Assembly: GCA_049972095.1 (NCBI GenBank)
Contig: JBMFKQ010000009.1
Coordinates: 1 to 46,058 of the forward strand
Direction of reading: 5' to 3'
From: Elusimicrobiales bacterium
GTDB taxonomy: Bacteria > Elusimicrobiota > Elusimicrobia > Elusimicrobiales > UBA9959
Length of the DNA: 46,058 nucleotides
The stretch's first letter is position 1. Each line of letters begins with the position of its first letter. This document shows, in pieces, positions 1-46,058 of the stretch. A program made the translations under genes and the position numbers. Under the pieces are notes generated by a model that had not been told where the DNA came from, did no database searches, and worked only from the letters and a program-made list of their open reading frames with translations.

Positions 1-12
1 TTCTTGGTTCAT
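1..12 (-). CDS. Probable 5' end of a gene running off the left edge (MNQE...), product unknown
   Basis: Minus-strand ATG at 10-12 lies 6 nt downstream of a good promoter; only 4 codons are visible. Confidence 0.4.
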
Positions 13-18
13 AGTTAT

Positions 19-47
19 ATTCTAACAAATCATCTATTGTAAATCAA
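19..47 (-). promoter_or_regulatory. Sigma70-type promoter, probably leaderless transcript
   Basis: TTGATT (47-42), 17-nt spacer, TGn-TAGAAT (24-19), then 6 nt to ATG with no Shine-Dalgarno. Confidence 0.55.
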
Positions 48-296
48 ATCAAATATAATTTACCGGAATATAATACATCTTTGTCAGAAATAGTGTTAGC
101 AAAAATATCTAGTTAAAGAAGTGACTTATCATAGTAACATTAATTATGACAGGACAATGCTTTATTTCACTGACACTTATTTTTGACCTGACAGGATTAG
201 TTAATTATTTATTTTTTTAAGATTACCTAGGAAAAGGTCATGTCAGATAAAACATTTTCTATCTTACAGAAAGTAGGAATAAAAAAATTCTTCAAG

Positions 297-1394
297 CTAT
301 TCAAGATTATCAAACTCAGATTTCTCTTTTTTAATAAAAAGCTCAGGATAAAGCTTTCTATATCCAAATATCCCATGCTCCCATCCAAATATCCCTCTTG
401 TTAGAGTCTCTATATCCTGCTCACCAACCATAAGATTCTTACCTACAGAAATAGCTACATCAAGAATTGGCATCACTATGTCTGAAAACACCTCTTCTTT
501 ACTCACTCTTCTCATTCCTAAATAGCGAATTATTGATGGAAGTACGGGATTTTCACCAACTATCTCTCCATCTTCATAAATATAAACCCCAACCCCAGAT
601 TTCCTTCCAAGCTGTCCATATTGGAAAAGTTTGTGCTCTATTTCATGAGGAACAAGATCAATTCTGTTAAGCATCTCAGATATACTTATCCCTGCATTAT
701 AATCATTATCAATTCCTCCAAGATCAAGAAGTTCAAAAGGACCGTATTTAGAACCTGTCATTTGTTTTATAGCACTGTCTATAAAGGAAGGTAAACCTTT
801 ACCTTTATACAATATATTAAAAGCTGCATTAAAATAAATCCTTAAAAATATTTCTGAAAGACCACCTGGAATATCAGATGTTATTATGTATTTAACAGAG
901 AGTTTATCAATAAATTGAGAGAACCTCTCAACAGCCTCCAGATCAGTATAATCTGTTTTTGAAACCTCAATAACAGACCATGGGAATATGTCAGGAAATT
1001 TAACACCCACACTTCTTTCAGGCGGAAGATTCCTAATTCTCTCAAAATTGTCTAAAAGAGGGGTGTGTGTACTTATAGCAATTATACATCTGTCATCAAC
1101 CTCTTTAAGTATCTTTGAAAAGTAAAGAAATCTTTCTTCATAAGTTTTCGATGAAAGATCTATTATTAAATCTGCACCGTGAAACTTAGAATAATCTTGA
1201 ACTGTTTCTATACTTGACAATAAATCAGCCCTTCCTTCCTTTTCAAGCCTCCATTTTACCTTTGCATAAAGAACTAAAAGACTTTCTTTAAAACTATCAT
1301 AAACCCTTACTTGAAAACCTTTTTCTACAAGCATATATGAAAGCAAGGTAGTTTTCCTATTTGCTCCTATTATCCCTATTCCCTCAATTGTCAT
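297..1394 (-). CDS. 3-hydroxyacyl-CoA dehydrogenase family protein, motif-degenerate
   Basis: N-terminal Rossmann-like start (IGIIGA...GFQVRVYD); C-terminal domain motifs GPFELLDLGGID and GQLGRKSGVGVYIY; catalytic motifs altered. Confidence 0.75.
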   Translation of the reverse strand: MTIEGIGIIGANRKTTLLSYMLVEKGFQVRVYDSFKESLLVLYAKVKWRLEKEGRADLLSSIETVQDYSKFHGADLIIDLSSKTYEERFLYFSKILKEVDDRCIIAISTHTPLLDNFERIRNLPPERSVGVKFPDIFPWSVIEVSKTDYTDLEAVERFSQFIDKLSVKYIITSDIPGGLSEIFLRIYFNAAFNILYKGKGLPSFIDSAIKQMTGSKYGPFELLDLGGIDNDYNAGISISEMLNRIDLVPHEIEHKLFQYGQLGRKSGVGVYIYEDGEIVGENPVLPSIIRYLGMRRVSKEEVFSDIVMPILDVAISVGKNLMVGEQDIETLTRGIFGWEHGIFGYRKLYPELFIKKEKSEFDNLE

Positions 1395-1397
1395 AAA

Positions 1398-2816
1398 TTA
1401 GATCTTTTCTATTTTTATTATACCACTTCTATTAAAAACTATTCTATGTCTATCATAAAAAACACCTGAGTTTTTGTGAAAATATCTAACAATAAAATTT
1501 AAAATATAGTTCTTTGAAAGATTATCTACTTTGAATGCATTATCACAGTATATATAATATTTTAAAGCCTCATCATCGCTATGTTTTAAGAAGTCATAGA
1601 TTGAAAATCTCATTATATCAACAAGGTCATGCCTTCTTGTATGATACATCTTTATTTTTTTTGAATTTATCCTGACAATTTTTTTATATTTAAGAACAGT
1701 ATCAGGGGTAATCTCACCTACTGTAAGCTGTATCTCCCTTCTTTGCTTTAAAATATCAACATCCAACCTATCAGGAGATGTGATGAAAAAAGCCTCCTTT
1801 ATATAACCTATATAAGCTCCATGAATTGGCTCGGTTATCTTTATTTTCCTATCATATATTATACTCCCAGCCTTTTTAACAAAAAGAAATTTTGAGAACT
1901 CCTTAATTCTATCTTTGAATACATAACTTATCACGGCTATAACAACAAAAACAGCACTTGTAAATGAATACCTCTGCTGAGCGTATAGGGTAACTACAAC
2001 AGCAAAAAGCATGGCAACTGCACTTGCAATGCTTGAAGCTATATGGTTGTAGATATTAAATGCCGGTTCCGTATTCAAAAAAAGACAGCTGGATATAAAT
2101 TTTTTAAGAACACCCCTGTAATAGAGAAAATAATCAAAATCCTTCTCATCAGGATAAGAATACCCATAAGCCCTTCTATAAGAGTAAAGCTCATGCGCTA
2201 GGGAAAGCAGCGAAGATTTAATAGCTGGTTTGATATCTTTGTTTTTATCAAGGAGATTTGCAACTGATTCCATTAAAATAAGAGTTATATAATCATCAGC
2301 ATTACGAAATGCATTTAATATATTCTGTGAATATCTGAAGGAGGCGATTTTTTTCCTCAGCTGCGAGAATGCCTCAAAAGCAGCCGATTTTATGAAAATT
2401 ATATCCGATACAGAACTATCAAACCCATCTTCGCTAACAGTCTCAGTAATCCTTTCCTTAAGGATTGAAGCCATCATCTTTATCTCATCAACTATGGCTT
2501 CTTCAAGATAAATATCATTTTTTTCCTTAAAATCATCAAGCATCTTTAGAAGCCTAATATATGGAGAAAGTTCATTTGAAGGGTTAAAAAGCTCTTCCAC
2601 ACCCATTCTTGGTGCCAAATACCTTAGATACCTTTGAATGGAAGAATAAAACTGTTCTTTTGAATATGTAAGGTATGATATATTTAAGGATGATGGAAGG
2701 AAAAAGTAATACTCAAAAATATGATCACCATCATAATCTTGTATGAGATTTATTTTTATCTCAAATCTATATCTATCATGAATGGATATATCCTCAAAAA
2801 GAATATCTCTTTCCAT
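1398..2816 (-). CDS. Hypothetical membrane protein with two adjacent TM helices
   Basis: 472-aa ORF tightly packed between neighbours; hydrophobic segments IASSIASAVAMLFAVVVTLYA and AVFVVIAVISYVF. Confidence 0.75.
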   Translation of the reverse strand: MERDILFEDISIHDRYRFEIKINLIQDYDGDHIFEYYFFLPSSLNISYLTYSKEQFYSSIQRYLRYLAPRMGVEELFNPSNELSPYIRLLKMLDDFKEKNDIYLEEAIVDEIKMMASILKERITETVSEDGFDSSVSDIIFIKSAAFEAFSQLRKKIASFRYSQNILNAFRNADDYITLILMESVANLLDKNKDIKPAIKSSLLSLAHELYSYRRAYGYSYPDEKDFDYFLYYRGVLKKFISSCLFLNTEPAFNIYNHIASSIASAVAMLFAVVVTLYAQQRYSFTSAVFVVIAVISYVFKDRIKEFSKFLFVKKAGSIIYDRKIKITEPIHGAYIGYIKEAFFITSPDRLDVDILKQRREIQLTVGEITPDTVLKYKKIVRINSKKIKMYHTRRHDLVDIMRFSIYDFLKHSDDEALKYYIYCDNAFKVDNLSKNYILNFIVRYFHKNSGVFYDRHRIVFNRSGIIKIEKI

Positions 2817-2852
2817 AGATTTTTAGAGAGAAAGAAATATTTTTTAACCCAT

Positions 2853-3605
2853 TCACAAGGTAGTCAGTATTCTAAAACCTCTATCAGTAACACACACTGT
2901 ATGCTCAAAATGAGCAGCATAACTTCCATCAACCGTAGCAACAGTCCAACCATTATCTTTAATATAGACATGTGCCTTACCAAGTGTTACCATTGGCTCA
3001 ACTGCAAGCGTCATACCAGCATGTAGGATAGGTCCTGTATTTCTTATGCCATAGTTGAATATAGTTGGTTCCTCATGAAGATTTCTCCCTATCCCATGAC
3101 CAGTAAATTCTTTTAACACATCCATCCCATTTGAAAAAACATAGCTCCCTATGGCATTCGAAACATTACCAAGTCTTACTCCATCCCTTATCTCCGCAAG
3201 GCCTTTAAAAAGAGCCTTGTTACACACATCAACAAGTCTTTCGTGATCCTTTGATTTTGCCTTCCCAACAATAAATGTTATTGCTGCATCACCATAGTAT
3301 CCATCATACACAACCCCCAGATCAAGACTTACAACATCTCCCTCTTCTATTATTCTCTTATCCGAAGGTATCCCGTGTATAACCTCATCATTCACTGATA
3401 CACATATTGTTTTAGGATATCCTCTGTATCCAAGAAATGCTGGTTTAGCTTTCCTTTTCTCTATATAAGCCCTTGCCAAATCATCCAGGTACTGCGTGGA
3501 AACTCCAGGTTTTGTTTTCTCTTTTATAATCAAAAAGGTTTCAGCTACTATCTTTGAGGCTTTTTCAATAAGAGATATTTCACTCTCATTCTTTATTTCT
3601 ATCAT
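2853..3605 (-). CDS. map: Methionine aminopeptidase, type I
   Basis: CVSVNDEVIHGIP, DLGV, GDAAIT, GHGIG..LHEEP, AVEPM and AHFEHT motifs; ATG overlaps the adk stop (TGATG). Confidence 0.97.
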   Translation of the reverse strand: MIEIKNESEISLIEKASKIVAETFLIIKEKTKPGVSTQYLDDLARAYIEKRKAKPAFLGYRGYPKTICVSVNDEVIHGIPSDKRIIEEGDVVSLDLGVVYDGYYGDAAITFIVGKAKSKDHERLVDVCNKALFKGLAEIRDGVRLGNVSNAIGSYVFSNGMDVLKEFTGHGIGRNLHEEPTIFNYGIRNTGPILHAGMTLAVEPMVTLGKAHVYIKDNGWTVATVDGSYAAHFEHTVCVTDRGFRILTTL

Positions 3606-4237
3606 CAAAGATTCGAGACAATCTGTCTATAAACTTCCTCTACTGATTTTGCTGCATCAATTATGATAAATATCCCTTGTGTCCTGTAGTATGAGATGAG
3701 AGGAGCTGTAAGATCCTTATAAACATCAATTCTTTTTTTTACTATCTCCTGTCTATCATCATCTCTCTGAACGAGTAAGACGCCACAAACATCACAGATA
3801 CTATCTTTCTTAGGTGGATCTGTTATAAGGTTGTAAATTTTAGCACATTTAGGGCAATTCCTTCTTGCAGAAATTCTTTTTATAACATCCCTCTCATTAA
3901 CCTCAAAGAAAAAAACCTTATCAATACCCTTTTTAAACTCACAAAGCATATTCTCAAGCCCCTCAGCCTGTTCCACGGTTCTTGGAAATCCATCGAAGAC
4001 TATGTTCCCATTTATATTTTTTACCCTCTCTCTTATAACATCTAAAACAACAGAATCAGGCACCAGCTTACCCTGAGATATGTATGAGTTAACCCTTCTA
4101 CCAAGCTCACTATTTTTTGATATCTCCTCTCTAAACAGATCTCCAGTGGATATATGAACAAAACCATTTCTTTCAACAAGCAATCTTGCCTGTGTGCCTT
4201 TACCTGAACCAGGATATCCAAGAAAAATTATATTCAT
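3605..4237 (-). CDS. adk: Adenylate kinase with zinc-binding LID
   Basis: P-loop GYPGSGKGTQ, HISTGDLFR, FDGFPRT; CPKC and CDVC in the LID. Confidence 0.97.
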   Translation of the reverse strand: MNIIFLGYPGSGKGTQARLLVERNGFVHISTGDLFREEISKNSELGRRVNSYISQGKLVPDSVVLDVIRERVKNINGNIVFDGFPRTVEQAEGLENMLCEFKKGIDKVFFFEVNERDVIKRISARRNCPKCAKIYNLITDPPKKDSICDVCGVLLVQRDDDRQEIVKKRIDVYKDLTAPLISYYRTQGIFIIIDAAKSVEEVYRQIVSNL

Positions 4238-4248
4238 ATCCTCACCCT

Positions 4249-5589
4249 TTATTTACCAACGTTAAACCATCTCCCCTGTATTTTCTTGTTTCTATAAAGC
4301 CCTTCATAATTTCTCATAAGAAGATGAGCCTCAAGCTGACTTATAGTATCAAGAGCAACACCAACAACAATAAGAAGGGATGTGCCGCCAAAATAAAAAG
4401 GAACATTAAATTTTGCTTTTAGATAATCGGGAAGTATTGCTATAAAGGAAACCGCTATAGCACCACCAAGGGTTATTCTGTTAAGAACATACTCTATATA
4501 CTTCTGTGTTGACTCACCAGGCCTTATTCCGGGTATAAAACCTCCCCACCTCTTCATATTCTCAGCAAGGTCCTTTGGATTTATAGCGACGGAATTGTAA
4601 AAATAACAGAAAAATATTATCAAGCCTGCATAGATAAGCTGATAAACTATACTTGAATGATTCATATACTCAAGAATCTTCTTTGCCCATGCGGTATTAG
4701 GGTTAAATGTAGTAATTGTGACTGGAAGTGTCAAAAAGGCAACAGCAAATATAACAGCAATAACCCCTGATTGATCTACCTTAAGAGGTAGATATGTTGA
4801 AACCCCACCATAAACCTTTCTTCCCACAATTCTTTGAGCATATTGTATGGGAATCCTTCTTTGAGCAGTCTCAATCCATACAACAAAGGCAGTTATTAAA
4901 ATAACAATGACAAGCACAGATATCGCGGTAAGAAGCCCTATTTCTTCAAGTTTAACAAGCCTTATCATATCCATAACTGCCTTTGGGAGTCTGTCAACTA
5001 TTCCTGTAAATATTATGAGAGAAATACCATTCCCTATTCCTCTCTCTGTCATCTGCTCACCGAGCCACATTATAAGTATCGTTCCAGTAGTAAGAGTTAG
5101 AACTGCCATAAAGTAAAAAACTCCATCAGGATTTTCAACAATAGGCAATCCTCCAGGCACAGGCAGGTGATTAAGTGCTATAACAAGCCCAAAAGATTGA
5201 ACAGCTGCTATAAAAAGTGTAAAAAACCTTGTTATTTGAATTATCTTTCTTCTTCCGCTTTCACCCTCTCTTGCAAGTCTATCAATGTAGCCAAACATAT
5301 GAGAACCCTGCACAAGACTCATTATTATCGAGGCGTTTATATATGGCATAACGCCAAGAGCAAATATTGAAAGTCTTCCAAGAGCCCCACCTGAAAATAT
5401 ATCAAGAAATCCGAGAATACCACTTCTGTTTGCCTCAAAAAGGGATTTAAGTGCGCTAGGATTTACTCCTGGTATGGTTATTGCAGCACCTATTCTATAT
5501 GCAGCAATCCCAAGAAGAACAAAGAGTATCCTCTTAGTCAAATCCTTAGATTTAAGAAGCCCTTCAATCCTGTCAGTTTCCATAAACAC
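4249..5589 (-). CDS. secY: Preprotein translocase subunit SecY
   Basis: SIFALGVMPYINASII, WLGEQMTERGIGNGISLIIF, FIPGIRPG, FGGTSLLIVVGV; true start may be the ATG at 5583. Confidence 0.98.
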   Translation of the reverse strand: MFMETDRIEGLLKSKDLTKRILFVLLGIAAYRIGAAITIPGVNPSALKSLFEANRSGILGFLDIFSGGALGRLSIFALGVMPYINASIIMSLVQGSHMFGYIDRLAREGESGRRKIIQITRFFTLFIAAVQSFGLVIALNHLPVPGGLPIVENPDGVFYFMAVLTLTTGTILIMWLGEQMTERGIGNGISLIIFTGIVDRLPKAVMDMIRLVKLEEIGLLTAISVLVIVILITAFVVWIETAQRRIPIQYAQRIVGRKVYGGVSTYLPLKVDQSGVIAVIFAVAFLTLPVTITTFNPNTAWAKKILEYMNHSSIVYQLIYAGLIIFFCYFYNSVAINPKDLAENMKRWGGFIPGIRPGESTQKYIEYVLNRITLGGAIAVSFIAILPDYLKAKFNVPFYFGGTSLLIVVGVALDTISQLEAHLLMRNYEGLYRNKKIQGRWFNVGK

Positions 5590-5607
5590 TTTCTAATGTA
5601 TAAAAAA

Positions 5608-6057
5608 TTACTCAATGACTACAACCTTGCCACCGGCTTTTTCTATCTTTTCTATTGCCGATTTTGAAAAAGCATTTGCACTGACTGTAAACATCTTTGT
5701 AAGCTCACCATCACCAAGTATTTTAACAGGAAGCTTAGATTTTATTATACCTTTTTCTCTAAGAACCTCAGGGGTGATCTGCTGACCATTTGAAAAATAC
5801 TTCTCAATAGTTTCCAGATTTATTACCTCGTAGTCTTTTCTAAAGATTTTATTGTTAAAACCTCTTTTTGGTATTCTTCTCAAAAGGGGCATCTGTCCCC
5901 CTTCAAAGCCAATCCTTTTAGGCTCACCGCTTCTTGCACGCTGACCTTTTTGTCCTCTTGTTGATGTCTGTCCATGACCTGAACCTTGCCCCGTCCCAAG
6001 TCTTTTCTTCTTATGAACAGATCCTTTTTTTGGTGCAAGTTCATGAATGTAAACCAT
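5608..6057 (-). CDS. rplO: 50S ribosomal protein L15
   Basis: GSGHGQTSTRGQKGQRARSG, GFEGGQMPLLRRIPKRGF; ATG at 6057 follows a GGGGG SD. Confidence 0.97.
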   Translation of the reverse strand: MVYIHELAPKKGSVHKKKRLGTGQGSGHGQTSTRGQKGQRARSGEPKRIGFEGGQMPLLRRIPKRGFNNKIFRKDYEVINLETIEKYFSNGQQITPEVLREKGIIKSKLPVKILGDGELTKMFTVSANAFSKSAIEKIEKAGGKVVVIE

Positions 6058-6068
6058 AAAATCCCCCA

Positions 6069-6611
6069 TTATTTCCTTATCTCTTTATATGTTTGTGGAA
6101 GTTTAAGTTTTTTAAGTGCTTCAATAGTTGCATATGCAGAGTTAAAAGGATTTGTAGAGCCAATATTTTTTGTAAGTATATTTTTCACACCTGCAACCTC
6201 AAGGATACTCCTTGCTGCTCCACCTGCTATAAGTCCAGTTCCCTCAATAGCCGGCTTCATCCATATATATCCAGAACAAAACTTAGCCTCAACCTCATGA
6301 GGAATTGTTCCATTTATTAAAGGAAACTCTATCATATTTTTTCTTGCCAGAGCTATCGCTTTCTGTATTGCATCCTGAACCTCCTTTGCCTTTCCAACAG
6401 CAATCCCAACCTTTCCTTCACCATTTCCCACCGCAACAAGCGCATTGAAAGAAAGCCTTTTCCCACCTTTTACAACCTTTGCCACCCTATTTACAGCTAT
6501 AACAATATTTTTTTCTTTATCAAGCTCATCCTTTACTTCTATAAACTCTCCATCCTTTTCACGAGAGATCTCAATTTCAGCCTTCAACTTTTTTTGATTT
6601 TTTATTATCAT
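6069..6611 (-). CDS. rpsE: 30S ribosomal protein S5
   Basis: VNRVAKVVKGGKRLSFNALVAVGNG, GTGLIAGG, GSTNPFN; charged N-terminal extension. Confidence 0.97.
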   Translation of the reverse strand: MIIKNQKKLKAEIEISREKDGEFIEVKDELDKEKNIVIAVNRVAKVVKGGKRLSFNALVAVGNGEGKVGIAVGKAKEVQDAIQKAIALARKNMIEFPLINGTIPHEVEAKFCSGYIWMKPAIEGTGLIAGGAARSILEVAGVKNILTKNIGSTNPFNSAYATIEALKKLKLPQTYKEIRK

Positions 6612-6622
6612 ATTCCTCTCCC

Positions 6623-6997
6623 TTAAAACTCAAGCCCATTTTCTCTGGCAGAGTCTGCAACAGCCTTTATCCTTCCATGAAATATCCTCCCACCCCGGTC
6701 AAAAACAACCTTCTTTATCCCTTTTTCCAAAGCTCTTTTTGCTATAACCTCACCAAGAATTCTACACGCTTCAACACTCTTAGCAGATTTATTAAGCTTT
6801 GAGATCCTATCTCTAAGATCTTTTTCAAGAGTTGAGGCAAATGCTAATGTTCTTCCCTCAATATCATTCACCACTTGAGCATAAAGATATCTATTTGTTC
6901 TTGTAACACAAAGTCTTGGTCTTGTTATACCCCGCTTAAAAATTTTTTTGCTTGTTCTCTGCTTTCTTAAAATGTATCTCTCCTGTTTTGTTATCAT
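6623..6997 (-). CDS. rplR: 50S ribosomal protein L18
   Basis: RPRLCVTRTNRYLYAQ, VVFDRGG..FHGRIKAVAD.ARE.GLEF. Confidence 0.97.
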   Translation of the reverse strand: MITKQERYILRKQRTSKKIFKRGITRPRLCVTRTNRYLYAQVVNDIEGRTLAFASTLEKDLRDRISKLNKSAKSVEACRILGEVIAKRALEKGIKKVVFDRGGRIFHGRIKAVADSARENGLEF

Positions 6998-7010
6998 AAT
7001 GCCACCCCAT

Positions 7011-7568
7011 TTATTTCTTGAGATCAGCTCCTACCTGAGCCTTTCCTGCCTTTCTTATAATTCTTTCATTCTGATATCTTATGCCACTTCCTTTATAAGG
7101 TTCAGGAGGTTTTATCTTTCTTATCCTATCAGCAAATATGCCAACCATCTCCTTATCTATACCAGAAACCGTGATAAGTCCTGTCTTAGAGTCTATATCA
7201 ACACTTACCTCTGAAGGTATATCTATAATAACCGGGTGTGAAAAGCCAAGGGTGAATATAAGCTTTTTACCATCAGATGATTTTTCACATCTATACCCAA
7301 CACCAACTATCTCAAGAATCTTAGAAAACTTTTTAACAACACCATGAACAGCATTGTTCAGCTTTGCCCTAAAAGTACCATGAAAATTACTAATCTCATC
7401 AGAGTTTCTTTTAACCTTTATAATCCTATCTTTAATTTCAACACCCAGACCCTCAAATACTTTAAGCTTAAGAGAACCCTGTGGACCGCTTACTACTACA
7501 TAACCATCGCTCAAGTCAACCTTTACACCATCAGGTATGATTATTGGTTTATTGCCTATCTTACTCAT
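7011..7568 (-). CDS. rplF: 50S ribosomal protein L6
   Basis: MSKIGNKPI, GVGYR, LGFSHP, PPEPYKGSGIRY. Confidence 0.97.
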   Translation of the reverse strand: MSKIGNKPIIIPDGVKVDLSDGYVVVSGPQGSLKLKVFEGLGVEIKDRIIKVKRNSDEISNFHGTFRAKLNNAVHGVVKKFSKILEIVGVGYRCEKSSDGKKLIFTLGFSHPVIIDIPSEVSVDIDSKTGLITVSGIDKEMVGIFADRIRKIKPPEPYKGSGIRYQNERIIRKAGKAQVGADLKK

Positions 7569-7577
7569 AAAATCCTC

Positions 7578-7973
7578 CTACCAAACTTGGCAGATTATCT
7601 CACCCCCAATTCTTTCTCTCCTTGCCTTTACAGAACTCATAATCCCTTTTGAGGTTGAAACTATATTGATTCCAAAGGATGTTTTTACTCTTGGAAACTC
7701 ATCATACCCTCTATACATTCTCCTTGAAGGTTTTGAAAGCCTTTTAAAACCCATAAAAAGTGGTGTTTTATTTTCAGTATATTTAAGATTAACTCTTATT
7801 ATCTGTTTTTTTGATTGAGCTTCCTTTATAACCTTATAACTTCCTATAAAACCTTCGTCTTTAAGAACCTCAAGAACAGAAACATTCATCCTTGAATACG
7901 GGACATCAACCTTATCCTTTAACCTCATAGAGGCATTTTTTATCATAACCAGCATATTAGAAAGACTATCCAT
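7578..7973 (-). CDS. rpsH: 30S ribosomal protein S8
   Basis: MDSLSNMLVMIKNA, LKDEGFI, SKPSRRMY, IVSTSKGIMS, GGEIICQVW. Confidence 0.97.
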   Translation of the reverse strand: MDSLSNMLVMIKNASMRLKDKVDVPYSRMNVSVLEVLKDEGFIGSYKVIKEAQSKKQIIRVNLKYTENKTPLFMGFKRLSKPSRRMYRGYDEFPRVKTSFGINIVSTSKGIMSSVKARRERIGGEIICQVW

Positions 7974-7984
7974 CAAATCCTCCC

Positions 7985-8170
7985 TTACCAGCTTGCTTTC
8001 TTTAAGCCTGGAATAAGCCCTTCATGCGCCATCTTTCTCAAACAGATTCTACAAAGCCCAAAATCTCTGTAATAACCCCTAGGCCTTCCACATATCTGGC
8101 ATCTGTTTCTGTATCTTGTTGAAAACTTTGGCTTTTTTCTGGCTTTAGCCATCTGAGCATATGTAGCCAT
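7985..8170 (-). CDS. rpsN: 30S ribosomal protein S14, zinc-binding type Z
   Basis: 61 aa; [10 protein letters not shown] and [18 protein letters not shown]. Confidence 0.97.
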
Positions 8171-8185
8171 CCATCCTCCTATGTT

Positions 8186-8755
8186 TTACTTCTTAGTCTC
8201 CTTAAAAGGAAAACCAAAATAATCAAGAAGCCTTTTTGCTATCTTATCATCACGAGCTGTTGTAACAATCGTTATGTTCATACCTCTTGATTTTGGTGAT
8301 TTTTCAACATTAACCTCTGGAAATATAAAATGGTCTTTTATCCCTATATTAAGATTACCTCTACCATCAAACTTTCCTGGATCAAAACCTGAAAAATCCC
8401 TTATTTTAGGTGCTGCCAAGGATATAAATCTATCAAGAAACTCATACATCCTATCTCCCCTTATTGTAACCTTCACAGCTATTGGCATACCCTGTCTGAG
8501 CTTGAAGTTTGAAATGGATTTTTTTGCCCTTTTTATCTGAGGCATCTGACCACATATGGCAGCAAGGTCATCTTTTGCAGATTCAAGCATCTTTATATCA
8601 TCTCTTGCCTCGTTGACACTCATGCTTATAACAATCTTCTCTATCCTTGGCACAGCCATAGGAGAGGTGTATTTGAACTCATCCATCATAGCAGGAATTA
8701 TTTTTTCTTTGTAATATTTTTTGAGTCTAGGAATATAAGTGGTTTCAGAAGTCAT
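8186..8755 (-). CDS. rplE: 50S ribosomal protein L5
   Basis: VPRIEKIVI, AKKSISNFKLRQGMPI, FDGRGN, FPEV, GMNITIVT. Confidence 0.97.
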   Translation of the reverse strand: MTSETTYIPRLKKYYKEKIIPAMMDEFKYTSPMAVPRIEKIVISMSVNEARDDIKMLESAKDDLAAICGQMPQIKRAKKSISNFKLRQGMPIAVKVTIRGDRMYEFLDRFISLAAPKIRDFSGFDPGKFDGRGNLNIGIKDHFIFPEVNVEKSPKSRGMNITIVTTARDDKIAKRLLDYFGFPFKETKK

Positions 8756-8764
8756 TTTTACTCC

Positions 8765-9082
8765 TTATACAATGGTCTGGCCACATTTCCTACAAACCCT
8801 ATATTTTCCACTATTCGTCTGGGATATCTTAATCCTTGTTGGCTTATTGCATGACGGACAGATCAACATAACTTTTGAAATATGAAGCGGAGCTTCCTTT
8901 TTGATTATTCCACCAGGATCGTTTCTTGTTGGTTTTTGATGTTTCGCAACTATATTCACACCACTTACAACAACCTTTACAGCTACGCCATTTTCCCTTA
9001 TAACCCTAAGTATTTCTCCTTTCTTCCCTCTATCCTTACCACTAAGGATGACAACCTTATCCTTTTTCTTAAGTCCTAACAT
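8765..9082 (-). CDS. rplX: 50S ribosomal protein L24
   Basis: KOW motif DKVVILSGKDRGKKGEI; GGIIKKEAPLHISKV; C-terminal CPSC/CRKC. Confidence 0.97.
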   Translation of the reverse strand: MLGLKKKDKVVILSGKDRGKKGEILRVIRENGVAVKVVVSGVNIVAKHQKPTRNDPGGIIKKEAPLHISKVMLICPSCNKPTRIKISQTNSGKYRVCRKCGQTIV

Positions 9083-9091
9083 AACCACTCC

Positions 9092-9460
9092 TTAAAGAAC
9101 CTCTGGTGCAAGGGATATTATCTTAAGAAAATTTTTTGCCCTAAGTTCTCTGGCAACAGGGCCAAAAACTCTTGTCCCCTTAGGCTCACCAAGATTGTCT
9201 ATAACACACACAGCATTATCATCAAATCTTATATAAGAGCCATCAGCCCTTCTTATTTCTTTCCTAACCCTTACAACAACAGCTTTAACAACATCTCCCT
9301 TCTTTATATTGCTTTCAGGCAAAGCCTCTTTAACTGAGCAAACAACAATATCTCCAATACTTGCAAACTTTTTGTGACTTCCGCCTTTTATCTTAAAGCA
9401 CATAAGCTTCTTTGCACCAGAGTTGTCCGCAACATTAAGCATTGTTCTTAACTGTATCAT
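9092..9460 (-). CDS. rplN: 50S ribosomal protein L14
   Basis: [43 protein letters not shown]. Confidence 0.98.
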
Positions 9461-9472
9461 ATGAAATCTCCC

Positions 9473-9748
9473 CTATTGTGAATTTTTCTTAACAACCCTA
9501 TAAATCCTCCATCTCTTAAGTTTTGAAAGAGGTCTTGTTGCCATTATCTCAACCTCATCACCAACCTTGGATGTATTGAGTTCATCATGAGCATAGTAGT
9601 TTTTATACCTTCTTATAACCTTTTCATAGAGCGGGTGTCTAAAAATTCTCATAACCTTAACAACCCTTGTTTTATTCATCTTATCAGAGACAACCACGCC
9701 TCTAAGAAGCTGTCTTTTTTTTCTTTTTAATTTTGTCTCTTCACTCAT
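9473..9748 (-). CDS. rpsQ: 30S ribosomal protein S17
   Basis: [30 protein letters not shown]. Confidence 0.97.
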
Positions 9749-9750
9749 AA

Positions 9751-9969
9751 TCACCCCTTGATGTTAAAGGTCCTGTGTTTTCTTTCATTAATAACAGTTT
9801 TTATAAATGCTATCTTTCTTCTTAAGTTTCTTATCTTGAGAGGATTATCTATAGGAGATATCTTCTTGTTGAATTTAAGATGAAAAAGCTCCTTTTCAGC
9901 ATCAGCCAGAAGAGTAGTTAGTTCCGAATCACTCATGCTTCTTATAGACTCCTTCTCTCTATATTTCAT
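9751..9969 (-). CDS. rpmC: 50S ribosomal protein L29
   Basis: Position between rplP and rpsQ; KELFHLKF...[21 protein letters not shown]. Confidence 0.93.
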
Positions 9970-9980
9970 AAATCACCTCT

Positions 9981-10394
9981 TCAACCTTCTCTTTTAACAA
10001 GCCTCGTTTCTATAGGAAGTTTTGCACTGACCCTATGAAAAATCTCTGTTGCTGTTGCATCATCTACACCCTCTAACTCAAACATTATTCTTCCAGGCTT
10101 CACAACAGCCACCCAGTGATCCGGATCACCTTTCCCTTTACCCATTCTTGTTTCTGCAGGATGTTTTGTAATTGCTTTATCAGGGAATATCCTTATCCAC
10201 ATCTTACCTCTCTTCTTAAGATATCTGACGATTGTAAGTCGGCATGCCTCTATCTGTCTTGCAGTAATCCAACTCGGTTCAACAGCCTTTATTCCATAGT
10301 CACCCCAATGAATTTGTGTAGCGCCTTTTGAATATCCCTTTATTCTAGGCGATGTCTGAGGCTTTCTGTATTTTACTCTTTTAGGCATTAACAT
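9981..10394 (-). CDS. rplP: 50S ribosomal protein L16
   Basis: [36 protein letters not shown]. Confidence 0.98.
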
Positions 10395-11130
10395 TGTTAT
10401 CTCCCTTAATAGTCTGCTTCACAGAGCTACTGTCAACAATCATCTCCTTTTCTTCCTCAATCCTTAATCTCTTAAGCTCTTCCTGAAGCTCTCTGGGGGT
10501 TTTTGCAAAATGAAGCTTTTTAAATATCCAGACCTTAACACCAATCTTACCCATTATTGTGTTTGCTTCGCTAAAACCATAATCAACATCAGCAGAAAAA
10601 GTCTGAAGTGGAACCCTTCCTCTTCTATACCACTCTCTTCTTGCTATCTCTGCTCCACCAAGTCTTCCTGAAACCATAATCTTAACACCTAAGGCCCCGC
10701 TTGCAAGTATCCTATCCATTGCTTTCTTACATACCTTTTTATATGATGCCCTTTTTTCAAGCTGAACAGCTATTGATTGAGCAACAAGATATGCATCAAG
10801 CTCAGGAATCTTTATCTCATATACATTAACATAAACCCTTTTGCCAGTCATTCTTTCAAGATCATTCTTAAGAGTTTCAATATCCTGTCCCTTTCTACCT
10901 ATAACAACCCCAGGTCTTGCAGTGTGTATTGTTATTTTTATATAAGTGCCAAGCCTTTCAATTATTATATTGCTTATAGCAGCCTGAGAAAACCTCTCCC
11001 TTATTATATTTCTTATATCATAATCCTCTCTTATCAGCTGTGGCATCTCTTTATAGCTAGCAACCCACCTAGACTGCCATTCTCTTATATAACCTAACCT
11101 CACAGCATTAGGATGTATCTTTTGCCCCAT
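10381..11130 (-). CDS. rpsC: 30S ribosomal protein S3
   Basis: [43 protein letters not shown]; 14-bp overlap with rplP. Confidence 0.98.
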
Positions 11131-11139
11131 AACCTCTCC

Positions 11140-11487
11140 TTATTTCCCATCCGTCACAACGACCTTTATATGACAGAGGTTTCTAGTATATGGCATTGCT
11201 CTGCCCATTGGACCTGCATGATATCTTCTCATATATTTCATAGGTCCCTGGTCAGCTTTTATCTCTTTTATCCAGACATTTTTAAGATCAATCTTTGATC
11301 CAAGTTTATTGCTGAGGTTTGCACCAGCAGATTTAATCGCTTTTATAACTACTTCTTTTGTAGGGGTTGGAAGAGAGTTAAGAAAGCTGATTGCTTGCCA
11401 AAGATTTTTACCTCTTACAAACTTGCATAATCTTGCAACTTTAAGCTGAGAATATCTCTGATATCTCAAATTACATACAGCATCCAT
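11140..11487 (-). CDS. rplV: 50S ribosomal protein L22
   Basis: Position between rpsS and rpsC; VRGK..QA, KSAGAN, ADQGP...MGRA...HIKVVV. Confidence 0.94.
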   Translation of the reverse strand: MDAVCNLRYQRYSQLKVARLCKFVRGKNLWQAISFLNSLPTPTKEVVIKAIKSAGANLSNKLGSKIDLKNVWIKEIKADQGPMKYMRRYHAGPMGRAMPYTRNLCHIKVVVTDGK

Positions 11488-11496
11488 AAACTCTCC

Positions 11497-11781
11497 TTAT
11501 GTAAGCTCCGTTGACTCTTTATGAGCTGCACCATGACCTTTAAAGGTTCTTGTAAAAGAAAACTCACCAAGTTTGTGCCCTATCATTCTGTCAGTTATAT
11601 AAACTGGAAGAAACTTTCTTCCGTTATGAACCAAAAATGTCAGTCCAACAAACTCAGGTATTATGGTTGATCTCCTTGACCATGTTTTAATTGGTTTCTT
11701 ATCTTTGCTTTCTATAGCCTTCCTTACCTTTTCAAGAAGATTAGGATCAACATAAGGACCTTTTTTTGATGACCTTCCCAT
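11497..11781 (-). CDS. rpsS: 30S ribosomal protein S19
   Basis: [38 protein letters not shown]. Confidence 0.98.
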
Positions 11782-11794
11782 CTACAGCCTCCTT

Positions 11795-12634
11795 TTAAAC
11801 ATTCACCTTTCTTCTATCCTGAACTATCATCCAGCTCCATATCTTGTTCTTTCTTCTCGTTTTTAGGCCCTTGGAGGGCTGGTTCCAGGGAGATCTTGGC
11901 ACATTGTTACCCTTTGATCTACCCCTCCCACCACCAAGTGGGTGATCCACAGGGTTCATTGCTGTGCCTCTGACGCTTGGCCTTATTCCAAGATGTCTTG
12001 ATCTGCCAGCATTACCAATGGTTATGGTGTTGTATTCAGAGTTTCCTACCCTTCCAATAGTAGCAAAACATCTGCCAAGAACCTTTCTTACCTCTCCGCT
12101 AGGCATTTTGAGAAGAACATATTTTCCTTCCTTACCCATAACCTGAGCACTTGTTCCGGCAGCCCTTACAAACTGAGCTCCCATACCTGGTCTCATCTCA
12201 ACACAGCACACAAATGTGCCATCGGGTATTTGAGAAAGCGGAGTTGCATTTCCTATTTTTATCGGAATATCCTTAAGTCCGCTGACAATCTCATCACCTA
12301 CCTTAAGCCCTTCCGGTGCAATTATATATCTCTTGTCGCCATCCCTATAATGGAGAAGGGCTATTCTTGCATTCCTGTTAGGGTCATATTCAATAGAATA
12401 AACAACAGCAGGCACATTATATTTATCTCTTTTAAAATCTATTATCCTGTATTTTCTTTTGTGTCCACCACCAATATGTCTTACCATTATCATACCAGTG
12501 TTGTTCCTTCCACCTGTTTTCTTGAGACCAACTACAAGGCTTTTTTCAGGTTCTTTTTTTGTTATATCTGAAAAGTCTTGGGTTGTTATAAACCTTCTTG
12601 ATGGCGTATAAGGTTTATATGTCTTTACAGGCAT
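11795..12634 (-). CDS. rplB: 50S ribosomal protein L2
   Basis: [42 protein letters not shown]. Confidence 0.98.
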
Positions 12635-12643
12635 AGTTTCTCC

Positions 12644-12928
12644 TTATTTTTTCAAATCGGTGTATTCTATCTTACCTTCAGAAAGGGTTACTATGGCTTT
12701 TTTCCATCCACTTCTGTATCCCTCAAACCTTCCAACCCTTGCTTTTTTAGGCTTCATACTAACAACTCTAACATTCTTAACCTTAACCTTGAATATCTCC
12801 TCAACAGCTTTTTTTATTTCAATTTTGTTTGCCTCATTGCTAACTTTAAAGAAATATTTATTTATCTCCTTCTGATTAACACTCTTCTCAGTAAGAACCG
12901 GCTCTATTATTACCTTATAGGGATTCAT
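12644..12928 (-). CDS. rplW: 50S ribosomal protein L23
   Basis: PVLTEKS, ANKIEIKKAVE, WKKAIVTL. Confidence 0.96.
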   Translation of the reverse strand: MNPYKVIIEPVLTEKSVNQKEINKYFFKVSNEANKIEIKKAVEEIFKVKVKNVRVVSMKPKKARVGRFEGYRSGWKKAIVTLSEGKIEYTDLKK

Positions 12929-13554
12929 TTATCCTCCAGTCTTTTTGCAATTATATCAAAACTAGCTTTATCAACTATAATAACCTCAGCATTTATAACA
13001 TCATAAGCATTAACATCCTTTGCAGCAACATATTTAACATAAGGATAATTTCTCATTGATTTTAAAGTCTCATCATTAACCTCTGAAAGCACAACAACTA
13101 ATTTCTTGTCTATTATGTTTAAACTTTTCAACAGGTTGATAAAATTGCTGGTCTTCGACTCAGAAAATTTAAATACATCAAAAACATATACAGCATTATC
13201 TTTAATCCTTTGGGTAAGAACCTGACTTAGAGCAAGTCTAAGCTTTTCCCTTGGCATATCAAGAGAATAATCTCTTGGTTTAGGCCCAAAAACAACACCT
13301 CCACCTCTCCACAGAGGAGATCTTATCGAACCATGCCTTGCTCTTCCCGTGTGCTTCTGCCTCCATGGTTTTCTACCACCACCACTTACCTCAGCTCTAT
13401 TTTTTGTTGAGGCACTACCAACTCTCTTATTTGCAAGATAATACTTAATAACCTCATAGAGAAAATTTCTATCAATCTTTTCAGCAATAATTGTATCAGG
13501 TATTTTTATGCTACCGGCCTCTTTTGCGCTCATATCATAAACTGGCAATTCCAT
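12925..13554 (-). CDS. rplD: 50S ribosomal protein L4
   Basis: TKNRAEVSGGGRKPWRQKHTGRARHGSIRSPLWRGGGVVFGPKPRDY. Confidence 0.98.
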   Translation of the reverse strand: MELPVYDMSAKEAGSIKIPDTIIAEKIDRNFLYEVIKYYLANKRVGSASTKNRAEVSGGGRKPWRQKHTGRARHGSIRSPLWRGGGVVFGPKPRDYSLDMPREKLRLALSQVLTQRIKDNAVYVFDVFKFSESKTSNFINLLKSLNIIDKKLVVVLSEVNDETLKSMRNYPYVKYVAAKDVNAYDVINAEVIIVDKASFDIIAKRLEDK

Positions 13555-13569
13555 ATCTTCTCCTTGAAA

Positions 13570-14301
13570 CTATTTTTTCTTAGCAGTTTTTGCAGCTTCT
13601 TTTTTCGTTTTTGGCATAACAACTGGTGTTTTATGAGGTATTCTTACTACCTTTGATGTCTTTTTTATATAAACTATACTACCAGGTTTTCCAGGAGCAC
13701 TTCCCTTTACCATTATTATATTCTTTTCAGGAATAACCTTAACTACCTTTATCTTCTGAACAGTGATAGTTTCATCACCCAGATGTCCGGCCATTCTATG
13801 ACCAGGTATAACCCTTCCAAGAGGTCTTCTTGATGCAAGTGAACCGCATGCCCTTTCTCTATCTGATGCACCATGTGATGCAGGTTGCCCATGAAAATTA
13901 TGTCTTTTCATTACACCCGCAAAGCCCTTACCAATAGAAACACCCTGAATATCAACCCAATCACCTACAGAAAATCTTCCATCAAGACTTACGATCTGAC
14001 CAGGCTTTATATCATGAACTTCCTCAAATCTAAATTCCTTGAGGTAGTCCTTTGGAGAAACACCATTTTTTTTGAATATACCCTCAAGAGGTTTATTAAC
14101 ATTCTTCCTATCACCAAAGCCAAGACAGACTGCATTATAACCATCCCTTTCCTTTCTCCTCACATAGACAACCTCACACGGACCAGCTTCAAGAACTGTT
14201 ACACCAATAATCTCACCGTTTTCATCGAATATCTGAGTCATACCAAGCTTCTTTGCAATTATATACTTAAACTCAGGCTTTACCTTTTCTTTTTCTTCCA
14301 T
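13570..14301 (-). CDS. rplC: 50S ribosomal protein L3
   Basis: KKLGMTQIF, DGYNAV, SIGKGFAGVMKRHNF, RMAGH, VKGSAPG; ATG at 14301 follows GGAG. Confidence 0.97.
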   Translation of the reverse strand: MEEKEKVKPEFKYIIAKKLGMTQIFDENGEIIGVTVLEAGPCEVVYVRRKERDGYNAVCLGFGDRKNVNKPLEGIFKKNGVSPKDYLKEFRFEEVHDIKPGQIVSLDGRFSVGDWVDIQGVSIGKGFAGVMKRHNFHGQPASHGASDRERACGSLASRRPLGRVIPGHRMAGHLGDETITVQKIKVVKVIPEKNIIMVKGSAPGKPGSIVYIKKTSKVVRIPHKTPVVMPKTKKEAAKTAKKK

Positions 14302-14406
14302 AATTAACTCCATTTAGAAAAATAAATAATCCTTTTCTGATCTAACAAAACCTCCTTAAAATCTTCCTTCAACAAGAACAAATGTTAAGGGTTAGGCAAC
14401 AAAAAG

Positions 14407-14436
14407 ATTGTATCAAATTATTGATAATTAAATCAA
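14407..14436 (-). promoter_or_regulatory. Promoter of the rplC ribosomal protein operon
   Basis: TTGATT (14436-14431), 18-nt spacer, TGn-TACAAT (14412-14407). Confidence 0.55.
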
Positions 14437-15584
14437 TACCTTATTCCATATCCAAGATAAAATGAATGTGCTGTATAGTTGTAAGGGATATAAGTTTCAA
14501 ATCTGTTGTTTGACTTAGAGATGTGCAGTGCATATCCTATTTTCCAGTAGGTAAGATCAGTTATCCTTATAGTATAATCAGCACAGAATCTATATATATA
14601 TTGATGCTGTTTTTTACCAACGAGATAATTGTTATTCTTATCCCTCGGCGGCCTTGACGAATAGAATCTCGATGATAAAACTGCTGTTAGATTCAAAGAG
14701 GCATGTTCCAAATCTACTGATAATGGAATACCTATCTCAAAATCCTTTCTGCTATACGCATCTTCAACAAAAAAAGGTGAGGTATCAAAAAGATCTCTAT
14801 ACCTTAAGTAATTCTGGTTGGATGAGTAAATACTCAAACTCAATGAAGGATAGAAATTAAAAAAACCAACTCTCCTGTTCTGACCAACAACGATAGTAAA
14901 ATCAGAGTCTCTTTGCCTTGGTCCAGAAACTGTGCCATCAGGTTTTATTGTTCTTTGTCTTGCGTAAACATATCTTTTATAGGATAAATCACTAAACCAT
15001 ATCTCTTTTTTTAATCTAAATCCTATCTCATAAACATCTTTATCATACATTCCTGTTTTTGTGAAGTTTGAATCATACTTGATCTCAGATATAAGATCAG
15101 TGTAGTTTGGATAATGAATTTTTCTATAACCGCTTATGAAAGTCAAATAATACTCCTTCTTAATAAGATCAAGCGACATTCCAATACCACTAACTGCATT
15201 GTTGTATATATTGTCATTATAGTTTGATAACGCATTATCTTTGAACTTTTCAACATTGAAGTAGATGGAAGGTCTTATCCTTAAATTACTTTTCCACATA
15301 TAATGATACTCTGCAAATAGTGAGTTCAATATTGACCTTTCCTTTATATCTTTGTCAGCTATATAATTGCCAGGACCATCATAACCTATAGAATAAGAAA
15401 GATACGCACTTCGCTTTTCATCAAAATCGTATAAAAGTGAGATTAAACCTTTCACATCACCACCACTAAAGAAAAACTCATCAGAGATTTCTGCGCTTTG
15501 CATAAAGCTTATATCAACATAAGAAAAAAAACTTCTTTCAGCTGGAAAAAGCATAAGTGAGATAACTAACATAGCTACGCTCAT
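14433..15584 (-). CDS. Hypothetical exported protein, probable outer-membrane beta-barrel
   Basis: Hydrophobic N-terminus, Tyr/Phe-rich alternating strands, C-terminal FYLGYGIRY resembling a beta-signal. Confidence 0.65.
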   Translation of the reverse strand: MSVAMLVISLMLFPAERSFFSYVDISFMQSAEISDEFFFSGGDVKGLISLLYDFDEKRSAYLSYSIGYDGPGNYIADKDIKERSILNSLFAEYHYMWKSNLRIRPSIYFNVEKFKDNALSNYNDNIYNNAVSGIGMSLDLIKKEYYLTFISGYRKIHYPNYTDLISEIKYDSNFTKTGMYDKDVYEIGFRLKKEIWFSDLSYKRYVYARQRTIKPDGTVSGPRQRDSDFTIVVGQNRRVGFFNFYPSLSLSIYSSNQNYLRYRDLFDTSPFFVEDAYSRKDFEIGIPLSVDLEHASLNLTAVLSSRFYSSRPPRDKNNNYLVGKKQHQYIYRFCADYTIRITDLTYWKIGYALHISKSNNRFETYIPYNYTAHSFYLGYGIRY

Positions 15585-15588
15585 AATC

Positions 15589-16311
15589 TTAGAAACTCAA
15601 CCTCATATTCCAAATAGGATGTATTACAACTACCCCATCAGGATAAAAATTAAAACCTAACTCAAACCATTTCCCATACCAGCTACTCTTTATTGCAATC
15701 ATCTCATTTTTTATATCATAGTTTATCTGTAGTGCAAAATATCTATCTATATCTCTCATAAGCTCTATACCAAAATATACATAAACAGCATTATTATCAA
15801 ACCTAAAATTGCTAAGTTCCACCCCAAGAAGCTCATGTTTCTTATAGCTTGAGAGTTTAAGCTCTGCTGAAGAGTATGAATACCTTACACCATAGAAGTT
15901 CCTTATCCTTGAGGTTATCGAATTTGAGGCAGTAATTCCTGTGTGGTAACCCCAAAAGGAAAGATTTTCAACCTCATCACTCAACTTAGCAAATGTTTTG
16001 CCTGCTACAAAATACTCAAAACCTATATTCAAATCCATCTGAGGAAATTCAGATTCAGGATGTATCCTCCTTGAAAAAGATGGTGTTATAAATGTTATTG
16101 GCAGCAATGATGGAAAAAGTGAACAGCCTAAAACCGTATTATAACCAGACTTGATTGGAAGAGATGTTTCCGAATCAGACTTTATCTCTCTGAAAAAAAG
16201 AGAAGGTTCAGCTACAACTCTTGCAACAACCCTTCTCGCTGCACTCTCAAAATCAGCAAAAGCAGGCTTGACAAAAAAACAAAAAAGAGTTAAGAAAATC
16301 AATCTTTCCAT
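15589..16311 (-). CDS. Hypothetical exported protein, probable outer-membrane beta-barrel
   Basis: Signal peptide MERLIFLTLFCFFVKPAFA; amphipathic strands; terminal WNMRLSF. Confidence 0.65.
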   Translation of the reverse strand: MERLIFLTLFCFFVKPAFADFESAARRVVARVVAEPSLFFREIKSDSETSLPIKSGYNTVLGCSLFPSLLPITFITPSFSRRIHPESEFPQMDLNIGFEYFVAGKTFAKLSDEVENLSFWGYHTGITASNSITSRIRNFYGVRYSYSSAELKLSSYKKHELLGVELSNFRFDNNAVYVYFGIELMRDIDRYFALQINYDIKNEMIAIKSSWYGKWFELGFNFYPDGVVVIHPIWNMRLSF

Positions 16312-17945
16312 CTTTTAATCGCCTCGTAAATGTATTCGGACGATGAATAAATACTCTGACCACTAACAACCACATCTATATTGTCTGAAATAGAGTTATA
16401 GCCAACCTCGGAAGGCTTGCCAGATAAATCCTGCCTTAGATTGATGATACCTTCAAAAAAATTTTTTCTAACCATATCAGAAATACTATCAAATCCTGTC
16501 TCTATATCTTTCTTTTTCCTTAAACTACCTTGCGGTGAGATCAAATAGCTTTCTGAAATGAGCCAAAAAGGCTGTGATGAGTTTGCTCCTTTAATATACT
16601 TATCGGCTCTTATTCTATAGATATCCCCATCAAAATAATATCCACCATCAGTTCTAAGCCCCCACAGAGCACCTGTTATATCACCTCCATCACTCTTTCT
16701 GACAAGATCGCCAGTTGGGGCTGACGGATTTTTCTCCACAAAGTTATAATTAATTATATCTGAAAGAGAGGATTTTGGGATCTTCCCTGTTATTATAACC
16801 TCTCTGTCTCGTTCATTAGTGCTTTGCTCAACCCCTACTGACTCAGTATTGTTTATAAGCTCAGCTCTGGAAGAAATATATTTATATGCCTCAGCAACAA
16901 AAAAGGATGATGCTGATGTTATGTTTGCTGCAACAGAAATCATCCATAAGGGATTGACAGAAGGGTCAGCAAAAAAGGATGGCAGATTTTCAATCCTGGA
17001 AGGTAGGGGTTTTTGAAACTCAAAACTCACAGCAAAAACATCAATCCTATTTGAAATGGCACCACCAAGATATCGCGAGGAAGGGATCTGTTGAGAAAAT
17101 GGGGTTGAGTATGTATAGTTAATGTAATAAGGTCTTTTGGTTATATTAACAAACTGTATCTGATGCGGTGTAGGTCTTAGGATCCTCTGCTCAACTCTTA
17201 CTGTATTTCCATGAATGTCTTTTAATGTTTTACCACTTTCAAAATCACTTGCTTTTTCCCTTATAGCATCATCAGAATATCTTTGAGTCATAAGCCGTGA
17301 ATAGGAGCTAAAAACAGAAAGTCTTTTTATTTTATCAAACCATGTTGTTGAACTTTTATATGAAAAAGAAAGAAGCTCCTTTTCAGTTTTTTCATCAATC
17401 AGTTTTTTTGAATAAGGCCTTTGAGGATTTTCTACCGCAAATCTCATCCCTTGGGATATTACAAACCTTCTCTCACCGCTTTTGTGAGGTAGAAGATAAT
17501 CAAACACACACTCACCAATAGCCACTGCAATCTCACTTCTTCCTGAAAGATCCGATGATATAAAAGAAAGCATTTTTCTTGATGCAAAAGATGAACTTAC
17601 CGTTTTTAAAACAAAAAGTGAACCCTTTGGAAACTCCACATCAAATCTCCCCTTTCCATAAACAAGGCCAAGTGATACATAATATTCTGAAACAGCCTCA
17701 ACCTCAATAGCAGACTCTTCATAAAGCATTATCTCTGAATTTTTGTTAACATTCAGAAAAGCAGAGGATTTCTCATCAAGCTTAATAGCACTTCCTGAAG
17801 GGAGTGTCAAAGGAAGCTCGGAGATTTTTTTCCATTCGGAAAGTGAATTTTCTCTATAATATGCTGTTCCTGATAAATCAATAAGAACAACCTGAGATAA
17901 AACAACATTTGGAAAAAACAAAAAAAAGAATATCAATACCACCAT
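16299..17945 (-). CDS. Exported FecR-domain protein with an unknown C-terminal region
   Basis: Signal peptide, then a FecR-like beta pattern (LSGTAYYR..W..L.LPSGSAIKL....A.L...SEIML.E.S.I, L.LVYG, FVLKT, SEIAVAIGE). Confidence 0.65.
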   Translation of the reverse strand: MVVLIFFFLFFPNVVLSQVVLIDLSGTAYYRENSLSEWKKISELPLTLPSGSAIKLDEKSSAFLNVNKNSEIMLYEESAIEVEAVSEYYVSLGLVYGKGRFDVEFPKGSLFVLKTVSSSFASRKMLSFISSDLSGRSEIAVAIGECVFDYLLPHKSGERRFVISQGMRFAVENPQRPYSKKLIDEKTEKELLSFSYKSSTTWFDKIKRLSVFSSYSRLMTQRYSDDAIREKASDFESGKTLKDIHGNTVRVEQRILRPTPHQIQFVNITKRPYYINYTYSTPFSQQIPSSRYLGGAISNRIDVFAVSFEFQKPLPSRIENLPSFFADPSVNPLWMISVAANITSASSFFVAEAYKYISSRAELINNTESVGVEQSTNERDREVIITGKIPKSSLSDIINYNFVEKNPSAPTGDLVRKSDGGDITGALWGLRTDGGYYFDGDIYRIRADKYIKGANSSQPFWLISESYLISPQGSLRKKKDIETGFDSISDMVRKNFFEGIINLRQDLSGKPSEVGYNSISDNIDVVVSGQSIYSSSEYIYEAIKRWKD

Positions 17946-17974
17946 TCCCTCAAAGTTTTTAAGAAAGATTTATA

Positions 17975-18047
17975 AGCCGAGACCGGGACTTGAACCCGGG
18001 ACCTACTCCTTACCATGGAGTTGCTCTACCATCTGAGCTATCTCGGC
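17975..18047 (-). tRNA. tRNA-Thr(GGT)
   Basis: GCCGAGATAGCTCAGATGGTAGAGCAACTCCATGGTAAGGAGTAGGTCCCGGGTTCAAGTCCCGGTCTCGGCT folds as a cloverleaf; anticodon GGT; CCA not encoded. Confidence 0.96.
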
Positions 18048-18154
18048 AATCTAAAAGAGAGCAAGCTAATTCAAATCTAACAGTTAATTAAAAAGCAAAT
18101 TAAAATACTCTAATTCCAAAATAAACAAACTCTTATAAACACCATCCTTGAAGC

Positions 18155-18322
18155 ACCAGCAAGCGGGCGATGGGAATCGCCTACAAATAAATTTTGCTCA
18201 CCGCAAAATTTTTCGCAAGTCCCCCCTCGGCAAACTGAATCGCATATGTTTGCCTGCGGGCTTTCGATTCCCACGAAATGCTTTCGCATTTCTTAGTACC
18301 AGCAAGCGGGCGATGGGAATCG
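18155..18322. repeat. 25-bp direct repeat of the tRNA-Gly 3' end enclosing a structured 118-bp insert
   Basis: accagcaagcgggcgatgggaatcg at 18155-18179 and 18298-18322; internal inverted copy of the T-arm at 18263-18274; three hairpins. Confidence 0.9.
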
Positions 18323-18375
18323 AACCCACGTTCTCTGCTTGGAAGGCAGAAGTTCTACCATTGAACTACGCCCGC
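18305..18375 (-). tRNA. tRNA-Gly(TCC)
   Basis: GCGGGCGTAGTTCAATGGTAGAACTTCTGCCTTCCAAGCAGAGAACGTGGGTTCGATTCCCATCGCCCGCT; anticodon TCC; CCA not encoded. Confidence 0.96.
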
Positions 18376-18386
18376 ATATAAGTAAA

Positions 18387-18415
18387 ATTATAATATTTTA
18401 AGCATTTTTAATCAA
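18387..18415 (-). promoter_or_regulatory. Promoter of tRNA-Gly (and probably tRNA-Thr)
   Basis: TTGATT (18415-18410), 17-nt spacer, TATAAT (18392-18387), 11 nt upstream of the tRNA. Confidence 0.7.
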
Positions 18416-18487
18416 CAAACGATAAAAAATCTTATCAATCTCTTATGACAATCCATCTTTTTTTCTACAGATTGATGGCAAGTTTAA

Positions 18488-19945
18488 TTAGAAATTATTA
18501 TTTAAAACCTTTTCAAAAAGCCTGATATACTCTGAAACAGATTTACTCCATGAAAAGTCCCAATTCATTGCATTTCTCACAATAGTATTCCAAACCTCCC
18601 TTGATGAATAAAGTGAGATTATATGCCCAAGAATTGAACTTAAACCAGATACATCATTTTTGGGAATGACAAAACCATTTGAAGAAACAGGATCATCAGG
18701 ATAGTAGAAAATTGTATCCTTTAACCCACCAACTTGACTGACAACCGGCAAAGAACCATAACGGCACGCTATCATCTGAGAAAGCCCGCATGGCTCAAAC
18801 CTTGAAGGCATCAGAAATATATCCGATGAGGCATATATCTTGTGAGCAATCTCTTCATTAAAACAATTCATAAAAACAAAACTTCCAGCATACTTTTTTG
18901 CAAGAGAGTTAAGCTTTTCGGCTATATCAGCTGAACCTGTGCCAAGAATCACAAACTGAAATTTACCTATAAACTCCTCACATACATCTATTATGATATC
19001 TATGCCTTTCTGAACATCAAGCCTCGTAACACATCCTGCAAGGATCACATTTTTATCTTGTTTAAGTCCAAACTCTTTCTGAAAAGCCTTCTTACATAAA
19101 GGCTTTATCCTCCAGAAATTTTTTGAATCATATTCACGATATATAAAATTATCGGTTGCAGGATTCCATATATCTATATCAATACCGTTAAGTATTCCAA
19201 AAAGTCGTGAGGCTTTCGCTCTCAACACTCCCTCCATTCCCCTTCCAAAAAAAGGATCTTCAGTTATCTCTTTTGCATAGCTTGGACTAACTGTTGTAAC
19301 AACATCAGCATAGTTTATCCCAGCTTTTAAAAAATTAACTCCACCGTAATACTCAAGCTTGTCAGGAGTAAAATCTAACCATGAAAAACCTGCTTTTATA
19401 AATGTATCTCTGCTAAAAAAACCCTGATATGCTATGTTGTGGATTGTGAATATGGTTTTTGTTTTTACAAAAAAGGCATCGATTCTATATAATGTTTTAA
19501 GATATGCTGGAAGAAGTCCAGTTTGCCAGTCATGCGACCATATTATATCAGGCTTAAAACCCATAAACTTGCACCCTTCAAGAACAGCTCTTTGAAAAAA
19601 TATAAACCTCTCATCATTATCAAGATAATCTCCAGCTTCATTCCTATAAAGACCTGGTCTGTCAAAATATTTGGGATTATCAACAAAATAAACCCTAACC
19701 TTTCCCCAATCAACACTATATAGGTTTGCATCATCCAATCTGTCTGCAACTGGGATTAAGAAGCTGCCACTAAGCTTTTTGGGAGAAAAAGCAGTTTTAC
19801 CTATATCACGGTATCTTGGAAGAAACAGAATAAGCTCAATATCCTTTTCTCTTGAAAGATAATTAGCTACACACCCGACAACATCAGCAAGACCTCCTGT
19901 TTTACAGAAAGGAAATGCTTCGGATGCAGCAATAACTATTTTCAT
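18488..19945 (-). CDS. glgA: Glycogen synthase
   Basis: KTGGLADV, HDWQT, FTIHNIAYQG, TVSPSYAKEI, MPSRFEPCGLSQM, VGGLKDT. Confidence 0.97.
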   Translation of the reverse strand: MKIVIAASEAFPFCKTGGLADVVGCVANYLSREKDIELILFLPRYRDIGKTAFSPKKLSGSFLIPVADRLDDANLYSVDWGKVRVYFVDNPKYFDRPGLYRNEAGDYLDNDERFIFFQRAVLEGCKFMGFKPDIIWSHDWQTGLLPAYLKTLYRIDAFFVKTKTIFTIHNIAYQGFFSRDTFIKAGFSWLDFTPDKLEYYGGVNFLKAGINYADVVTTVSPSYAKEITEDPFFGRGMEGVLRAKASRLFGILNGIDIDIWNPATDNFIYREYDSKNFWRIKPLCKKAFQKEFGLKQDKNVILAGCVTRLDVQKGIDIIIDVCEEFIGKFQFVILGTGSADIAEKLNSLAKKYAGSFVFMNCFNEEIAHKIYASSDIFLMPSRFEPCGLSQMIACRYGSLPVVSQVGGLKDTIFYYPDDPVSSNGFVIPKNDVSGLSSILGHIISLYSSREVWNTIVRNAMNWDFSWSKSVSEYIRLFEKVLNNNF

Positions 19946-19953
19946 AAAACCTC

Positions 19954-20907
19954 CTAAATAAACTTTTTACCAGAAACAAGTATTGAAACTGCTTTTTCAG
20001 GAGAGATTGAGTTAATATAAAATCCACTTCCCCATTCAAACCCAGCAGGCATAGCAAGTTTCGGGAGTATTTCCATATGCCAGTGAAAATCTCTAAAGTT
20101 ATGAGGTGAGGTGTGAAATATTATGTTGTATGAAACTTCAGCTATTGAATTATGAAGTGCAGAAAAAACCTTTCTTATAACATCACAAAGCAGATCAAAA
20201 TTTTTTTCATTATAATAATCAGGGATATGTTTCAAGGGTGAGATCCAGATTTCAAAATTAAAACGCGATGCAAATGGAGCAAATGCAATAAATGAGTCAT
20301 TTATATAAAAAACCCTTTTCTTAATCTTAATCTCGCTTTCTATAACATCACACATAAGACACCTTTTTTTTCTATCGTAGTATTCAAGAAAACTTTTCTT
20401 TTCTTCAAGAATCCTTGTAGGCACAAGTGGAAGTGCAATAATCTGAGAATGGGGGTGTCTAAGGGTTGCACCTGCATTCTTACCATAATTTCTAAAAAGC
20501 ATAACATATTTTATACCCTTCTTACTGTAGAGCTTTCTCATTCTACCAGCAAAAACCTCAAGTATCTCATCAAGATGTTCTATCTCGTGTATTTTCTTAT
20601 CATGTTCAGGTGTTTCTATAATAATCTCATGAACCCCACTAAAAAAATGTTTCCTAAAAATCTCCTCTTTAATTAAACTGTCTCTTCTCACATCTACCAG
20701 AGCTGGATATTTATTTCTTACAACCCTTATGTACCACTTTCCATCTTTCTTCCTCTCAAAAACAGAAGGAGGGGTATCACTTTCATTTCCATAACAAAAA
20801 GGACATCTTGTATCAGGATTTAAATAATCATTAGGTCTTCTCCCCCTCTCATCACTGAGTATTACCCATGCTGAGCTGAATACATCCTTTCTGAGATGTG
20901 GTTTCAT
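19954..20907 (-). CDS. galT: Galactose-1-phosphate uridylyltransferase family (GalT-like; possibly ADP-glucose phosphorylase given glgA adjacency)
   Basis: RGRRP, CPFC.GNE..TP, NKYPAL, HEIIIETPEH, GATLRHPHSQI, GFEWGSG. Confidence 0.88.
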   Translation of the reverse strand: MKPHLRKDVFSSAWVILSDERGRRPNDYLNPDTRCPFCYGNESDTPPSVFERKKDGKWYIRVVRNKYPALVDVRRDSLIKEEIFRKHFFSGVHEIIIETPEHDKKIHEIEHLDEILEVFAGRMRKLYSKKGIKYVMLFRNYGKNAGATLRHPHSQIIALPLVPTRILEEKKSFLEYYDRKKRCLMCDVIESEIKIKKRVFYINDSFIAFAPFASRFNFEIWISPLKHIPDYYNEKNFDLLCDVIRKVFSALHNSIAEVSYNIIFHTSPHNFRDFHWHMEILPKLAMPAGFEWGSGFYINSISPEKAVSILVSGKKFI

Positions 20908-20910
20908 TTT

Positions 20911-21591
20911 TCAGCTGCTTTTATTGCTGTTATTTTCATATTCGGTCTGAGAAGAAATGGTGTTTTCAGATTTACCAACATCAACCAAATTCTTTGTTTC
21001 ATCTTTAATATGAGGGTTCTCAAGATCAGAAGTTGGTTTGTTTATTTTTCCATTCATATCTTTCAAAAGATTCTCATCAACAAGATCATTAATCTTTGGT
21101 AGATCTTCTATGCTATTAAGTCCAAAATGTTTTAAAAATTCATCTGTTGTTCCATACATTATTGGTCTTCCAATCACCTCTTTCCTTCCGACACTTGTTA
21201 TTAGCTTTCTTTCAAGAAGGGTATCTATAGGACCTGATGAATCAACACCTCTTATTGCTTCTATCTCTGCCTTTGTGGTTGGCTGTTTGTAGGCAATTAT
21301 TCCAAGAACCTCAAGAGCCGCGTTTGAAAGTCTTGTTGTCAGCCTTGCACTATAAAGTTTTCTTACCCATAAAGAATACTCCTGTCTTGTTGCCATCTGC
21401 CATCCACCCGCAATTTTTACAACTGAAAGTGCTCTGTTTTCTGCATCATAGCTATGTCTTATATCTTCAATAATCTCTTCAACGATCTTTTCATCAGTCT
21501 CACATATCCTTGATATACGTGATGATGAAAGCGGCTCATCAGTTATAAAAAGAAGCGTTTCTATAATTTTTTTGAGCTCCGCCTTTTCCAT
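20911..21591 (-). CDS. scpB: SMC-Scp complex subunit ScpB
   Basis: IETLLF..EPLS, AGGWQMAT, LSNAALEVLGIIAYKQP, IEAIRGV, GRPIMYGTT..FL..FGL; ATG at 21591 follows GAGGT. Confidence 0.96.
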   Translation of the reverse strand: MEKAELKKIIETLLFITDEPLSSSRISRICETDEKIVEEIIEDIRHSYDAENRALSVVKIAGGWQMATRQEYSLWVRKLYSARLTTRLSNAALEVLGIIAYKQPTTKAEIEAIRGVDSSGPIDTLLERKLITSVGRKEVIGRPIMYGTTDEFLKHFGLNSIEDLPKINDLVDENLLKDMNGKINKPTSDLENPHIKDETKNLVDVGKSENTISSQTEYENNSNKSS

Positions 21592-21600
21592 AGACACACC

Positions 21601-22296
21601 TCACTCCAAACCTATTAGATATATTCTAACCTCACCAAAACTCTCTTCCTGAATGACTTTTACCCTATTTATCTTCACAAGCTCAAGAAGTGCAAGAAAG
21701 CATGTAACTATACCTCTTCTTGAAACCTCATCAGCAAAAACATCATCAAGAAGAACATAGCCCTTCTTTTCAACCATCTTCATAATCTTTTCTATCCTTG
21801 ACTCTATAGGTACATCCTCACCAATTATCTCAGCTGTTGCAACCTTCTCAAAAGCCCTTTTTACAGCATCTATCAAAAGCCTAATATCAACCTCAAGATG
21901 TCTATCATCGCTTGAAAAAACAGGAGAACCTCTATAAAATATATCCTTAAATCTGTTGTATCTTTCTGAAAGCATTGCTGCAACAGCTTTGTACTTCTGA
22001 TACTCCTCAAGCATCCTTGTAAGCTCCAATCGTGGATCTTTACCTTCCTCCTCATCCTCACAGGACCTTGGCATAAGTGTTTTTATCTTTATCTGCATAA
22101 GGGTTGATGCCATTACAAGAAAATCCCCAGCTATTTCAAGATCAAGCTCTTTCATAACATCAAGATACTCAAGATATTCCTTTGTTATTTGAGATATTGG
22201 AATATCATAGATATTAAGGTTATTCTTTTTTATAAGATAAAGAAGAAGATCAAGCGGACCCTCAAATATCTCAAGATGTATGTCAAGCATATTCAT
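21601..22296 (-). CDS. scpA: Segregation and condensation protein A (kleisin)
   Basis: FEGPLDLLLYLI, IYDIPI..IT..YL, FLVMASTL, FLALLELVK, Q...FGEV. Confidence 0.96.
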   Translation of the reverse strand: MNMLDIHLEIFEGPLDLLLYLIKKNNLNIYDIPISQITKEYLEYLDVMKELDLEIAGDFLVMASTLMQIKIKTLMPRSCEDEEEGKDPRLELTRMLEEYQKYKAVAAMLSERYNRFKDIFYRGSPVFSSDDRHLEVDIRLLIDAVKRAFEKVATAEIIGEDVPIESRIEKIMKMVEKKGYVLLDDVFADEVSRRGIVTCFLALLELVKINRVKVIQEESFGEVRIYLIGLE

Positions 22297-23375
22297 ACAA
22301 GCCCTATCGCAGAGAGAACCTCAGCAAATTTTTTACCAGATTTCTTTAATGCTTTATCATTACCAGATTTTATTACATCATAAACAACATCTCTGTTCTC
22401 AAGATAAAACCTTCTTTTATCATCAATCCCCTTCATAATAGGATTAAGCACCTCAAAAAGCCTTTTTTTACATGCAACACAACCAAGTCTTGCTGCTTTG
22501 CAATCCAACTCAATACTCTTATAATCAGGATTATAAACTCTGTGAAAAGCATACACAACACAGCCATTAGGATTTCCACTGTCAGTTACTCTTATCTTTT
22601 TTGGGTCCGTATACATAGACATTACTTTGTTTTTAAGAGAATCACCGTTTTCACCAATATCAACAGTATTACCATACGATTTTGACATCTTTTTCCCATC
22701 AATTCCAGGAATAACTGGTGTGTCAGTAAGAAGTGGTTGTGGTTGTTTAAAAACCTCTTTTTTGAAAATTGAATTAAACCTTGATGCAACATGCCTTGTT
22801 ATTTCAATATGAGCAAGCTGATCCTTACCAACCGGAACAAAATCAGCATCATAAAGTAGAATATCCGCACTCTGAAGAACTGGATAACCTAAAAATCCAT
22901 AGTTTGCAATTTCACTTAAAAGTGCATCCTGAGTTTTATCATCCATTCCAGATGCCTCAGCTATCCTTCTTATTGATCCCACAGATCTTTTTGCTTTATC
23001 CTCCTGCCCTTTGTATTTCTTTTCATAAATCTCGATAAGCTGTTCCTTAAATGTTGGATTTCTCAAAAGCCAAGAAAGCGGTACTATCATTGAAAGAAGA
23101 AGATGAAGCTGATAGTGAGCTGGTATATCTGATTGTCTGAATATCACACATTTTTCAGGGTTAAGACCGCATGCCAACCAGTCAGCAACCATAAGAAATG
23201 TATTTTCCGATATCCTTTGCTTCATATCATTTGCTGTGGTAAGTGCATGAAGATCCGCTATAAAAAAATAACACTCATAGTCATTTTGAAGGTTTATAAA
23301 ATTCCTAAGAGCACCCCAATAATTACCAAGATGAAGCCTTCCTGTCGGTCTCATCCCTGAAACAACTACCTTCAT
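22293..23375 (-). CDS. trpS: Tryptophan--tRNA ligase
   Basis: SGMRPTGRLHLGN, YPVLQSADILLY, VPVGKDQ, KMSKS; ATG at 23375 follows GAGGTG. Confidence 0.97.
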   Translation of the reverse strand: MKVVVSGMRPTGRLHLGNYWGALRNFINLQNDYECYFFIADLHALTTANDMKQRISENTFLMVADWLACGLNPEKCVIFRQSDIPAHYQLHLLLSMIVPLSWLLRNPTFKEQLIEIYEKKYKGQEDKAKRSVGSIRRIAEASGMDDKTQDALLSEIANYGFLGYPVLQSADILLYDADFVPVGKDQLAHIEITRHVASRFNSIFKKEVFKQPQPLLTDTPVIPGIDGKKMSKSYGNTVDIGENGDSLKNKVMSMYTDPKKIRVTDSGNPNGCVVYAFHRVYNPDYKSIELDCKAARLGCVACKKRLFEVLNPIMKGIDDKRRFYLENRDVVYDVIKSGNDKALKKSGKKFAEVLSAIGLV

Positions 23376-23386
23376 AAACACCTCTA

Positions 23387-24022
23387 TCAAACTGAAAAAC
23401 CTATAAGTCTATATAAATGAAGTGTATAACTAAGAGGAAAAAGCACCCAGTATTTTATCATACCACTTACAACAAGAAACACAATTATGTAGATTCCATA
23501 TGGAGACAGCTTTATGTATTTTTCCTTCCATCTATACGGGAGAAGATTCATAATTATCTGACCACCATCAAGAGGATATAGGGGAAAAAGATTAAAATAT
23601 CCAAGAACAAGATTTATAACAACAAGATATCTCATTATCATAACAAAAGGCATAATGAAACTGATGGTTAAAAGACCTAAAAAATTCATAAGTGTTAAAA
23701 GAAGGGCTGATAATGTGGCAAGAAGTATATTTGAAAGTGGTCCTGCAATAGCAACATAAACCATTGACTTTTCTATATCATACATTCTGTATGGATTTAC
23801 AGGAACGGGCTTTGCCCATCCTATAACAGGTGCCCCACTGATGATACCAAGAAATGGCAGTATAAAACTTCCAACAAGATCAAGATGAGGAATAGGATTT
23901 AAAGTAAGCCTTCCCATAATATATGCTGTATCATCACCCCTTTTCATCGCAACATATCCATGAGAATATTCATGAATTATGATAGAAAATATAAGAGCTG
24001 GAATCTGCAATATCCACTGCAT
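23387..24022 (-). CDS. Site-2 protease (M50) family protein
   Basis: HEYSH zinc motif, GRLTLNP, GWAKPVPVNP, AGPLSN, FNLFPLYPLDG. Confidence 0.93.
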   Translation of the reverse strand: MQWILQIPALIFSIIIHEYSHGYVAMKRGDDTAYIMGRLTLNPIPHLDLVGSFILPFLGIISGAPVIGWAKPVPVNPYRMYDIEKSMVYVAIAGPLSNILLATLSALLLTLMNFLGLLTISFIMPFVMIMRYLVVINLVLGYFNLFPLYPLDGGQIIMNLLPYRWKEKYIKLSPYGIYIIVFLVVSGMIKYWVLFPLSYTLHLYRLIGFSV

Positions 24023-24029
24023 AACAAAA

Positions 24030-24070
24030 ATTATATATTTTTTTGATTGATATTTAAAAAATTGTATAAT
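24030..24070. promoter_or_regulatory. Divergent promoters: tRNA-Lys (+) and leaderless site-2 protease operon (-)
   Basis: Plus strand: TTGATT 24043-24048, 16-nt spacer, TATAAT 24065-24070. Minus strand: TATAAT 24035-24030, 7 nt before the ATG at 24022. Confidence 0.6.
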
Positions 24071-24079
24071 AAAACTGAT

Positions 24080-24151
24080 GCGCCCGTAGCTCAGTGGTAG
24101 AGCATCCGCCTTTTAAGCGGGTGGCCGCGCGTTCGAGTCGCGCCGGGCGCA
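24080..24151 (+). tRNA. tRNA-Lys(TTT)
   Basis: GCGCCCGTAGCTCAGTGGTAGAGCATCCGCCTTTTAAGCGGGTGGCCGCGCGTTCGAGTCGCGCCGGGCGCA; acceptor stem GCGCCCG/CGGGCGC; anticodon TTT; CCA not encoded. Confidence 0.95.
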
Positions 24152-24165
24152 AAAAAAGAGGAATA

Positions 24166-24615
24166 GTGAAAAAGAGAAAAAATTTTACCCTTATCGAGCT
24201 TCTTGTAGTTGTCATAATAATATCAACACTTGTATCCATTGCAACACCTACATATTTTAGAGTAGTTGAAAGATTTAGACTTGTTGAGGCAACAACAGTG
24301 ATTAATGATATAAGAAAAGCAGAAGAGGAAGTCCTTATTAGGAAGGGTAGATACTCTGACAACTTCTCTGAACTATATATTGAGATATATGACAAAAACA
24401 ATCAGCTATGCTCTGGTAAAACATGTGAGTTGAAGTATTTTATTATCCAGATAAGGCTAATAACACCTACATCTTATCAGATACTTGCACAGAGAAAAAG
24501 TGATGTAACCCCACCACCACAAAGATACAGTCCTAACTACATATACTTTTATGATTCAAAAACCCGCTCTTACCTATGTAATGATGCTAACTGTGCAAAG
24601 GACTTTCTTATCTAA
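24166..24615 (+). CDS. Type IV pilin (PilE-like) protein
   Basis: GTG start after GAGGA; basic leader KKRKN then FTLIELLVVVIIISTLVSIATPTY; four Cys in the C-terminal domain. Confidence 0.9.
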   Translation: MKKRKNFTLIELLVVVIIISTLVSIATPTYFRVVERFRLVEATTVINDIRKAEEEVLIRKGRYSDNFSELYIEIYDKNNQLCSGKTCELKYFIIQIRLITPTSYQILAQRKSDVTPPPQRYSPNYIYFYDSKTRSYLCNDANCAKDFLI

Positions 24616-24617
24616 AA

Positions 24618-25919
24618 TTATCCACCACCTTCCATTGATTTGAGAAAATCCTTGTTTGATTTTGTAGCGCTGAGCTTGTTTAAAAGCAGCTCCATTGCAT
24701 CGATCGGTGAAAGTGGTGCAAGAACCTTTCTAAGTATCCATACCTTGTTAAGCTCTTCTTCACTTAAAAGAAGTTCTTCCTTCCTAGTAGATGTTTTGTT
24801 TATATCTATCGCAGGAAATATTCTTCTATCTGAAAGCTTTCTGTCAAGATAAACCTCGGAGTTGCCTGTTCCTTTGAATTCCTCAAATATAACATCATCC
24901 ATTCTGCTACCCGTTTCAACAAGAGCTGTTGCTATTATTGTCAAAGAACCACCTTCCTCTATGTTTCTGGCTGCACCAAAAAACCTTTTAGGTCTCTGAA
25001 GTGAAGTAGACTCAAGCCCTCCTGAAAGCACCCTTCCGCTTGAAGGTGTTATAGTATTGTAAGCCCTTGCAAGCCTTGTTATAGAGTCAAGCAGAATAAC
25101 GACATCTTTTTTCATCTCAACAAGTCTTTTTGCCCTTTCAAGAACAACCTCTGCAACCTGAACATGTCTGTCTGCAGGCTCATCGAAGGTTGATGCTATG
25201 ACATCACCCTTAACAGATCTCCTCATATCAGTGACCTCCTCAGGTCTTTCATCTATAAGAAGCACAATGAGTTCAACCTCCGGATGGTTTGTGGTAAGTG
25301 CATTTGCAATCTTTTGAAGTATCATTGTTTTGCCAGCCTTTGGTGGTGATACTATGAGAGCTCTCTGACCTTTTCCTATAGGACAGATAAGATCTATAAC
25401 CCTTGTCGTAAGTTCATCTTTTGTAGTTTCAAGTATAAATCTTTTGTTTGGATGAAGAGGGGTTAAATTATCAAAAAAAGGCCTATTCCTTATCTCTTCA
25501 AACGCCACATCATTTATCCTCTCGACCTGAAGAAGTGCAAAATACTTTTCACCCTCTTTAGGTGGTCTCATTATACCGTATATCTCATCACCCTTTCTAA
25601 GGCCCAATCTTTTTATCTGTGATGGAGAAACATATATATCATCCTGACTTGTCACATAATTGTATTCCTTTGATCTCAAGAAACCATACCCCTCCAAATG
25701 AATATCAAGCACACCTGAGCCCCTGACAAGCCCATTCTCCTTTGCCTCAGCCTCCATAATACGGGCTATTATATCCTGTTTTTTAAGCCCACCAAGATCC
25801 TCAAGCCCATATTTTTCAGCAATCTTCAAAAGCTCACTAACAGTCATTTTTGAAAGAGCATCTATGTCAGGTTTGTTTGTCTGAGTATCAATGCCATTTT
25901 TCGCATTCATCTCTCCCAT
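24618..25919 (-). CDS. rho: Transcription termination factor Rho
   Basis: [68 protein letters not shown]. Confidence 0.98.
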
Positions 25920-25937
25920 ATTTTCTCCCCTTTCAAC

Positions 25938-26621
25938 TCAATATCTGTTTTTCATCTGATAAATTTTATTCAGAGAAAAAATCTCCAATACATCGGCAAT
26001 CTCTTTAACATTTTTTATAAATGATCTAAGATCAGAGTTATTAGATATCACTGCATCTGATCTCATCATCCTAAGTCTATCATCAAGCTGATTTTTCATC
26101 CTTGCCCTAACATCCCAGATTCTCATTCCTCTTTCGACAAGTCGCCTTTCAACTTTTTCCCTCTCACAGCATACACACACTACTATATCAAAAGCCTGCT
26201 CAAGATTTGTCTCAAAGAGGAGTGGAATCTCCACCACAACAGCTTTCTCTGCGGCATTTTTTATCTTTTTAAGAATATGCAAAACAACAGCAGGGTGAAT
26301 AATACCTTCCACAAACCTCTTTGCCCTTATATCACTAAATATCAGGCGAGCAAGAGCAGTCTTATCTATCACATTACAATGATCTTGAACAGATGGATAT
26401 CTACTTAAAATTATATCACAGTAGTAGGGAAGTGTCAAGAGTTCTTTTACAATCTCATCGCTTGAAATAGTATAAAAGCCCTTTTTTGCAAAAACCGAAA
26501 GTGCCGTTGACTTACCACTCCCAATACCACCAGTAAGTCCTACTAAAAGTTTTCCATTTTCAGATATTTTCCTAAACCTTGGTATAAAGTAATTGAGGTT
26601 TTTTATTTTAACCCTCCCCAT
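25938..26621 (-). CDS. coaE: Dephospho-CoA kinase
   Basis: VGLTGGIGSGKST, IIHP, VEIPLLFE, RMKNQ; follows polA as in many genomes. Confidence 0.93.
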   Translation of the reverse strand: MGRVKIKNLNYFIPRFRKISENGKLLVGLTGGIGSGKSTALSVFAKKGFYTISSDEIVKELLTLPYYCDIILSRYPSVQDHCNVIDKTALARLIFSDIRAKRFVEGIIHPAVVLHILKKIKNAAEKAVVVEIPLLFETNLEQAFDIVVCVCCEREKVERRLVERGMRIWDVRARMKNQLDDRLRMMRSDAVISNNSDLRSFIKNVKEIADVLEIFSLNKIYQMKNRY

Positions 26622-29044
26622 CTCTTACCCTTTTTAACATTTACAACAAGTGGTATGCTAAAACTAAAAACATTCTCCATAATCCTTTTTATCTCATGCT
26701 CATATTCAAAAACACGATCCTCTTTTATCTCAAAAAGAAGTTCATCGTGAATCTGAAGTAGAAGCTTTATATCAGCTCTGTCTTTTATATACCTGTATAT
26801 ATTAACCATTGCCTTTTTTATTATATCACTCGAACCACTTTGAACTGGCATATTTATAGCCATCCTCTCGCTCGCGCTTCTAAGAGATCTGTTTTTTGAA
26901 CTAATCTCAGGCACAATCCTTCTTCTACCAAAAAAATTAACAACATAACCATTATTTCTCGCATAATCAAGGGTGAAGTCAATCCACCTTTTTACCCCTT
27001 TATATGTCTCAAAATACCTTTTTATGTATTCAGATGCCGTGGTTCTGTCTATACCAAGCTCCATAGAAAGTCCAATAGGAGAAAGCCCATAGATAATCCC
27101 AAAATTAACCGTTTTTGCAATCTTTCTCATATCATCTGTAACATCGTTATAGCTTACACCAAATATTGATGATGCAGTTATTCTATGAACATCAAGGTTG
27201 TTTTTAAAAGCATTAACAAGCACCTCATCCTGGCTTAAATTCGCAATAACCCTTAGATCTATTTGAGAATAATCAAAAGATACAAAAACAAAGCCCTCAC
27301 TCGCAATAAACGCATCTCTTATTTTTATTGCCTCTTCATTTTTCACAGGCACATTCTGAAGATTTGGAGAGTGGCTTGCAAGCCTTCCAGTTGATGTTGT
27401 AACCTGATCAAAATGTGTATAGATCCTACCGCCTTTAACCTCAGCCAAAAGTTTTGACACAAAAGATGCAAGCTTTGAGTATTCTCTAAACCTCAGTATA
27501 ACTGATATAATATGAGGGTTATAAGGCATTATAAGCTTAAGAGCTTCCTCAGATGTTGAATATCTGCCGCCTTTAGTCTTAAACATCCTCTCATAATCAG
27601 GATCAAGTTTTATATTCATTTTTTTAAACAGAAAATCTGATAGCTGTTTTGGAGAGTTAAGGTTGATATCAATACCCGCAATATCCTTGAATCTCAGAGT
27701 CATTTCATTAGCTTTTTGAGTGTATATATCTCTAAGCTTTACAAGAAGATCAACATCAATCCTTACCCCCTCCTTTTCCATACGGTAAAGAACCTTTGAA
27801 AGCTCTTTTTCATTAAGATAAAGCTCTCTCATTCCAAAATCATCTATCTTTTTTAAAAAATCATCCATCATCCTTCTAAAATAAAAACCAGGGTGTTCTG
27901 TTCTAACACCAAAAACCTCCTCAACCATCCTATAAGGATCAGGTTTTCTTAATGCACCCCAAACAATGTGATATGCTATCATAATGTCTTCATAGTTTGT
28001 TATATCATCACTACCAATGGCAAAAAAAATATCCTTTGAGTTGTAAAGATATTTTTTAATTGAATCTTTAAAAAGAAGTTCTTTAACATAACTAACCTCT
28101 GTCTTAAAATCTTCAAAAAAAACAGAGTTCTCAAAAACGCTAATATAAGTAGGATTCAAGAATAGAAATTCATCCTTTCCAAGCTCTTTAAAACCCTCAT
28201 TTATCTCAGTCTTAAAACCAAGATCTGCTGCTATGTTTCTAAATTCAAATTTTGAAAGAACCTCTAATGCAGATTTTTTATCCATACGAACCCTAAAATC
28301 CTCTACACTATAATCAATATCAATATCATCTTTAAGCGAAACAAGGATTCTTGCCTTTTCAATAACATCCCTGCTTTCTTTTATCTTCCTTATATATTTT
28401 GAATCCTTTTCACTAAGAGGGGTTGAGAGTATCTTGTCAACAGACTCATAATCTGATATTATCTTTGCAGCAGTTTTTAGCCCTATTCCATTAACCCCAG
28501 CTATGTTATCAGAACTATCACCGCACAGAACAAGAAGATCCCTTATTGATGAAGGAGAAACACCATATTTTTCTAAAACATAATTAGAATCAAAATAACT
28601 TTCACTTTTTCCATCCCATAAAAAAACCTTTTCATTAATAAGTTGAAACAGATCTTTGTCTAATGAGGTTATGATAATTCTATCAACATTATAATAGAAT
28701 TTTTTAACAATAGATGCTATAATGTCATCCGCTTCATATCCTTCAAACTCAACATATTTAATCCCTAAACCACAAAGCGTTTCTTTTGACATTTCAATCT
28801 GTTTTATAAGCTCATCATCAATCTTCTTTCTGTTTGCTTTATAATCAGAAAAAATATCCTTCTTAATATTCCTTTTTGAATCATAACAGACCGCTATGTG
28901 TGAGGTTCTTTTAAGAATTTTTACAATGAGCCTTGTAAAACCGTAAAGAGCACCTACTTCGCTACCCTTCGATGTAGAAAGCTTTGGAAGTGCATAATAG
29001 CTTCTATAAAGAAAAGAGGATGCGTCTATTATAAAAAAATCCAC
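26603..29044 (-). CDS. polA: DNA polymerase I
   Basis: 5'-nuclease motifs (EADDII, DKD, GDSSDNI.GV.GIG.KTA); polymerase motifs TGRLAS..PNLQN, DYSQIDLR, KTVNFGIIYG, QIHDELLFE; shortened 3'-5' exonuclease region. Confidence 0.97.
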   Translation of the reverse strand: MDFFIIDASSFLYRSYYALPKLSTSKGSEVGALYGFTRLIVKILKRTSHIAVCYDSKRNIKKDIFSDYKANRKKIDDELIKQIEMSKETLCGLGIKYVEFEGYEADDIIASIVKKFYYNVDRIIITSLDKDLFQLINEKVFLWDGKSESYFDSNYVLEKYGVSPSSIRDLLVLCGDSSDNIAGVNGIGLKTAAKIISDYESVDKILSTPLSEKDSKYIRKIKESRDVIEKARILVSLKDDIDIDYSVEDFRVRMDKKSALEVLSKFEFRNIAADLGFKTEINEGFKELGKDEFLFLNPTYISVFENSVFFEDFKTEVSYVKELLFKDSIKKYLYNSKDIFFAIGSDDITNYEDIMIAYHIVWGALRKPDPYRMVEEVFGVRTEHPGFYFRRMMDDFLKKIDDFGMRELYLNEKELSKVLYRMEKEGVRIDVDLLVKLRDIYTQKANEMTLRFKDIAGIDINLNSPKQLSDFLFKKMNIKLDPDYERMFKTKGGRYSTSEEALKLIMPYNPHIISVILRFREYSKLASFVSKLLAEVKGGRIYTHFDQVTTSTGRLASHSPNLQNVPVKNEEAIKIRDAFIASEGFVFVSFDYSQIDLRVIANLSQDEVLVNAFKNNLDVHRITASSIFGVSYNDVTDDMRKIAKTVNFGIIYGLSPIGLSMELGIDRTTASEYIKRYFETYKGVKRWIDFTLDYARNNGYVVNFFGRRRIVPEISSKNRSLRSASERMAINMPVQSGSSDIIKKAMVNIYRYIKDRADIKLLLQIHDELLFEIKEDRVFEYEHEIKRIMENVFSFSIPLVVNVKKGKRWGGLK

Positions 29045-29102
29045 AATGCTAAACCTAAAAATATCTTTAGATTAGATAAAAATATTCAACCCAAAATAAA
29101 AA

Positions 29103-29420
29103 TCAGATAATCTCGTCAAGAACTTTCTTAATCTCTTCTTTTGGCACCACTCCAACTATTTCCTTAACAATCTTTCCATCTTTAAAGAAAAGAAGAGTTG
29201 GTATTGCAGTTATTTGATAGTCGGAGGCTGATTGTGGATTTTCATCTGTATTAATCTTTACAACCTTTGCTTTTCCTTCATACTCTGATGCTACTTCATC
29301 TATGATCGGTGCTATCATTCTGCATGGACCACACCACGGTGCCCAAAAATCTACAAGTACAGGAAGAGGGGAATTAAGAACCTCCTCTTTAAATGTGTTG
29401 TCTGTTACACTACTTGCCAT
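29103..29420 (-). CDS. trxA: Thioredoxin
   Basis: [20 protein letters not shown] at 29420 follows AGGAGG. Confidence 0.97.
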
Positions 29421-29465
29421 ATAATCTCCTCCTTTCTTGATGAATCTAATCACCCTTTTAAAAAA

Positions 29466-29496
29466 ATTTTAGCATAATCAAATCAACTCTTGTCAA
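29466..29496 (-). promoter_or_regulatory. Probable trxA promoter
   Basis: TTGACA (29496-29491), 19-nt spacer, TGn-TAAAAT (29471-29466); spacer is longer than usual. Confidence 0.4.
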
Positions 29497-29525
29497 GTTT
29501 TTCTATAACTTGATCAATCCTTTTT

Positions 29526-30728
29526 TTAACCCTGTTTTGATGCAATCTCGCCCATTTCAAACATAGGTATAAACATCGCAATAACTATAAAACCTATAAC
29601 AACTCCCATAAAAACCATAACAAGCGGTTCTATCATTGAGGTTAGCCCTTTAACAGCGGTTTCAACCTCCTGATCATAAAAATCAGCTATTTTAAAAAGC
29701 ATTGCATCAAGATTTCCAGTCTCCTCACCAACTGAAATCATCTGAACAACCATCTCCGGAAAAATTCCACCTTTTTTTAGAGGCTCTGATATCTTGCCCC
29801 CCTCCTTTATAGATTTCATACTCTCCATTATAATATCCTCTATAATCGTGTTTCCACTTGTTTTTGCAACGGTCTCAAGTCCCTGAAGTATTGGAACACC
29901 TGATTTTATAAGAGTTGCAAGGGTTCTTGAAAACTTAGCTATTGCAACTTTTTTGAGAAGAATTCCAAAGATAGGCAGATTAAGCATTATGTAATCAAAT
30001 CTTCTTCTACCTTTTGGTGTAGATATATATCTTTTGAGAATATAATAAAATCCAAATCCGGCTAAAACAAGAAAGATCAGATACCTTTTAAGCATATCAG
30101 ATACAAATATAACTGCCCTTGTTATTAAAGGAAGTTCAGTTCCAAATCCTTCAAATATACCCTTGAATATTGGTATAACATAAATGACGAGGAATATTGT
30201 TATAACTATTGCTATAGCACCAACAACCATCGGATATATCATGGCGCTTTTAACCTTTTCCTTAAGAGCCTGGGATGACTCAAGATAAATCGAAAGTCTA
30301 TCAAGTATAACATCAAGAACACCACCTAACTCACCTGCTCTTATCATTGAAACATAAAGCTCTCCAAAAATTTTGGGATGTTTTGCCATTGCATCTGATA
30401 TTGAAAGTCCACCCTCAATATCCTTTTTTATCGTTCTAATAACCTTTGCAAAATTCAAATTTTCAGACTGTGATTCGAGTATTGATAAACTTTGAATTAT
30501 TGGAACACCGCTTGAAACGAGGGTTGAAAGCTGCCTTGAAAATATAGCTATATCTTTGGATGAGATCTTAGCTTTTTTTAGTTTTCTTTTAACAGGCACA
30601 ATATCTACTACTTGAAGCCTCTTTGCTTTTAGATTCAATATTGCTTTTTCCTTTGATTCTGCCTCAATCTCACCTTCAACTATCTTATTATTTTTGGTTG
30701 GATCTTTAGCTCTGTAGATAAAAATCAT
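29526..30728 (-). CDS. pilC: Type IV pilus platform protein PilC (T2SS F family)
   Basis: FSRQLSTLVSSGVPI, AGELGG.LD, KSAMIYP, VGEETG.LD.ML, MIEP. Confidence 0.93.
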   Translation of the reverse strand: MIFIYRAKDPTKNNKIVEGEIEAESKEKAILNLKAKRLQVVDIVPVKRKLKKAKISSKDIAIFSRQLSTLVSSGVPIIQSLSILESQSENLNFAKVIRTIKKDIEGGLSISDAMAKHPKIFGELYVSMIRAGELGGVLDVILDRLSIYLESSQALKEKVKSAMIYPMVVGAIAIVITIFLVIYVIPIFKGIFEGFGTELPLITRAVIFVSDMLKRYLIFLVLAGFGFYYILKRYISTPKGRRRFDYIMLNLPIFGILLKKVAIAKFSRTLATLIKSGVPILQGLETVAKTSGNTIIEDIIMESMKSIKEGGKISEPLKKGGIFPEMVVQMISVGEETGNLDAMLFKIADFYDQEVETAVKGLTSMIEPLVMVFMGVVIGFIVIAMFIPMFEMGEIASKQG

Positions 30729-30734
30729 TTCCTG

Positions 30735-31808
30735 TTAGCTTCCAAGAGCAGTTTTTTGAAGAAGCTTTTTAAAATCCTCAGGGTCAGGTGATCTGTTTAT
30801 AGCCTCCTGGTATGTTATCTTACCTTTTCTATAAAGCTCAACAAGAGACTGGTTCATTGTTACCATTCCAAATTTGCCACCTGTTTGTATTATAGTGTTT
30901 ATCTGCTCTATTTTTCTCTCTCGTATAAGGTTTCTAACCGCTGATGTTGCTATAAGAACCTCACATGCAAGAACCCTCCCCTTTCCTGTTGCAGCAGAAA
31001 CAAGCTGTTGCGCATAAACAGCCTGAAGAACAAATGAAAGCTGAACCCTTATCTGTTCCTGCTGGTGTGGCGGGAAGACATCTATTATTCTGTTTATTGT
31101 CTGAGCCGCATCTGATGTATGTAAAGTTGCAAAGACAAGATGCCCTGTTTCTGCTATATTAAGAGCTGCACTTATTGTCTCAAGGTCTCTCATCTCACCT
31201 ATAAGTATAACATTTGGATCCTGCCTAAGAACATGCCTCAATGCTTGAGCAAAAGATTCAGTATCGGCACCAATCTCTCTTTGGTTAACTATACTCTTTT
31301 TATGAGCATGAACATATTCTATAGGATCCTCTATTGTCATTATGTGATAGTTTTCATTCTCATTTAGATAGTCTATCATAGATGCAAGAGTTGTAGACTT
31401 ACCAGAGCCTGTTGGGCCGGTGACAAGCACAAGTCCCTTTTGAAGCTTCATTATATCATATGTGACAGGAGGAAGTCCAAGCTCTTCAAAAGACATAAAT
31501 TTATTCGGTATTGCTCTTATTGCAGCTCCTACTACACCTCTTTGACGGTAAACATTCATTCTAAGCCTACCAAGCCCTTTTATGCCAAAAGCAAAATCAA
31601 GTTCATTTGATGCTTCAAACTTCTGTCTTTGAGAATCAGTCATAAGAGAAAATATTAGTGTCTGACACATCTCTGGTGTAAGTTTCTCATAGGGAGTTGC
31701 CACAAGCTCACCATCAATCCTCAGCATTGGTGGGGCACCTGCTGTAAGATGTAAGTCGCTTGCTTTTTTTTCATGCATCAGTATGAAGAGGTCACTCATT
31801 GTAACCAT
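30735..31808 (-). CDS. pilT: Type IV pilus retraction ATPase PilT
   Basis: ASDLHL, GPTGSGKSTT, TIEDPIE, LRQDP, AETGHLV..TLHT, AVRNLIRE. Confidence 0.95.
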   Translation of the reverse strand: MVTMSDLFILMHEKKASDLHLTAGAPPMLRIDGELVATPYEKLTPEMCQTLIFSLMTDSQRQKFEASNELDFAFGIKGLGRLRMNVYRQRGVVGAAIRAIPNKFMSFEELGLPPVTYDIMKLQKGLVLVTGPTGSGKSTTLASMIDYLNENENYHIMTIEDPIEYVHAHKKSIVNQREIGADTESFAQALRHVLRQDPNVILIGEMRDLETISAALNIAETGHLVFATLHTSDAAQTINRIIDVFPPHQQEQIRVQLSFVLQAVYAQQLVSAATGKGRVLACEVLIATSAVRNLIRERKIEQINTIIQTGGKFGMVTMNQSLVELYRKGKITYQEAINRSPDPEDFKKLLQKTALGS

Positions 31809-31895
31809 ATGCTCTCCCCTATTAAATTGCTGGAACTTTTATTAAAAGATAAACATTCAGATACCATTAAAAATATAATATAAATTATTTTAATC

Positions 31896-33656
31896 TCAAT
31901 CAACATCGCTTGCTGTTACCCTAATAACCTCCTCAACAGTTGTAAGCCCTGCGATCATCTTTCTGAATGCTGATTCTCTGAGAGTCATCATTCCGTGTTT
32001 TCTTGCTACCTCTTTTATCTTTGATGCGGATGCCTTTTCAACTATAAGCTGCCTTATTGGGTCAGATATCTCAAGTATCTCATGTATTCCAACTCTACCT
32101 CTGTATCCTGTGCCAACACATTTTTCACATCCTTTGCCTTTATAAAGAATTATCTTACCATCCCTTATATTTTGTTCAACCATAGCCTTAGGCATACCAA
32201 GCCCTGAAAGAAACTCCGGTTTTATCTCGTAGGCTTGTTTACAGTTTTTACATATTACTCTTACAAGTCTTTGAGCAACAATCATCAGCAGAGTTGATGA
32301 TACAAGAAAAGGTTCTATACCCATCATTATTATTCGCGTTATTGCACCTGGTGCATCATTTGTATGAAGGGTAGAAAAAACAAGATGACCAGTCATCGCG
32401 GCATTTATTGCTATCGACATAGTTTCAAAATCTCTTATTTCACCAACCATTATGATATCAGGATCTTGTCTTAAAAAGGATCTAAGTCCTTGAGCAAACG
32501 TAAGCCCAACATCAGGATTAACATTTACTTGATTTATACCCTCAAGGTTAAACTCAACTGGATCTTCTATTGTTGATATATTCACATCAGGGGTGTTAAG
32601 AGTTGAAAGAGCTGAGTATAAAGTTGTTGATTTGCCTGAACCTGTAGGACCCGTTATAAGGTTTATACCGTATGGAGCTCTTATGCACCTTGAAAATATA
32701 GCAAGATTCTCAGGTTCAAATCCAAGCTCTTCAAGCCTTAGTTTAAGTCCTGAGGAATCAAGTATTCTCATAACAACCTTTTCTCCATAGACACAAGGAA
32801 GAACTGAAACCCTGAGATCTACCTCCTTATTTGAAAACTTGAGTTTAATCCTTCCATCCTGAGGAATCCTTTTTTCAGATATATCAAGATTAGCCATTAT
32901 CTTAATCCTTGAGACTATTGCATTGTGAAACTTTTTGGGAATTGATGGTTGAGGATGAAGAACACCATCTATTCTAAATCTTACCTTGGTCTCCTTATAC
33001 GATGGCTCTATATGGATATCAGAGGCATATGCCTTTATGGCAGATGATATTATTATATTCACCATCTTTATTATGGGAGCCATCTCCTCCTTGCTTTCAA
33101 GATTCACAACTTCTTTATCATTTTCTTTTTTCTCAGTGATAAGTAGATCTGCATCACCTTCATCCACAGAGGTTTTTTTAAATATCTCATCAAGTGCCTG
33201 TTTTGATGACTCAGCTCCATAGTATTTATCTATTGCTGTCTGTATGTCGCTTTCAAGGGCAAAAACTGGCTCCACATCATAGCCTGTCATCATCTTTAAT
33301 TCATCAAGAACAACTATATTAAGCGGATCAGCCATTGCAATGCTAAGATGATTTCCTTTCTTTTCAAAAGCTATAAGAGAATATCTTCTTGCAGTTGCCT
33401 CAGGTACTATATTTACAACATCATGAGGTATCTCAATCTGTGAAAGCTCTATGAATCTTATTGAAAACTGTTTGCTTAAAAATTCAAGAAGTTGCTTTTC
33501 AGTTATATATCCCTTCTCTATAAGAATCTGACCAAGTTTAAGACCACTTCTTTTCTGAAACTCAATAGCCTCTAAAAGCTGCTCGTGGGTTATAAGCGAG
33601 TTTGAAACAAGAATTTCTCCGAGTTTTCTTGAGATATTAATTTTAAAATTTACCAT
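31896..33656 (-). CDS. pilB: Type IV pilus extension ATPase PilB with N-terminal MshEN domain
   Basis: KLGEIL/KLGQIL repeats, ASDIHIEP, PQDGR, GPTGSGKSTT, LRQDPD, CKNC/CEKC zinc motif. Confidence 0.94.
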   Translation of the reverse strand: MVNFKINISRKLGEILVSNSLITHEQLLEAIEFQKRSGLKLGQILIEKGYITEKQLLEFLSKQFSIRFIELSQIEIPHDVVNIVPEATARRYSLIAFEKKGNHLSIAMADPLNIVVLDELKMMTGYDVEPVFALESDIQTAIDKYYGAESSKQALDEIFKKTSVDEGDADLLITEKKENDKEVVNLESKEEMAPIIKMVNIIISSAIKAYASDIHIEPSYKETKVRFRIDGVLHPQPSIPKKFHNAIVSRIKIMANLDISEKRIPQDGRIKLKFSNKEVDLRVSVLPCVYGEKVVMRILDSSGLKLRLEELGFEPENLAIFSRCIRAPYGINLITGPTGSGKSTTLYSALSTLNTPDVNISTIEDPVEFNLEGINQVNVNPDVGLTFAQGLRSFLRQDPDIIMVGEIRDFETMSIAINAAMTGHLVFSTLHTNDAPGAITRIIMMGIEPFLVSSTLLMIVAQRLVRVICKNCKQAYEIKPEFLSGLGMPKAMVEQNIRDGKIILYKGKGCEKCVGTGYRGRVGIHEILEISDPIRQLIVEKASASKIKEVARKHGMMTLRESAFRKMIAGLTTVEEVIRVTASDVD

Positions 33657-33664
33657 CAAATATC

Positions 33665-33693
33665 ATTATATCTTATTAACCCAACTCCTTCAA
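33665..33693 (-). promoter_or_regulatory. pilB promoter, leaderless or near-leaderless
   Basis: TTGAAG (33693-33688), 17-nt spacer, TATAAT (33670-33665), 8 nt before the ATG, no SD. Confidence 0.55.
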
Positions 33694-33721
33694 TCAAATT
33701 TTAACCTTTAACTAAAAAACC

Positions 33722-35881
33722 CTAAAACATCTCATCATCGCTTTCAATATGTTTATCAATACCAACCCTTTTAATACTGGCAGACTTTGTCAGTGAGTTT
33801 TTCTTACCTGCAAGGAGGTTTATAGCATTGTTGTTTATTCCCCTTACTATCTCTTTTTTGTCAACATCAACCTCAAAAAGATATACAACAGGCTCTGCGC
33901 GATATCTCAAAAACCGATACTGTACCACAAAAACACTACCGCTTAGATATGTTGCATTCCATTCTTCTTTACCCCTAACCCCTGATGCCACCGTATTTGA
34001 AAGCCATCTCTCAATACTCCCTTTCCCATCACCAAGATTGTGATTTTTTACTATCTCTATGGCATTTTTAACATTCTCATTTATCTTTGCTATCTTGATC
34101 TCATCCTCCTTTTCACTAACACTGTTAGTAGCTTGGTCTAACTCTTTTATAGTTTTAGATACTGGGGTTTGGGAAGAAACTTGAGTCTGATATATATTAG
34201 CAATAGACTGTATTTTTGCTTGATTTACATCTCCACCACTTCTTAAAATATAAACGAGAGCGAAAAAGAATACAATAACACCAACCCCAGCCACCAATAT
34301 AATCCTTGAACCCTTTTTCTCCCTTATAGTAATACTTCCTTCCTTAGTTCTTTGTAAATCTTTATTGGTAAAAAACTTATCATCTGCCTTTATCTCACTG
34401 CCTTTAGGGAGAACAAAAGTATCCTTAGATTTAAAATCACCTTGAGCTGACAAGGAAGGTTGATTTAGCTCTACTGACTGAACTGTTTGTGAAATACTAT
34501 CTGATTTTACCTCTTCATCCTTACTATTCTCTTTACTAATAACATCTGTATCTTCTTTCCTTTTTAAAGGCTTGATTGGACAAGATGAAATTTCATGATG
34601 TAAATCTTTCTCAATAACAGCCTCTTTATCTATCTCTTTGCTAACCTTATCATTCAAGCTTACTATAGCCTGTGGTGAAGAAGGGATAGGTTCTATTCTG
34701 GAGGTTTCAATTTTATCAAGTTTTGTCTCAACAGATTCAAAACTAACATCAGCAATCTGGAAAAGTGCTTCATTTTCAATGGTTTTTTCTGACTGAAGTG
34801 ATGCAACTGGTATATCTATACTATCAAGCACATTTGATCTGCTATCATCATCTTCTATAAGAATAGAACTGTCTATTTTTTCAAGTGGCTTAAATTGAGT
34901 AAAATTCTTATCCGAACTACCTTCACTTTGCATCTCAGCGCTCTTACTATTAGCTATAAGATCCTCTTTTTCACTACTTGTTGAGGTATTATTTAATGTT
35001 TTTATTTCATTAAAAGAGATTGAATCTAATTGTTGTAAACTAGATTTAGAATCACTATCCTTTTTAGAAATTTTGTTGGTATCCTCAAAATCCAAATCTT
35101 TTGGTAAAACTATTTCTTTTTTCTCTTCTTCCTTATTGTCATCAGATCCTTCACCAACATCAAAAGTCATAATCTGTGTTATATTATTATCAATGTTTAA
35201 AAGTGAAGGTGTGGTCTGTGTCAAACTGCTTACAGCTTCATTATCAGAGCTTTGTGGTTCTTTCAGTAAATTGCTACGATGGAACTGAATTTCTTTTTTT
35301 AAATCTTCAATCTCGGTTTCCTTTTCTTTTAAGGTTTTTTCATAACTTTTTATCTTCTCATCAAATATTTTTTTATCCTCCTCCCTAAACTTTTTTATCT
35401 CTTCTATCTCATTCTCAAGCCTTTCTATAACTGAATCCTTCGCTTTTAAACTTTCTTCATACTCCTTTATAACACTAAGCGCTTTTGAAAGCTTTTCATC
35501 TAATTCCTTTATGTTTCTCTCAAGCTTATATATTTTTTCTCTATAATTAACCAAATCACGAGATCCAATTCTTCTTCTCTCTTCCTCAACAATTCTTTCA
35601 ACATCATAGTCATCCTCATTGGTTTTAGATAACTGGGATGTAGTTGAAAGGTTTAAAATAGAATGTAAATCAAAATCCTCAACTGCAATTGAAGTTTCTC
35701 TCCCTTCTATATAAGGATCAAACTCTGAAAGCTCTTTTGCAAAGTACCAACTTGAAGGTTTTTCAGCTGACATCTCACTTGGACAGACAAGAAGATTACT
35801 ATATACATAGTTTTTCTCAACTATCTCTTTTATTGTAAAAGGTCCCTCAACACAATTATTCACAAAAACCCAGTATCTCAT
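33722..35881 (-). CDS. Bitopic membrane protein: N-terminal GYF_2-like domain, coiled coil, acidic low-complexity linker, TM helix, C-terminal domain
   Basis: MRYWVFVNNCVEGPFTIKEI; heptad-rich E/K segment; TM IILVAGVGVIVFFFALVYIL. Confidence 0.7.
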   Translation of the reverse strand: MRYWVFVNNCVEGPFTIKEIVEKNYVYSNLLVCPSEMSAEKPSSWYFAKELSEFDPYIEGRETSIAVEDFDLHSILNLSTTSQLSKTNEDDYDVERIVEEERRRIGSRDLVNYREKIYKLERNIKELDEKLSKALSVIKEYEESLKAKDSVIERLENEIEEIKKFREEDKKIFDEKIKSYEKTLKEKETEIEDLKKEIQFHRSNLLKEPQSSDNEAVSSLTQTTPSLLNIDNNITQIMTFDVGEGSDDNKEEEKKEIVLPKDLDFEDTNKISKKDSDSKSSLQQLDSISFNEIKTLNNTSTSSEKEDLIANSKSAEMQSEGSSDKNFTQFKPLEKIDSSILIEDDDSRSNVLDSIDIPVASLQSEKTIENEALFQIADVSFESVETKLDKIETSRIEPIPSSPQAIVSLNDKVSKEIDKEAVIEKDLHHEISSCPIKPLKRKEDTDVISKENSKDEEVKSDSISQTVQSVELNQPSLSAQGDFKSKDTFVLPKGSEIKADDKFFTNKDLQRTKEGSITIREKKGSRIILVAGVGVIVFFFALVYILRSGGDVNQAKIQSIANIYQTQVSSQTPVSKTIKELDQATNSVSEKEDEIKIAKINENVKNAIEIVKNHNLGDGKGSIERWLSNTVASGVRGKEEWNATYLSGSVFVVQYRFLRYRAEPVVYLFEVDVDKKEIVRGINNNAINLLAGKKNSLTKSASIKRVGIDKHIESDDEMF

Positions 35882-35936
35882 ATCAAATATATGATACAGG
35901 AGTGTGTATACAAAAATATGAAAAAAATGTTACAAA

Positions 35937-37409
35937 TCAGTTGCAAATCAACAGAAGAGTCTTATCTATTCTTGATATAACCCGATCCTTACCAAGATAC
36001 TCAATCATTCTGAAAAGTGTGGGTCCCTGTGCCCTTCCACTTACCGCAACCCTTATAGGATGAAAAACCTCAGATGTTTTATATCCCTTTTCTTTACAGA
36101 AATCTCTGGTAGCTTTTTCTATTGAAGACTCTGTAAAATCATTAAGAGATGCATAAACCTCTTTTATACTTCTAAGTATTTCCTTCACCCCTGGCTTTTT
36201 TATAACCCTATCAAAAGATTCTATATCATAAACTATATCCTCAGTGAAGAAAAAATCGATAAGCTTTGGAACATCACTGAGAAGTTTATATTTCTCTTGC
36301 TCTATTGCAACTATATCACAAGGATCTGCACTTGCCTTTGAAATATCTATGCCTGCCTCTTTGAGAAATGGAAGAACTGCATTATAGAGTTCTTCCTTGC
36401 TCATCTTTCTTATATACTCTCCGTTCATCCATGTAAGCTTCACAGGATCAAATATTGCAGGATTTTTTTGACACCCTTCAAGAGAAAACTTCTCCTCAAG
36501 CTCTCCATCCGCAAATATTTGCTGACTATCCTTTGTAGACCATCCCAAAAGGGCAAGATAATTTTTCATTGTTCTTGGAAGATAACCGGCTCTTTGGTAT
36601 TCAGAAATACTTGTTGCACCGTGTCTTTTTGAAAGCCGTGTGCCATCAGGACCGAGTATCATTGATAGGTGTGCAAACTCAGGTATCTCCCAGCCAAGGG
36701 CTTTATAAAGATTTATTTGAAGAGGGGTATTTGATATATGATCATCCCCTCTTATAACATGAGTTATATGCATTAGATGATCATCAACAACACACGCGAA
36801 ATTGTAGGTTGGATATCCGCTTGCCTTTATCATTACAAAATCATAGAGAAGTCCATTTTGAAAACTCAAATCTCCATGGATAAGATCCATCCACGATGTA
36901 GTTCCATCATCCGGCATTTTAAATCTCACAACAGGTTTTCTTCCCTGAGCTTTAAATTCCTCTATCTGTTTTTGAGTAAGATTTCTACATCTCCCATCAT
37001 ATCTTGGTGGCCTTCTCTCAAGCTGGGCCTTTTTTCTCATCTCTTCAAGTTCATCAGGTGTGCAGTAGCAGTAATAGGCATATCCCTTTGTAAGAAGCTC
37101 ATCTGCATACTTTCTGTATATACCTAATGCCTCCCTTTTACTCTGTATGTAAGGTCCAAAATCTCCTACCTCATTTTCCTCATCAATAGCACCTTCATCC
37201 CACTCAAGACCAAGCCATCTCATACTTTCAAATATTGAACGCATTGACTCCTTTGTGCTTCTTATCTCATCTGTGTCCTCTATTCTAAGAATAAAAGTCC
37301 CATTATATTTTCTGGCAAAAAGATAGTTAAAAAGTGCAGTTCTTGCACCACCTATATGAAGATGGCCTGTTGGAGATGGTGCAAATCTGACTCTTACATT
37401 CTTTTCCAT
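35937..37409 (-). CDS. gltX: Glutamate--tRNA ligase
   Basis: RVRFAPSPTGHLHIGGARTAL, LRIEDTD, ITHVIRGDDH, RLSKRHG. Confidence 0.97.
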   Translation of the reverse strand: MEKNVRVRFAPSPTGHLHIGGARTALFNYLFARKYNGTFILRIEDTDEIRSTKESMRSIFESMRWLGLEWDEGAIDEENEVGDFGPYIQSKREALGIYRKYADELLTKGYAYYCYCTPDELEEMRKKAQLERRPPRYDGRCRNLTQKQIEEFKAQGRKPVVRFKMPDDGTTSWMDLIHGDLSFQNGLLYDFVMIKASGYPTYNFACVVDDHLMHITHVIRGDDHISNTPLQINLYKALGWEIPEFAHLSMILGPDGTRLSKRHGATSISEYQRAGYLPRTMKNYLALLGWSTKDSQQIFADGELEEKFSLEGCQKNPAIFDPVKLTWMNGEYIRKMSKEELYNAVLPFLKEAGIDISKASADPCDIVAIEQEKYKLLSDVPKLIDFFFTEDIVYDIESFDRVIKKPGVKEILRSIKEVYASLNDFTESSIEKATRDFCKEKGYKTSEVFHPIRVAVSGRAQGPTLFRMIEYLGKDRVISRIDKTLLLICN

Positions 37410-37422
37410 AAGCTACTTCCTC

Positions 37423-39039
37423 CTAATTTGATTTCAAAGAGAATTTTTGAAGAAGCTCAAGTGCATGAGCCCTTGCTGTATAATGAGAATAATCAGAACC
37501 AAACATCCTTGCTAACTCCTCTATTCTCTCATTTATATCTGTGAGTCTTAAAGCCCTTATCAGCGTATGTGATCTCTCTGTTTTCTTTTCAACCTTTATA
37601 TGAAGATCTGCAAAAACTGCTATTTGTGCAAGGTGTGTTATACATATCACCTGAGAGTTTAAGGAAATATCTCTTATAAGCCTTGCAACCTTAAAGGCTG
37701 TATTTCCACCAATTCCACTGTCTATCTCATCCAGAATCATAACAGACGGAGAAGAGCTTTTTGAAAACACACTTTTAAGTGCAACCATTATCCTTGATAT
37801 CTCACCACCACTTGCCACATATCTGACCGGTCTGAGAGGAAAATCAGGACCTGAACGAAAAAGAAACTCTATAGAGTTTTTCCCACGACTATTAAACTCC
37901 TCCGTATCCTCAACCTGTATATCAAACTGGGAGTTTTTAAGTTCAAGCTCCCAGAGAACAGATGTTATTTTTTCAGATAGTTTCTTTGCCTCTTTTTTTC
38001 TTTTCCTTGATAGTTCCACAGATATCTTACCCATTTTTTTCTCAATATCTGCTATCTCTTTTTCCACATCCTGTTTATTCTCAGTGTAAGATAAAAGATC
38101 ATCAAGCTCTTTTTTATATCTAACAGCAATCTCTAAAAGCTCTTTTATATTAGAAGCGGAGTATTTCCTTTTTAAACCTCTTATTAGTTCATCTCTCTCT
38201 ATTAGACTGTCTATATCCTCTTCTATGTTATATGACGAAAGCTTACTGCCAATATTTTCACACACAACATCAACCTCATCACTCAGCCTTGAAATACCTT
38301 CATAAAGAGGTGTAAAATCTGAAGTAAATCGACTAAGCTCCTCAGCCTTTCTTAAGGCTTTTGAAACAAGCTCTACAACCCCATTTTCACCTCTTAAAGT
38401 AGCATCAAGCTCATGAAGAATGTTCAGTATCTTTGATATATTTTTGTAATTATGAATCTTTTCTTCAAGGATTATATCCTCTTGTTCTTTAAGATGTGCA
38501 TTTTCTATTTCATCAATCTGAAACCTTCTCATCTCTATCAATCTTTCTCTTTCAACCTCACTCATATTCATCGTCTGAAGCTTTCTTAAAAGCTGTTGCC
38601 TTTTAGCAAAAAGTAAGGCATACTCCTCAACTATAGCATCAGTGCCAGCGTATTTATCAAGGAGCAAAAGCTGAAAATCATTTTTTGTAAGGGCAATATT
38701 CTCCATCTGTGAATGGAAATCTATAAGCAGCTGTCTCAATCTTTCTATCTCACAAAGGTTAACCTGAACACCATTTATATAATACTTAGACTTACCAGAA
38801 ACCTCATAAATCCTTTCTATAATAAATCTTTCATCTCTATCTCTAAAAGAAGCCTTTACATAAATTGGCTTACTAATCCCCTTAAATGAAAATCTTGAAC
38901 CAAAAAGAAAGGCAAGTGATTCAACCATAACAGATTTGCCAGCACCGGTTTCACCCGTTATAACATTAAATCCTCTATCAAAATCAATTGAAAGATCATC
39001 AATAACAGCAAAATTTTTTATCTCAAGCCTTTCTATCAT
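37423..39039 (-). CDS. recN: DNA repair protein RecN
   Basis: ITGETGAGKS, ASGGEISR, DEIDSGIGG, QVICITHLAQIA. Confidence 0.96.
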   Translation of the reverse strand: MIERLEIKNFAVIDDLSIDFDRGFNVITGETGAGKSVMVESLAFLFGSRFSFKGISKPIYVKASFRDRDERFIIERIYEVSGKSKYYINGVQVNLCEIERLRQLLIDFHSQMENIALTKNDFQLLLLDKYAGTDAIVEEYALLFAKRQQLLRKLQTMNMSEVERERLIEMRRFQIDEIENAHLKEQEDIILEEKIHNYKNISKILNILHELDATLRGENGVVELVSKALRKAEELSRFTSDFTPLYEGISRLSDEVDVVCENIGSKLSSYNIEEDIDSLIERDELIRGLKRKYSASNIKELLEIAVRYKKELDDLLSYTENKQDVEKEIADIEKKMGKISVELSRKRKKEAKKLSEKITSVLWELELKNSQFDIQVEDTEEFNSRGKNSIEFLFRSGPDFPLRPVRYVASGGEISRIMVALKSVFSKSSSPSVMILDEIDSGIGGNTAFKVARLIRDISLNSQVICITHLAQIAVFADLHIKVEKKTERSHTLIRALRLTDINERIEELARMFGSDYSHYTARAHALELLQKFSLKSN

Positions 39040-39044
39040 ATAAA

Positions 39045-39854
39045 CTATCTTTCTCCCCAGCTTAATTTTTTCCTCAAGATATCAAAGTAGCTATAATTCT
39101 CAGATACTATACTTTTAAGCTTTTTTTCATAAAAGGATATTTCAATACCCTTTTCGATTTGAAAATTTATTTGCCCATCTATTGACACAAAAATATTCTC
39201 TTTTCTAAAAGGGTCCCTTTGCCTAACATAAACTCTTATTAATGAGGTGTATGGAAGAATGAGACTTCTGTGTGTGAGTGTGTGTGAGGATATGGGTGTT
39301 AGTATAAGAATATTTGTCTCTGGATGAACTATCGGGCCAAAGGCACTGAGGTTGTATGCAGTTGAACCCGTTGGAGTTGAGAATATAAGCCCATCTGAAA
39401 AATAACTGCTTATAAGCTCATCAGAATAGAAAACATCTGAATAAAATATTCTAGAACTTGCAGACTTTATAACGCAGTCATTTAAGGCTTTAAATATATT
39501 TCCATCATAAGAAATTTTGAGCATGCTCCTTAAAACTACTTTGTATCTTCTATTGAGATACATCTCTATGAAATCTTCAATATCAGAAACCTCAACGCTA
39601 CTTAAAAATCCAAGTCCTCCTGTCTTAACGGCAATAAGTGGAATATCCATATCAACTATGTGATGTGAAGCCCATAGCACAGTTCCATCGCCACCTATAG
39701 AAACTGCAAAATCAGCATAAGGCACACCCTTTGAGTCTTCAAGAACACATATTGTGCTAACTGATATAGAATGTAATTTCAAAAGTCTTACAACCCTTTC
39801 AAGAACCCTTATATTCTCTTCACTCTTTGAGTTGTAAAAAACAAGGCATTTCAT
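39045..39854 (-). CDS. nadK: NAD(+) kinase
   Basis: GGDGT, GGLGFL, ALND, DGLIFSTPTGSTAYNLSA; adjacent to recN. Confidence 0.95.
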   Translation of the reverse strand: MKCLVFYNSKSEENIRVLERVVRLLKLHSISVSTICVLEDSKGVPYADFAVSIGGDGTVLWASHHIVDMDIPLIAVKTGGLGFLSSVEVSDIEDFIEMYLNRRYKVVLRSMLKISYDGNIFKALNDCVIKSASSRIFYSDVFYSDELISSYFSDGLIFSTPTGSTAYNLSAFGPIVHPETNILILTPISSHTLTHRSLILPYTSLIRVYVRQRDPFRKENIFVSIDGQINFQIEKGIEISFYEKKLKSIVSENYSYFDILRKKLSWGER

Positions 39855-39871
39855 AAATAAATTCTACAAAA

Positions 39872-41668
39872 TTAAAAACACCTATCTTTAAAACAAAACC
39901 TAAGCCTTGAATAAATGTTATGATAGCCGTAGTTATCATAAAACTCAGCATAAAATCCATTCCTCTCCTCTCCACCAAAAATACAATCTGCAGGAATATC
40001 TTTTTCACATATCCACATAGGCATAATAACCTTTTTCACCTTAAAGGTTTCAATAAGCTTAAGAAGAGTTTTTTTTCTAAATGTTTTGTATGATGAGATC
40101 ACAATGTAATCTACTCTGTTCCTTCTTGATGCATAAACTGCATTTATTATCTTATCTGCGTCAAGTATCGGATCAACAATAAAATATTCACCATTTCTCT
40201 CAATATACCACACATCCTTGTGTTTTGCTTTGAGGTTGATATCATCACCTACAGGGGTTCTTATTGAAAAAGAAAAAATTAAGAAAATAAAAACAAAAGA
40301 AAACCATAGCTTTGACCAAGGTTTAGAAAAATCAAAGATAGGAAGATGAAGAAGTGTTAGTATTAAAAGTGTTATGGAGATAACTGAAACAGGATTTGGT
40401 AAGGAGAAATAGATCATTGAATATTTGAATGATGAAAAGTAATAAACCATATTTATAAATCCATTTACAGATAGCTCAACCAGAGTATCAGCAAAAGTCA
40501 AATCTGTAAAAAATCTTAGAAAGCTCCACAAAACTGAAACACTCATTACAGCGGATGAGAATGGTATAAGGATAAGATTTGAGAGATATGAAACAAGAGA
40601 AAATCTATAGAAATGGGTGGAGACATATGGAAAAAGCATCATCTGTGAAAAAATAGTCATAAGAAATATACTAACTATAGCTCTGATAGATCTTCTCAGT
40701 GTCATTTTTAAAAACACAAAAAGCCTTCCATCTGATGATTTGAATTTTATCAAGTCAAATTTTTCAAAGATCCACCCCCAGTTCATAAAACCAACAACTA
40801 TCCCATAGACACACAAAAACGACATTATGAAAGAAGGATCATAAATATATAGAGGCTGGTTTAAAAGCATAACTGTAAAGACAAGAACAACTGAATTAAA
40901 AGGATCGGTATTTCTTCTAAGAAAATATATCAAAAACCCACAGACTATCATCATATAGCCTCTGGTCACAGGTGGATCAAAGCCTATTATCAACACATAG
41001 AGAAAGCCAAAAATCATTGAAATAAAATATTTCAGCCTTCTTGGAAATGGGAAAAAACCAACAACAAAAAAACAAAAACTCATAAAATAAGATATATTAC
41101 TTCCAGATGCAACCATAAGGTGTGTTATACCGCATCTATTAACAGCATCCTTGAAATCAGCCGATAGATCCTCCTTTTCACCCAACACAAGCCCTTCTAT
41201 CACTGAATAGAGATTACGGCTAAAATTCTTTTCAACCATCTTTTTGAAACGATATCTTATAGTAGATGCTATGCTGAAGAATATATTTGATGATCTAATC
41301 CTTCTTATCTCATAAGAGTTTATCTCCCAGAAAATATTCTTTAAGTTCATATATTTTTTCCAGCTAAAATTTCCAAAATAATCGCACGAGTTTATCTCAG
41401 ATACATCTCCCTTCAAGCATATATAATCGTATAAAGAAAGCTCTATATATTGAGTTGTTTTTACAAGAAATCTTCCATCGTTATTTTTGAGATAAAAATA
41501 AAAAAACTTAGCACTTTTATAGGGGTATGAAACAACATAACCACAGTACTCAGAATCCCTTGCTAATGGAGGTTTTCTATTAAGAAGAAGAGGGGTTAGA
41601 AGATATATAACCAAAGAAAAAAGAAAAACAAAAACAACAAGAGCTCTTGTGTAATACTCAAAACGCAT
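39872..41668 (-). CDS. comEC: ComEC/Rec2 family competence protein
   Basis: LVLGE, GITHLMVASGSNI, PPVTR, P...D.SFIMSF, SNLILIP; multiple TM helices. Confidence 0.88.
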   Translation of the reverse strand: MRFEYYTRALVVFVFLFSLVIYLLTPLLLNRKPPLARDSEYCGYVVSYPYKSAKFFYFYLKNNDGRFLVKTTQYIELSLYDYICLKGDVSEINSCDYFGNFSWKKYMNLKNIFWEINSYEIRRIRSSNIFFSIASTIRYRFKKMVEKNFSRNLYSVIEGLVLGEKEDLSADFKDAVNRCGITHLMVASGSNISYFMSFCFFVVGFFPFPRRLKYFISMIFGFLYVLIIGFDPPVTRGYMMIVCGFLIYFLRRNTDPFNSVVLVFTVMLLNQPLYIYDPSFIMSFLCVYGIVVGFMNWGWIFEKFDLIKFKSSDGRLFVFLKMTLRRSIRAIVSIFLMTIFSQMMLFPYVSTHFYRFSLVSYLSNLILIPFSSAVMSVSVLWSFLRFFTDLTFADTLVELSVNGFINMVYYFSSFKYSMIYFSLPNPVSVISITLLILTLLHLPIFDFSKPWSKLWFSFVFIFLIFSFSIRTPVGDDINLKAKHKDVWYIERNGEYFIVDPILDADKIINAVYASRRNRVDYIVISSYKTFRKKTLLKLIETFKVKKVIMPMWICEKDIPADCIFGGEERNGFYAEFYDNYGYHNIYSRLRFCFKDRCF

Positions 41669-41682
41669 AAAAAATTTGAGGT

Positions 41683-42276
41683 TTAACCTTCTTCCACAGG
41701 AACCCTTTGTTTTAGAGCGTGAGAAAGTGTAAAACTATCTATATAATCTATATTAGCCCCAAGAGGAATACCGTAGGCGATTCTTGAAATCTTAACACCC
41801 ATATCTGAAAGAGCCTTCTTTATATAAATGGCTGTGATCTGTCCCTCAGTTGTTGCGTCAAGTGCTATTATAACCTCATCCGAATTAGTTTCTTTTATCA
41901 TTCTTTTAAGATGTTTAATATTATTTGTAAAGCTTGTATTATTACTGGCTGGGATAAGATTTGAACCAAGAACAAAATATCTTCCTCTATACACAGCTGT
42001 TTTTTCTATGGAGATAACATCAAAAGGAGTTTCAACCACACATATCTTGTTTATCCTTGATGTATCACAGCATATCTCACATATCTCGTGTATTGTATAA
42101 TTGTTACACATAGTGCAGTTTTTGACATTACTTTTAACATCTCTTATAGCCGATATAAGCTCATCTATCTCAGACTCATTAGCTTTAAGTATGTATAGTG
42201 AAAACCTCTCAGCCTGTTTAGGGCCAACAGAAGGAAATCTTCTGAAACTATCTATCAACCTTTGGAGAAACTTCAT
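41683..42276 (-). CDS. recR: Recombination mediator RecR
   Basis: FPSVGPKQAER (HhH), CTMC...CEIC zinc finger, ICVVE, EVIIA...TEG, SRIAYGIP.G. Confidence 0.96.
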   Translation of the reverse strand: MKFLQRLIDSFRRFPSVGPKQAERFSLYILKANESEIDELISAIRDVKSNVKNCTMCNNYTIHEICEICCDTSRINKICVVETPFDVISIEKTAVYRGRYFVLGSNLIPASNNTSFTNNIKHLKRMIKETNSDEVIIALDATTEGQITAIYIKKALSDMGVKISRIAYGIPLGANIDYIDSFTLSHALKQRVPVEEG

Positions 42277-43780
42277 TTTTAACAACCCTAATTATACTAT
42301 CCCCGAAAATTTTTTTAATCCTCTCAAGCTCTGGAAAGTGTGGTTCAAGATCAGAACAAATCTCTTTTTTAACAAAGTTTTCACCCTTTTCTGTTTCTTT
42401 TTTGTTTATATAGAGTTTCATATGATATTGTGAAAAAAAAGTAGAAAGTTCCTCAATATGATTTCTAAGAATCTCCAATTCTATCTCGGATGATGGAGTT
42501 ATATAAACATCATTACCATCAAAACGCACATATGATGATATAAGTAGATTGTATAACTGGTAATTTTCCTTCATAAAATGCTCACATATCTTTTTCCACG
42601 AATCAGATGTAATATTTTCAGTCTTTGGTAAAAGGATGTTTTTTGTTGCTTGTGAGTCATCCTTTTTCTCATCTTGAGAACCTTCCAATGTATTTGATGA
42701 CTCAAGCGTTTTTATAATGCTTTCTATATCTACTGTGTCTATAAGCGTATATATAAAAATCTCTGCAAGAAGAAAAGGGTTATCAGAGTATTTTACCTCA
42801 TCAATTATTCTATTTATTTTTCTGGCAAGTTTTGCGAAAAGAAATGGATTTGTTCCGTTATGTATCAAAATATCATCTCCAGTGTAAAGTTCGTTTGCTG
42901 CAAGAAAGCTCTTTGAAAACACATCACGCATCTCTCTGAGAACTCCAAGGATATCATACCCTTCTTTTTTTATATCTTTGAAAACTGAGTTTATCATCTT
43001 AACATCTCTTGATATAACAGCCTCGGCAAGAGCCTTGACTATATGCCGAGCAGGATAACCAAGTATCTCTCTTGTTTTTAGCTCACTAACATATCCTGCA
43101 CAGAATGATGAGACCTTTTCAAGAAGGCTTAAAGCATCCCTTACTGCACCACTGCAATTTCGAACTATAAGCCTTAAAGCTAACTCTTCATATCTTATAC
43201 CTTCAAGCCTGCATATCTCCTCAAGCCTTTTCATTATCTCATCCTCCCCAACAGCTCTGAAGCGAAAGGACTGACATCTTGATATTATGGTTAAGGGCAC
43301 TTTGTTTATCTCTGTAGTCGCCAATATAAAAACAGCATGATGGGGTGGTTCCTCAAGTGTCTTAAGAAGGGCGTTGAAAGCAGCTGTTGAAAGCATATGC
43401 ACTTCATCAAGTATATATATTCTATATCTATCTCTTGCAGGAGATAGCCTTACACTGTCTATTATCACATCCCTGATATTTTGAACCTGGGTATGACTTG
43501 CAGCATCCATTTCCATAACATCAACAGAGCTTGAGGATGATATCTCTTGACAAGAAACGCATAGATTACATGGGTCTATTCCTTTCCTTGAATGGCAGTT
43601 TAGAACCTTTGCAAGTATCCTTGCTGTTGATGTTTTACCAGAACCCCTTGGACCATAGAAAAGATATGAATGGGATATTTTATTAAGAGCAACAGCATTT
43701 GAAAGGGTTTTGGCTATCTCTTTTTGGCCTATAAGCTCATTAAAACTATTCGGTCTATATTTTTGATATAAAGCTTCCAT
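42248..43780 (-). CDS. dnaX: DNA polymerase III subunit gamma/tau
   Basis: LYQKYRP..F, GPRGSGKT, zinc Cys cluster, DEVHMLS..AFNALLKTLEEPP, TIISRCQ. Confidence 0.97.
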   Translation of the reverse strand: MEALYQKYRPNSFNELIGQKEIAKTLSNAVALNKISHSYLFYGPRGSGKTSTARILAKVLNCHSRKGIDPCNLCVSCQEISSSSSVDVMEMDAASHTQVQNIRDVIIDSVRLSPARDRYRIYILDEVHMLSTAAFNALLKTLEEPPHHAVFILATTEINKVPLTIISRCQSFRFRAVGEDEIMKRLEEICRLEGIRYEELALRLIVRNCSGAVRDALSLLEKVSSFCAGYVSELKTREILGYPARHIVKALAEAVISRDVKMINSVFKDIKKEGYDILGVLREMRDVFSKSFLAANELYTGDDILIHNGTNPFLFAKLARKINRIIDEVKYSDNPFLLAEIFIYTLIDTVDIESIIKTLESSNTLEGSQDEKKDDSQATKNILLPKTENITSDSWKKICEHFMKENYQLYNLLISSYVRFDGNDVYITPSSEIELEILRNHIEELSTFFSQYHMKLYINKKETEKGENFVKKEICSDLEPHFPELERIKKIFGDSIIRVVKNEVSPKVDR

Positions 43781-43799
43781 AAAAATTCAACAAAAAAGA

Positions 43800-44651
43800 C
43801 TAAAATCTAACTCCGGCACCTAAGGAGAGATACCTTTGTGTTTTACTATTTATATCTTTATATGTCTCAAGCTGAATGGTAACACCAACCATCGCAAGAT
43901 CAATATAAGCTCCCAAAGCATAAACATCAACACTCTCATCCCTTTTTGTTTTTATTCTGTTGTAAGAAAGATAAGGTGTTACTAAAGGGCTTTGTGGAAT
44001 TTCAACCCTTGCATTAAAACTGGATTTTATAAAAACTGGGAAAACACTGTTTATACCTGAGATCCTCTGTGTTGGTGTTATTTGAGTTTTGGCAAGACTC
44101 TCCTTATCATATGTTGAAAGAGAGTAATTAATAGAAATCTGCGTTAAAAAAACCTTAGCACCTGCAAAAAGCGATGTGTTAATCTCATTTAAATCCGCAC
44201 CTAAGGCGATGTAGTTATGTGCAATAAGTGCTGCAGATGCTCCAAAATCAAGCTGAGTGACACCGCTTGCAGACCTTGAGATAAAACCAGAATTCGGTCC
44301 AGCAAGTCTTTTTCTTGAATAGGATGTTGGATTAAGTGAAAATGTTATATCCCCTCCAATAGAAACATTTTTATAACCAGACTTTTCTGGAATAAATCCA
44401 CCTGTAAAAGCAAGGGTGTATGATGGCTTTTCAAAACCAACTCTTACAGCGAAACTATTGAATGTGTCAGTTGAATTACTCTTCCATGATAGCCACGAAG
44501 GCTTTAGCCACAAACCCTCTTTACCAAAAAGCAGATAAACATCCTGTTGAACATATCCATCTTTCCCAGTTGTCCAATTTAAAGCGCCATCGAAGTATCC
44601 AAACACACAAGTCTCGAGAAAAAAGAGCATGGTAAAAAGAATTTTTTTCAT
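43800..44651 (-). CDS. Hypothetical exported protein, probable outer-membrane beta-barrel
   Basis: ATG after AAGGAG; signal peptide MKKILFTMLFFLETCVFG; terminal YLSLGAGVRF. Confidence 0.7.
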   Translation of the reverse strand: MKKILFTMLFFLETCVFGYFDGALNWTTGKDGYVQQDVYLLFGKEGLWLKPSWLSWKSNSTDTFNSFAVRVGFEKPSYTLAFTGGFIPEKSGYKNVSIGGDITFSLNPTSYSRKRLAGPNSGFISRSASGVTQLDFGASAALIAHNYIALGADLNEINTSLFAGAKVFLTQISINYSLSTYDKESLAKTQITPTQRISGINSVFPVFIKSSFNARVEIPQSPLVTPYLSYNRIKTKRDESVDVYALGAYIDLAMVGVTIQLETYKDINSKTQRYLSLGAGVRF

Positions 44652-44661
44652 ATAATCTCCT

Positions 44662-45723
44662 TTACCTTGCAACCTTTAAACCTCCACAGAGATTTTTTGC
44701 TTCATTATTGAGCCAATCAGAGTATTTCTTTGGCAGTCTGTTTTTCCAACAACCTTTGTGATATGCATATGCTACTATAAGAGGCATTGCAATGGTGGCC
44801 TCAGAGTAAACCATCTGCTCATAACTCATATCAACCTTACCCCAGCTTGATGCCTCTTTTAATGTTGAGCCGGAAAGTGCTCCGTCTCTGACATCAGCAA
44901 CTGTTATCTGAATTGCATATTTATGCATTGGAAGGCTATATCCAAGTATATCGCATGCAACCACAACATCCTGAGTGAAATTCTTTGGCACCCCTCCACC
45001 TATCATAAATATCCCAGTCTCTTTTGCCTTTATCTTCAATTTAGTAAGCTCAAGAAAATCCTTTGCACTATCTATAGAAACATGATTATTTGGGTTTTCC
45101 CATTGATGAAGCACAAGCCCAAAGCCGGCAGAACAATCAGAAAAAGCAGGAACAAAAATAGGAACTCTTTTTTCATATGCCGCAAGAACAACAGACTCTT
45201 TGTTTTTAGCATTTTTTGAAAGATACCTTCCCATCTCTTCAATAAACTCCCTTGAAGAGTATGGCTTTGGCTCAAGGGTATTTGCTATCTTATAAATGGT
45301 CTCATCACATATCCTAAGCTCATCCTCATCTATAAATGTATCATAGATCCTGTCTATATGAAGCTCCCTAAGCTGGTTATCATCTATATTATGCCACCAT
45401 CCTTTGTAGTGTTTAAAACCAAGAGCCTCAAAGAAATCCTGATCAACAACTATTGCACCAGTAGATACGATTGCATCAACCATATTATTCATTACCATAT
45501 CATACACCACCTTTTTGAGACCCGCTGAAAAAAGAGACCCTGCAAGTGTTAGTATTATACTGCATTTCTTATCTTTAAGCATCATATCATAAATCTTTGC
45601 AGCCCTTGCAAGATCCCTTGATGAAAAAGACATATCAGCCATATCATCAATCATTGATGTAACATCATACTTCTTTATATCTATGTGTCTTATGACCTCT
45701 TTAAGATAATCCTTCTTTTTCAT
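44662..45723 (-). CDS. Deoxyhypusine synthase-like protein (probable homospermidine synthase)
   Basis: VDAIVSTGA, LR...IDRIYD, PIFVPAFSD, GGGVPKNF, DGALSG..LKEA.SWGK with the catalytic Lys retained. Confidence 0.9.
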   Translation of the reverse strand: MKKKDYLKEVIRHIDIKKYDVTSMIDDMADMSFSSRDLARAAKIYDMMLKDKKCSIILTLAGSLFSAGLKKVVYDMVMNNMVDAIVSTGAIVVDQDFFEALGFKHYKGWWHNIDDNQLRELHIDRIYDTFIDEDELRICDETIYKIANTLEPKPYSSREFIEEMGRYLSKNAKNKESVVLAAYEKRVPIFVPAFSDCSAGFGLVLHQWENPNNHVSIDSAKDFLELTKLKIKAKETGIFMIGGGVPKNFTQDVVVACDILGYSLPMHKYAIQITVADVRDGALSGSTLKEASSWGKVDMSYEQMVYSEATIAMPLIVAYAYHKGCWKNRLPKKYSDWLNNEAKNLCGGLKVAR

Positions 45724-46058
45724 AATCAACCCCCACGGTTATCCTATAACATTTTACAAAATTATTGTCTCTCTGTTGTGTAATTTTTCTTAACCTTAAA
45801 AACATTGAATTAGAGATTATGTTTATATAGAGAGGATAGAAAATTGATTTATAAAACAGACTCACTTCAAACTTTAAGGGATAGAGTTCAAAGACTTAAA
45901 AAGACACACCCCCGGAAGTTTATCTCAAATACATCATCATCCTGGTAAGTAAATCCTATTATTATCATTATTTACTACTTACACAGATAATGATAGGAGG
46001 ATAAATCATATTTTATCCTTTCCACAGCACTACCTTTGTTTATTATAAAAGTAATTGT

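Follow-up and report, generated by a model that had tools for sequence, protein, structure and literature searches.

What is a 143-bp structured element doing directly behind a tRNA gene whose 3' end it repeats? The question is raised by the tRNA-Gly locus in a stretch of 46,058 nucleotides from an Elusimicrobiales bacterium, referred to here as the window. A direct repeat of 28 nt with one mismatch lies at 18152-18179 and 18295-18322 with a spacing of 143, and its perfect portion (18155-18179/18298-18322) comprises 25 bp: positions 56-73 of tRNA-Gly(TCC) (18 nt) plus 7 nt of trailer. Exact 25-bp repeats spaced 60-300 bp apart occur at 16 places in the 1.44-Mb genome, ten of which are on four contigs with CRISPR arrays. 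The 118-bp core between the repeats has 45% GC, compared with 25% and 21% in the flanks. The repeat and the richer core thus agree with a preliminary description made from the letters, as do its three stems (18275-18292, 18229-18254, and 18189-18211), and the helix it had drawn around the latter two (18274-18265 with 18179-18170) is part of the MFE fold. From upstream to downstream of the tRNA gene, the locus contains the following features.

18488..19945, minus strand: glycogen synthase gene glgA, upstream, context only (TIGR02095 above cut-off)
18387..18415, minus strand: sigma-70-like promoter match upstream of tRNA-Gly, 10/12, a consensus match only (5 sites found vs 2.7 expected)
18305..18375, minus strand: host tRNA-Gly(TCC), intact, CCA not encoded (ARAGORN; Rfam RF00005, 73.3 bits)
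18293..18304, minus strand: spacer of the unit, starting at 18304, the first base past tRNA-Gly
18275..18292, minus strand: hairpin P1, 7 bp, with the apex GCGAAAGC, a GNRA loop and also a canonical DNA mini-hairpin
18263..18274, minus strand: antisense to host tRNA positions 54-64, host-specific across the family
18224..18262, minus strand: arm P3, with a short CCC/GGG helix, a GCA/GA internal loop, and the 7-bp stem 18229-18254
18180..18219, minus strand: arm P4, a long helix of up to 17 pairs with a GGTGA loop, containing the 9-bp stem 18189-18211
18162..18179, minus strand: copy of host tRNA positions 56-73
18152..18161, minus strand: opening 10 nt of another, truncated unit (spacer copy, one mismatch)
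17975..18047, minus strand: tRNA-Thr(GGT), downstream, without a unit (ARAGORN)

No terminator-like sites were found in 17800-18700. The start of a truncated unit, as at 18152..18161, is also present behind tRNA-Gly(CCC) and tRNA-Arg(GCG) of the same genome. Immediately past tRNA-Thr is an ORF of 548 aa (16299-17945) for which no NCBIfam family was found at E <= 1e-5. Elsewhere in the window, the longest reading of a pilin-like ORF (24094-24615) begins within tRNA-Lys(TTT), and its real start is probably further on.

The unit is a structurally conserved, widespread repeat without genes that stands behind many tRNA genes. In this genome all 8 BLAST matches to the unit lie behind tRNA genes, and the core follows 7 of 42 tRNA genes: Gly(TCC) has the window unit, Arg(GCG) two tandem units, Asn(GTT) a decayed copy, Ser(CGA) a unit with no final copy, Ser(GGA) a unit cut at the contig end, and Gly(CCC) and Ser(TGA) have stubs. 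The final copies, where present, match the local tRNA and not tRNA-Gly. Unit number varies by locus, from one plus 10 nt in the window to two at C21 and three behind Leu(CAG) in the relative G010, and in contigs of one public run the summed depth, about 9-10 on either side, climbs to 29-66 within the unit, as expected of a multi-copy repeat. A different array in the same genome, at G000:C4:71083-71603, reaches the end of its contig and comprises 2.3 copies of an AT-rich unit of 222 bp; each holds the last 36 nt of tRNA-Ala(GGC), is unlike the window family, and could be an assembly effect.

Among 61 genomes, BLAST found genuine copies in six; the matches in G040, G052, G055, and G060 were short chance or unrelated ones with no tRNA nearby, so the carriers number six and not ten. 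The same layout follows tRNA-Gly(TCC) in the relatives G019 and G027. A covariance model of the repeat (R1) has matches in 23 of 80 genomes at family level and in 44 of 151 at phylum level, both lower bounds since only 21-40 candidates were scored per genome, with at least 32 matches in G010 and 36 in G019. A motif drawn from distant members recovers at least 120 stretches in named genomes. Among the 80 matches listed, 44 are labelled Elusimicrobiota and 36 are labelled as other groups, chiefly Patescibacteria; a tRNA lies upstream in 37/44 and 30/36 of these matches, and the antisense matches at 10 or more of 11 positions in 36/37 and 26/30, respectively. R1 itself matches 27 of the 36 stretches listed from outside Elusimicrobiota at E <= 0.1, with a best score of 67.5 bits. 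A Patescibacteria unit behind tRNA-Cys (L246) and an Elusimicrobiota unit behind tRNA-Asp (L082) are alike, by a count made by eye, in 101 of 122 aligned columns; provided the binning is correct, such likeness behind different tRNAs suggests passage from one phylum to the other. The family also follows tmRNA genes; copies are often at contig ends, and many are stubs or interrupted. The preliminary description had allowed that the locus might be a one-off or belong to a known Rfam family. The BLAST search and the scan of tRNA loci show instead that the layout recurs behind many tRNA types, tmRNA, and in other genomes, and in Rfam only tRNA scores above gathering, both in the window stretch and in six family loci.

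In each unit the end of the tRNA ahead of it is represented twice more, once in each orientation. The copy was examined behind the 79 tRNA and tmRNA genes, among the loci retrieved, for which positions 58-69 (12 nt) recur exactly within 330 nt; genes without such a recurrence were excluded. Its left edge is at position 56 in 53 and at 57 in 23 of these, and its right end is at 73, giving a copied end of 17-18 nt in 76 of 79 units. For the antisense, 75 units were used after removal of four rows without an anchor. Over positions 54-64 it agrees with its own host in 10.44 of 11 positions on average, compared with 8.63 +/- 0.11 for permuted hosts (maximum 9.05 in 5000 permutations), which bears out the earlier claim that the unit copies its host tRNA in both orientations. 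The antisense is perfect over positions 54-63 in 63 of 75 units, and T-loop position 59 is matched in 74 of 75 units vs 42% when hosts are permuted. The antisense also extends two bases past the copy: both tmRNA units, which are from one genus, have a C opposite the non-standard G55, a base outside the copy, and in 22 units with A at position 56 of the copy the antisense retains G. The stretch beyond the copy could alternatively be a constant structural motif, and the tracking of tmRNA comes from two related cases. In 39 more distant units there is a second antisense segment, to the acceptor strand, with P1 between it and the first (4.72 vs 3.23 nt, 0/1000); the corresponding values for the window's subgroup are 2.86 vs 2.60 nt (11/1000), largely generic, including the spacer at 18293..18304. 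Extra letters occur in the tRNA-end copies of L333, L342, L356, and L074 at about the junction of T-stem and acceptor, opposite P1 in the predicted fold; those in the first three favour a fold in cis over a clean target duplication.

The preliminary description recognised no named family, yet the tRNA-linked repeats (TLRs) of E. coli (tyrT/RtT, serX, and proK) have the same layout, although their sequences are unmatched. TLRs have been known since 1978, with 22 units at ten E. coli loci, and their hallmark is an end of 18-19 bp identical to the upstream tRNA or rRNA 3' end; the source gives them no known function and suggests that the repeat is an RNase E signal (PMC8144298). The unit used here for comparison is the 178-bp repeat of tyrT/tyrV with rttR (RtT RNA, Rfam RF00391), for which the mode of action is given as not known in a recent preprint (10.1101/2024.07.17.603846). 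In E. coli K-12, the tyrT, tyrV, and serX units have an exact internal antisense of 8-10 nt and copies from position 58, while the proK copy also starts at 58; in the lysine units the copy begins at 59 and the antisense is no more than partial. Common to E. coli TLRs and the window family are a position directly behind the tRNA, tandem units (one to three in E. coli), no need of an ORF, a copy of the host 3' end, and an antisense to T-arm or acceptor followed by a GA-rich linker and hairpins. The differences are in detail: the antisense covers positions 59-68 in tyrT and 59-66 in serX but 54-64 in the window family, and the copy starts at 58/59 in E. coli TLRs but at 56/57 here. A further repeat, of the 5' half of the T-arm (a split T-loop), is present in the tyrT, serX, and proK units and absent from the window family. 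The latter adds P1 ahead of the T-arm antisense, which in distant members splits an antisense of 17-20 nt in two, and unlike E. coli TLRs it also follows tmRNA genes.

By sequence the two remain separate. RF00391, with a 45-bit cut-off, has no match at E <= 1 in any of five carrier genomes, with E. coli as a positive control, and the Rfam search found no RtT match in the window stretch or in six family loci. In the other direction, R1 has no match in E. coli NC_000913.3, none in the lysT, serX, and proK loci, and a best score of 6.1 bits in the tyrT locus, outside the repeats. The window unit lies directly behind a tRNA with an 18-nt identical end, and the one to three units seen per locus are within the range of one to five given for TLRs; since it carries the TLR hallmark and RF00391 is unmatched, it is placed in the TLR class and not within RF00391. 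A search of mostly open-access literature found neither this family nor a host-tracking antisense of TLRs described, although Rudd 1999 may describe the antisense of E. coli.

On balance, the unit is likely a non-autonomous mobile element of the TLR type that spreads between tRNA genes by means of a trans-acting enzyme. The preliminary description had left the choice between a miniature non-autonomous tRNA-targeting element and a structured RNA. That the sequence is repeated, without genes, host-copying, covarying, and missing from an empty site in a congener is consistent with the former, and from these features we infer its mobility.

The main competitor is an RNA that serves the host: a trailer transcribed with the tRNA, resembling the top half of a tRNA through pairing of the antisense with the copied end, freed by tRNA-processing nucleases, and acting as a small RNA or modulating tRNA maturation by pairing with the T-arm, with conversion keeping the cores alike. 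Much of the folding evidence fits such an RNA. On the tRNA strand the window unit is predicted to form a branched structure with an MFE of -59 kcal/mol (z -4.76, with 0/200 shuffles as low), vs -45.8 kcal/mol for the opposite strand as RNA, and when the tRNA is included the MFE structure pairs the antisense with the tRNA's own T-arm instead of the copied end. Covariation is strong. The covariance check proposed earlier was carried out on 28 aligned units with a structure set by hand (P1, the closing helix, a two-part P3, and a long P4), and 24 of 43 pairs vary on both sides, compared with 0/500 shuffles and 6-10 pairs in slid controls, although these sequences are kin and the changes are not independent events. 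In the hand-named structure 91.7% of cells pair, RNAalifold gives the same helices, and both-side changes affect 6/8 pairs of P1 and 8/17 of P4, where 95% of cells are paired. The promoter-like site upstream without a terminator and the reach of the antisense to the acceptor strand in distant units point the same way, and in E. coli three TLRs linked to rRNA operons are RNAs produced by processing and bound by Hfq and CsrA (PMC8144298).

The loops, however, speak against an RNA, since most are neither GNRA nor UNCG. In 123 distinct units the hairpin loops include 19 GNA closed by C-G, 35 GNYA, 46 GNNNA, 9 GNRA, and 1 UNCG, while shuffles give 1.6, 1.8, 5.1, 3.2, and 0.8, respectively; all of these counts are drawn from related sequences. 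Among 195 loops closed by C-G, 101 are of the form G...A and only 5 of these are GNRA. Terminator-like hairpins of the same loci (63 in number) have 9 GNRA, 8 GNNNA, and no GNYA or GNA loops. Motifs resembling mini-hairpins number 236 on the tRNA strand vs 16 on the other. Mini-hairpins of the type GCGNAGC/GCGNNAGC are described as far more stable as DNA than as RNA and as found at single-strand origins (PMC13037366). The P1 apex of the window carries this motif, although it is also GNRA. Closure by G...A stabilises RNA hairpin loops as well. The unit folds well under both the RNA and the DNA parameter sets, and G-U vs A-C combinations (56 vs 24 cells, 9 vs 12 pairs) have no clear asymmetry. 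Taken as they stand, loops of the DNA mini-hairpin type are a hint that the fold may form in single-stranded DNA.

A host-serving RNA would also sit poorly with the patchy distribution, in which no unit is seen at 35 of 42 tRNA genes here or in 57 of 80 genomes of the family (40 candidates at most being scored in each), with the many stubs and interrupted copies, and with similar units in distant phyla. The trailer RNA is thus a possible but rather unlikely explanation, and the mobile element is favoured over it.

If the unit moves, it would need an enzyme acting in trans, and no dedicated mobiliser was found. The preliminary description had called for a co-occurring recombinase, HUH nuclease, or reverse transcriptase, but this genome has only XerC- and XerD-like recombinases and no reverse transcriptase or Y1 transposase. 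Each of the five carrier genomes (95-98% complete) has two tyrosine recombinases, which here are the XerD- and XerC-like pair, and reverse transcriptase (PF00078) is found in none of the five, with positive controls. The Y1 transposase (PF01797) is found in four of five genomes and not in this one; among 11 Y1 loci of relatives, one is near a unit, beyond the far side of the tRNA. RAYT-like genes of relatives were considered as the mobiliser and set aside, their flanks being their own unrelated palindromes. IS110 (PF02371) is present in one of five genomes and absent from this one, while PF04986 was found in none of the five, a search in which no control matched either. Cas1 is found in three of five genomes and not in this one, whose assembly nevertheless has CRISPR arrays on four small contigs (C44, C46, C54, and C58). 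The long Cas1 of two relatives was likewise rejected, as it belongs to cas1-cas2-cas4-like CRISPR operons (two of four Cas1 loci examined). No match to the family was found in phages, plasmids, or viral contigs (IMG/VR). In 42 metagenome loci, 35 of which have a tRNA within 300 nt upstream, there is no ORF-sized insert between the antisense and a good copy, and no larger ORF-bearing version was found.

Several known mobile systems share part of this description. REP and REPIN sequences are non-autonomous, hairpin-rich, and strand-biased repeats thought to move as single-stranded DNA, and the window family is like them in the first three respects; unlike the REP/REPIN-RAYT system, it has strict tRNA linkage and host-matched ends, and no RAYT flanked by it was found in this genome or among the 11 Y1 loci of relatives. 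Casposons insert at tRNA 3' ends with a long target duplication, but the window family has neither terminal inverted repeats nor genes, and no Cas1 match was found in this genome. The islands of tyrosine integrases also double a tRNA 3' end and leave the gene intact. Unlike them, the window family is 143 bp long, has no integrase or cargo, uses one core for many tRNA ends, and has an internal antisense.

The comparison with islands bears on a second alternative, in which the unit is what remains of one, its attL and attR having been joined after loss of the cargo. A copy of 17-18 nt of a tRNA 3' end is reportedly the usual attR signature (Williams 2002), which the unit resembles, and G010 has an island between tRNA-Ser(CGA) and its unit. 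This insert (L049:550-2570 on G010:C32) is 2.2 kb long, displaces the unit, and holds two ORFs of 268 aa (methyltransferase-like by eye) and 274 aa. As it precedes a whole unit, the unit is separate from the island. Integrases are usually site-specific, yet one conserved core serves many different tRNA ends; neither integrase nor cargo lies between antisense and copy in the 42 metagenome loci, and this genome has no island-type integrase. The attL/attR analogy of the preliminary description is therefore weak, and an integrative remnant is improbable.

The units also exchange material among themselves. Each of 42 cores from seven genomes has its nearest counterpart behind a different tRNA, 30 within their own genome and 12 in another; in no case is it at the matching tRNA of a second genome. 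Cores that are 95-100% alike bear different antisense segments, and in G019 a distal copy behind Leu(CAA) (L039) has the end and flank of Leu(GAG). The pattern of nearest cores and this foreign end indicate that cores are exchanged between loci. Five distal units of G019 (L039, L019, L029, L036, and L038) have a common downstream family of REP-like palindromes and decayed or foreign tRNA ends, a sign of copying between loci. By contrast with the cores, the spacer and P1 track the tRNA locus (0.72 in 9 orthologous pairs vs 0.61), which fits long vertical residence plus conversion and not recent jumping. A second hairpin-rich type of unit lies within the antisense segment in G019 (L002:1680-1910, L029, L032, L035-L039, L061, L070, and L072); it is sometimes tandem, has its own P3- and P4-like arms, and has similar units in other genera.

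The empty site asked for earlier does exist, as no unit separates glyT from thrT in G001, a congener whose genome is 60% complete, or in G008 and G017 (g8). Despite a likeness by eye, the window trailer past the distal copy is no closer to the G001 trailer than shuffles are (1334/2000); the trailers are too diverged to distinguish gain from loss, and G001 may have lost a unit rather than the window gained one. Joints that skip the unit were not found in contigs of two runs, which drop rare variants; the empty site is seen only in other species. The partial units at which arrays end differ in length. Of six clean arrays, all have a perfect first copy and four a perfect last one, too few for polarity, and this decay test was noisy, with false matches in three or four of nine rows.

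Such ragged arrays invite a third alternative, that the family is a neutral by-product of slippage that doubles tRNA ends, of template switching at the hairpin-prone T-arm that writes and corrects the antisense, and of conversion that spreads the core. The correction of imperfect palindromes by template switching is established and would explain host matching without selection. Against this, the helices unrelated to the tRNA (P1, P3, and P4) covary too, 76 of 79 units share a fixed left edge of the copy (56/57), and a single core family occurs across phyla. This account is largely refuted as a complete explanation, and we give it even less credence than the remnant, although it may still supply the step that rewrites the antisense. 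Lastly, a chimeric join of repeats in assembly is scarcely credible: copies are often at contig ends and no contig of two runs spans the whole stretch, but contigs of the public run X1, which may be the source sample, cover 17999-18181, 18177-18229, 18200-18282, and 18253-18322 and so tile both junctions of the unit, and tRNA-Gly(TCC) of G019 and G027 is followed by the same layout.

For the mobile element, the following course can be proposed. A landing unit would leave the tRNA gene whole and double its last 17-18 bases. As the part that addresses the target, the antisense would pair either to the duplicated end or to the T-arm of the host. The fold would probably act as single-stranded DNA, a proposal made because of the loops of the DNA mini-hairpin type. 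Resident units could then be gained or lost in tandem through recombination between the direct repeats, and gene conversion would swap cores between loci while the host-specific ends remain. The unit would be transcribed together with the tRNA and removed in processing, and so be cheap to carry.

A bolder and distinctly doubtful version of this proposal is a self-retargeting mini-element that moves as folded single-stranded DNA, whose antisense guide is rewritten for each tRNA or tmRNA target while a housekeeping or wandering enzyme exchanges the strands. Such an element would have crossed between Elusimicrobiota and Patescibacteria, and the RtT/TLRs of E. coli would be distant members of its superfamily.

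New here are the quantified host tracking, the swapping of cores, the empty site in a congener, the match across phyla, and the hint of DNA mini-hairpins. The family offers what E. coli lacks: diverged copies that number well over a hundred and stand behind most types of tRNA, a structure that covariation pins down, a clear-cut boundary at T-loop position 56/57, and an antisense that follows the host base by base. With it, one can test how an antisense comes to match its host, and whether it is RNA or single-stranded DNA in which the fold is active. Should the antisense prove to be a targeting guide, insertion into the most used integration sites of bacteria would be steered in a new way.
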